Below are positions 1 to 64,000 of a DNA stretch of 64,000 bases, one piece after another; position 1 is the stretch's first letter; every line of letters starts with the position of its first letter. Both the position numbers and the translations under genes were made by a program. This DNA comes from Rhina ancylostomus. Lineage: Eukaryota. The notes under the pieces were generated by a model. The model did no database searches, was not told the DNA's origin, and saw only the letters and a program-made list of their open reading frames with translations. The DNA lies in assembly GCA_030265395.1 (NCBI GenBank), contig JARFYF010000104.1, forward strand, positions 27,235,429 through 27,299,428, read 5' to 3'.

Positions 1-2458
1 CCTTTATTGGCATGACCCTTCTCAAATCTTTGTCTGATCTTTACAGTCCTTTCCATTATGAATTGCGGGAGGTAAAATATCTTTTTCAAGCTGCACTGAG
101 AAGCAATCAGTTTCCTTCAAGTTTGTGAAGCATGGAAATAAAAGTTTAATCAGAGAGGGGAGATCTTGCCGTTGTTTGAACTGTTCTCCATTACTAGGAA
201 GGGGATAAACAGTGGAAATGGTGGGAATATTTTCTTAATCCTGGGTCTTAATCTTCAGTAAATCTGGTCCAAAAAGTTTTGGAAAAAAAACTGTTCTTCT
301 CCAAATTTCTACAGAGATATGTGGGAAGCAGACTATTACTACAATACATCATAAATGTAGGTTTTCACCATATTCATTTGCTCCTTCTCTGAAAAAGAGC
401 ACAAATGTAGAGCTTCACCCAGCCCTCAAAATAATTAGTTGTTGACTCTAATTCCCAATTATGCAAAATCACATCTTAAGAAACTATGGAAATTAAGTCT
501 TGTGAACTTTCCATTTCAAATAATATGGACAAATGGATTTAATTCATAATTTTGTGCAGGACTTGCTTGTATTGTTACTTTGAATTAAAGCAATTATTGG
601 TGTTGGGGGAGAAGAAATGATTTAGGTTTAGTACTTTAATAACCTGACTAAAGTAACAGCAATAAGATTTAATACTCAAGAAAGGAAAATAGGAAATGGG
701 AGCACTTAACCTATTTCACTCAGGCCTCATGGGAAGTCATTAGCTGATTCATTGGTTAATAACAGCAGCCGATTTACATAAAAGGAATCTGTTCATATAC
801 ACGTGGACAAAATATCTTCACTTTCAAAGAGCTGACTATTTTTGTTTAACCCAAACTCATGTTTGGAAAAGAAAACTGGTTTTAGAAGTCAAAAATTAAT
901 GAATAACCTTAATTGATTTTTAATGAAGATAGTGAATGATTTGCTTTCCTTTTGACAGTGTGTGTGACAAATGAGTCGAATATCTCAGTGTTTATGGTAT
1001 GTAAGAAGGACTGAATTCTGGTGAGGACTCTTCAGAATAGGTAATGATAATTTTAAATAACATATCCATGTTGGTATGTGCTGGGTGCTGCAGAAGGCTG
1101 GAAATTGCCACATAAATATTGAGATATTGCCAATCTAATGGTCAATGAAATAGATAGCAATGTGGAGAAATAGCCAGTGAAGGCAGGCAGCATTCATTTC
1201 AAAGGCATTTTGCTCTGGGAAATATGGATTGTAAAATTCTGTCCAGCCTGAGAATTGTCATTTACTAAAGAAGGACTGCTTGCTTGAATCAAGAGCCCAA
1301 GGCTGCAGTTATATTTAACGGGGCGATGTCACACTTCTGTAGCTGCTCAACCTCATCATATCTCACAGGACCCAATGTTCTCCCATATTTCACATTTGAA
1401 TAGCCAATTCTAAGCTGCTCCTGACCAATCTGCAATAATGACCATTGGAAATTTTGTCAACTGAACATTTCCATTCTTGTGAAACCAAATTTACTTTATT
1501 TGCACCCACATTCAATTTGTAAAGTAGTTTGAAGGTATAATTTCTGTATAACTTAAGAATTTACATGTGCAGTGCACTGGGTATGAAACTAGAGACCATA
1601 TCTGATGCTGCTGATCTTTTCCCCTACGCATTTTTGTGCTTTACTGAACGGCCTCTAACAGTTGTCAAGTATTTGACTGTTGGAAGTGATTTAACTTATT
1701 TAAGAACACATGATCATTTCTCCTGGTCTAAAGNNNNNNNNNNTCTAAAGCAGAATACCACTCGGCTTCCTCATCCACTGCTGAGATGCTGCTTGGGCCA
1801 TTATTGATGATATAAACATCATCCTTCCCAAACAACGTTGGTTTAGAGTAGTAACAACACATGGAGTTCATCTGGAGAATTTTCTTTTGCCCTCTCCTCC
1901 CTCCTGTGGCAACTCATCTGCAATCTGAGACCATTTTTCAGAACAATTCAGTAGGTGTCTGGGATATCTTGACTCTGAAGACCATCGCACATGTCTGTAA
2001 GGTCCCAGCAGGGTCTCTGGAGTGTGAAAGAAGCATGACTCCCAACTGATTTTTCATTTCCCTCCTACCAACAATACACCTCTCTACCACAATATTTTGT
2101 GTGATCTATTGCAATGTGACACATTTTATTACCAACTAAACCATTAAGCAGTTCATGGTTCCATTTTGATCTAGTGATCTATGGAAGGAAACAAATACAA
2201 ACAAATAAGGTGGAGTAAAGAATGTTAGACATTGAGGCCCAGTAATGTCACCTTTGGAGCAACATCAAAACTACACTTGCAAAAGTTTCTTTTGATTGGT
2301 ATTTCTTTTAAAAATACAAATGCATGTCTTTTGGAAATCCAAAAAAAAGTTTTCACACTTCTTTAAAAATCCCTCTGATAAAAACTTGGTAACCACTTAA
2401 AGAAAGTAAATCCAGAATTGCCACGGCTTAGGCAAATCATCTGAATCTCCTTGTCATT

Positions 2459-2820
2459 TAGAACATAGAACAGTACAGCACAGTACAGGCCCTTTGGTTC
2501 ATGATGTTGTGCCGACCTTTTATCCTGCTCTAATATCTATCTAACCCTTCCCTCCCATATAGCCCTCCATTTTTCTGTCATTCATGCGCCTACCTAAGAG
2601 TCTCTTAAATGTCCCTAATATATCTGCTCCCACAACCTCTGATGGCAGTGCATTCCATGCACCCACTACTCTCTGTGTAAAAAACTTACCTCTGACATCC
2701 CCCTTATACCTTCCTCCAATCACCTTAAAGTTCTGCCCCCTCATGTTAGCTATTTTCGCTTTGGGAAAAAGTTTCTGACCATCCGCTCAATCTATGCCTA
2801 TTATCATCTTGTACACTTCA
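2459..2820 (-). mobile_element. CR1 LINE 3' end (ORF2 C-terminus plus 3' tail)
   Basis: ORF 2541..2744(-) FKVIGGRYKGDVRGKFFTQRVVGAWNALPSEVV is the typical CR1 ORF2 C-terminus; + strand TAGAACATAGAACAGTACAGCACAG is the reverse complement of a CR1 tail. Confidence 0.9.
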
Positions 2821-2845
2821 TCTTGAAGAATTCAGATTACTCAGA

Positions 2846-3325
2846 TTGGTCGACAGCTTCAACTTCTTTGGCATCCACATCACCANNNNNNNNNNNNNNN
2901 NNNNNNNNNNNNNNNNNNNNNNNNNNNNNNNNNNNNNNNNNNNNNNNNNNNNNNNNNNNNNNNNNNNNNNNNNNNNNNNNNNNNNNNNNNNNNNNNNNNN
3001 NNNNNNNNNNNNNNNNNNNNNNNNNNNNNNNNNNNNNNNNNNNNNNNNNNNNNNNNNNNNNNNNNNNNNNNNNNNNNNNNNNNNNNNNNNNNNNNNNNNN
3101 NNNNNNNNNNNNNNNNNNNNNNNNNNNNNNNNACTGCTATTCCCTTTCCTCCCTTCTACTTTCTCCGTCAGATTTCTGAACAGTCCATGAACACTACCCT
3201 GTTTTTCCTATTTTTTGCACTAATTATTTATCTTTGTAATTTCTCGTCATTTTATACCTTTGCATTGGACTGCTGCTGCAAATTTCACATCATATAAGTC
3301 AGTGAAAACAATCTGATCCTGATTC
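2846..3325 (+). mobile_element. Rex1/Babar-like LINE fragment (interrupted by gap)
   Basis: VDSFNFFGIHIT (cf. VxSFKFLGVHI) before the gap; tail GCTGCTGCAAATTTCACATCATATAAGTCAGTG...CTGATTC after it. Confidence 0.6.
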
Positions 3326-3329
3326 CAAT

Positions 3330-3625
3330 TCTTCAAGCCCGGATGTCCAGACTTAAGAACAGCTTCTTCCCCACCGGTCTCAGACTTCTGAACCACTCAC
3401 CTCTTTCACATTCCCTTCCCAGTGGTGCTGCCACATTCTTAGACTCTTAACTCTACCTCTCTTGGTTATTCCATTATTGTCATTCCATTAGTTAGCATTT
3501 CTTTTTGCACTACTTCAGATTGCACTACAATCTTTGTACTATTCTGCTGTTTTGCACTGATCACTGTATTTATTGTTGTATTTATTATTAACATGTATAC
3601 TGTTTACTCTCTGAATCTGAATTCA
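3330..3625 (+). mobile_element. Rex1/Babar-like LINE 3' end
   Basis: AGACTTAAGAACAGCTTCTTCCCCACC...AGACTTCTGAAC encodes RLKNSFFPT..RLLN; TTGCAC-rich 3' UTR. Confidence 0.6.
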
Positions 3626-3654
3626 CAGTATTCTGAGAAAAGAATCAATTCATA

Positions 3655-3770
3655 TTAGACCATAAGATATAGGAGCAGAATTAGGCCATTCAGCCCATCG
3701 AGTCTGCTCCACCATTCAATCATGGCTCCTGCCTTCTTCTTATAACCCTTAATTTCCCTTAGCAATCAAG
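3655..3770 (-). mobile_element. CR1 LINE 3' tail remnant
   Basis: AGACCATAAGATATAGGAGCAGAATTAGGCCATTCAGCCCATCGAG, reverse complement of a CR1 tail. Confidence 0.7.
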
Positions 3771-5559
3771 GAGATTCCCATTAGAATTCCCATTAGAGAT
3801 CACTCTTCAAAGTCCATTGGTGCTTGTAGTCTACCTACCATGTCAAACATAGGAACTTGTGCATCCCATGATACACCGAGTCTGATAATCTCTTCAGATT
3901 CTTCACTGCCTCTTCTGACGATGGACTGGATGTGGATTACTCAACTGAGGCCATCACCAATCCTCAAGTAAGACCACAAGTGTCATTCTTGGCAAGGAAT
4001 GCAAGTGTCAGAGGTCTTGCATAGCTTCTGTGTAATGAGTGTCACTAAAAACTCCAGGATGGAATTACCTATCTTATATCACAGTATCCAGGGCACTTTG
4101 CTGTGAAGACAACAGAGCCTGCGGCTAACGTTGTCACATGCTACTACGGTCCTGCCCGTTTTAACTGTGCCCCATTTCTGTCAATTCTTCATCTCTCTAT
4201 AAATCTTTGAACATCTGTGCATGTGTCCATTAAGATATCTGATGAGAAACAATTATCATAATGCTCTTGTCACTGTGAGTTCATGTTAGATATCCAAGAG
4301 TTTAATAATACTGATAATATTTTGCTACAACCTATGTTAACTTTGTTAAAAATTCACATTTGTGTGAATATGTTTAAAGTATTTGTTCCTCTGGCGACCC
4401 ATGTGGTAAAGCATTCTGAAGCACAGAGGGAAAAGGTTCACCAACACAGGTAAGAACAATACTCTCTGATTCACTTTTATTTACTGCCCATGCTCTCATA
4501 CTGCCCAATTCCACCATTCAAACCACTGCTTCAAAGAGTAAAGGTGCTATGACGGTTATAACTTTCTCCAGACACAAGCTTTTAAATTATACAAAAGACT
4601 TGGAGTCAGAGATCAGTCTCAAAGAGTCCAAATCCCTCACATTCAGTTAGAGACAATACCAACAAATGGTTATAGATAACATTAACATAGTAAATTGGAT
4701 GTGATCCTTTTATTAGAAGGTAGTTTCAAAAAGAACTTGGTTGAAAGGGGCAAATGATCAGGACAAAAGAAAGTATTTTCCCCAATGTCTATGTAGAATG
4801 CAAGTGCAATATTGACTCCCTCATGTAAGAAGGAACAGTGTCGAACATCTGCTCAGTACCACAAACTGTTCAACCAACATTGTGAACTGCAATGTTGAAG
4901 TAAAATCTTGGTTTACTTAATTATTTTTCAGATTAGAGAAGAATTTAATCAACTTTATTCTTAGGACGTATTTCATATCCAATTATTCATCTATCTCCTG
5001 AGATTAAATCAAGAGGACCTTATTACTTAGTTCCCCTCTTCTTCCTCCACCATTGTCACCAACNNNNNNNNNNGTGTACGGCTGCTGGTGCAGAACAGAT
5101 TTGAGTGGATTAGCCCTGGATAACTACTACATCTGTTGTTGTAGCATTACGAGCTAGCTTCCAGATGAACTAAATACTGCCAGTGGCCAACACCAGTTTC
5201 AAAGATCAAAACTGGGTGATTTCCATAATTCCAGCTTAATTCCCTTTTAATTTAGCAGACAGTACTGTATTACAACAACTTTAAATGCTTTTGGCAAGAT
5301 GGAAATTGAGACAAATTGAGCATAAACCTGTTACACAAAAATATCCTGACTAAAGCGTGGCCAGATGTACATCACAGAATGCATAGTGGATATAGATCTC
5401 ATTTATGGAAATGGAAATCCTATCTGTTTGGACAGGTTAATAAACAGCTGTCCAGTTCAGCCCCCGGGGAGAACAAAACACTGGCAGTTATTTTAGGCAA
5501 GTCAGTTTAGCTATTAATATCTTAAACATTAATAATCTTTCCTTAGTAGTTAATGTGGT

Positions 5560-5727
5560 TGATTGATGGATGATATCATTGACCATGTAGCAGCCATAAT
5601 ACTTGGACAATGATTGATAGTTGATGCTCTATTAGCTTACATGGTTTCATCTCTGCGTAATGATTGACATATGATGCTCTGTGCTCCAGTTGTAATTTAC
5701 ATAGTAAATAGTGATTGACATTCGATG
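5560..5727 (+). promoter_or_regulatory. Phased cluster of four TGATTGAY (PBX-HOX / PBX-MEIS type) motifs; candidate enhancer
   Basis: TGATTGAT at 5560 and 5611, TGATTGAC at 5661 and 5712 (spacing 51, 50, 51), each followed by nnnYGAT; spacers unrelated. Function is inference. Confidence 0.35.
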
Positions 5728-5964
5728 ACACAGACCTTGCCCACTTTATTCCAGCCCTGTATAATGACTTAAATAATGAAACAATATCCCTTTTGTTGGA
5801 TGAAAAGGGACAGATTTAAAAATCAAAGCTGTGTTATCTCTCCCATTATATCTTTGTTTATCTCAGATTTGTGGCCACGTTTCTAGCTACAGCCTGTTAA
5901 CACCAAAGAAAAAGTCTGTTTTTATGCTTGGCATTTAAATCAACAGCAAAGGTTCATTTCTGAA

Positions 5965-6170
5965 GCTAAAGACAAACAGGCTGGGGGAGCTCAGCAGGTC
6001 AAGCAGCATTTGTGGTGGCAAAAAGATCTTGATTGGTCCTGCTGCATGGCCTCAACCTGAAATGTTGACATCCCTTTCCCCCCACAGATGCTGCCTGACC
6101 CGCTAAGCTCCTCCAGCAGTTTGTTTATTTGCTCCAGATTCCAGCATCTGCTGTCTCTTGTGTCTCCATG
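5965..6170 (+). mobile_element. Penelope-like element terminal fragment with a short inverted left part
   Basis: CAGATGCTGCCTGACCCGCTAAGCTCCTCCAGCAG...TTCCAGCATCTGC, with the inverse GGAGCTCAGCAGGTCAAGCAGCAT at 5986-6009; decayed hammerhead 6036-6069; possible degenerate TSD TTCATTT(C/TT)TGAA at 5953-5964 and 6172-6184. Confidence 0.7.
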
Positions 6171-6289
6171 ATTCATTTTTTGAAATCTGGTGCATCATAG
6201 GAAGAAAAATATATAGCAGCAAAAAAAAGAACTATACTTACTTCCTGAAGTCATTGATACAATTCAATCAAATATTTTTGCAGCCCTGA

Positions 6290-7130
6290 AGATACCTGTT
6301 CAGCCCATTGAGATTGTGCTGGCACCTTGAAAAGAGACTTGTGCCAATCCCCTGGTCTTCCCTTGGGATCGAATTGTTTCCCATTTCAAGGATAAAGAAT
6401 TGTCCCCTTTGGAAATTTACCAATGAATTTGATTCCACTATTCTTTTAGACAATGGCAATCCAGGCCATAACATCTTGTGGCGTCAATATATTTTAATCT
6501 CATCTTTCTTCTGGTACATTTACAGAGGTGAAAGTAAGTCTGTACAGGCCAATGTATCAGGAAGAAAGTGTCTGACACAATCAATACAGATGGGTTAAAT
6601 CAACTACGTTGGTCATGTGACCATCCCAGTAAGGATCTTCAGTTGCTTTCACACCAATTATTTTGCTGATTATCTTAAATTTGTTTCTTTTACTCTCTCT
6701 GCACCAAACCAAATCATCGGCATCCTTCCTAAAGTAAGACGCCCAAAACCAGATCCAGTTCTCCAGCTGACACCTGACCAGTGATTCATAAAGGTTTAAA
6801 ATAACTTACTTGTTTTTATCTTTCAGCATTAAAGTCAGGGATCCATGACTTTCACAATCTTTTCAAATTGTTTTGACACCTTGAAGATCTGGGTGCTTCT
6901 CACTGTTCTTTCATTGTAATATTTAGCTTACATTCCATCTTCTTTGCAAAATGTGTCACTTCACACGTCTCTGGATTAAATTTCATCTGCTAAAAGCCAT
7001 CTCATCGTTCTGCCTGTGCCTTCCTGAAGTCCTTTTCCCTGTTCACCATATTTGCCAGCTTTGTACCATCTTCAGGTTTTGAAGTTCTTTTATCCAAATC
7101 CAGGTCAATAAATTAATGACAAAAAGATCA
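6290..7130 (-). mobile_element. Old degenerate CR1 LINE fragments
   Basis: CCCAAAACCAGATCCAGTTCTCCAGCTG and ACTTCACACGTCTCTGGATTAAATTTCATCTGC resemble reversed CR1 LE.CVQFW and QMKFNP.KCEV coding motifs. Confidence 0.5.
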
Positions 7131-7919
7131 ATATATCTTCTTGTAATCTGACAACAACAGTTCACCTGTACTCCTGCTTTGTCTCTTAGTCAATGTCAAA
7201 AATGGATTGTCCCTTTAACCCACTGGGGTTTACTATAACAGTCCAATTTATTATACAATACATAACACAACAATACCCTTATTAACCCTTCTGTTACTCA
7301 TTCACAAACCTCTTGTCGTGATACATTGTTGCTATCAGTAATTGTAAAAATTGTGCATTGATTCCAAAGCCCACATTGGTACCACTCATTTTGCAAAGAC
7401 AGTGGAAGCTACTGGTCATCTAGTTTTCTATGGTTTTTAATGCCCTCCCTCCCTCCTCCATAGAAATGTGTTTAGTCTTGACGTGTACTGGTATCTCCTC
7501 GAAGGTCTCCCATTGTTCCCTGGTTGTTTTACCTGCCAGATTTTGTTCCTGATCTAACAGAGTGTTCCTCCATCCCTTGCAAGGGAAGGACAAGGAGTCT
7601 GCATCTCTGGATTAGGACCAGTAGCCAGTACAAGACAGGTGAGTAAGCCCAGGTGGTGTTCATTGGACAGACAGTGTAAACCCTTGCATAATAATATTTT
7701 CCAGGCTGATATTTAGGCCCTTAAATCATCGTCATGGGAGTGGGTGGATGAGGAGTGGCTAAAGATGGGGGCAAGATCCCTGGCCCAATACCAGAAACAG
7801 TTTCTTCATTATTCTGGTTTCTATAAAACCTAAGTCTGTCACCAGGATCTGGGAGCCCACATGCTCGTGGGTAGGTCGGTGACAAAGGTCCCAAACTCAT
7901 GCATTCTTGCTCACTTATT

Positions 7920-9192
7920 TTGACACAGAAGGAGGCCATTTGGTCCACTGTGTCCATGGAGGTTCCCAGCAGTGCAACCCCATCACCCCCATNNNNNNNN
8001 NNNNNNNNNNNNNNNNNNNNNNNNNNNNNNNNNNNNNNNNNNNNNNNNNNNNNNNNNNNNNNNNNNNNNNNNNNNNNNNNNNNNNNNNNNNNNNNNNNNN
8101 NNNNNNNNNNNNNNNNNNNNNNNNNNNNNNNNNNNNNNNNNNNNNNNNNNNNNNNNNNNNNNNNNNNNNNNNNNNNNNNNNNNNNNNNNNNNNNNNNNNN
8201 NNNNNNNNNNNNNNNNNNNNNNNNNNNNNNNNNNNNNNNNNNNNNNNNNNNNNNNNNNNNNNNNNNNNNNNNNNNNNNNNNNNNNNNNNNNNNNNNNNNN
8301 NNNNNNNNNNNNNNNNNNNNNNNNNNNNNNNNNNNNNNNNNNNNNNNNNNNNNNNNNNNNNNNNNNNNNNNNNNNNNNNNNNNNNNNNNNNNNNNNNNNN
8401 NNNNNNNNNNNNNNNNNNNNNNNNNNNNNNNNNNNNNNNNNNNNNNNNNNNNNNNNNNNNNNNNNNNNNNNNNNNNNNNNNNNNNNNNNNNNNNNNNNNN
8501 NNNNNNNNNNNNNNNNNNNNNNNNNNNNNNNNNNNNNNNNNNNNNNNNNNNNNNNNNNNNNNNNNNNNNNNNNNNNNNNNNNNNNNNNNNNNNNNNNNNN
8601 NNNNNNNNNNNNNNNNNNNNNNNNNNNNNNNNNNNNNNNNNNNNNNNNNNNNNNNNNNNNNNNNNNNNNNNNNNNNNNNNNNNNNNNNNNNNNNNNNNNN
8701 NNNNNNNNNNNNNNNNNNNNNNNNNNNNNNNNNNNNNNNNNNNNNNNNNNNNNNNNNNNNNNNNNNNNNNNNNNNNNNNNNNNNNNNNNNNNNNNNNNNN
8801 NNNNNNNNNNNNNNNNNNNNNNNNNNNNNNNNNNNNNNNNNNNNNNNNNNNNNNNNNNNNNNNNNNNNNNNNNNATCATCATCACCCCATCACCCCATCA
8901 CCGTCACCCCATCACCCACCACGCCCCCCCCATCTCATCACTCCTCTTCTTATTTCCCCTTTTCACATGTCTATCAACTGTCCTTTATTTATTTTGCCAC
9001 TACCCACTCCCAGGGTAAGTTGCAGCAGGCAGTCAACCTCCCATCACATCTTTTCAGATGAGGGAGTAAACCTTGGGGAGCCTCACATGGTCAGGGAGAG
9101 AATGTGCAGGCTCCATGCAGACAGAGCCTGAGGTCAGCATGGAACAAAGGGCACTGGAGCTCTGTGGCAGCAGCACTAACTGCTGTGCCACA
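7920..9192 (-). mobile_element. V-SINE (HE1-like) with internal (CCCCATCA)n tandem expansion across a gap
   Basis: V-domain CTCACATGGTCAGGGAGAGAATGTGCAGGCTCCATGCAGACAG and reversed tRNA head ending GCTGTGCCAC; CR1-like tail at 7920-7960; CCCCATCA repeats on both gap flanks. Confidence 0.7.
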
Positions 9193-9663
9193 CAGCTACT
9201 TTATCACTTCAGCAGGGACATTCCTCCTGCATGAATGTCTAGACCATTGTTTCTGAAGATCTGCCACTCCACCTCCTGCTATCCTGCATCCTGAAGTCAT
9301 TCATTTCCTCAACAATAACTCCCCAAACACCCTCCTAACTCAGCTTTACTACCCAGACCACTCCTTGCACTTATTTCATGTGCTGATACAGTTGTATCCT
9401 CAACTATTAAATGTATTAATGGATCAAACAGCAAAACTGTTGCTTAATAGGCTGGTTCATTCACTTCTGTCCCCAGAAGCCTGCTGCTCTTAGCCTATCA
9501 TAAGGCAAATGGTAAATTTGCGAGTGGGGGTGGTGTTTATCTTAACATTCCAAAAAGTGATAANNNNNNNNNNNNNNNNNNNNNNNNNNNNNNNNNNNNN
9601 NNNNNNNNNNNNNNNNNNNNNNNNNNNNNNNNNNNNNNNNNNNNNNNNNNNNNNNNNNNNNNN

Positions 9664-9723
9664 CGGCCTTCAGCAAGATCGGGGGGATCCTGGCCAACGA
9701 GCTGTCGGTGGATGAAGCTGCCC
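9664..9723 (+). CDS. IQGAP: Orphan IQGAP-family coding exon fragment (5' part lost in gap); paralog not resolved
   Basis: Frame from 9666 reads AFSKIGGILANELSVDEAA plus C, then donor GTGAGT at 9724-9729; identical to the recalled IQGAP post-CH-domain motif MPAFSKIGGILANELSVDEAA(L). Confidence 0.85.
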
Positions 9724-10029
9724 GTGAGTGATGCCAGCCCTGGGTTTGACAGCGTGGACGAGTTGGGCCGTGTAACTCTGTGACCAATGTACTGATCCTC
9801 TCTGATGGACCCTGGGGAGGTGGGGGGTAACTGACCCCAGGTTCCGGTCCCCGGGCAGGATGACATGGGGAGAGAATAGCGGCTTTGCTATCCGACCATC
9901 GGGGAGGCTCCGACTCTGCAACTTGGCACAGCGAGAGCTCACAACACTAACCTATGTTTACCGAGCTGCTGCTTTATGTAAAACCATCCCAAGGCTCCTC
10001 ATTGGGAGTGTAAATCAGACAAAACCGGT

Positions 10030-10235
10030 GGAGACATCCAAGGTGGCAGATGCTGGAATCTGGAGCAACAAACAAACTGCAGGAGGAACTCAGCGGGTCA
10101 GTCAGCATCTGTGGGGGGAGAGGAATTCCTGAGACGGTACGTCAGGCCTGAGAGGGGGGAGAGAGCTGGTGTGAAGAAGGGAGGGGAGCAGTGAGACGGG
10201 TGGGTAGGTGACAAGTTGAGGGGAAGTGTAGGGGT
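10030..10235 (-). mobile_element. Penelope-like element 3' terminal fragment
   Basis: CAGATGCTGGAATCTGGAGCAACAAACAAACTGCAGGAGGAACTCAGCGGGTCAG, same family as 5965 and 52232. Confidence 0.7.
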
Positions 10236-10237
10236 TG

Positions 10238-10416
10238 AAGTCAAGGTGAGTTTATTGATATCTGCACAGGTCCATGTGTGCACAGGTGCAATGAAGAACA
10301 CAGCAGCATTACAGGCACACGGCATCAGATTAGCAGCATTCACAAAATATAAATTATACACAATTTTTACAAGGAAGAACATGATTAGAGCATTTTAGTG
10401 CAAAGTGATCAAAGTG
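10238..10416 (-). mobile_element. Rex/Babar-like LINE 3' tail
   Basis: AAGTCAAGGTGAGTTTATTG...GTGCAATGAA...CAGCATTACAGGCAC; related copies at 17462 and 59125, the latter attached to a Rex ORF remnant. Confidence 0.65.
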
Positions 10417-10864
10417 AAGGGGGGTCACAGGGGTTGCAGAGTAGGAGGGGGTTACAGAAGGGAGGTGGTACAGTAAGTCCTGTTTGCCTGGATGGCCTAT
10501 TGGTTTGGAGCATCTGAGGCCAGTGATAGCAGATGACAAGGTAACTGTTTCTGCAGTCACATTATTTGCAGGCGTCTTAATGGTTCCTGGAGTGTTATTC
10601 ACTGGAGGACATAAAATACATTTAATTTGACAATATATTTCTGTCCTTTGTCCATGGGTTAACTACCATAAAGCTGTAAAATGCTCTCACTTCTTGTTCG
10701 ATGATTTGTGGCCATGTTTAAAAAAAGTCTCCATGGCCACAATTCCAGTAAATGCAGAGAATGTGATTTATACAGACAAAACTTCTGTGTTCAAGCCTTC
10801 AGTATAGTATACTAATATTTATCTGTTAACAATGTTGCTAAGTAAAAACAATTAGCAATAAATA

Positions 10865-10975
10865 TTTTGGAGATGTAAGTTTGTGCAAATTGGCTGCTGC
10901 AGTTCCTGTATTACATCTTCAGGAAATACTTAATCAGCTGTAGAACCTTTTGGAATATCCTCGGGTCATGGGAGA
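10865..10975 (+). mobile_element. Deu-domain SINE (SacSINE1-like) 3' fragment
   Basis: TTGTGCAAATTGGCTGCTGCAGTTCCTGTATTACA...TACTTAATCAGCTGTAGAACCTTTTGG. Confidence 0.55.
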
Positions 10976-12224
10976 GACCAAATTCATCCCTTTTATTTTC
11001 TTGAATAAACATAAATAATCATTGCATTTTTGGAAGCCAATTTCCAAGTTACCATCACTTCCCACTTTGAACGAGCACGTGGAGGAAAGATGAACTTTGA
11101 GCTCAGTTGTGAGATTTTTAGGGTTGAACATTCTTCCAACATTCATTACTTTCACCTTTGACATCTACCCTGAAGAGAGAAGGAATCATGAGAAAACAAT
11201 CCTGTCCTATCTCAGTACTGCCGTTCTAATTAATTGTTGGAAATAACCATTACTAAATTAAGTCACCAATTAAATGATTGCTATAACACAGCTTGCTGGT
11301 GTAAACCTGTTACAATGTTCCCAATATTAAAACTACTCAAAATTACTTCCTCCATTGTGAGCTTCTTTTCGATGTCCAGATATCTGGTGGTACTTCATTT
11401 CACAAGCTTTTTTTCCCCATTTCTTTCATCCTTTCCCGATAGACTACAGGAACTAGATCTGGTTTATATAAAGCAGTTTGATTACAAAATAGACATTACA
11501 GTATAAGCCAAATAATTGAATTTATTACTGCTGATGAGACATGGGATTTTATATTTTTTATGGGATTCTATATTTTTTTTCAACATAAACCATGTTAATT
11601 TTCATGTATGACAAAGCAATATAGTTATTCCTATCTTATTCTATTAGAAATGACAGAATGTAATAATTAATTAAATTTTGTACTGGAGTTTACAGCAAAT
11701 ATTCATCGTCAGTCTCAAATCAATTGCGTTGAAGATGAAACATTGATTTTAGAATGTAGAAGCAGAAGAAGGAACTAATATCCACTGTGTATCCATTAAA
11801 GAATTAAATTAGACTAATAGCTGTAATATTTCACTAATGTGAACAAATTCCGGAAACGTTTAGATGGTTGTGAAATAACATTGATCAATTTGAAGCAAGA
11901 GGTTTTCTTATACTCTATTCTTAAATTGCTTGCTATCATTCCACAGTTTGTGTCAATCAGGAGGTGAGGTATTTTACCCCAGTTGGCAGAATTGCAAGGG
12001 TCAACTTTCAACAAAGAATGTTTCTCTGCATTGACTGTAAACTAATGAATCCACTGCTTGCAATGGTGATGTAAACATCCTCAGTAACCATTTTCAAAAG
12101 GGAATTAAATGTATTTGAAATGAGACCATCTACAACATTATGTGAGAAAGAGTAGGAGAGTGGACTGATGGATAACTCTTTCACCAAACTATCAGAACAG
12201 CAACAACAGAAGAGTATTCTTTAA

Positions 12225-12460
12225 TCACACCTTAATGCAACAAAATACTTCTAGGTGCTTCACACAAACATTGAAAAGTAAGATTTGAAACACAAAAAGA
12301 CAGGTATGGTTCGATGATAAAAAGTTTGGACGAAGAGGCCAGTTATAAAGAACACCTCAAAGGCACTGAGATACTGAAATGATAGACTTTTTGAGGAAAT
12401 TCAATGGTTTACGGTTTCTCTGCTGAAGATAGAGATGCCAATGAGTGAGCAAAAGAACAG
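12225..12460 (-). mobile_element. L2 LINE 3' end, degenerate
   Basis: CACACCTTAATGCAACAAAATACTTCTAGGTGCTTCAC...GATAAAAAGTTTGGACGAAGAGG resembles a reversed L2 tail. Confidence 0.45.
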
Positions 12461-12470
12461 AATGACCAAC

Positions 12471-12600
12471 TGGCACAGTGATGGAGCTGGTAGAGCCTCT
12501 GCCTCATAGCTCTTGAGACCTGGGTTCAAACCTGACCTTGGGTGCTGTCTGTGTAGAGTTTACGCGTTCTCCCTGTAACCGCATGGGTTTCCCACAGGTG
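12471..12600 (+). mobile_element. V-SINE 5' half
   Basis: tRNA-like head with box A TGGAGCTGGTAG and box B GGTTCAAACC, then V-domain GTCTGTGTAGAGTTTACGCGTTCTCCCTGTAACCGCATGGGTTTCC. Confidence 0.8.
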
Positions 12601-12704
12601 ATGCTCTGGCCAGGACTGGATGGATGAGTATAGAGATATCCTAACCCAGTCTCACTCAGCTGGAAGATAATGGAGAAACAATGAATGAGGATGTTTCTTA
12701 GATT

Positions 12705-13165
12705 TATTCACTTGTTGGATCTAGAAAGGTCAGTATTTATTGCCCATCCTTAATTGCCCTTGATCTGAGTGCTTGTTTGGCCATCTCAGAGAGCACTGGG
12801 AAGTCCCACACAGGTGGGTCTAGAGTTATGTAATTCACCTCCTTTTCAGTTCCAACTAAGGGGTTTCAGCCTGCAACATTAGCTCTGTTCCTCTTCCCAA
12901 AGATGCTGCTTGATCTGCTGAGCATTTTGATTTTAAATTTCCAATATTTTTGATTTTTATTTAGCTCCTCCCTCAGCAGACCTCCTCCCCTGAAGGACAT
13001 TAGTGAACCAGATGACTTTATACATTAATCCAGTAATTTTGTGGTCATCATTACTAATGACTATTTAAAAAAAAGTCCAGATTATTTACTGACTTTCAAT
13101 TCCACAGCTGGTGTGATGGGATTTGAACTCAGATTACTGGATTACTTGTCCCTAATCACTGTGAC
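12705..13165 (-). mobile_element. SINE with LINE-derived tail, interrupted by a decayed Penelope-like fragment (~12840-12960)
   Basis: GTATTTATTGCCCATCCTTAATTGCCCTTGA tail and GATGGGATTTGAACTC reversed box B; second copy at 30570-30915. Confidence 0.55.
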
Positions 13166-13404
13166 CACATCAAGGGTCACAGATCACACCCTAGTGACTC
13201 ACAGAGTTAACCCTTTGCTTCAAGGTGTGCAAGTTCTTGAAGCACTAAGGAGATGGAAATGTTGCAGGGGTAATCTGAGAAATCTGGCATATGTGTAAGA
13301 AGTGATCAGAGTCAGAGATTTATTGTGGCTGTTACTCAAATCATGTAGATTTCTGGGTCAATGTAACTTTTTAGCACACTTTATTCGGTCAGTGGCATAT
13401 TCCC

Positions 13405-13966
13405 TCATAGAACCATGGAGTAATACAGCATGTAAACAGACCCTTCAGCCCAACTGGTCCATGCTGAACAAGATTCCTATCTAAGGTCGTCCCATTTGCT
13501 TGCATTTGTCCTGTATTCCTCTATACCTTTCCTATCCATGTACTTATCCAAATGTCTTTTAAATTATTGATATTTTATATACCTTAGCTATTTACTCTGG
13601 CAGCTCATTCCATTTACCTATCACCTTTTGTGTGAAGAAGTTGCCCCTCAGGTTCCCATGAAATCTTTCACCTCTCACCTTAAACCTATACCTTCTTTAG
13701 ATTTTAGTTCCTTTTCCACAGGAAAAAGACTGTGTGCATTCATCCTATCTGTGCCCTTCATGATTTTATGCACCTCTTTAAGGTCACCCTTCAGTATCCT
13801 ACATTCCAAGGAATAAAGACCTAGCCTGCCCAACCTCTCCCTATAACTCAGACCCTCGAGTCCTGCCAACATTCTCATAAATCTTCTTTGCACTCTTTCC
13901 AGTTTAATGATGTCTTTCCTATAACAGGGTGACCAAAACTGCACAGAATACACCAGGTGCGGCCTC
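13405..13966 (-). mobile_element. CR1 LINE 3' end
   Basis: ORF 13675..13953(-) YSVQFWSPCYRKDIIKLERVQRRFMRMLAGLEGLSYRERLGRLGLYSLE. Confidence 0.92.
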
Positions 13967-16194
13967 TAAGAGGAAGCACATACGCGATCCGATCCTGGCT
14001 TCAATCTATTATGGAGACTTTCCTGGAAGGTTCAGTCCTTCATGTGAACCATTGGCTGCAGTGTGGGAAGCAAAATGGATTCCTGACAATAAAGAAATGT
14101 TACACAAACTCCCCGGACATGTGATTTTTAACTCTGAGAACTCTATTTTCTCATGATCACATAACAAGCCTTATGGTTAGCCCAAGATTCTCCATGCCAT
14201 TTATGCTCTGCGTTCTCAGTGGGAGCCCAGAGGCCACATGAATACAATCTACTTTCTTCCTCACTCACTGAAAGCTTGCTGTCCTCTGAGTTCTTCATTC
14301 CCAGTCACCCTGATTGTCCATGATTCCTTGAGCAGAGACAGTCCCTTTTCTTTGCATGGAGGATATCAGTGACCTGTAGTGAGTTGAGATCTGTGGACTG
14401 TGGAACAGAATGTTGCTACCTTTGGGAATGATCTGAAGACTGAGAAATTTATGGTGAGAGAAATGTTGGCCTCTCCAGAGATGGGTCGACAGCTGTAGAT
14501 CTACCCAGAGAAGGCTGCAGAGCACTATCACCATTTCCAAGACCAATATTGTCTCTGGGCACACTGGCCTTCTCAGCACTGGACAGAGGAATTTGGCTCC
14601 TAAACTTTTGGGGATATCATCTGCAGACATGAGCACTTTTTCCACTCCTTGGGGTCCCAAGTTATCTCCACCCTGCCCCGATAGCTCCAGTGGTGCAGTT
14701 CATCCAGTGGGATCACCACAGAACTATCCATGGCAAAGAGTGACAAGCAACTGGAGAGATGACAATGCACCTCACCCGAAATCAATGTAGTAAATAAGTT
14801 CTGCCTCCACAGTGAACAGGCAGACTCCAGAATGGCTCTTTAATCCAGGCAGTGACAATGGCTAGAGGGTCTGTAAAAGTAGTTCCCTCTCAATGGTTAA
14901 TGATCTTTCTCAAGCAATGGAACTTAGGCCAAAGATCAAAATGAGCAGAGCAGGACACATAATGCCACTTTGGGTATACCCTGATACACCAGTGCACTTT
15001 GCAACCAGAATTGAGGGAATTAGTTTAAAGAATTGCACAATTCTTACAATTTTCAATTCCATCTGTATCACTTAAACATTTCTAGATATTAATCCTCTAT
15101 CATGATGCAAACAGTGAAGGTTTAAAATTCAGGTTAAACCAAACAATAATAATCTCATATACCAAGAATTATAGCCCAATGCAAAGCACATCTGGATCCC
15201 ATCATTCTCCACTGCTGAAGTCAAGGCTAGTGGGCAGCCAAATGTTCTGGCAGCTAGTGTCCAGCGCATCCCACACTTTGCCTTTCACTGTACATGTGTG
15301 GAACACCAAGGTGTGGTGAGGTAAAGGACAATGTGATTCCACTCAGTCTCTGCAAGGCCTTATCCCAATTAAAACCTCACCTTGTTCCTACAAAACATTG
15401 GTGGTGCAATTTGTAGTTCTTTTGAACAGGAATAGAATAGTAGAGAATGGGTTCTGAATTGGAAGACTGTAACCTTAATTTGGAATTCTGAGGATGTAGG
15501 AGCAAATTCTTTAAATCAAAAATTAGGCTTTGAACTGTTTTCTTTTAACTGTTGTTTCAAATATTCATTTAACCTTCGTGCTGTGATTAAATTGCAATGT
15601 GCAATTTTCAATGAGGCAGTTTTCTGATGTTTTCGATTCATGAAGTAAACTATGAAGAGTCATACTGCATGACATTCCTAATCAACCAGCCTGTGACATT
15701 ATTATCAAGTGGATAAATTGCAGTTGATTCCAAGAATAATCTAAGTCTAATATATACATATATTAGAAACAAATTGTATGAGCTCTTTGGAGCTGTAACA
15801 TTGTTGACATACATTCCAGAACAATATGACACAGAGCACATCTGTTGATAAAGCACTGAGAGACTTTATTCTCTGAGGTGCTTCACCTGACATCACATGA
15901 AATATTTATAGTCTATTCACAGTGAAAAAAAGTTCCCCAGTGGAAAAGAGTTTGTGTTGTGGAGACAATTGAGACTGTGACAAGATAAGTGATTGGCAGA
16001 AGGTGGATAGGCAAAGGAATTAAGACATTTCAATGGGGTTTAAAGTGAAACCATTCACTTCATTTGATCAGAGCATCACTGGAATCATAATGGACATGCT
16101 TCCTGTTATAAGTTTAAACATTTTCATTAGGATTTTTCATAGCTATGTGCCATTATTAAGTTCTTTATTGATCATCCACAGAGAACCTTTTAGG

Positions 16195-16310
16195 GTACCT
16201 CAGTGGTAGCATTACTAACTCATGTATCAGAAAGTCATGGGTCCCAGGTTGACTTAATGACCACTTAGCAGTGAAGAGGGAATGCTGTTTCGTTGAGGTG
16301 CTGAGATCAA
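16195..16310 (+). mobile_element. Deu-domain SINE 5' fragment
   Basis: CTCAGTGGTAGCATT...TCAGAAAGTCATGGG head and GAGGGAATGCTG...GAGGTGCT segment. Confidence 0.45.
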
Positions 16311-16462
16311 GTTTCCAATTCTGACACAAACCACACCAGCTTAATAACTATCATTTCTTCCCTTAAGTATCCCCCAAACAACAATTCAATATTGCCAAAT
16401 ACAATGTAAGCAAACAGCCTGTGAAATCAGCAAGCATATTAAAACAGGATTTTTTAAAATAA

Positions 16463-16742
16463 TGTGGCGACTCGCTGGTATTGAACCGGCTCCCAAGATC
16501 ACGAGCGTTGTCGGAGGCCCCGACCCAAGATGGCACAAGGCCCTCCTTCTTCTACATTGTTGGGCTAGGAAAGCCGGCGCGCAGGAAGGTCAGGTGACCT
16601 GCACGTGATGTCAGCGCGGGTCTGAAGTGCGGGACGAGTTTTAGTATTAAAGGTGCACTGTGCCCCTGTTGTTCATTCGACTTTTGACTCAAAGCAACCG
16701 ACTCCTGGTCTTTATTCAATAGTAGTGTAGCTAGCCACTACA
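16463..16742. mobile_element. Solo LTR (Gypsy- or ERV-type), 280 bp
   Basis: Begins TGTGGCG, ends CACTACA, flanked by the 4-bp direct repeat ATAA (16459-16462 and 16743-16746); GC- and CpG-rich against AT-rich flanks. Confidence 0.8.
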
Positions 16743-17461
16743 ATAAACTATTTTGTGAAAAATATTACATGATAGATTTAAGAATGATAATATGATAATG
16801 TTCGATTCTTACAGTAAAAAAATATTTATCACATTTTAAAAAGCATCATAAACCATTATGTTAACCCACTAACTTAGAGTAACCCAATTTCAAGTGACTG
16901 AAAATGACTATTTTTTAAATAAGTCTTCTCATTCCTTAAAAAAAACAAACCCTTTCAAAATCTGTCATTAATGTCCACATGCACAAAAGGTCCAAACTTT
17001 TTGGTACATTATAGAAGTTCTACAAATGAATGTACTTATTGGAAACATCTGATAGTGATTAATTCACCCTGGTGCTATGGTCAATTTTGACGGCTTATAA
17101 TGCAAGATTTTTATAATTAGTGTGAAAGATTGAGAACTCAATTTGCCCTGACTCCAATTTTTGTTAAAATTCCACAGTTTTTAGCACTGATTATTCCTTA
17201 TTGGTAAAGTTCCATGTGAACAATCAAAAAAAACTATTCAAAGAAAAGCATGGTCATTGAGTTTCCTGGATTAATATTTAACTTTTACCAATATTGTAAA
17301 AAAATTTCAACAGTAATTTTTAAATATCTCCACATTTGTCAGATTTTCCTCCACAACAATTGCTTTTTACCCATAGTAAATTCATTTCAGAAATAGACTT
17401 TTTATCCTTGAAGCACTTTGAAACAGCCTGGAGTCACGAAAGTGGTGTATAAATGCAATTT

Positions 17462-17925
17462 CAAAGTCAAGGTTGAGTTTATTGACATATGCACAAGTAC
17501 ATGTATGTATATGTATGCAATGTAAAACTTACTTGTAGCAACATCACAGGCACATAACATCAGAGACATAACATTCACAAGAAAAACATAAACATAAATT
17601 ATGCAAAATTATATAAGAAAGAGCGCAATTAGAACAAAATAATGTCCATTGTAGTCCATTCGGTGGCATAGTAGCGTAGCAGTTAGTGTAACACTATTAC
17701 AGCACCAGTGATCAGGGTTCAATACCTGCCACTGTCTATAAGGAGTTTGTACGTTCTCCCCATGACTGTGTGGGTTTCCTCTGGATGCTCCGGTCTCCTC
17801 CCACATCCCAAAGACTTACAGGTTAGTAGATTAACATGGGTGTAACTGAGCAGTGTGGGCTCGTTAGGCCAGAAGGTCCTGTACCATGCTGTATAAATTA
17901 AATTTTAAAGTTTTAGTGCAATGAT
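17462..17925 (-). mobile_element. Rex/Babar-like 3' tail split by a V-SINE
   Basis: Matches the 10238 copy up to ~17650 and resumes at TTTTAGTGCAA (~17911). Confidence 0.6.
17661..17905 (+). mobile_element. V-SINE, near full length
   Basis: Head GGCATAGTAGCGTAGCAGTTAG...GGGTTCAATACC; V-domain GGAGTTTGTACGTTCTCCCCATGACTGTGTGGGTTTCCTC; CR1-like tail GGCCAGAAGGTCCTG. Confidence 0.85.
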
Positions 17926-19784
17926 TTAGTGAAAAGTCCTTTACTTTTTGACTGAAAAATCACTGCTAGAAACATTGACTGTCACGGAGGACAGCAAAAT
18001 GTGTTGACTGCTTCTGGTGGTGTTGTTGAGTCTAATAATGAGCAAAGATACAATAATCACAGTTACTTGGATGCCAGTAATGAGGAAGACCATGGTCTAG
18101 ACATAGGAAAGCTGATCAATAAGCCATTGAGGACAATCTTGTGTCTGGGTGAAAGTAGGCTGCATCTCCATGGATGTGTTGTTTGGGGTCAACAGACTAA
18201 TAGGGTGCCCAAAGTTAGTAAAAGGGATTTCAAAGCCTTCAGCAGTAATTGTGGGAAGTGAGGAATAGAGCTGGCAACAGAACAAATGTCAACATGTGGA
18301 AAGGGTATGTGCCCCCAAGATGTTCAGTGATTTTATCAGCTTGACTGTAGATGCCAGCATGATAAACAAGGCAACAGTACTATCGCCCATCCTACATTAT
18401 CAGCCCAGGACACTTACAGTTGGGGTACTTGTGGCAGACTCTGTCCTTCCAAAACGGGTTTACTTGCCTATTGATGGAGATGTAGTATAGTTATGTGGCC
18501 TCAATTAAGTTTGAAAGGTGCATTTCCATAATCTCACTGTGATGGANNNNNNNNNNNNNNNNNNNNNNNNNNNNNNNNNNNNNNNNNNNNNNNNNNNNNN
18601 NNNNNNNNNNNNNNNNNNNNNNNNNNNNNNNNNNNNNNNNNNNNNNGATGCCAAACTCTTACCCAAGAGAATAATTCTGTGCAAAATCATTGGTATGCAC
18701 TATTACTTGCTTTCCTGTAGCCATAGGTCAACAGTGAACATCTAATGTAAAATACTTGATATCATTTGACATAATTTATCTCCTGCTACATAACAATGGT
18801 GACATTATATTTATGTTATGGAATCCTTCTTGACACAAGCATAAAATGGGGAAAGATTCATCAGAACTGATAAAAAAGGAATGCAAAAGAAGTAAAAACC
18901 TTTACATTTTTATTTTGTTTTCAGCTGTTCGTATTCAGCATGCCAATTAATCCCAGAACTGGTGCCAACAGCACAAATGTATTAATAGAATGTTGTCTGA
19001 AGTATTTATTTAAAACTCAGATAGCTAAGATAAAACAATACTTTGATGGAACTTTGGAAGATTTTTTTTGTTCCATCAGGACAGTAATTAATTCACACCT
19101 TCCCCCCTGTCTTCCATTTAATTATTGGTATGAGTGGGATGGGAAACTATTATGATGAGACTTGAAATACAATCTAATTGCATGGTCCCACCCTTTAAGT
19201 GTTTCACAGCAAATCAATCTTTTTCTCTGTTAAATAGATCAAAGTATTTTGAATTGCTTTGATTATTAGCAGTTCCACATCCAAAAGAATAATGAAATTT
19301 TGTTGATTAAAAGAGAGCAATATGTCATCAGTGTAGACTTGATGGGCTGAAGGGTCCCATTCCATGCTGTATGATCAATGACACTATGACTTTAGAACTG
19401 AGGGTTCAAAATGACTTGGCCATCATGTTTAACCATTACCCAAATCCCTAGATTAATTACTGTTGAGTAATGCCTCTTTAGATACATTTTGTTATTTACT
19501 AGTGTATGAAAGGTAAATAAATAATTTGGAATATCATTCTAATATATGCAATATATAGTAATCAATACGTGTTGTGCCATAGCATTACTCAGTGGTGATC
19601 TCATTGGAAGTCTATTAATTCTATTAACAATCAGGGGTGGGGGGAATTGAGCAGGAATGAATTCTACCGGTTATGTTAACCATGAATGAGATACGATGGC
19701 CTCACCAAAGAGGAGCGAGGTAGATCAGAATATGAACTAGTGAGTGCTGAGCTGTGAAATATGATGTTATGTACAATCTGCATT

Positions 19785-21010
19785 ACCCCAGGGTCTGAAT
19801 AAGATGCATACAAGGATCTTTGAGGGAATTAGGTAGGAATTGCTGGAGCTCTGCCACAAACTTCCCAATAATCAGTGAATAACAGGAAATGCCCGTGGAC
19901 TAGGAAAAGGCAGATGTTATTTCTACTTTAAAAGGACTAGGAAAAGTGTTCCAGGGAAACTGTACACCATTGAATTTTCCATGGATATAGCTACAATATT
20001 ATGGAAACCCCTATTATTGGTAAACAAGATCCTAACATTATAATAAATAAACATTCTGTATTTGTGAATATAAGTCTTACCTGTGTTAACTTCCTGTTTT
20101 CCTTTGAACATGTAATGAGGAAGTCTTTATGGTGCAGTTGGAATCTGTCAGAGTTTTTGATCTAGTTCTGGAAAATCTGGCATCCAAAATAAAAGAAAGA
20201 GCAGTGGAAATATTTTACAACAAATATATAACTACTTCATCAATAGACATGGATCATGATGGTAGTCCAGGGAATATCATCTGTCTTTACTGGGATCTGT
20301 TTTGCTCCAATATTCTCAAAATGATCTGGAACTAAGAGTCACAAGCTTAGTGGCTAAATCTGCAGATATTATGTAGCTGATGATGGGTTTGGACTGCAAA
20401 CCTGAACAGGATAAGCTACAGAAGGATTTGAATAAACCTGGGAATTGGGCAGACAGATGGCAGATGAAATTCAACACAGACAAATGCAAAGTGCCTCACT
20501 CAGGGACAATGTTTCGCAGAACTGGCTTGCTAATAGAAAGAAAGCAAAGGGAAGATGTACAGAGATCCAAAATGGAAATAAATAATATCTGTCAGAAAAA
20601 ATCTTAGCAGTGATGTAAAACAAATTAGATGCTGGATGTATTAAAAAAGTCAACGTTGGTGCGATAATTGAAGTAATTCTGGCACTTGGTAAATTATTAG
20701 TGTGACCACGCTTAGAACATTGTACAGAGTTCTGATTGGCACAGTGTAATAAAAATTGCAGCTTTTGATGACAAACAGAAAGGAGAAGCCTGAATGATTG
20801 TTTATGAATTTGGGCATTTTGTTGCCGGGGAAAGTATGTCTGAAGTTCAATGTAGTTGTTGTTCCTTTAGATACTGGGGAAATAGATAATGACAGACTGC
20901 CTCACCTTGTTCAGAAGAGTGGGAACATAGATTGAAGGAAATCTGTGCTAATGCCAGTGAGTGAGTGGCCAGTCTGTCCAATAGATAGTGGGAGCTGTAG
21001 GCATCCATTC
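19785..21010 (+). mobile_element. Old CR1 LINE RT fragments
   Basis: ORF 20380..20607 LQKDLNKPGNWADRWQMKFNTDKCKV; PG..MH.RI and PGN motifs near 19790-19970. Confidence 0.75.
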
Positions 21011-24008
21011 CTTCAAACATGAACCATCTTGATTTTTATTCCAGGAAATAATATTTTGGCCTATAGTATATAATTAACGAGTGAAGCCCTGTGAGAAGTG
21101 TGGCACATTTGGGAGGACTAGATGACTTTGGCACTCCACCACTGGTTCCTCATTTCGTGTGGACTAATTGATGGCGATTGTTTAAGATGGTTGCCCCACA
21201 ACTCCAGCATTATATCCTGCATTTGTCAAAGTAGTCCAGGGAAACCAGATGATTTTTTTTTTGTCCAACAGAAGTGATAAGATTCTTGGCAGAGAACATA
21301 CTATTTTTTCACCATTGTTTTAAATCACCATTGCTTCTGAGTCGCTGACCACTTATAAAAGCAGAAAACACCCTGATGCAATAGAATAATTTGTAGTAAG
21401 AAACAGAAAGACATGAGATGGGGCACATTGTTTTTAACGTCTCTTCCTACCTGACTTCATAACCACCGATTCCCCTTGTGCGCCAAAAATCCATCTGTCT
21501 CACCCTTGAAAAACCGAATGCCTCATTGACAGAATGTTTGAATTAATATACGATTACTGATATTATAATATTAGTTAAATTATTTCAAATTATGGACCTG
21601 TGTCTTTAAATATACCTGTGTCTGTCCAAAACAGCATTATCTTCCAAATGTCATCAATTCAAATAGTATTGTTAAGTCCAGAATTAGAATATCTGCAGTT
21701 CCTTAACCGTTTACCGATAATCAAGACCGCCTATCATAGCCTTCAGTACTAATTTCCATCCCGAAACCCAGAAACCCACCTTATCGTCCTGCAGCGCTGG
21801 CCCGGGTCAATGAGTTTAATGTTCGAATATCACCAACCTAGTAAGCGTTATGTTAAATCAAAGTTCTTGGCAGTGCTCAAGACTTATTTCAAACAAAAAA
21901 GGGAAAGTTAAACTTTCCTTTACTATATCCTTTATTTCAGAGACTTAACATTCCCTGCTGAAGTTTCGCGGTGTTCTATAGGCACACTGGTCCTTGTTAG
22001 AATCGAAAGGCTTTGCCTTTGAATGAATTATTGAACAATGCGAGCCACTTCCAACCAATAAGTGTTAGCTTTCAACGTGTGAACTATCAGGTTTGATTTT
22101 CTTGTGTGTAAAGTAGAGGTCTTTTGGGAACTGACCTTCGCTGTCACGCCCTCAGAATACAAATAAGAATGTGCACCCTTGTACGACGGAGACAGCGTCA
22201 ATTAAGAGAATTCACCAGAGGTACCTGCCTCTGTGTTCGGGGCCACAGTTATGCAGTCATTACATCACGCGAATCCCTGCACTGCATCAGTATTTTGTAA
22301 CTCCTTTTAACCCGTTCGTTGTTCAATAAATGTAGCAAACAACCAAAAAAAAAATGTGCCCAAGAAATGTCTGAAACGGTAACGTGAACCGCTGACGCAC
22401 AACTCAGTTGTGAAGGATCTTAAAAAAAATGAGGGAACGTCGCCGCAGTAACAAGCTGTGTAACTGTAACCAGCTTCTCTACACGTCCCATCCCATGACA
22501 CCACTGAATAAGTTTATAACTTTTCATCTGCCATCTCATCAATAATTCTGTTTACCGTGTCTGTTTTGCTGCACAATTCTGTTCGCCGCAGGAAGGCGAA
22601 GGATTGATTATAACACCCGCCGCTGCTGTGTGTTGTGACATCAGTATTTAGTTGTAAAAGATTTGAGCAATTTGCCAATGAATGTATTGAAACTGGCCCT
22701 GTTGTCCGTGCAAGTTCAACTTTACAGGTCGGAGCAGACGGGTTTGAAGCATATTTCAGCGGAGCGGGCGGTTGAAGCTTCCCTCTGTAAAGCGGAATCA
22801 GCAGAGATTTGGGAATGCAGACAGCTCCTGACAAGAGGGGTGAACAGCAAACGGACCACTTCAGACATTCGGCATAGGTGCTGCTTTAAAAGTCTGTCAG
22901 CTCAAAGGCTTATGGCTAGGAGCAGAAGCTGAAGAAGTTGCCGTGTTTGGTGAAAGGGGATGTAGGAAGTGAGATCTGGCTGGCTGAACCGATTTAATAT
23001 TGCAGGGAGGGGTGAGGTGGGAAGAGAGGGTTCAACATTCACAGCTCGTGAAAAGGGAATTTCAACAAGTCAGCCTGAAAAAATACATTAAAAAGAATTT
23101 AATCAAATGATAGACAGTTAAAATATAGGCATTCAATTTACGTGATATTAACGGCAGGAAAATGAATTTCTGAGGAAATAACCACGGTACATGGAGCACA
23201 CGGCAAAATTATTTGTCTGCCAGAACCCACTTCGGATTCTGTGCTGTTTCCAGTTGCTGATCATTTAAGCATGATGTCACCAGAGTGACATGTTGATGTC
23301 GAGGGTAAAACACTGTGGAACCAGTTCCAAAATGTTACAAAAATACGGTGGTCCCGAGCGCGGGGAGACGCACAAGTTCCGACAGTGAAAGGGAAGGCGA
23401 ATCCCCACATCAGCGGGCACTGCCTGTCCTCTCTGGACGTGTTCACGTGGACCTGGCCCATTATATAATTCCCTGTCCTATACATGTGATCCCGGGGTGT
23501 TGGGGAGCACACCCCGCAGTGCCAATCCGTGGCCACGGCCGGGGTGCCGGGTAACGCAAACACTCGGAGGGAGGGAGGGAAGGAGAGTGTGGAATCTCTC
23601 CCGGCGCCCTGAGCCAGCAGCTCCGCAGGGCCGGAGCGCGGCTGCCGCAGCAAGTGCTCTCCCAACTTCTGCCTGGCTGTGCCGGGGTGATTGACAGGCC
23701 CGTGCACCGCCTGGGTTTACTGCTCCCTCCTCCCCACCCCCTCCCACCCGCTCCCCGCTCCCCATGGTGTGTGTGTAAGAGAAAGAGATAGAGTGCAGTG
23801 GCTCCGTCTCCCTTGTTCACTTACAGGGAGCAGCGTTGAGGGGAATCGGACAGTCAGGGCGAGGATGTGGGGTTGGTGCAGAGTCTAGAACCAGTTACCC
23901 TCTCCCTCCCTCTCCCCCATCTGTCTCCAACCTCTGCTCCCTGCATCTCCCCAACTCCGTGTGTGTGCGTGTGCGCGCTGTACAGTCGCACCTCCCTCCC
24001 TGTGTGAA

Positions 24009-24010
<2 letters not shown>

Positions 24011-24050
<40 letters not shown>
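24011..24050 (+). repeat. (TG)20 microsatellite
   Basis: Direct reading, ~150 bp upstream of the ATG. Confidence 0.97.
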
Positions 24051-24051
<1 letters not shown>

Positions 24052-24202
24052 TGCACAGTCTGCACCTCCCTCTCTCCCCTCCCTTCCTCTCACACCCCGA
24101 GGTACCAGCCTCCCCCCTCCCCCTGGGCCACTGCTACACTGTCAGGAGCTCTCAGACGCCGAGTGCTGGTCGCGCACTCTCTCCTCCGGCCGGGGCCGAG
24201 CC

Positions 24203-24329
24203 ATGGAGCGGCGGCGGAGCGCGGCCGCCCTCCTCCCGGTGGCGCTTCTCTGCCGGACCTACCCCTACTTCTGCTGCCTGGTCTGCTGGATGCTGGAGGG
24301 GTGCAGCGGGGCCGCGGGACACAACCAAG
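24203..24329 (+). CDS. EPHA5: EphA5-like receptor coding exon 1 (signal peptide MERRRSAAALLPVALLCRTYPYFCCLVCWMLEGCSGAAGHNQ)
   Basis: Strong Kozak GAGCCATGG in the CpG island; 42 codons + 1 nt, then CAAG|GTAAGT; the phase-1 G joins TT of exon 2 to give Val of NQ-VNLLDS. Confidence 0.85.
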
Positions 24330-24472
24330 GTAAGTCCAGGCTCAGACCCTGGCCGAGCTCTCTGCCAGCGAGAGGGGTGCGGGAAACAGCCCGGTCTGGT
24401 CCCAGGAGCACCTCCGGCAGCCCGGAGACCCGCAGCTTACAGTCCGACCCACGTCTTGGACCCTCTCTATCT

Positions 24473-24553
24473 CACCTACCGACCCCAGCCCACACCCCTG
24501 ACTCTCTGCACCCCACCTACCGACCCCAGCCCACACCCCTCACCCTCTGCACC
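24473..24553 (+). repeat. Two-copy 41-bp tandem duplication at the start of intron 1
   Basis: CACCTACCGACCCCAGCCCACACCCCT(G/C)AC(T/C)CTCTGCACC at 24473 and 24514. Confidence 0.9.
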
Positions 24554-27500
24554 AGATCTCTCTGGGTACCTCACTCCAGTCGCTCTGAGACCCCCGGGAC
24601 GGATAATTGATCCTCAGACCCCGGGCCGGGCACCAGCCTCGACACCCCACCTTTCCCCCCTCTCCCCCATATTTCAGCCGAAGTATATTTAAATGCAAAT
24701 TACGCCTCCATGTAAACGCATTATATACCCACAGAACCAACACACGGTGCGACTCGTTTTACTAAATATTCAGGTGAAACCTAGGTCGATCGGTCACCTC
24801 TCCTTCCTGAACTTTTCTCCGGGCACACCCCCCTTCTCCCTGCAGCGGGGACTGTTTATCACCGTCCTCTCCCACACGAAGGGTCGCCCCTCGCCATGCC
24901 TGCCGCGGCTTTGGGGAACTGCCTTTGGGGAACTAACTTCGGAGGGCTGTCGGTCGGACCACCCGCAGGGAATGGTGTGTCGGACGGCACTCGCTGGCGG
25001 CACCGGCGTAAACAGGGGCGCAACTGGGCGAGAAGAGAATTTTACAAATAGGTTGTTACCTCAAACTTAACATGAAGCGTTATTTCATTGTGACTTGCTT
25101 TATGTCTGGAGGGAGGGGGTGTTTAAAGACAAATGGGGACGGGTTCTGGCTCCGGCGACCCGTTTCCAGCTCCCGGTAAATCCCCAGACGCCGGCAACAG
25201 CCCGTGCCTCAACATGTTCACCCATTCGGAGGCTTCGCAGTTCAAGGGAGTGTGCAGGGTGAAGACTGTTGCTCAAGGTCCGGTCTCTCTAGGATCCGAA
25301 ATACTTTTTGACCTTGATAATTGAATTTGCCATCAGTGTAAAACACGGCATTCCTTGCAAAGTTTACTGAATCGAGTCATTCTCAATGAATTATAATTCC
25401 CCTTCCAATTCTATCTGGCCGCTGGAATGATCTCCGTCAATAACAGGGGCAGTTCGGCGGCCTTAACTTTGGAACAGACGTTTGGAATGAGACGGCATTG
25501 GGGGTGGGGTGGGGGGTGGTGGTTGATATCGAGTGTTCAGTAACGGCGGAGAACGAGCTGATGGCAGTGACTGTGGTGGTGTGACCCACAGTTAATGCTT
25601 TAGTTGCACCCTAGTCTTCGTGGGCTGCGTNNNNNNNNNNNNNNNNNNNNNNNNNNNNNNNNNNNNNNNNNNNNNNNNNNNNNNNNNNNNNNNNNNNNNN
25701 NNNNNNNNNNNNNNNNNNNNNNNNNNNNNNCACCCTAGTCTTCGTGGGCTGCGTTGTCATGTTTTGCATAGGGTTCTTCTCTAGACCTGGTCTCCTTTTC
25801 AGCAAACACTCGAAACCTTGATGGAAGGCTCGCATATTTCAGTGTGGTTTTCAACGTGTATGGGTTTAAAAAAATCAAACCAAAGTGTTTTCTTAAAAGC
25901 AAAAACAAACACAGTTTTGGAAGCTTAACTGCAGCGGCCTTGTGCAGACAACGGCCAGGGGTGTCCACCGGCCGTTCGAGCACCGCAGTTTATCCGGTGG
26001 ACAACGTAATCTCAATCGGCCTTTCATTCTGCCGGTTACTAAACAATAAATCTGTTTCACTGGACTTTCACCCGCGTTTACACACTAATCACAACCCTAT
26101 AAATCATTAGGTGAAAATGATAAATTGTAAAACGAACAAATGTAAAGCTGATTCCGTAGAAAATTAAAAGTTTCAATGATCTTGTGGTCATGAGGCTTGG
26201 AACTGTAAATGGTGACATCAAGGGGGCAGAAACAAACTTGTCCTTCGGAGAAAGACCGAAAGTCGAACAATTTATCCACCGTTGTGTTTCCCTTTTAGAT
26301 ACAACTACTTGCAAATTTGGTAACCAGAATATACTTTTTTTAAATAGTCATGAGATTCACTCGACGCTTATCAGAAAAAATAAAGCTCATATTTCGGGCA
26401 TTGAATTTCATCATGTTTGAATGATTGTAGGATTGCAATGTTACAATGAAACGATTATTTCGTATCTATAAACGAGCTAAATTCGAAGCAGTTTTGATAT
26501 CACTGAAATTTCCGCGTAAAGAGCAGGTTTAAGATAAAATTACTTGTAAATTATTTTAAAATGAAATCCAACCTGTTTCCTGTTTCATATCCTCGTTTGT
26601 CTTTTCCCACTTTTCCACTTTTCGTTGTTTACGTTGCAACAGAAAGTTATTTTGATTTGTATTCCAGGGTACTCTGGATACGTGCAGCGGGTGTGAGGGA
26701 GGTAGAACCGCCACTAATTATTGGCTCAGTTAACGCTTGATCATTGCAACTGAAGTAGCGTCCGTTTGCAATCTGTGGTCAACACATCTTTTCAGAAAAT
26801 TAACCAGCGTGCCAGAATCATCACCACTGTCGGTGAAAATTAAAACCCGCGATGTTATTGAACTGGGCAAAATAAGTGAAGCTCTTATTTTGTTGTTGCC
26901 TGTTTAAAATATTTGTTGCCTCCATTTTAAATTATGATTCTTGTTTTACGAAAGAAAGCACTGTTATTAATTCGTGTTCTCTTTGGTTTTGGTATAAAGC
27001 TTAGTAGACCTTAGCAGAAACAACACACATAAGTAAACTAATTCAAAATGGGTAGCGAATAATTTACAGTATTGCGCATTCCAGGAAGAAAAAACTGGGT
27101 AATAAAAAATTAGAATATATCATTGTCGTTATGACAGCTAAACCTACAGAATGTTAAGATGACTGAAAAAATATAAAGTTGTAGGGTTGTCTCGATCACC
27201 TCTGCAGCAGGTAATGCTGATAATTGTAAAACTGTCCCTTTGAGTGTGAAATGTCCTTTACACTTTCAACCACGGCGGTTGTTTGCTTAATATCAAAAAG
27301 AACCTTACTGTTCTCGGGATGGAACATTACACCTGCTGCTGACCAGGCAGAAACATTCCAAAACAGCATCTACGGTGAACATTGAAGGCATTTCCAACAC
27401 TGAATTTGGATCCACCATGAACATTGATTATTTGATATTGAAAGTTGGGTTCGGTGGCCGAGCGCTTACGTTGCTGACATCCAGCAAGTTTTCAGCATCC

Positions 27501-29439
27501 TTGATATAGGGGGCAATTTAAATGTGTGTGGCCCCGGACCCCACAAATGTAATTGACGCTTAACCCTCCTCAGTTAGGCCGATTAGGGGTCGACAATAAA
27601 TGCGGTCACTTCTAGTCATCTTCATATCCTATAATGAACATTTTAAAAACATTTTGCAGCGCCTAATTCAATTTTTCCATCTCACCGAAGAGGAAATTTG
27701 AAAATAGTCAGTGCTACAGTAGTAACATTAGAAGGGTGGGTTTGTGCAGTGAGAGGTGCTGGTAATGTCTTCAAACCCTGAGGCAGAATCTGGCAGAATG
27801 AATCAGCGATATAATATAAAACAAATTTATTGTACTCGTATTGGAAAGAGCAGGGAGGTTAAAGAGGGAATTGTATGTTTCTTGAAAGCACAGGGCAGAA
27901 TATGATATTTAAGTTGCTGTTCCATTTGTAAGCAAAGTCAAATATTCAGGTTGTAGCAGTTAATCATTTACAGGTAGATATTTGTGACAGGAAAAAATGT
28001 GGCTACAACCTGCAATCACGCATTCCTGCCATGCTAAACTGTCAAGAGTTTGCTACCAGTCTCCGTAATGTATGGTGTTGATTGGGATGAAATATATTAG
28101 CACGTTAGAGAGGGACGTCAGTGCGGCTTCCGTGAAACAAAAATAAGGCAAATTAGTCCGCACAGAAGGATATAGAAGAGTCTCTTCTGGACTTCTATAC
28201 TTTTACAGCTCAGTGTAGGAAAGGTATCGATATATGATATAAAGGGAAAGGCTTTGCACCATCTCTCGCCTATTGGCGGACTCGGGTCTGTAGTCAAAAT
28301 CTATCAACGCTTGGAACTGAGGTCAGATCCGTGCGAGCTGATGTTAAACGTGAAGGATTTACTTCGCTGAATATAAGTTGATTATTTTCTCCCCCGCCGC
28401 ATACAATATTACAGCCTCTTTTAAACAAACTTCTTGTTTTGACCCACCATCATTTGGGCTAATTTAATAACCCCTAACCAGTACCGCTCGCAGTTGGAAG
28501 AATTTTCCAAGAAGCCGATTTCCGGCCAGAGTGGTCTCTTTGCCAGATCTGGTTCCCTCAAAGGGCTGGGTGGTATTCCAATTTCCTTGTCCCATTCCGC
28601 TTCCTCACCTTCCCTCCCACCAACTCTATCCCCACTTGTCGGAGATTTTCATATCTTGTTTTTGTTTATCTCTGCCAGGAGATTGTTTGCGCTTCGGTTG
28701 AGGGGAGGACTGTGTTGTGTTGGCAGTGTATACGGACCCGTACGTCACTGCCGTCCCTCAGAGTGTGATGGGTTGTAAGTGCCACTGGCATCTGTGCTCT
28801 TGGAACTGCATGGAATCATTTCAGCACTTTCCCCCTTTACCTTGCCCGTGGTTCTGTTGAAAAATAAACAAAGATAAAGCAAAACATAGTGAGTTCTGCC
28901 GTATTCGTTTTATCTTCTGGCTGATTTGAGGACAAGGCGACGGGTGCAGAACCGGTCTCAGTGGAGATAATCGTTCACCCTGGGCAGTTAAAGCGTTTCG
29001 GCCTTGTGTCCTAATGCAAACCACTCATTGTCTTTGGTTCAGTGNNNNNNNNNNTTTATAGTAATATTTCCCAATCAAGGATTCAATCCATAATTATCTT
29101 TCCAAAACAAAACAACTGGAGTATTTTCTTTCTGAAAGGAGCTCTAAAGTCAAAATTTCGTCATAAATAGGGTCGTAGCAATGATTCCATCTGTAGACCC
29201 GCTTGTCTGAACGCACAATGCCCCCCACGTTTGTTGTTGCTGCATATTTCATACCTTACAATGACATTTAGGGAAAATCTCTTCATAAGTCCATAAAAAT
29301 AAAGACTTGAACCTAAGTATTTTTTTAGCTTAAGAATATTTCAATAAACTATTCCTGACATTGCTGTGATCTCGGAAACTGGGATCTGTGATGTAGAGTC
29401 CCCTCCCCGCAAAAAAGTAATAATAATCAAATAATTTTC

Positions 29440-29660
29440 ACGTATTGGTAGGAAAACAACCTTCATATTTTTCTTCCAAATAGCAACAAGGAATCTGTTG
29501 CGATGACAAATAGGACTTCAGTTTTGTTTCAAGTGATGGTAGCCGACCACAGTGCAGGACCACCTCAGCCATACACTGAGGATTCCTGCTTATGTCTCGA
29601 ACTCGGGACTGAGCTTTTAACCTTCTGATGCAGGGATGAGACTGGTACAACTGAATCACG
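29440..29660 (-). mobile_element. Deu-domain SINE, degenerate
   Basis: CACAGTGCAGGACCACCTCAGCCATACACTG...AACCTTCTGATGCAG...AACTGAATCAC, a reversed SacSINE1-like head and Deu core. Confidence 0.5.
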
Positions 29661-30569
29661 AGTCCTTGCTGTGAAGGTGAGCGACCAGCTGTTTGTTTTT
29701 TTTTCCCCAATTGTCTCTCCCGAAGACAATGTCTCAGGCTGGGGTTATAGTTCTGATATATGGACTGTAGTTTACTGTTTCTTCTAAGTGACCAATCTTC
29801 ATTGATGAAGTGTAGGTTCTGGAGCATGGGTGTTGACGGGGTGTTCATTTGTTGTGTGGGAGTGACGGGACATCAAAGCTGATGTAGTAGGTCGCCCACA
29901 CATCTCCTTTCCACCAAAGGTCTTCAGTTCAAGAGGATGAATGTAAAACATCTGGCTTCTCTCTGGCCCAGTGTGCCAAGTTCAATGTAGTATTCTAGAC
30001 TTTTGCTCTGCTGGAACTGACTGACTTAGTCCAGTGAGCTAATTATGTATATAAAAAAAACCTGGCTTTTGGACAGCTGTTTATTCAATCACAATGCTGG
30101 CTTAGAGTTACAGTAAATAGTGAATAAGCCTCGAAATAGTTCAGTCTGTACAGAGTTTGATATTATCAGCCAAAGCAAAACCGTGTTTGACCTTAGTACC
30201 ATAGGCTGGCAGGAGAAAAGCTTCGGGATGTCTAAAAGCTAGGTTTGTCTGCTTTTATATACAGGAAGACACTGTGGATAGGAATACCCCAAGGGATTTA
30301 TCATGAGAACAGAATTGATACATCATCCAGTCAAATAGCTGGCTTGGAATCATTGTCTGGACTGAAGTGAGACATAGCTGGAACTTCCCATCCCTGCTTT
30401 GCTTGGTACAGTATGAAATGGGCCATTAGTTCAGCTCACAACTGTGTTTACACCTGGTGTTTCCCTGTGAGGTTCAAGGCAGAAGTTTATTATCCCTTAA
30501 TTGCCAGTATTTCATTTTAATGGTGTCAACAAAGTAAAATGACATTTGAGTTTCCACTTATCTAATTAT

Positions 30570-30915
30570 TGTCATCTTTGTTGCCAAGGCCAGCAGTTAT
30601 TGTCCATTTCCAATCCCTCCCTGAACTGTCATTTCAGAGGACAGTTTTAGAACCATCTCATTGGTGGGTCTGGAGTTATATATTGGCTAGATCGGCTAAG
30701 TAGGGAGGTTTCTATTACTGAAGTTCACAGGTGAACCAAGTAAGATTTTACAACAGTCAGGTAGTTTCATGGTCTTCATTGCTGAGATGAGGTAGTTATT
30801 GCAGGGTTTAGTTCTTTAAATGCTGTTGTTGCTGTGTTGGGATTTGAATGGTCTAGCTGTCTGGATGGTTAGTCCAGTAACTGATCAATTATGCTCCCAT
30901 ATTCTGGTGGCACCA
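30570..30915 (-). mobile_element. SINE, same family as 12705-13165
   Basis: CAAGGCCAGCAGTTATTGTCCATT...GGTGGGTCTGGAGTTA...GGTGAACC...GGGATTTGAA. Confidence 0.5.
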
Positions 30916-32789
30916 TCCATTAACAAACATAACAAAAGTANNNNNNNNGGATGTTGTGTTATTGCTGCTTGTGACTCTGTTGCTCAGTGCACACTGGCTA
31001 ATTGGTTTCCTCCACAAAAACAAAACCATGTTTCAAAAGTACTTACTTCTGCTATCCATCTATTTAGAAATCCTTATGGTTGTCATATGGCTCACGGATG
31101 CTGGGTCCCACACTCCCTTTCCACCTACTGGCACCCTAGTTGCTGTGTTCCCTTTAAACTTTAAACTTACCAGGTTCACCAAAAAAAAATATTATTCCAT
31201 AGTGTAGCACCCCAAAAAAGGCTGAATTAAAATGGTGTAGGTGCCATTATAAGAAGCACATCCAAATATCTGGGAAATCCTCTGGTCTGGCACTAGCAAG
31301 GCCCCGAACATGCTAGATTATGAGAGTTTGACTGAAATTGTCTGTAAAAACCTTTGGGATGTTGTGAAATTGTGGAAGGTGCTATGTTAATGGAAGGTCT
31401 GTCTTCAGACATTTGGAAAGGCTATTCTGAGCTTCCAGAGCCCATTTTTACTTGGAAGAAAATCATTTGATTACAGAAGGTTGATTGAGATCAATGATTA
31501 TCATGTAAAATGTTATATGCTGCCAGATTTATGTTCTGAATATTACTATCCTAGTGCGATGTGCCCCTGAGCTGTCCCTGCATAGAAGAATACATTTAAG
31601 TAGGACTAATAGTACTTTTGCAGTTATGTAGATCATTGGTTGTAACTCAGTGAGAGTGGACACTAACTTCACTCCTCAGGTTATGTTTTTAGTTAAATTT
31701 TTGGTAGTCCCTTTCTTTTAATGAAATATTTAAGATTTGGAACAACTGATTTGGCCTTTCAGATAGAAAATAAAGAATCCAATGAAGTGAAATTTATTGA
31801 ACCTATAACTTGCTGAAACCTTAGAGAACTATTATATCAATCTGATGCTGAAAATACGAATAGTGTGGGTGTATGTGTACAGAGGAAATACCATTCATTA
31901 TATACCTTATTATTTAAAATATCAGGCAAGTCATTTGATGCTGCAATACGCAGTTTCCAAGTCCTGGAATCTGAGTTATAACAATGATAAATCTTGAGAT
32001 CACTACCCTGTAAAACCTGCAATTTCTGACATCAGCACACATGCAGTTAGATGTGAAGATGCTGTCAGTAATAAAGTTCCACTTGGTGAACTGTTTCAAT
32101 TGTTTTTCAGATGAATTCAACAAAGAATTGGTGATTTGACAGGAACTGACAATTATTGTTTTCATTGTCTCTGCATAAACCATTGAAAATATTAAACCTT
32201 GTTTAATCAGGAGTTACTGAGTTGTTAATAATATTCTAATACATAATTACTTTTGAAGAACCACTCTGATCCTGAAAATAAGAATTTTATATGTATGGAA
32301 AGCTATCACTTCAGAATAACATTTACAAATTCTATGATTTTAAAATAATAAAATCTTTCTTATTGTTTGAACATTTATGTATTTCAATTTGCATGTTAAT
32401 CCTATATGCAAGTCCCAATCTTCACCCTCTCTAAAATTTTAAAAATATTAATTAACCCAATTTTGCATTCTTAATGATAATGAAATTGTTAGCTTTCAGT
32501 GACATTACATGCCAAAATCGGTAACAACTTCCAGAGAATTCAAGTCCAGTTAAATATAAAATCTTCTTTGTGATTCCCTGGTTTTCCTCAGTGTGAGCTG
32601 TTTTGTAAATGTTATGCTGTGAAATCTTAAAAAAAAACAGGGATCTGTAAGCTTTTCTTGTCGTAAAAACACTGAAAATGTCATGCTTTGCTGTATAAGA
32701 TTTAAGTGTGCTTTTAATGACATAGCAATTCATAATTAAATACCATTCTGGCCCTTAAAAACTAATTTTACAGATGCACTATCCTTCCC

Positions 32790-33390
32790 TCTGATGTATA
32801 CAGTGGATGTTAACCATAGCTTGAGTATTGGTTAGAGTTCTGGTCACAAATTACAAGGAAGATATACTTGTGCTAGAAATGGTGCAGAGTTATTTGATGA
32901 CTATATTCAGAGGACTGAAAAAAAATTAGCCAGGGGGAAAGATTGGAGAGGCTGGGGTTGCTCTCTTTGGAATACAGAAGGGCTGAAAGTGAGATATATA
33001 AAATTATCAGGGGCCTGGTTAGATTAAATAAGAAGGATTTCTTTCCCTTTGCTGCATGGTCAATATCTAGGAGGCACAGAGTCATAGAATCCTGGAGAGA
33101 TACAATATGGAAACAGGTCTTTTGATCCACTGAGTCTGCACTGACCATCAATTTACACTAATCCTACATTGATTGGTTGGAGGATTATAGGAGGGATCTG
33201 GGAAAAAATCCCTCTAGTGTTTGGAATCAACTGCTTGAAAGGGTGGTAGAGGAAGAACATTTCATAAAAAGCCTATGTGTTGAAGATCTGTGAATTTGCA
33301 GGCAAGCCGTTCAAAAGCAGGAAGGTGAAGTTAGGCTGATCATTTCTTGAATCAGCAAGGACATACTAAGCTGAATGGCCTCCTTTTGAC
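32790..33390 (+). mobile_element. CR1 LINE 3' end with a short reversed tail fragment inserted (~33080-33170)
   Basis: ORF 32943..33125 ERLGLLSLEYRRAESEIYKIIRGL; tail GCTGAATGGCCTCCTT. Confidence 0.75.
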
Positions 33391-36300
33391 TCATGGATTT
33401 TATTTTGTCCTGTTTATTTTAAAACTATACTTTTAACATAATTTTAAATTATTATTTTTAAATTTGTATTACATTTTCTATTTAATCTTCATTTCAGAAT
33501 TTTTTTAAGTAATTAAAACTTGAGTTTTTCACTTCCTGGTTTGTAGTGTAAGAATTCTTCAATGTGATTGGTTGCACAATCTGTTGGTAGCATCAGCTTG
33601 CTTGATAGCATCAGTTTGCTCAATACCTGAGATCCTTTGGAACTGACAACAACCAGGCTAAAAGGGAAAGCTTTGGCAAAAAAAAATTACTGAAATTTCA
33701 TTCGCATCTTTCCTCAAGGTCAGCAGCAGTTAACTACTGACCACAAAATCCAGGCCAGAATGCGAAAGCATGATCTTTATAAAAGTTTTATGTAAAAAAA
33801 ATGTGTGGTTTGTAACCTTCTGAGGGTAATCAGCCCTCATATTGTTAAAAGAGCCTACAATGTCAACTCCATTTCAAGTAGAGAGCTGAACAGAAATTGT
33901 TGATCTCAGTCTAAGCTGTCTGTTAATTATTATCTTATTATGTATAAAACTTTGGGATTATAGTCTCAGTCCTAAATATCTGGTAAAATTATTTGTTTTT
34001 ATCTAGCATTCATCTTGGGATTTTAAATAATTTGTTTAATGATTTATTGGGTTATGTGGTGATGTTGGATTTTATATTGGAGTGAACATTGGACATTTGC
34101 AACAGCAACTAGGTGAAACAGCTCATGTTTTGTTCGATCAATCAGATTGTAACTGTTATATGTTATGAGACCAAAATGGCAAGCTTTTTGTTTGCAAGAA
34201 TACTGTTCATCCTTATGATATGCTATTTCCAGGTATGTTTATGGCTCTCAGATGGCCTGTAGTAATTATATTCTGAAAGATGAATGATGTCAACACACAG
34301 AGTCTGGTATATAATGTAGCTTAAGTGAGCAGGTCGTCCTGTCACTGAACTTGATCAACAACATATTCCGGTTAGTTACTTCACATGTTAAAGAAACTGG
34401 ACAAGATGATCCCAGCTGAATCATACAGTCTTCAGTGCATATCACTGCATGCCTTCTGCTTGATGTTCAATCCCTGCACCCCTCACTCACAAACACCGTA
34501 CAGAGTCGCTCTTAATCTAATAGGCAGCTCCCATAATGGCACAAGAAGTGGGCGCACATGGNNNNNNNNNNNNNNNNNNNNNNNNNNNNNNNNNNNNNNN
34601 NNNNNNNNNNNNNNNNNNNNNNNNNNNNNNNNNNNNNNNNNNNNNNNNNNNNNNNNNNNNNNNNNNNNNNNNNNNNNNNNNNNNNNNNNNNNNNNNNNNN
34701 NNNNNNNNNNNNNNNNNNNNNNNNNNNNNNNNNNNNNNCATTTATTTTCAACTGGGGAAAATGAGAATTGCTGCTTTGGTGCGACATTCTGAGGATTTAG
34801 TTCATGTTTATTTGTTGGGAAAGTCCTGTCCAAAAGCTGCATGCTTGTCAAGTGGTGTAGTAGTCTCATACATAACGTATATTTTCAAGCATATCTTCCA
34901 AAGTCAAAAGCTGTTCTTACAAATATCCTCCCTTGTATCTGTACAACACGCAGGCTGTTTTACACACCCTCGGTGGAAATATCTCTTTCTAATCTTTATC
35001 CTATCTGAGTTATCCACATCTTGACATTTCACAAGCACTTGACACAGAGACAGCATCAATAGGCCACTTTGTTCATGTCAGACCTCAGAGCCATGAAGTG
35101 CATTCTTTTTATCCTGAGAAATATAATGTTTATTATATAAATAAAATTACTTCATGACAATGTATCAACATCCAGGAGCATTTTCTGTATTCATACTGAA
35201 GTGGTGTTAATTATTAAATAGTGTGTATGAGAAACACTTGAGGAAATTGCCAAAATGGAAGATTAAGTACATCAAGTATTGTGATTCTGCAATGTAACAG
35301 CACATAGAATGTCAGCATGACAAACAATGGATGATTATAATTTTTACTGAGGCGTGGTGTTTCATCTTTTTATGTTACACATGACCTTGTGTGAAAAAGT
35401 ATATGGCATCATTGATGTTAAATGTGTGTAGATGATGTCATCATTTATTAACAATCATATAGAACAAAAATCTTGAGACTGACCACCAGCCAATGATAGA
35501 GCTCGATGGGAAAACAGAAAGACACTATTACAGGCAGCTATAAAAGGAAGCCTTTCAGAGAAGATTCTATAATTTAACATTTGCTGGTGTCATGAGCAAG
35601 AGACAAATTTGTTTACAAAAATCAGCTTTCCTCCTCTTTTGTATGATGACTGCATGTAGCATACTCCTTCAGTTGAAGTGGTTACCATAAATAGCTAAAA
35701 AAAACCTTCAAATAATAAGGCAAAACATGCTGGATGCAGTGTGGTATTCATGGATGATTTGGTAAAGAAAATTATTACCCGTTGAAAAACCTTGACAGAA
35801 CAGCAAATTCCATCACTATCCAGAGCCCAGAATTAATTATTAGAAGTGTACATATTGTGCTATCCACAATTTATTATTGAATGTTTTATTTGGGTCTCTT
35901 TCAAAGTGTCATCAAGGTATTATACCGTGTGGACACAGAGGACCTCCTGCCAGCTGAAACACATTTTTATACTTCCCCCAATGAGCCAGTAACTGAACTG
36001 AGCTCTGATCCTTGTGGTAAAAGTATTGCATGGTGTGATTGTGTTTTAGTTATAATGCTGTTAAAGTTTTACAGTCAGTGGTCGTGCTGAAGAGATGCCT
36101 GTCTTTGCATACACACATTGATGCTTGTTGTCAACAATGGAGGGATGCACATTTGCAGGGAATCTAATAACTGGCATGTGGCTCAATGTTTCTCTAAGTA
36201 TTTCAGATGGTGTGTGATGGTAAAAAGAGCCCTGAACACATTTATTCAAGTTATTTGCATATTTGATATGCAACTATCACAAGATAAATCAGCTTTCTGT

Positions 36301-36931
36301 TTTCTCGTGTTAACTTGAGTTATTAATTAAAGGGAATATGCATAGTTACACTGGTTTCCTGAGGGAAAATAATAGCACTTTTGCAGATATGAAATAAATC
36401 TTTTAGTTCTCCTGAGCACCAATATAAAAACAGTCAAACTAAATATAATTGAAAGTAAACTGAAGAAAACATACAGAGATGTTGCATTTGAGAATACTAT
36501 TATGATACTTCAACTTAAATGAACAGGAATATGGGAGTACTAGGCCATGTCGTTCAGTTGAATCTTAGCTGACCTGTACCTCTAGTCGACTGTTTTGTCT
36601 TTTCTTCATGTTCTTTGGTGGCAATAGAAAAATCTAGTCTAGTAAAATAATATAATATCCTCAGACTTTTGGGGGAAGAAAGTTCAGATCCTGCATGATT
36701 ATTGAGCTCTTAAAAATCAAGACACTGTTGAAATATATGCTGGTGTTGGATTGAAAATTCTGCAAGTAAAACTTAAATGTGAAATTAATAGCTGTGCCAG
36801 AGGGATGCGTCTTCCTAAAGATGAATATGAGCTTTTTGTTTCTGGCCGTCTTAAGTTATCTGCAGCTGGCTTTGTCTGCAGCCCTGGATTAATGCAAACT
36901 TGGCTGATTGTTTTGTTATTTGCTTTTACAG

Positions 36932-36996
36932 TTAATTTACTGGACTCCAGAGCTGTAATGGGAGAGCTGGGGTGGATAGCCTACCCAAAGAATGGG
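36932..36996 (+). CDS. EPHA5: EphA5-like receptor coding exon 2 (start of ephrin-binding domain, (V)NLLDSRAVMGELGWIAYPKNG)
   Basis: Acceptor TTTGCTTTTACAG, 65-nt exon, donor GGG|GTAAGT; peptide closest to recalled EPHA5 [22 protein letters not shown] rather than EPHA3/4/6/7/8. Confidence 0.93.
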
Positions 36997-37319
36997 GTAA
37001 GTCTTTCATCACATTCTTTGCTACAAGCTGCATTAGCAGCCCATGCATTAAGGGTACATTTCAAGGTCTGAAATTCCCTCGAGTAATTCTTTGCCAAGTA
37101 AGATTAAAAAAAAGAGGATTTGCACTGTGAAATAATTGTAGGCCTGTGTGTATATACAAAAGACCAATCTCTATTACACAAAGATTTAGCTTTAACCCTT
37201 CCAGTGCCTCCCCTAGATGGTAGTAAAATAACAGAAGACACAGATGCAGCCTCCTTGTGCTAAATGGGATAGTTGCCTGTGTAGTGAAGTAAATGGTACT
37301 GATGTCTTCAAACCACGCT

Positions 37320-37705
37320 TGTGTTCAGTGACCTACATTGGCTCACAGTCCACCATTGCCTTAGTTTTATAATTCACATCCTTATGTTCCACTCCCCCAT
37401 CACCATCCCCTGCCTGTCCCTGTAACCTCTACCAGCTGTACAGCCCTCCAGTATTCATATGACTTTGCCTGCTTGTATATCCACTTCATTCACCATAGTA
37501 CTGGTAGTCTTGCCTTCAGCTCTCTAAGCACCATGATCTGGAATTACCTTGAAAACTCTCTGGTTCCTTACTTCTTTCTCCTCCTTAAAATAGCACTTCT
37601 GAACAAGCATTTGGTCACTGTCTTTGGCTTGGTAACAATGTCCATCTGATTTCAATCTTGGGAAGTGGATTTTACTCCATACAAGGTGCTAAATAAATGC
37701 ATTCT
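37320..37705 (+). mobile_element. L2 LINE 3' end
   Basis: CTACATTGGCTC (LHWL), GCCTTCAGC...CTGGAATT (AFS..LWN) and tail AAGGTGCTAAATAAATGCA. Confidence 0.7.
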
Positions 37706-38737
37706 GCTTTTATTGTAGCTCTAATCCCAAATATGCAAATCTAGAATATAAATATTGATATAAATTTAGCTAATAGTAGTAATAATACGCTATATTGTCA
37801 TGATAATCTTGCAGCTAAATCACTTTGTAACATTCCTTTGAAATCTGTGTCTGTACTGGATGTATGAAGGCAAGCAAGGAGTTTCATATTGAAATGGTTA
37901 TTTTTAAGGCTGCCAATATTTTGGAAAATTACAGTTGCTGTACAAAGGAAGTATCATTTACAAGTAATAATAATATGATTTAAAATGTAAACACAGATGA
38001 TTTGTAATGACAGAGATGCCAGGAGAATTCAAATGTTGCTGGTCAGGAAGTGTGATTGAACACTGCTTCTTTTCCTACCTTTCAATATTTCAGGGACAGG
38101 TACTTTATACTGTAAAATCCATAAAATATAAATCACATTTACAATAATAAATAAAGATAATATTCCATTCAGTATTTCATTTTCAGTTATTCTGTCTGAC
38201 ATGATGAATTTTTTTGATGGGGACATTTCAGATCTCTCAAAGGAGCAAACATTTTCAGCCTTTAAGCATAATGAATGTTCCTTTGATAGTGCAGGCCATT
38301 GGAAAAAGGAACTTAATCAAGCACAAGCCCAGATCAAAACACTCAAAGTCCTTTAGAAATCCCTCGCATTTGTCCTCAGCTCTTGTGTTCCTAATGTCAT
38401 GATATAATATTCTTGACATGTCCTTTGGTTGATTCAGCATCAAAAGTGTTTTCATATTCTCTTGCCAGAATGCAAAAGGCACAACACCAATTCAAATTGG
38501 CCAGTGGGGAACTTTTTTTAAAAAAAAAGTTACTGTCATTGCCTAGATGCATTCTTTGTATTGCCTTGCATAAACATACCAAGGTCCTTTTATAGCTTTT
38601 GCACCTTTTCTGTTTGTGATAAATGTTACAAGAGAGTAAGATTCTGATGCTGCTGCTTCCCAATGAGGGATAGATTCAGGCACTCTGCAGTTAAACATAA
38701 GATAAAGTAATATTATTTAGAAGAAAAAAAATCACAT

Positions 38738-40470
38738 TGAGTCATAGAATTATGCAGCACAAAAATGGGCCCTTCAGCCCAACTTGTCCATGCTGACCAA
38801 GGTTCCTTCCTGAGTTAGTTCCATTTGCCTGTATTTGGCCCACAACCCTCCATACATTTCCCATCCATGAACCGGTCCAAATGTCTTTTAAGTGTTGTAA
38901 TTATATCCACCTCTACCACTTCCCCTGGCAGCTCATTTCGTACATTCACAATAACTGTGTGAAAAATTTGCCTCTCAGGTCCCCTTTAAGTTGAGTTTTA
39001 GACTCCCCTGCCCTGGGAAAAAGACTGCGACCAGCCACCTTATCTGTGACTCTTATGATTTCATAAACCTCTTCAAGGTCACCCCTCAGTCTCCTATGCT
39101 TCAGGGAAAGCAGCCACAGCTTATCCAATCTTTCCTTGTAACTCAAGGCCTCCAGTTCCGGTCACATCCCTGTGAATATTTTCTGCACCCTCTCTAGCTT
39201 TATTGCATCCTTCCAATAGTAAGGTGACCAGAATTGCACATAATATTCCAGCTGAGGTCTCACTAACATCCTCTACAATTGTAACATGATGACTCAGTGT
39301 CCCATCTAATGAAGACAAGCATTGCGATACACCTTCTTCACCACTTTGTCTATCTGCGTTGCCAATTTCAGGGAACCATGTACTTCCCTGCCAGGGCACC
39401 AGCAATTTATTCCCTTGCTTCCCACAATGTCATAGGGTACACTTGGTCAGGTACCTGGGATTTATCCAACTCATGCCCCTCAAGGCCACCAACACCTCCT
39501 CTTTCAAAATGTTGACACGTTTCAGGGCAGCACTGTTCTGTTCCCTGAACTCCTGACCTTCCATGACCTTCTTCATGGTAAACATAAATAAGAAGTATTC
39601 AGTTATGACCTCACCCACCTCCCCTGGCCCCACACATAGATGACCACATTGATCCTTAACGGGACATATTCTCTCCCTAGTTACCCCTTTATTCTTCATT
39701 TACCTAAAATCTCTTAGAATTTTCATTTACTTTATCTGCCAAGGATATCTCATGTCCCCTTTTTGTCCTCCTGATTTCTTTAAGTGTAGTCCTACCTCCC
39801 TTGGATTCCTTAAGGGACTTGTTTGATCCCAGCTGCCTATTCCTGGCATATGCCTCTTTTTCTAGACCAGAGTCTCAATATCCCTCATCAACCAGGGTTC
39901 CCTATTCCTGCCAGCCTTGCCCTTCACTCTAACAGGAACACGTTGTCACTGAACTCTCCCAGTCTGACTTTTAAAAGCCTCCCACTTGCCAGATGTCCCT
40001 TTACCTGCTAACAGCCTCGCCCAATCAACCTTTGCAAATTCCTATCTAACGCCTTCAAAATTAGCCTCGCCCCAATTTAGGACTTTAACCAGTCTTATCT
40101 CTTTTATTTTAAAACTATTTTAAAACCAACGGCATTATGGTTACTTGTCCTAAAATGCTCCCCCACTGACACTTCAATCATTTGCCCCGCCTCATGTCCC
40201 AAGAGGAGGTCAAGTGTTGCCCCCCTCTGGTAGGGCTATTGCTTGAGAAAACCTCCTTGGACATGCTTAACAAATTCCGTCCCATTGAATCTCTTAGCAC
40301 TGTTGCAGACCCAGTTAATATTGGAGAGGTTAAAATCACCCAGTATTACAACCCAATTATTCCTAAAACTGTCTGCGATCTCCCACATTATTGCTGTTTT
40401 AACTCGCACTGACTATTGGGGGCATATAGTACAATCCCTACAAAGTGATCACCTCCTTCTTATTCCTGTG
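38738..40470 (-). mobile_element. CR1 LINE with internal deletion of the RT core
   Basis: ORF 38946..39146(-) SYKERLDKLWLLSLKHRRLRGDL; ORF 39430..39699(-) linker region; endonuclease-end motifs near 40300-40450; jump near 39390. Confidence 0.88.
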
Positions 40471-40622
40471 TTCCCACATATTGATAAATAATGCTTAAAT
40501 GGGATCCTTTGGGAAAATGAAGTACCAATGAAAGAAATGCCACATGGAGATTTTTCAAAAAAAAGTATGCAAATCCACCGCATATTTTAGTAGGGTTACA
40601 GAATAAACTAAACATTTGATAA

Positions 40623-41303
40623 ATGAAAAACTCTACGATGCTAGAGGAACTCAACAGGCCAGGCAGCATCCGTGGAGAAAAGCAGGTGGTCAACGTTTCG
40701 GGTCAGGACACTTCTTCAGGACTGAAGATAAGAAAGGGGGAAGCCCAATATATAGGAGGGGGAAGCAGAGCAGTGACAGGTGGACAAACGAGGGGAGGTG
40801 GGCTGGGCACAGGATGGTATAGGTGGATTCAGGTAAGAGATAGTGATAGGCAGGTGCAGGGGAGGAAGGGAGAGCAGATCCACTGGGGGATGGGTCAATG
40901 GTAAGGAGAGAAAAAGGAAACAAAAACGGTGTAGAAAAAAAAGAGGCTGGGACAGGGAANNNNNNNNNNNNNNNNNNNNNNNNNNNNNNNNNNNNNNNNN
41001 NNNNNNNNNNNNNNNNNNNNNNNNNNNNNNNNNNNNNNNNNNNNNNNNNNNNNNNNNNNNNNNNNNNNNNNNNNNNNNNNNNNNNNNNNNNNNNNNGTGC
41101 TGGGAATTTTCCTAGCAGTGGAGGAGGCTGAGGACTGACATATTTATAATATTGTGGGAGGGGGAGTTGAAGTGACTGGCAATGGGGAGATGCAGATTGC
41201 GGTTATAGACTGAGAGCGTGGATAAGGCAGCCTGGCCTGCTGAGTTCCTCCAGCATCATAATGTTTTCCCTCTGGATTCTAGCATCTGCAGTCCTTTGTT
41301 TCT
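40623..41303 (-). mobile_element. Penelope-like element insertion with GIY-YIG remnant, inverted terminal segment and 15-bp TSD
   Basis: Minus strand of ~41115-41195 encodes LHLPIASHFNSPSHNIINMSVLSLLHC (PLE endonuclease C-terminus); CTAAACATTTGATAA at 40608-40622 and 41304-41318; 41227-41303 is an inverted terminal copy. Confidence 0.85.
40687..40724 (-). ncRNA. Minimal type-I hammerhead ribozyme motif in the PLE terminal repeat
   Basis: Minus strand cagtc-CTGAAGA-agtgtcctgaccc-GAAA-cgtt-gacca: CUGANGA and GAAA cores, helix II with one mismatch, palindromic ACGU helix III, GUU triplet. Confidence 0.7.
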
Positions 41304-41911
41304 CTAAACATTTGATAATATCTGGGGCCTTCCATCTTGTGTTAACAAGCACTAAAAATCACTACACAAAATGGCCTTTTATTGTAGCACAAAATTCAGT
41401 TTCATTGTTCAAAATAATGAGCTAGAATTTGGAAAGAGGTCAAAGGTGGAATCATTATTACTCACAAATAATGGGGGGAAGCCAGTATAAGTCTTTGCAG
41501 TAAACATGTGCAGTAAATAGAGAGATCTGGACACTGTGGTGAGTGACTCCTTGTTACTTTACCAGGTGAATAGTGGTGACCTGCTTGGTGCATTGTCGAG
41601 TAAGCCAACCCTCTACCATCCAGTCGGAATGCAAACAAAAATCTTCTAGTATTGNNNNNNNNNNNNNNNNNNNNNNNNNNNNNNNNNNNNNNNNNNNNNN
41701 NNNNNNNNNNNNNNNNNNNNNNNNNNNNNNNNNNNNNNNNNNNNNNNNNNNNNNNNNNNNNNNNNNNNNNNNNNNNNNNNNNNNNNNNNNNNNNNNNNNN
41801 NNNNNNNNNNNNNNNNNNNNNNNNNNNNNNNNNNNNNNNNNNNNNNNNNNNNNNNNNNNNNNNNNNNNNNNNNNNNNNNNNNNNNNNNNNNNNNNNNNNN
41901 NNNNNNNNNNN

Positions 41912-43710
41912 AGGGATATAAAAGGGGGAGTTGCACTACAGATCAGAGAGAATGTCACGGTGGCACTCAGAGACAATGTCCTCAAAGGGTTGTCCATTGA
42001 AACATAATGGGTAGAGCTTAGGAATAAGAAAGGTGCCATCACAATAATGGGGTTATGCTGAAGGCCTCTCAATAGCCAGTGGAAGATAGGGGAATACATA
42101 TGTAGAGAGATTATGGAATGATATAAAAGCAGCAATGTTGTTGTAGTGGGTGACTTTAAATTCCCCAGTATTGGCTGGGAGTTTGCCAGAGGATTAGATA
42201 TGGCAAAATTTGTTTGCATCCAGGAGAGTTTTTTGACATGGTATATAGATAACACAACCAGGGAAGGGGCCATACTAGACCTTGTTGAGTAATGGGCAGA
42301 GTTTTAGTGGAAGAGCATTTTGGGAACAGTGGTCATACTCCCTAAGTTTTCAGATAGTTATGGATATAGATAAGGCTGGACCTCGGGGTAAAGTACTACA
42401 TTGGGAGAAGGCTAATTACAACAGTATTAGGCAGGAGCTGGGAGAGTAGATTGGGAGCAGCTGTTATTGGGTAAATCCACATTTGGGAGTCATTTAAAGG
42501 TCAGCTGGCCTTTAAATTTAGGACCAACATATTCCTGTGAGAAAGAAAGACAACAATGGCAAGGTATGGGAACCTTGGATGATGAGAGAAGGTGCAAATT
42601 TAGTCAAAAAGGAAAAGGAAGCATATGTAAAGTGTGAAATCAGACAGAGCCTTTGAATAATGTATAGGACGCAGGAGAGAACTTAGACTGGAAATCAGGA
42701 GGGCTAAAAGGGGCCATGAAATGTCTTTGGCGAGCAGGAATAGGGAGAATTCCAAGGCGTTTTATACATACATTAGAAACAAGAGGGTAATTAGAGAGAT
42801 GGTAGGATCACTTGAGGGCAAAGGAGGGAATTTATGCCTGAAGCCAGAGGAAATGGGTGAGGGACTAAATGAATACTTCACATTGGCAATCTCCAAGGAG
42901 GATGTGGAGCATAGCAAGATCAGGGAAGAATATGTTAATATTCTGGGGCATGTTGATATCAAGGAGGAGGGAGAATTGGGTCTCTTGAAGAATATTAAGG
43001 TGGCTAATTCCTCAGGGCCTGTTGAAATTTTTCCCAGGTTAATGAGAGGCAAGAGACAAGATTGGTGGGGTCTTGAGAGAGATCTGTGTATTCTCTTTAG
43101 CCACAGGCAAGGTCTCAGAGGACTGGAGAATACCCAATGTTGCAGCTGTAGAAAACTTTGGTCAGGGCACATCTGGAGTATTGTGTGCAGTTCTGGTCAC
43201 TGTATTACTGAAATGATGTGGAGGCTTTGGAAAGTGTGCAGAAGAGGTTCACCAGAATGTTGCCTGGATTGGAGAGTATTAACCATAGGGAAAGGTTGGA
43301 CAAACTTGGATTGTTTTCTCTGGACCGTCAGAGTCTGAGGGGTGACCTGATAGAAGTATATAAAATTATGAGAGGCATGGATAGGGTAGACAGTCAGAAT
43401 GTTTTTCCCAGAGTGGAAATTTCAAATACTAGAGGATGTATCTTTAAGGTGAGAAGGGGAATCTTTAAAGGACATTTAGGTGGCAAATTGTTTTACACAG
43501 ACAGCAGTAGGTGTCTGCACAACGCTGCCAGGGGAGGTAGGGGAAGCAGATTGATAGCAATGTTTAAGAGGTATTTAGACGGGCATCTGAACATGCAGGG
43601 AATGAAGGGATGTAGACCATGTGCAAGCAGATGGGATTAGTTTGGTTTGGCACAGCCATGATGGGCTGAAGGGCCTGTTCCTGTGCTGCGCTGTGCTGTT
43701 CTATGTTCTA
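41912..43710 (+). mobile_element. CR1 LINE (endonuclease end, linker, RT C-terminus, tail) lacking the RT core
   Basis: GGVALQIRE and VVVGDFKFP endonuclease motifs; ORFs 42721..43338 and 43218..43640; tail GTGCTGTTCTATGTTCTA ending 43710. Confidence 0.92.
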
Positions 43711-45899
43711 ATAATTATTCCAGCATTCCATGTTTTTTAAAATATGACAAATATTCATTGGCATGCTGCAATATTTATTTTGTTCTCTATAAAATATTTG
43801 AAAATCTGTCAAAAGTTAGGACTTTTATTTTCAACTTGTTCTTCAAATACATTTCTTCAACGTAATAGACTGCTCTGTCTGCTGATGACACTGTTCCTGT
43901 ATGTCTCATGCCCTGCACAGCTGATGCTCAATTACTGGGACTCCACCACACACAGGTTGTTGGGCCTGAGTGTGCTGCTTTCTCTGAGGTCTGCAGCAGG
44001 TGTTTTTGCTTCAATGCTGACAGCAAAATCTGGGCCAGTTATGTGCAATATAAAAATTGTGTCTGCAGTCAGAAAGATGGTGTGTAATTTTCAGAAACTA
44101 ATTTATAAAATAATAAACAAAACTGTTCAGATTTTGATGGAAACCCTGTTTTCTAGTGTTGCTGGGAGATGGTAATGTTAGGATTCCTATCATCATAAAC
44201 TCAGCATTATTCCCAGAGCAATGTTTGGATTGTATCTAATTTCCACTGTCATGTAGCTTGAGAGAAATGCATCGCTTAAAACAATAAGGCAAATAGTTTT
44301 TGACAAATATTCTTGCCCTCTACATGCTTCTCAAATGCATATAAATAGCAAGTGTGTGAAGCTCAAAAATGTAATTCTAATTTTGATTTTCACAAATTTA
44401 TGTTTGCCTGACATTATTATGTTACACAAAGCAATTCAGGAAAATAAAAGAGAAAGCATATTTTCAACCTCTGTCATACTGTGATGCAACGTGAATTTAA
44501 GATGACTGATTGAAAAATTTCAACTTGTAACCGTTAGTTAGGTAAACACATAAAACTCCAAACAGTCAGGAAATATCACAGGACAGGACTCCTGCATTAA
44601 TGGCTAATCTTTTTTTGCTAAGTTTTAAAGCTAAAGCAACAATCATGCATACACTTCAAGAGAAGTGATGGGGCTTGCTTTTACCTATAATGCAGATGGG
44701 TGCAGATGTGGAACATAGGATGTCTGTGCAGGGAGGACCAACGTAATCGAGCCACGCCTAAATTTGATTGCAAAGCTGTTAGTGTTTGATGTCAGCTGTT
44801 GGGAAAGGAGAGTTTAGGAGACAGGAGCAACATCAATGTTCCTGTGGTCCTTGTGTTAAATACTTTTGCCACTGTTTTCCTTGTGTTCTTGATGCAGTTG
44901 AGGCACTGTGGTGCAATGCGTACTTCACCAGCAGGAAAACTAGAACTGCATCTGAACAAACAGAACTAAACAAACTACACAGGGTGAAGTTCACTACACT
45001 TCACAGTTGAAATCTTTTTTTGATGACAATAGGAGCCCTCATGTCATATGTATCTGGAAATAGTCAGCTGAGGGATGGTACATTTCTTTAGTTTTTTTAG
45101 TCTGCTGTAAACAGGTGAAAATTATCCTCTGTAGATTAATAAATGAAATTTGGCTTCATTGTTTAGTTCTTGAAATACAGGTCCTTGCATTAAATGTTAA
45201 GACACACATGATGTGAATCCGAGCAGCTCTCATGAAGATTAAAACAAAACAGTTGATTAATCCGTGAGCTTCTGGAGCACTAAGCAACATGTTCATTACC
45301 ATATAAGAGAGTGAATATAATCTGACGAGCTGCTTTCAAACATTTCCTTCTGAATCAGATGCATTGCCAAGTCTAATTTCTTATTCATTGTGGTTACAGC
45401 TGATCTTTCTCTTCACTTGCCTCTTGCCATGAGTGAAACTCTAATCCATCTTTATCACCTTGGGAGCTGACACGAACCTTCCTCACCACTCCCTGCTCCT
45501 TCAGCCTGCACTAATTCTATACCACTCCACTCTCTTTTGCATTTCCACTCTCCCCTGTCTGCTGAGCTCCCTGTGCTCAGTGCAGTAACTTTAAGCTCTT
45601 TATCCTTGCTGTAAAGTCCTCCATGCTCCTTTTCATTTTCCACACATGACTTTCCCTGGCTCTACATGTCCGCTTTAAATAAATGTGGACCATCTTCATT
45701 CTGTGGAAGAACCTTTGCCCTTGTAATGCTGAATGCCTCTTCCTTTATGTGGTTCTTCATCCCACCCCACCCCACCATACTATCTCTGAATCATCTTATC
45801 CTGACACTCGTTTCTGATACCCACTTCTCGGTGAGATTGCCAGTTTGCTCCAGGCTGTGGGCAATTTTGAAATATGGGGAAGTGTCATTAATAAATTCA

Positions 45900-46430
45900 C
45901 ACATAGGAACACAACAATAGTAGGCCACTCAGCCCCTCAAGCCTGCCCTGTCATTCAATATGATCATAGCTGATCTATTCTGGCCTCACCTCCTCTCCTG
46001 TGCCAGATCCCCATAACCCTCGATCCCCCAACCTCTCAAAAATTTGGCTGTTTCAATTACTTATAATGACCTTGCCTCTACCACCCTCAGGAGCAGAGAA
46101 TTCTAGAGATTCACTTCCCTCGGTGAGAAGAAATTTCTACATACCTCAATTTTAAATGACTGGCCTTTTATCTTGTAACCATATTCGCTCGGTCAAGACT
46201 CTCCCACTAGCGGAAACCTCTCGACATATACCCTGTTGAGACCTCTTTGGATCTTATCTAATAAGATCACCCCTCATTCTTCTATACTCCAAAGAATCCA
46301 GACCCAAGCCATCCAGCCTCTCTGGAAAGGACAATCCTCCCAACCCAGGAATTACCCTGGTGAATCCCCTTTGGACCACCTCCAATGTTACTGTATCCTG
46401 TTTTAGGTAAGGGGAGCAGAACTGCGTATC
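45900..46430 (-). mobile_element. CR1 LINE 3' end
   Basis: ACATAGGAAC...GTAGGCCACTCAGCCCCTCAAGCCTG tail; AAGATCACCCCTCATTCTTCTATACTCC (reversed EYRRMRGDL). Confidence 0.8.
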
Positions 46431-46714
46431 TGATTAGGAAAGGAATAATCAAATCTGCTTCTCATGCAGATTAATTGCAGGCATTGTGGATTGAATTCAA
46501 ACGCAAGTTCCACAGATGAATGAACTCCACAGCTTCGATGACCTATTGTTACAAATGACTTTGCACCAGAGACAAGTTCATTTTTCTGGTGGGCACTTTA
46601 CCACTCTGTGCAATGTATCCTAAGGAAAACCTCAATCATACAGCAAATGAAATCCAGTTTGATCTGAATTTGCAAATTTGAATGGCGGTATATTCTTCCA
46701 AGCTTATATATCCT

Positions 46715-47225
46715 TTCCTGTCAGGCAGGAGATATAAAAGCTTGAAAGCACATGCCGCCATACTCAAGGATGGCTTCTATCCTGCTGCTGTCAGACTTTT
46801 GAACAGACTTCTTATATGCTATAGACGAACTCTTGATCTCCCAGTCTACCTTGTCATGGCCCTTGCACTTTATTTGTCTTTTCCCTCCTATACATTGGGC
46901 TTCCCCTTTTCCTATCTTCAGTCCTGAAGAAGAGTCCTGATGCAAAAGGTTGACTGCCTGCTTTTCTCCACGGATGCTGCCTGGCCTGCTGAGTTCCTTC
47001 AGCATCGTGGTGTTTTTCATCTAGATTCCAGCATCTGAAGTCCTTTGTTTCTCTATCTGTCTACCTGCACTGCACTTTATCTGTAACTTTAACACTTTAT
47101 TCTGCATTCTGTTTTCTTTTTACTACCTCGGTGTACTCATGCATGGAATGATCTGTCTGGATGGCACGCAAAACAAAGCTGTTCATGTATCTCAGTACAC
47201 GTGACAATAATAAACCGATAACAAT
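46715..47225 (+). mobile_element. Rex/Babar-like LINE 3' end hosting a nested PLE fragment
   Basis: ORF 46682..46927 LSGRRYKSLKAHAAILKDGFYPAAVRLLN; tail GTACACGTGACAATAATAAACC. Confidence 0.8.
46880..47053 (+). mobile_element. Penelope-like terminal fragment (same subfamily as 40623) nested in the Rex tail
   Basis: Near reverse complement of 40623-40760; flanks TATTTGTCT (46871) and TATCTGTCT (47054) as an imperfect TSD; decayed hammerhead 46919-46956. Confidence 0.8.
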
Positions 47226-47364
47226 ACTGAATTTTTGAGGTAAATTCATTTTTTGGAAAAGTCAAGTCAAACAGGAATCTAATTGCTTAAGAAGGGAGAA
47301 CATATCTCTGATATATTGTGTCTTTCATGGAAGGCAAAAAAACCCCAAATAACCTGCAATCCCA

Positions 47365-48530
47365 GAATCACAGACAGGTTACAGTACAGGCAAAGGGCAT
47401 CAAGTCCATACTTGCTATGTACAAGAGCGATCCAGCTGGTCCTGTTCCCTCACTTTTCCTCATCACCCTCCAGATTCTGTCCTTTCACATACTTCCCTGT
47501 TCTATTTTGAATGTTGCAATTCGATCTGGCTCCACCACTAATCCTGGCTGTATATACACACAGGAACCAATCACCATGTTTAAAAAAAATGCTCACGTCA
47601 CTTTTGTTTCTTTTGCCCATCATTATCATCTTATATCCCCTGGCTGTTGACTCTTCCAATAGTTTCTTTCCATCTACGCTGTCCCTATCGTTTATGATAT
47701 TAAATACCTCTATCAGATTTTCTTGCAGCCTACTTTGTTCCAGGGAGAACAACTATAGCTTAACCCCTCTGTCCACAGAACCATAGTCCCTCATCCCTGG
47801 AATCTCTTCTGTTCCCTCTCCATTGTCTTCACATCTTGCCTGGTGTGTACACAGGACTCTAGTTCCAGCAACAGCCATGTTCTATAAAGGTCCATGGGTT
47901 CTTCCTTGCCCTTGCACTTTACACTTCTGTATACAAAGCACAAGATCCTGAATGTTTTTTATCCCTTTGTCATTCTGCCCCACCACTGTCAATGAACTGT
48001 GCACATATACCCCCGATCACTCCATTCTCCTCATTTTAGAATTATGCCCTCTTGTTGATATTTCCTCTTCTCATTTTTCCTACCAAGGTGTAACACTTCA
48101 CATTACGGAGCATTAACTTTTGTTTGTCCACTTCACCAGCTGGTCTATCTCTTTGAAACCTATCATCATCCTCCTCACAGTTCGCTGTTCCTCTGAATTC
48201 TGAAGTATCTGTAGGTTTGGAAATTGTTCCTTGTACACCCAAGTCCAAATCATTGTCCTGAGGAACATCACTCCATACTTAAGACTGAAAAAAATTCTCA
48301 CTTCTGTTCTCTGCTTCCTGTCACCTAGCCAATTTTCTGTCTTTGTTGTTATTGCCTGTTTAATTTCATTGCTTCAGATTTTGATGACTGACATGTGGCA
48401 CCTTATCAAATGCCTTTTGGAAGTCCAAACATACCACATTATTTCATGTAAATACTTTAACAGATCAATTATACATAATTTTCCCTTTACGTATCAATGT
48501 TGGCTTTCTAATCAATCCACACTTGTTCTA
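47365..48530 (-). mobile_element. Old CR1 LINE
   Basis: ORF 47450..47752(-) FSLEQSRLQENLIEVFNII; ORF 48042..48248(-) DLGVQGTISKPTD. Confidence 0.75.
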
Positions 48531-48549
48531 GTGATTTCTAATTCTGTTA

Positions 48550-49312
48550 CATAGAACATAGAACGGTGCAGGATCAGGGCCTGGGGCCCACCATGTTCAT
48601 GTTGACCATGATGCCAGTCTAACTAATCCCATCTGCCTGCACATGGTCTATATCCCTCTACTCTCTGCCTGTTCATGAGTCTGTCTTATTGCCTTTTAAA
48701 TGTTGCCATCTTGTCTGCTGCCACCACCTCCCCAGCAGTGCGTTCCAGGCACCTACCACTCTCTGTGTAAAAAATGCAGCGACCAGAACATTACACAATA
48801 CCATACATGTGGCCTGACCAAAGTTTTATACTGCTGCAATATGATTTCCTGACTTTTGTACTCAATGCCCTGACCAATAAAGGCAAGCATTTTCTTTACT
48901 ACCTTATGTATTGCCACTTTCAGAGAAATATTGACTTGGATCCCAAGATCCCTCTGTACAACAATGCTCCTGAACATTCTGCCATTTACTGCATACTTTC
49001 CTCTTGTATTTGACCTCCCAAAGTGCGTCACCTCACACTTATCCAGATCAAACTCCATCTGCCATTTCTCTGCCCAAGTTTTTAAGATCTATATCCCACT
49101 GTATCCTTGAACAACCTTACTCACTATCTGTAATTCCACCAATTTCCATGTCATCTGAACACTTGCTAATCAGCCCACCAACATTTTTATCCAGGTCATA
49201 TCACAAACAACCGATGTCCCAGAACTGATCCTTCTGGGACACCATTGGTCACAGACTTCCAGTCAGAATAACACCCCTCCACCACTACCCTCTGTCTTTT
49301 ATGAACAAGCAA
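48550..49312 (-). mobile_element. CR1 LINE with internal deletion
   Basis: ORF 48753..49058(-) MEFDLDKCEVTHFGRSN...QRDLGIQV...YKTLVRPH; tail ACATAGAACATAGAAC. Confidence 0.88.
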
Positions 49313-49831
49313 TTTACTCCATTATTTCCTTCAGCAACCTAGCGACCACAGTTGAGCTTGCTACCATGGAGAAATCTCTGGGCTGTAGAGGGCTGTGCAG
49401 TCAAACACAGAGAGGGGGAGGCAGCAGCTTCCATCACCTTTAACAGGAGGTCGTTAAAGAGACTGTAGGACCCCGGCAGTCCGTCAACATGTGGAGCAGG
49501 TGCTACCAGTCCCCACTGATGGTCACACTCACCACAGCAGCCAGGGGGCAGTTCTGAGCCCCTCAGTTCAGCGCTGAGCAGCCAGACTGCTTGACCCAGT
49601 CCGCCCAACACCAATCCTCACAGACAGNNNNNNNNNNNNNNNNNNNNNNNNNNNNNNNNNNNNNNNNNNNNNNNNNNNNNNNNNNNNNNNNNNNNNNNNN
49701 NNNNNNNNNNNNNNNNNNNNNNNNNNNNNNNNNNNNNNNNNNNNNNNNNNNNNNNNNNNNNNNNNNNNNNNNNNNNNNNNNNNNNNNNNNNNNNNNNNNN
49801 NNNNNNNNNNNNNNNNNNNNNNNNNNNNNNN

Positions 49832-50010
49832 AGGGACTCACACTGGCTTCCCATCACAGCAGTAGTGAGCAGGGGCTCAATGGCTTCCCAGCACAGTAGT
49901 AGTGAGCAGGGGCTCACACCAGCTCCCCAGCACAGGAGTAGTTAGCAGGGGCTCACACTGGCTTCCATCACAGCAGTAGTGAGCCGAGGTTCACACTGGC
50001 TTCCCAGCCC
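49832..50010 (+). repeat. ~37-39 bp minisatellite, at least 4.5 copies, probably extending into the gap
   Basis: Unit GGGGCTCACACTGGCTTCCCA(T/G)CACAGCAGTAGTGAGCA. Confidence 0.9.
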
Positions 50011-50847
50011 TCCAAAGACTACACCTCGACACGTCCACGATTGTTAATGACGATTCCATTGGCACGCACATTCCTGGGAACATAACCCGAGCACTGCCAA
50101 TGTCCTACATCCATTTGAACTGGCGTTTCAGAAATACACTATTTTGACTTGTGGGGATGTATTATTTCTGACGTCACATAATCCATAACTGAATCCGTAA
50201 AATCAATTACAAAATCAATGCAGTTTGTGCTCTCCAGAATCATTTTTGCTTGTTATTTCTACACATGATGTCAGACTGGGTGTAGCTGGCTGCACCTTGC
50301 AGGTCTCTACTGAAGAAGTCAGACGACTGCTAAATGACTGAGCTGCTTCATAGATCTCCAACTGTACCTGCACCCTGCCAATGAGATGCAGGTGTGTCCA
50401 GATATTGAAGCCGGTAGAGCTTTGTTCTGGCAGAGAATGACGGGGAGGATTCTTGTTCCCTGCTATGCCCTTTAGTTTGAGCTTCACTGCTTAGTCCAAT
50501 AGTTATCTATATTTTACTTTTCTCTTTTTAAGGCTATTTGAAGAGTAAGTTTTTTTAAACATCTCTTCAGACTTTGAATTCTATTCATCATAAGCCATGA
50601 ATTTCAAATTATCTTCACATGTGTTCGGTGGGAGATGAGATGCTGTCTCAGGACTGCTGTTAACTCTACCTGTGGTGTTCCTCCAGCCACCAAGTTGCTG
50701 AACATCTGTAGTGCAAGATGCATCTTGGTTCTTGCTGATTTGAAGGGAACTTTTATATTGGGTCAGATCGTGCTCAGTTTTTCCTGTTGTCCTGTTATCA
50801 GTCCCATGATCACACTGACCTTTTGCAGCTGATCGTCTTGAGTTCTG

Positions 50848-50990
50848 CAGAGTCAGAATCAGATGTATTATCACTGGCTTATATGACATGAAATTTGTTG
50901 TTTTGCTGCAGCACTACAGTTCAAAGGCATAACATTACAATAAATTACAAAAAAAAGTGCAAATAAAAAGGAATAATGAGGTAGTTTCCC
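50848..50990 (-). mobile_element. Rex/Babar-like 3' tail
   Basis: CAGAATCAGATGTATTATCACTGGCTTATATGACATGAAATTTGTTGTTTTGCTGCAGCA, reverse of the tail at ~3270-3325. Confidence 0.65.
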
Positions 50991-52231
50991 CTGGGTGGAG
51001 TGTAGCATGGTGGTGATACATCCTGGAACTCCCACTATCACAGACGAGGCAACAACTCCTGCTGTCAGAAACTGACTCTCTTTCTAAATATCTCTGATAA
51101 TCAGAGGTATTTTAGTTACATTTTTGTTTTAAATAATTATAAAAAGGTAAAATGATGAGAAAATAAATAATAAATGTATTTAAAACACATTAATCTACTG
51201 TTAATTAATTAAAAATGTAAATATACAATGAAATAATAAAAAGTGAGCTTAACTTTTTAATTAAGTTCAGCGACCCCATTGAAACGAATGGGGCTGTGCT
51301 AGATGTACTTACCATGGCTGGTGTAAAGCTGAGGAGCCAGATATGAAGTGTATCTGGACCCTGAGCTTAGTCATCAGGGCTTGTACCAGATTCACTGGGG
51401 AGTCCAGGGACTGACCGACAAGTTAGATGTGTCTGACTTCCAGTTCATTGCTTACTTCTGTACTGAAACACATAGGTGTAGATGTCTAGAATATACTGAA
51501 GCAGCACCACAGCTCTCCAGCAGCCTGCAATGTGATCCAACCCATTTTTTCCCTTCCTCTTACTGTTTACTATCGTTAACCAATTCATCATTGAGTTATA
51601 ATTGTTATTATAAATCTGTGATAGCAGCTTGATAATTGCATTCCTGATGTCATAATTCCCGTAGGATTTCCCAATTTAAGTCATAAAGACATCCGTGGTC
51701 TGTGGAGAAACTGCTGATTACATTACCCATATGGTCAAAATCTCACAACATTAAGCCATTTATTTTATGTAAATCTATGACAAATAATTAGCAAATGATC
51801 AACAATAGGAATCATTTTAATTCAAATTGCTATATTTTAATAACCATTTACAGCCTCAAACAATTTGAACATTTTATTCTTTTCCTAATAATAATTAGTA
51901 CAAAAATTCACTTTGGTAGCAACTGCAGATGTGGAAACACCAGAAATAAGCAGAGCCACCAGCTGCTGGTAAAACTCATGTAATCCTCTGTTTCAACCTG
52001 CAGCAGGAGGTTCATCACCTCCAACATACACTGAGCTCCAGATTTTTTTAGGCATTCTTTGGGCAGAAGTTAACTGCACAAAACAGCTTTAATGTCCTAA
52101 TGGTCAGATTTTGGACTCTCTCTGGAGACTCCTGGCTGTACTGCCTCATTAAGCTTATCACAATCCTTATCAAGGGGATCAAATATAGTTTCTGTTAAAG
52201 ATTTGAATGCATCATGCAATAAAACTTAAAC

Positions 52232-52360
52232 TATGGAGGCACAAGAGGCTGGAATCTGGAGCACAACTAAGATGCTGGAGGAGCTCAGTGGTTCAAACAG
52301 CATTGGTGGGGAGAAGTGGACAGTTAATGTTTTGGGTCGAGACTTTTCATCTGTCTGGGA
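52232..52360 (-). mobile_element. Penelope-like terminal fragment
   Basis: GCTGGAATCTGGAGC...GCTGGAGGAGCTCAG...TTTTGGGTCGAGACTTTTCATCTG, with a decayed hammerhead on the minus strand. Confidence 0.7.
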
Positions 52361-52454
52361 CTTAAACCCTACTCACACACAAGTTACCTTTCTTTTTTTT
52401 CTGGAAATGCCCTAATTTTAGTTACATGATCAAATTTAGGAGAAGTAAAACAAG

Positions 52455-52710
52455 AACATAAGAAAATAGGAGCAAGAGTAGGACACCAGGCCCCTCAAAC
52501 CTGCCCTGCCATTCAGTGTGATCATGGCTGATCTACACTGGCCTCAAGTCTTCTTTTTCCCTCACTTTTAAAAGAAAATATCTTCCTCCACCTGAAGTAT
52601 GTCAAATGATTACTCGGGTAGAGAATTCCAGAGATTCAGTATCCTCTCTGTAAAAAAAAATACTATCCATTTTAAGTGACCAGCCCCTTATCTTGTAACA
52701 ATGCCCCCAT
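52455..52710 (-). mobile_element. CR1 LINE 3' tail
   Basis: AACATAAGAAAATAGGAGCAAGAGTAGG...GATCATGGCTGATCT. Confidence 0.7.
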
Positions 52711-53009
52711 CAAAACTTTTCTGCTTCATCTTTGCAGATATTTAAGCGTTTTTTCTTTGGCATTGCAAGTTTTCTTTTCCAAGTGTTTGGGTAATGGTTT
52801 CTGTTGGTCAATGCACAGTGGGACATTCTGTTCACCCTGTTCACAATTTTATGTCCATTATGTCAATGGACTGTGGTCTGTGGCTAGGACTCTTGGTAGG
52901 TGGGCTCCTAGTGTACATGGGGAAGTTGGAAACGTAATCATTGATCCCAGTCCTTAATTCACATTTCTGTCTTCCCGATCAAAAACTCAATGTACTTAGG
53001 CTTTGAAAT

Positions 53010-53088
53010 TTTGTATGGATGGCATGCAAAGCAAGTTTTTCACTGTATCTTACTACATGTGACAATAATAAACCAATTACCAATTAAC
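53010..53088 (+). mobile_element. Rex/Babar-like 3' tail remnant
   Basis: TGGATGGCATGCAAAGC...ACATGTGACAATAATAAACCAATTACCAATT. Confidence 0.6.
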
Positions 53089-53194
53089 CTAACATTTTGA
53101 TTATCATAGGGAAAATGTGAATCTGCTGCTGTTCTGAAGTACTTATCAGTGATCGCCACTTAGTTTAGATCTATTGATTATACTGGCAAGGTTA

Positions 53195-53500
53195 TAGAAC
53201 ATAGAACAGTACAGCACAGGAACAGGTCCTTCGACCACCTTGTCAATGCTGACCCTGATGCCATTCTAACTAATCCCATCTGTCTGCACACGATCCCTAT
53301 CCCTCCATTCCCTGCCTGTTCATGTGTCTGTCTCAATGCCTCTTAAATGTTGCTATTGTATCTGGTTCCACCACCTCCCCTGGCAGCGTGTTCCAGGCAC
53401 CCATCACTCTCTGTCTTAAAAAACACTTACCCTGCACATCTCCTTTAAGTTTTCGCCCTCCCACCTTAAACTTAAGCCTTCTAGTGTTTGACATTTCCCC
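53195..53500 (-). mobile_element. CR1 LINE 3' end
   Basis: TAGAACATAGAACAGTACAGCACAGG...GGCAGCGTGTTCCAGGCACCCATCACTCTCTG (reversed QRVMGAWNTLP). Confidence 0.88.
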
Positions 53501-53756
53501 CGATTATACAATTACTACTTTTTAATTACAAGCTGGAAGTGCTGGTAATCAATTTACTATTTGAGGGTTTTGTTTGTGAGTTAAACTCACTCAATATGAT
53601 GATTTTAGGACCTTCGTGCTTGGGTGCATAAAATGGCTGAACAATATCAATACAGAGATGCCTGTATTATCTGCCATAGACAGGCAAATATCAATAATCA
53701 GAAATGAGTCAGGAAAGCCCCTATGCATTCATCCACATGGTATACATTTTTTAAAA

Positions 53757-54001
53757 TAAATTTTAAATTTTATTTATAGTGTAGTAACAGGCTCTTCTGG
53801 CCCAACGAGTCCACGCCGCCCGTTTTAAACCCATGTTAACCTACCCATACGTCTTTGGAATGTGGGAGGAAACCGGAGCACCCGGAGGAAATCCACGCAG
53901 ACATGGGAAAACATACAAACTCCTTACAGTGACGGGAATTGAACCCTGATCGCTGGCACTGTAATAGCATCACACTAACCGCTATGCTACCATGCTGCCC
54001 C
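53757..54001 (-). mobile_element. V-SINE, full length
   Basis: GGAATGTGGGAGGAAACCGGAGCACCCGGAGGAAATCCACGCAG...GGAATTGAACCC...GCTACCATGCTGCCC. Confidence 0.9.
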
Positions 54002-54869
54002 TAAATTTTCTTTTTTTTCTTAATTTTCCTAATTTTCTTTTGAGCAATGATGGAGAAATGAAGATCTACACAACAAAATACTTGTTACGTGACAAGACTG
54101 CTGAAATTAAAATTTTTCTGTACATCAGATTTCTCCTAAAGTGTTCAAAGGGTTAACAAAGCCACCATGCAGTGAGTGCAGTGTCAAAATATTGTCAGAT
54201 TTGAAAAGAATAGCCTTGCTGGCAAACTTGGATTTGCACATGTACCAGTTGACATTCCTGGAACTGTTTCTGCAAGTTCAGTTTGAATCTGAACTATGAT
54301 GTGCTATAATGGTTTTCAAAAGCGATAAGGCAGATAAAGACATTGTGTATTGATGCAGATCCATCTCATAGAAGAAGAATTGAGACTAAACTCATATTGT
54401 GAACCTTAGGTGACTGAAAAGATGTGTGTTTTTTAGCTTGTGAAATTTAGTGCATGCGAGTCATGAATTGATTTTATACGTTCCTATTTGTAATTAGTTC
54501 CTCTTTTTTTCATTGGATTATGGCATGATCTATAGTTCAAAAAGATTGATTTAATCGCAGTTCTGTACTTTACAGTGCAATGCCCAGTGAACCAAACATT
54601 TTTATGTGTAGTTGATGTAACATACACAATTCTTTTGAGAACAAGTGTGGATCATTAATCCAAAACATAGACAATCCATGTAACAAAATTAGATTTTGTT
54701 TGCTTATTTTTTGAGGTAGTTCAGTGCCTGTCTGAACTTCTGTGCATACTTTACTCATTCACATTTAGTACTTTTCAAATCAGAAGTCAATTGCTGAAAA
54801 GGCATTGGACTGTTTGAAAGAATAAAATTTGGATTCAGTATTGTACCAAAGGTTGTAATGTAGGAACCA

Positions 54870-55012
54870 ATACATTTAAGACTTGAATCGCCAAGGCATA
54901 GAAGGCTAAGGACCAAATGCGGATAAATGGGAATAGTGTAGATGGGTACTGGATGGTCAGTATGTATAGGAGGGGCCAGAGGGTTTGTTTCTGTGCTCTA
55001 TGACTTTGTGAC
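54870..55012 (+). mobile_element. CR1 3' tail remnant
   Basis: GGCATAGAAGGCT...GGGCCAGAGGGTTTGTTTCTGTGCTCTATGACTTTGTGACTC. Confidence 0.65.
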
Positions 55013-55614
55013 TCGAAGAAATGGCTAATTATTTTGTCTGGTTTGGCCTCTAAGTAAAAATCCAGGTTTTTCAGTTTTTCGATTTGGAAAGTTACCTTAC
55101 AGTTTTAAAAAGAGATGGGTAAATCAGACAATTCTGAGTGGATTCATCATCTATTGTACATCTTGATATCCATTGGCATTTTCTTGCTAATAATGGAAAC
55201 ACAATTGCACTAATTGTTTCCTTGTCCAGAAATGCTTCATTAAATGTTATCATTAAGGGGATATTTTGTTTTGGTTTGACTTCAGGAGTTTACGTTTTAG
55301 TATGGGGGCTCCGGCCTGCAGGTGAGTGTTCAGGCCACAGCTAACACCCAGTAATTTGTCCTCAGGAAAATGCTAGACAACAAACTTCCTCACCCTCAGG
55401 AGAGAGGCTGACAGGACTTCAAACTGCTTGCAGCTCAGGCTGGAAATAGTGAGCACAGGAGTTAAATTTGTGTTCTCCTGTGCCACACAATCCCAGGTGT
55501 GATCATGTAAGCACTCCACGCCACCTATCACAATACCAACATGTGATTGGTGTAAGTATTGGCTGGCAGGGTGCATGGTGGAGATGTTTGTTGATAAGGT
55601 GTTTCACCAAGGTC

Positions 55615-55880
55615 TCTTGGCTGGACATACAACAGCCCACCATCTTGTTCAAAAGGAACAGTGGAGCTTCCCCCATCTCTAGTCAATTGTTCTCTTTCAG
55701 TCAACAGACTAAGTACAGATTCTCACAGATTCCACTGCTGTGTGTGTGATTTGCCGTGCAGAAGTTGGGTCCCGTGTTCCCCAGGTACAAGTCTGATCCT
55801 CTCCAGTACTTCATTGGCTGTGCTTCAGGTTGACACGAGGTTGCTATAGGCATTATACAAATGCAAATTCACTCCCTTCT
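55615..55880 (+). mobile_element. Deu-domain SINE (SacSINE1-like)
   Basis: TTGCCGTGCAGAAGTTGG...AGTACTTCATTGGCTGTG...GCATTATACAAATGCAAATT. Confidence 0.6.
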
Positions 55881-56549
55881 TTAAATCTATCCTATTCAAA
55901 TAACCATTGTGAAAATGATTATTTTCATGCATTGCTGGTTAATTAATCAATGTTTAAGTGCCAGTAGATCTTATTTTGTATGGTTGTTGTCACAGTCAGT
56001 TCATTATTAACTTGTGAAAGTGGAGGCTTTCTGTGGCTTCAGGGTTATCACAACATGAAGAGTTTTCAAATACATGGACTTCCTCTGGTTTCTGTCCCAA
56101 CTCGATGAAAGATTCGGGCAGATTTGCTGATTATACAGCTGAAAATGTGTGATAATGGAAAGTTGTTGGTTTATGGCAGTTGGATAGTTCTGAAGAGTTG
56201 GCTGAGAGTGCTGGTCCTGGAGTGCTCCATCTTAAAGACATTAATAAAGCAGAGAGTCTGAATGAGACAGATAGTGCGCGATTCTAATGGCTGCTACAGT
56301 AGTATTAGTAGTAATTGCATCTCATTTTTACTGAGCCAAATACATCAACAAGCAGATTCTCTGAAGGTGGGTGCAAGATTAAGTAGAAGCTTAAGAATAG
56401 AAATAGCACACATTAGTATCCATTTTTCATTCACAAATTGTACATAACAGCAATTATACAGGGTTGAATCACACTAGTGATCATTTCAAAGTGAAATCAC
56501 ACTCATGGGGAAATTTTCCTGGGTATTTCTGCATGCAGTTCACTTTGGT

Positions 56550-56670
56550 GTGACTGATATCGTCAGTGTGACTGATATTGTCAGTGTGACCTACATCGTC
56601 AGTGTGACTGACGTTGTCACTATGACTGACTTTGTTAGTCTGACCTTCATTGTTACTGTGACTGATGTTG
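56550..56670 (+). repeat. 18-bp minisatellite, ~6.7 copies
   Basis: GTGACTGATATCGTCAGT and variants; gives the spurious (VTDIVS)n ORF 56505..56702. Confidence 0.9.
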
Positions 56671-57049
56671 CACTAACATCCAATGCATACCCATTACTGT
56701 AACAAGTCAGATACTACACACTTCCTCCTTAACTGAGATAAATGGAGCTTTTGGGTACAACCACAGCCATTAATGGACACCAAGACTGACAATGTGACAT
56801 CATTTGCAGGGTCTCCACTCTGATCTTGATGTCCTGTCCCAGCGTCTGATAGCTTCAGTAGTTAGTACTCAGGGAAATGGAAAGCTCATTAACAGTTGTC
56901 CCTTCCCTCTCACAGTCCATTTTAAAACTCACCTCAGAGCTACCTACTGCAGTCTCTGTCCCCTTGGTGATCCTCAAGCTCACATAGAGTGGGCCACTCA
57001 TGGCACGTGATTGAATCAGGGTAGATTGTCATGTATGGATAGGGTTAGA

Positions 57050-57377
57050 TCATAGAACATGGAACAGTACACCACAGGAACAGGCTCTTAGGCCCACGAT
57101 GTCTGCACTGAGTATGATGCCGAATTAAACTAAATCTCTTCTGCCTGTATATGATCCATATCCCTCCATTCCTTGCCTCTTCATGTGTCTATCGAACAGC
57201 TTCTTAAATGCCACGATCACATCTGCCTCCACCACCATCCCTGGCAGCCTGTTCCAAGCACCTACCATTCTCTGTGTAAAAAAAAAACACCCTTCAAATC
57301 TCCTTTAAACCTTCCCCCTCTCACTTTAAATGCATGTCCTCTAGTATTTCACATTTCTACCCTGGGAAAAAGAGATT
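57050..57377 (-). mobile_element. CR1 LINE 3' end
   Basis: CATAGAACATGGAACAGTAC...GTTCCAAGCACCTACCATTCTCTGTGTAAAA...CTACCCTGGGAAAAAGA. Confidence 0.85.
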
Positions 57378-57549
57378 CTTTTCCAGGGTTGCCAAGTTCC
57401 TTCTCCCAAATATCTTCCCTTACCTCCATAACAATCTGTTATGTAGTTGCCCTGATTTGGGAAGATACCTTGTGATCTAACCACTGCTCCCAAGCTGGCA
57501 GAGACTTGGCAATTGCAAACTTCTCACGGTTCCCGACAGGAACCACACA

Positions 57550-57630
57550 GTGCTGCCTGGTCTGCTGGGTTCCTCCAGCATCATCGTGTTTTTCATCTAG
57601 ATTCCAGCATCTGCAGTCCCTCGTTTCTCT
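57550..57630 (+). mobile_element. Penelope-like extreme 3' fragment
   Basis: TGCTGCCTGGTCTGCTGGGTTCCTCCAGCATCATCGTGTTTTTCATCTAGATTCCAGCATCTGCAGTC. Confidence 0.75.
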
Positions 57631-58753
57631 GCTGGTTACTTTAAATCCTGTTATGGTCAATTTCACAAATTGTGCTGGATCTGAATAGCCATTAGGACTG
57701 TACATAGCAAATGTTTAGTACATCAACAGAATTCTTGACATTAGACTTATTACCATGTAAGTATTTTTGTTTCTTTTTGGACTGAAATAGACTAAAGAGA
57801 ATACAAGCCTTCACTGAATGAATCGAGGGGAGAGATTTGGAGTTTATCCCTTGCTTGTGTTTTACAAAGCTGTTTTATATGGCAGAATTCTTGCATTCTC
57901 TGTCCAACAGGGATAAAGACTTTGTACTTCATGGGGCTGACCATAAAACAATCTCTCACTCAATGCCACCAGCAAGAGGCCTGTGCCATTTTGGAGGTCA
58001 GACCTCATTTGCTGCACTCAGCTTCTGTGTGTTCCAGCTGTGGCTCACTCCTTCATCCTGATTGTGGCTGAACAAGTCACCATCAGTCAAGTTTCTTGCA
58101 CTTGGGCCTCAAAGAACCTTTCTGTTTTAGAAACAGTTAAAGCGTCTACTCTTATTGTTAGGACACAGTGTGAGTAGCTCCCCAGTGCCCAGCTGACAAT
58201 CTGTCTCATGATCTTGAAGGACAGTACAGCAAGCGGGTACATTTTGACTCTGTGGTACAAATGCGACAGTTGTAAGTGACAGATGTTGGTCAGCCATAAA
58301 GTACAAAGTCCATGTTAAAGGTTGGCAGTTTTGAAGTGCAAATATTGACTGAGATGACATGGGGAACTCAGCATTGAACACTGCTGTCAAGTCCACCGCC
58401 AATCACTATGGACATTTCCCTCCACCAGTGCCAGCAAGAACAGAATTTTAGCCAATGCAGGTGTGATTGTGGAAGTCTTGGACTTACTGTTATCTATCTG
58501 AGGGGATCCCTTTGTCTGCTCTCTGATACTGGAGTCTGTTCTGAAGTAGGTGCAATACCCACCCCACAGCTGTTGGTGGGGGATCTGTGCGAGAAATCTG
58601 TTCTAGGATGGATTTGGCTCAGGGACTTCCTCTCCATTGGTCTCAGGAGAGGAGAAAGTCTGCACCGGGATGAGGGAAGTGTTAATATAATCAGATTTTT
58701 TTTTACATTGTTTGAAGTAATTTAAATGTTGCATGTCTTTTTTTTGTTGTTGG

Positions 58754-58880
58754 AGTCATAGGGTCATACAGCACAGAGAGCAAGTCCTTCGGCCCAACTC
58801 GTCCATACCAAACAAGTTGCCTAACTGAGCTAGCCCATTTGCCTGCATTTGGCCCATATCCCTCTAAACCTTTGCTATAC
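58754..58880 (-). mobile_element. CR1 3' tail remnant
   Basis: GAGTCATAGGGTCATACAGCACAG...CCATTTGCCTGCATTTGGCCCATATCCCTCTAAACC. Confidence 0.75.
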
Positions 58881-59124
58881 TTTTACCATATTACGTGGAG
58901 TATTTATAATAACAAAATAACTTCAAAAATTTGGGAGCATTTGAAGCATTCAGAAGCTTGATAGCTTTGTTAGTTAAGATTGAAGTGGTCAAAGACTTTT
59001 CTCCTGTGTTAGTGGAGCAAACTTGTTCAGGCCTCCCCAGGTAATGTCATTCCTGTTACAGAAGACCCCATTGCTGGGCAGACCCCAGTGGTGAGGATGG
59101 AGCTGTTTTCTTTCAGAAGTCACA

Positions 59125-59600
59125 TTAAGTCAAGTCATGTGCACAAGTATGGTGAGCTACTGGTGCAATGAAAAACTTGCTTCAGCAGCATCACAGGCAT
59201 TGTAGATTCAGATAACAAGCAGACCATAAATATACTTAAATTATGCCAGGCAATGAAGGAAAAAAGACTGCAAAACAAGATATTAGTGTAAAACAAACAC
59301 AAGTCCATGGTAGTGCAAGAGGTGGTCCACAGTGTTTCACTGTTAAGGTCAGGTTAGGGTTGTGCAGGTCGGTTCAAGAAACTGATGATTGTAGGAAAGT
59401 AGCTGTTCCTGAACCTGGTGGTGTGGGACTTCAGGCTTCTGTACCTCCTGCTTGAAGGTAGCGGTAAGAAGAGGGCATGATTCGGATGGTGGGAATCCTT
59501 GATGATAGATGCTGCCTTCTTGAGGCTGCGCCTGCTGTAGATGCTGTCGATGGTGGGGAGGACTGTACCCATGATGGACTGGGCTGTGTCCACTACTCCC
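59125..59600 (-). mobile_element. Rex1/Babar-like LINE 3' end
   Basis: ORF 59354..59593(-) AQSIMGTVLPTID...KAASIIKDSHHPNHALFLPLPSSRRYRSLKSHTTRFRNSYFPT. Confidence 0.9.
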
Positions 59601-59769
59601 TTCTCCCACTAATGGAACTTTGCCAGATAAATGGAAACTTTTATTGCCAGTCACCACTGATTACAAATGCTGGTGCAAAATGGTAAGGCTCTCCTTGTTC
59701 CATTGCCGAGAGGGATTGTTTTGCTGGCATTTCCATCATTGTTAAGGATCTGGTATAAGTTGTTAACTT

Positions 59770-60242
59770 TTGAACTTCTTTTTATCTGAGGAAGAATGTT
59801 CCTACAAAGGATACAGCTCAGCAAAGGTTCACCAGCCTGATTCCTGGCATGGCAACACTGATGGAAGAAGAGAGATAGGTTTAATTGAACTTCTCTTCAC
59901 TAGAGCTTAGAAGGAAGAGAGAGGATCCCAGACAAATTGACAACATTATAACAGGACCAGATAGACAAGATCCAGGGTAGAAGTTCCCAATGGCTAGTGA
60001 GCCCAGAACCAGTGGTCCCTCCACAGGATACAGGTTGTGTCACTCAGAACCAGCATTAGGAGAAATTCCTTCACCCGGGGCATGTTGAACCCATGGAATT
60101 CTCTACCACTGAATGCAGTGGAGTCATTAAACATATTCAAGAAATGCTGAATGGATTAAGGGATACAGAGAGGGTGAAAGCTGGAACTTGAAGGATCAAC
60201 CATGAGAATGGGAACAGGTGAAAGGGCTGAATGGCTTAGCCT
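59770..60242 (+). mobile_element. CR1 LINE 3' end
   Basis: CAGCAAAGGTTCACCAGCCTGATTCCTGGCATG (QQRFTSLIPGM); TGGAATTCTCTACC (WNSLP); GGGCTGAATGGC tail. Confidence 0.75.
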
Positions 60243-61599
60243 NNNNNNNNNNNNNNNNNNNNNNNNNNNNNNNNNNNNNNNNNNNNNNNNNNNNNNNNNN
60301 NNNNNNNNNNNNNNNNNNNNNNNNNNNNNNNNNNNNNNNNNNNNNNNNNNNNNNNNNNNNNNNNNNNNNNNNNNNNNNNNNNNNNNNNNNNNNNNNNNNN
60401 NNNNNNNNNNNNNNNNNNNNNNNNNNNNNNNNNNNNNNNNNNNNNNNNNNNNNNNNNNNNNNNNNNNNNNNNNNNNNNNNNNNNNNNNNNNNNNNNNNNN
60501 NNNNNNNNNNNNNNNNNNNNNNNNNNNNNNNNNNNNNNNNNNNNNNNNNNNNNNNNNNNNNNNNNNNNNNNNNNNNNNNNNNNNNNNNNNNNNNNNNNNN
60601 NNNNNNNNNNNNNNNNNNNNNNNNNNNNNNNNNNNNNNNNNNNNNNNNNNNNNNNNNNNNNNNNNNNNNNNNNNNNNNNNNNNNNNNNNNNNNNNNNNNN
60701 NNNNNNNNNNNNNNNNNNNNNNNNNNNNNNNNNNAAAACAACCACCTTTCCAAAGAGTGGGCGCACCAAGTGCTGCAACTCCTTGCTCTGTGTGCTCATG
60801 GAAACCATGCATGACAAACAGTGAGTATTAAAATGTGCTGGTCTTGGTGCAAGATACTGCCCCGACATTCAACAGCCCTGTAGCCCTTTAGATTTTACCT
60901 TTCACTCAATAAGATTGTGTACCTGTTTATAAAGGGGCGGCTTGCTGCATTCAGATTAAACATCTTTCTTCTCCACTCCCCAACCCTAACTCATTCACCA
61001 CAAACTGCTCCAAAGTCCCAGGTGATATAGTAATTTATTTCACTCAATTGATCTCAGTGTTTAATTGTGCTAATTAGAAATCTATCAGTCTCTGTGGTCC
61101 AAGTGCTGCATTTGGGTTGAAAGCAGAACTGTTGGTGTTGTTAAACAATGAACTTGAAAGGGAAGAGACTGTGCTGCACAGTTAATTGTGGAAACCCAAA
61201 GCTGATATGTTAGATATTGTGCCCCACTCCAGGACACACTGTTTGGCAATCTCCACAATGATGCTGAGAAATTGGACAACAATTTCAATTATTTACAAAA
61301 TATTCTCCTTGTAAAATATGATAAAAATTTTGCATGTTGTGGGTTTTTGTAGTTTACTAAACTGTAATTACTGCTTGACAACCTCCCTGGCCTTATGGAA
61401 TGAACTTTACAAATGTGGATTGTAATTCCTTCAGTTACAGTTTCATAACAACTGAATTTACAACAATAAAACTGGCTGGGCCAAGCCTTCCTGGTAAGTA
61501 CTGGTAGTTGTGTGGTAAGCTGCTTGTATTGATCCCTGTATATGGGCTTTGGGGGCAGGGCTAGAACTTGCTGAGATCCCCCAACAGTTCTCTTCTCAG

Positions 61600-62785
61600 G
61601 CAATCCCTTAGAGTTGATGACAACCTGCTTCTCCTCCTGTGGTTTGGGAGTTGACTGATGGGGCTTCTGCTGAAACAACAGGTTGTACGGGGTGAGTTTG
61701 AAGAGGCAGTGGGTGGGTTTTTATAAGGAAGTTCTGTACTGCTTTGGCTTTTTCACTGGGCCCTGCTGAAGGGACTTGAGGTGCTCAGCACTTTCCTGGG
61801 CCCCCCTTCACTTTGATCACTCATGATTTGGGGATTCCCATGGGTTAACAAGGACCTTTTGTTGAAGGGGCTTTGAGAATGTCTTTGAAACAATTTATCT
61901 GTCCTGGAACCTTCTTGATATGACAGACCTTGGAGTGGAGGATCTGCATTAGCAGTATGCTGTGGGGCACATGGATGATATGATTCATCCACTGAAGATA
62001 CAGTGCAGAAACAGGCCCTTCGGCCCATTANNNNNNNNNNNNNNNNNNNNNNNNNNNNNNNNNNNNNNTTTTCTTATCCTCCTCACATTCCCGTCAACTC
62101 CCCCCCCCCCCCCCCAGACTCTAGCAGTCACCTACACACCAGGGCCAATTTACAGCAGCCAATTAACCTACCAACCTTCACGTCTTTGGGAGGTGTGAGA
62201 GAACCGGAGCACCCAGAGGAAACCTACGTGGTCACAAGGAGAATGTGAAAACTCCCCACAGACAGTGGCAGAGGTCCAGATTGAACCTGGGTTGCTGGCA
62301 CCGTGAGGCAGCAAATCTACTCACTGAGCCGTTGTGCCACACATATCATTTGAGCAGAGTGTAGTTGGGGCTTTGTTTCTGAGGATCTGCCCTGTCAGAG
62401 GACATTGACGTTGGTTCATTTACCCTGCCAATTGATTGTGAGGGTTTTGCAGAGAGGGCATTGGTGGTATCTCTCCAGTCGACCGAGGTGTGTGTTGTCG
62501 GTCGTCCAAGTCTGAAGACGGCAGAAGTCACAGCTGCCCGATGGACTATGACTTGGGAGCAAGTTTCCAGCTTTAGCTATGTTTATTCTTATTCTTTCAT
62601 CAAAGATGTAGCTGAAATGTAGCTAGTGAGCTTTGTGCTTGGATTGAGGTCTTGATCTTCAAAACCTTTTCCCTCAAGCAGCCAATGTATTGATGCAAAG
62701 AAGTGGTGGTGACTTTCCCCATTGATGATTACCACCCTCACGCAAGAGGAGGCTCCTGAGATAGGGAAAGTGATCCACATTCGTC
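61600..62785 (-). mobile_element. RTE-type LINE, degenerate, split by a V-SINE
   Basis: Minus-strand peptides NVDHFPYL.SLL, ERYHQC.L.K.L.I.WQ and FKDILKA typical of the RTE RT C-terminus. Confidence 0.7.
61995..62341 (-). mobile_element. V-SINE inserted in the RTE
   Basis: CGTCTTTGGGAGGTG...CCGGAGCACCCAGAGGAAACC...ATTGAACCTGGG...TGTGCCAC. Confidence 0.85.
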
Positions 62786-62814
62786 ATGGCTCTGTGGTGA
62801 ATCTTTATTATCAG

Positions 62815-64000
62815 TGGGCAACATGACGTTGTCAAGGGCAGATCCTGTCTGACCTATTTGGTTGAATTCTTTGAAAAGGCATCAAAGCATATCGATGAGG
62901 GCAGGCAAGTGGATGTGATTTGCATAGACTTCAGTAAAGTTTTTGACAAGGTCCCAAAAATAGAGACTGGTTCAAAAGGTTAGGGCCCATGGGATTCAGG
63001 GCAATTTGTCAAACTAGATTCAAAATTGGTTTGGCAATAGGAGAGAGAAGGTGATGGTAGAGGATTGTATTTATAATGGGATGTCTGTGACTAGTGGTTT
63101 CCCAAAAAGGCTAGTGGTAGGACCCTTGCTGTTTGCAATATACATGAATGACTTGGATGTGGATGTGGGAGGCATGATCAATAAGTTTGTGAATGACACA
63201 AGATTGGTGGAGTTGTTGACAGGGTAGTAGGTAGTCTTAGTTTGCAGAGAGATAGCGATGTGTTTGCGGAATGAGCTGAAAAATGGAAGATGGAGTTTAA
63301 TAAGACAAATGTAGGAGCACTAATGAGGCCAGGACATACACCATGAATGGTAAGGGTTGGGAAGTATTGAGGAACAGACAGAGTACTAGTCATAGATCCT
63401 TGAAGGTGGCAGCGCATGGTTAGGAAGGAACATGGTTAGGAAGGCATGTGGGATGCCAGCCTTCATTAGTTGGGGCATTGAATACAGAAGTAGGGAGGTT
63501 ATGGTCCAACTTTATAAACCCTGGGTCAGACCTCAGCTGGACTACTGTGTGCAGTTTTGTTCACCACAGTATAGGAAGAGTGTGCTAGCGCTGTGCAGAG
63601 GAGGTTCACCAGGATGTTGCCTGGGATGGAACAGTTCAGTTCTGAAGAGAGGCTAGAGAGGCTAGGTCTGTCCTCCCTGGAGCTGAAGAGGTTAACAGGG
63701 ACATGATTATGGTATATAAAATTATGAGGGCTATAGACAGTGTAGTTTGCAGGAAACTACTCCTCATATCAGAGGTACATAAAACTAGAGGTTGTAGGCC
63801 TAGGGATAAGGGGGAAGAGATTCAGAGAGGATCTGAGGGGGACCTTCTTCATCCAGAGGATGGTGAGTACCTGGAATGCACTGCCTGAGCAAGCAGGTCA
63901 CTAACAGCATTTAAGAGGTGTCTAGATAAGCAGTTGAATCACCTAGGCATAGTGGGCTGGAGACCAAGTACTGGAAAATGGGGTTAATACGGACAGGTGC
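62815..64000 (+). mobile_element. CR1 LINE RT domain to 3' end, disrupted
   Basis: DFSKVFDKVP, PLLFAIYMNDLD, KFVNDT (decayed FADD) and LYKPWVRPQLDYCVQF motifs. Confidence 0.92.

Follow-up and report, generated by a model that had tools for sequence, protein, structure and literature searches.

The IQGAP exon fragment that stands upstream of EphA5 in the window (by which is meant the whole 64,000-nucleotide stretch of Rhina ancylostomus DNA analysed here) is the only copy of this sequence to have been found, likely belongs within a 1810-N gap of the IQGAP1 gene on scaffold C66, and seems to have been joined to the DNA upstream of EphA5 by an assembly error, a reading to which we give a probability of roughly 0.9. 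Of the two options that the initial annotation had set out, a misjoined contig is the one favoured, by the native C66 locus being gapped at this exon, by the lack of a second copy and by parallel cases on scaffolds C2 and C74; a real DNA-level duplication fares poorly, no second copy being found in the assembly or in three sequencing runs. The fragment is thus most likely not a real feature, and since no contig bridges either of its junctions or the native gap the proof is indirect.

Identity and phase of the fragment

Directly after the 100-N gap the + strand reads, in frame +3 from position 9666, AFSKIGGILANELSVDEAA, then a single C and then GTGAGT at 9724, just as first described, and G or C occupies 16 of the 19 third codon positions, in keeping with the GC-rich third positions remarked on at the outset. 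The peptide is identical to two IQGAP1 proteins at 19 of 19 residues (tblastn E 3e-5 within the window), and so the original proposal holds, that of an orphan IQGAP exon that keeps its donor and lies 14.5 kb upstream of EphA5. A degenerate pattern for the core of the peptide has two matches in 2.2 Gb and its reversed control none, and the match is therefore not due to chance. Two copies of the exon only are present in the assembly, that in the window and a paralogous one at 23.557 Mb of C104. The C104 exon is 114 nucleotides long and bounded by AG and GT, and its phase-1 end at the same point bears out the phase first given for the exon end and makes the fragment the final 60 nucleotides of its exon, which we take to be exon 7 in human numbering. 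The C104 exon matches PDB entry 2rr8 with an E value of 2.6e-12, this IQGAP1 entry including both the CH domain and the segment seen in the fragment. The likeness to IQGAP1, a scaffold protein, lies in the full residue identity and in the same exon end and phase; unlike a whole IQGAP1, 60 nucleotides of one exon are all that is present, and IQGAP1, 2 and 3 hardly differ in this segment, so that identity alone cannot name the paralogue.

The first description of about 750 nucleotides of GC-rich, intron-like DNA after the exon stands for the 304 unique nucleotides at its start and not for the remainder, 10028-10447 being mostly repeat-derived. Retention of the donor together with 304 nucleotides of intron, and the absence of the next exon, rule out a processed pseudogene, which had already been set aside on the strength of the donor. 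A search with IQGAP proteins found no further IQGAP exon within the window or the 20 kb that precede it, in agreement with the next exon not having been seen at the outset. The 5' 54 nucleotides that would complete the fragment's exon were found nowhere in the assembly, where the 5' half of the exon was located in IQGAP2 only, and the piece stands in the assembly without its acceptor.

Table 1. Features of the window around the fragment and in EphA5
Feature	Position	Strand	Remarks
Assembly gap, 100 N	9564..9663		left of the fragment; a placeholder, real length not implied by 100
Last 60 nt (3' end) of the 114-nt IQGAP exon that follows the CH domain	9664..9723	+	likely IQGAP1
Phase-1 splice donor GTGAGT	9724..9729	+	same phase in the C104 paralogue
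Following intron, likely of IQGAP1, unique 5' part	9724..10027	+	304 nt, 55.6% GC, single copy in the assembly
Repeat element	10028..10237		high-copy at about 10046-10125
Second high-copy repeat	10238..10416		40 of 5704 candidates scored, the best other copies among them being 69-88% identical
Interval with the presumed chimeric junction between IQGAP1 intron DNA and EphA5-upstream DNA	10071..10447
Coding part of EphA5 exon 1, signal-peptide-like, with a phase-1 donor	24203..24329	+
EphA5 exon 2, phase-1 acceptor	36932..36996	+

Three IQGAP genes and their gaps

Searches of the genome with RasGAP_C and with the next exon located three IQGAP loci, at 23.47-23.59 Mb of C104, 18.40-18.48 Mb of C66 and 0.58-0.69 Mb of C73. 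A cat IQGAP1 shares 72.7% identity with C66, against 63.5-63.7% with the other two loci, and a ray IQGAP3 shares 83.2% with C73, against 59.8-63.6%, the proteins nearest to C73 among the matches listed being those of ray and shark; by elimination we infer that C104 carries IQGAP2. The C104 exon shares 80% of its nucleotides with the fragment. On C66 the exon is missing between intact exons 6 and 8, at the 1810-N gap (18448302-18450111), and so a native IQGAP locus is gapped at this very exon, one of the two findings that had been named beforehand as together marking an assembly artefact, the other being a lack of reads across the junctions. C73, too, is without the exon, and three gaps of 100 N lie between its exons 6 and 8. 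The fragment together with the 509 nucleotides on its left in run X2 measures about 1.3 kb, a length that the 1810-N gap can accommodate. From neither side does any listed contig reach far enough into that gap to link it physically to the fragment. Neither edge of the C66 gap was found to overlap exactly with the fragment, nor do the two sides of the gap at 9564 overlap each other exactly.

The two loci are incomplete at other places too, with IQGAP1 on C66 lacking five and IQGAP3 on C73 lacking six coding stretches of at least 12 amino acids, each of them over an N gap, and gene models drawn from C66 and C73 in this assembly will be incomplete. The upstream edges of the two native gaps, at C66:18450112 and C73:681013, both fall on one and the same position of a young repeat tail, in which C73:597503 stops a few bases earlier, and this shared tail looks like a recurrent break point of the assembly. 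The IQGAP2 locus on C104 lies on the same scaffold as EphA5, 3.7 Mb away and on the opposite strand, and has a GC3 of 0.44 against 0.77 in IQGAP1 and 0.67 in IQGAP3.

Which IQGAP gene is the source

Despite its 3.7 Mb proximity IQGAP2 was rejected as the source, as it keeps its own exon, which is AT-rich and 80% identical. The terminal residue, the codon usage and the GC content of the intron point instead to IQGAP1 on C66 as the likely source, an assignment that draws on composition and on one residue, with C73 lacking the exon too. Completed with either downstream exon, that of C66 or that of C73, the terminal C of the fragment gives Leu. Among 120 homologues listed, this residue is Leu in 112 and Val in 8, the latter being seven proteins of cartilaginous fish and one protein that starts at that residue. 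The seven are 79-87% identical to the C73 exon, with which they were grouped by identity (their source names are IQGAP3 in three cases and IQGAP1 in four), and no cartilaginous-fish orthologue of IQGAP1 is among the proteins listed for comparison. The codon log-likelihood of the fragment is −14.8 under C66, −17.6 under C73 and −24.7 under C104. Its intron has a GC content of 55.6%, as against 55.2% for C66 and 45.1% for C73. Tiles of 304 nucleotides with at least 55.6% GC number 68 of 189 at C66, 4 of 248 at C73 and 0 of 357 at C104, and one of the 65 from the window's first 23 kb is as rich, possibly the fragment itself.

That the same artefact drew instead on IQGAP3 at C73, an alternative within the artefact reading and not an addition to it, has only a slim chance of being right. 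C73 does lack the exon, with its three gaps between exons 6 and 8, and the C joined to the start of its exon 8 also gives an open frame. However Leu would then stand where all seven of the closest cartilaginous-fish proteins show Val, six of these seven have Ser in place of the fragment's Ala, the codon usage of the fragment is some 17-fold likelier under C66, and an intron of 55.6% GC sits poorly with the value for C73.

Sequencing runs and the position of the junction

Contigs of four of twelve sequencing runs, one per organism (X1, X2, X3 and X9), were aligned to the window and to the C66 gap. X1 shows three differences over the roughly 4.8 kb of its unique contigs listed and so is of the same species as the assembly; it may be the very sample from which the assembly was made, and it offers no independent support. 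In the unique bin 9820-9924 there is one contig per run in X1, X2 and X3, the summed depth being that of one contig, and X9 scarcely covers the bin. X1 has a depth of 4.6 over the fragment, where 11 other contigs from both loci range from 3.5 to 7.7 (mean 5.5); the depth is 6.3 against 11.5 in X3 and 7.7 against 9.9 in X9, and in X2 it reaches 12.4, roughly twice the 5.75 ± 1.8 of six other contigs, which speaks against the favoured reading. These comparisons omitted contigs that lie on repeats with many differences, and are weak because contig depth is not copy number. The word share of X1 is 0.68, where its four listed contigs alone give 0.67-0.69 and the presence of 10041-10464 would give 0.94, but it carries no weight as X1 has holes elsewhere too.

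Divergence of the fragment from its relatives is nearer to that of the C66 intron than to that of the pooled window flanks. For X2 it is 5.0% in the fragment, 4.2% at C66 and 2.4% in the pooled flanks (Fisher p 0.008), a difference that is not seen when the left flank is taken by itself (p 0.43), and for X3 the values are 13.6%, 9.7% and 5.0% (Fisher p 3e-7).

To the left of the fragment, a 912-nucleotide contig of X2 spans 9666-10068 and extends 509 nucleotides leftward without meeting 8875-9563, and the left-flank contigs run past 9563 for 221 (X2), 252 (X3) and 108 (X9) nucleotides without meeting the exon. Neither this X2 contig nor any bridge was found at the C66 gap among the listed contigs of the four runs. 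To the right, X1 and X2 show the exon running on unbroken into 9724-10027, and run contigs with exon and intron enter the repeat at 10028-10237 and end at 10068-10070. From the EphA5 side, contigs align from 10448 in X3 (with 33 further nucleotides unlike the window) and from 10459 in X9 (with 86), which together with the ends of the exon contigs places the junction within 10071-10447. No bridge over this interval is seen among the listed contigs of the four runs, which break at repeats, and a search for other copies found no near-identical second copy of 10120-10245 or of 10400-10560. Beyond the repeats, 10460-18546 has 38.8% GC, similar to the first 8 kb of the window, and it is to 10448-18546 that the fragment is joined without Ns.

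How the join might have come about can be sketched from these limits. Sequence upstream of EphA5 would have been extended leftwards into the repeat, the extension would have left the repeat through a copy of it in the IQGAP1 intron, and would then have continued into the exon and halted there, leaving the 100-N placeholder. Both this assembly step and the exact position of the junction are what we infer, and in the animal the piece would be an internal IQGAP1 exon unconnected to EphA5.

Parallel stranded IQGAP exons

A search with the full IQGAP1 protein, being a stricter first look, gives a lower bound on the count of stranded exons, and found at least two more of them, on C2 and C74. At C2:81003438-81003650 on the − strand an intact IQGAP3 exon, with AG and GT and 83% identity to the ray protein, lies within a 97-Mb scaffold, and it is missing from C73 at a 3399-N gap. 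The C2 host DNA enters a repeat tail of which the final 46 nucleotides are identical to the native C73 gap edge, and none of eight other copies of this tail within 593 kb is identical. After the join follow 1714 nucleotides of IQGAP3 intron, exon and intron and then a 100-N gap, beyond which the host repeat resumes about 85 nucleotides past the point of the switch. The window mirrors this arrangement, with a join in a repeat on one side and 100 N on the other.

At C74:77834066-77834198 (+) an intact IQGAP exon lies between gaps of 3639 N and 100 N. Its codon log-likelihood, −44.5 under IQGAP2 against −51.4 and −58.6 for the others, favours an IQGAP2-like origin on codon composition, with C66 and C73 lacking the homologous exon too. 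C104 lacks it over gaps of 100, 2041 and 10 N, and no exact overlap was found between it and these three native gaps. Each of the three IQGAP genes therefore has one exon on a foreign scaffold that is missing at a native gap.

Alternative explanations

A real and very recent DNA-level copy upstream of EphA5, made by template-switching repair at shared repeats and with the identical copies then collapsed in the assembly, is improbable though it has several observations on its side. No N separates the fragment from the EphA5-side DNA, collapse would account equally well for the native gap and for the edge overlap, the depth in X2 is roughly twofold, and animals offer documented cases of gap-filling capture within transposons (PMC8277862). 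Such a copy would be a dead fragment, its native gap left by the collapse. However X1 depth is 4.6 and not the 8-11 that two copies would give, three independent and recent single-exon copies would be needed in three of three IQGAP genes, and the exon's 5' half, native sequence that ought to be unique, is likewise not found in the assembly. More doubtful still is the wider proposition that the stranded exons are all real, such that in this lineage of cartilaginous fish template-switch repair between young repeat copies inserts gene pieces with their introns at new loci, often enough for each of the three IQGAP genes to have a recent copy elsewhere, and the in-frame IQGAP1 donor would give rise to an EphA5 isoform devoid of a signal peptide.

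Least probable of all is an older duplication shared with relatives, or the remnant of a fourth IQGAP gene, possibly used as an in-frame upstream exon of EphA5. The donor is intact and in phase 1, as the initial annotation had noted in pairing it with the phase-1 acceptor of EphA5 exon 2, and the C with the first two bases of that exon preserves the EphA5 frame; the relatives moreover carry the exon and its intron. The frame match is nonetheless a coincidence of about one in three, and the predicted splice from 9723 to EphA5 exon 2 would drop the EphA5 signal-peptide exon. Copies dating back to the divergence of these relatives would by now differ and form two contigs, and a separate parent copy at 80% likeness would also have aligned, so that the one contig seen per run makes such a duplication unlikely. 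The EphA5-side and left-flank contigs of the relatives go on into sequence unlike the fragment, and there is no other IQGAP exon nearby. By titles and the starts of abstracts, the literature found holds no IQGAP1-EPHA5 fusion, and that on IQGAP duplication in cartilaginous fish likewise none.

Comparison with known systems

Kim et al. 2022 (PMC9516821) describe a 'fragmented' class of false gene loss in draft vertebrate assemblies, and the assembly error favoured here resembles it in having an exon on another scaffold, a GC-rich and repeat-rich context and an N gap at the native site. That class takes in exons on any other scaffold, whereas the present exon lies in a 101-Mb scaffold to which one of its sides is joined without Ns, and this requires a chimeric join. 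The errors reported there were also confirmed against long-read assemblies, in contrast to the present case, which is drawn from a draft assembly and run contigs. Rhie et al. 2021 (PMC8081667) give roughly 5,000 to 8,000 mis-joins, chimeric ones included, for short-read hummingbird assemblies, of which many gaps fall in repeat or GC-rich regions. The present assembly is similarly gappy, two stretches of 200 kb containing 71,781 and 22,344 N; the likeness to those short-read assemblies is one of gaps, and this genome may derive from other data and another assembler.

A further comparison is with the single-copy Pack-TIRs attributed to transposition-independent gap filling (PMC8277862), which share with the fragment an intron-containing gene piece beside repeats, a distant source locus and possible chimeric splicing to a neighbour. 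Pack-TIRs as described there keep an intact parent copy and sit in a TIR element, whereas here no parent copy was found, and an enclosing element is not visible, the left side of the fragment being an N gap.

With an assembly error as the preferred reading, the fragment is most likely of no biological import, being an ordinary part of IQGAP1, and IQGAP1 has not lost this exon. The case is also a warning for this genome: as stranded exons occur in all three IQGAP genes, other orphan exons of the assembly, exons in repeats and apparent gene captures need their native gaps checked first. Were the rare alternative true, repeats would be guiding the copying of exons in a vertebrate at an unusually high rate.

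EphA5 and minor observations

The neighbouring gene is EphA5 as first annotated, with PDB 4et7 as its best match (E 1.5e-7). A Pfam scan of 29 of the 105 stop-to-stop frames of at least 90 amino acids gave no matches, and no more EphA5 exons are seen in 36997-64000 among these 29 long frames; EphA5 intron 2 may be longer than 27 kb. The 100-N gap at 25631-25730 of the window is not a real gap, as its flanks overlap by 24 nucleotides, and several other 100-N gaps in C66 and C73 have flank overlaps of 16-126 nucleotides.
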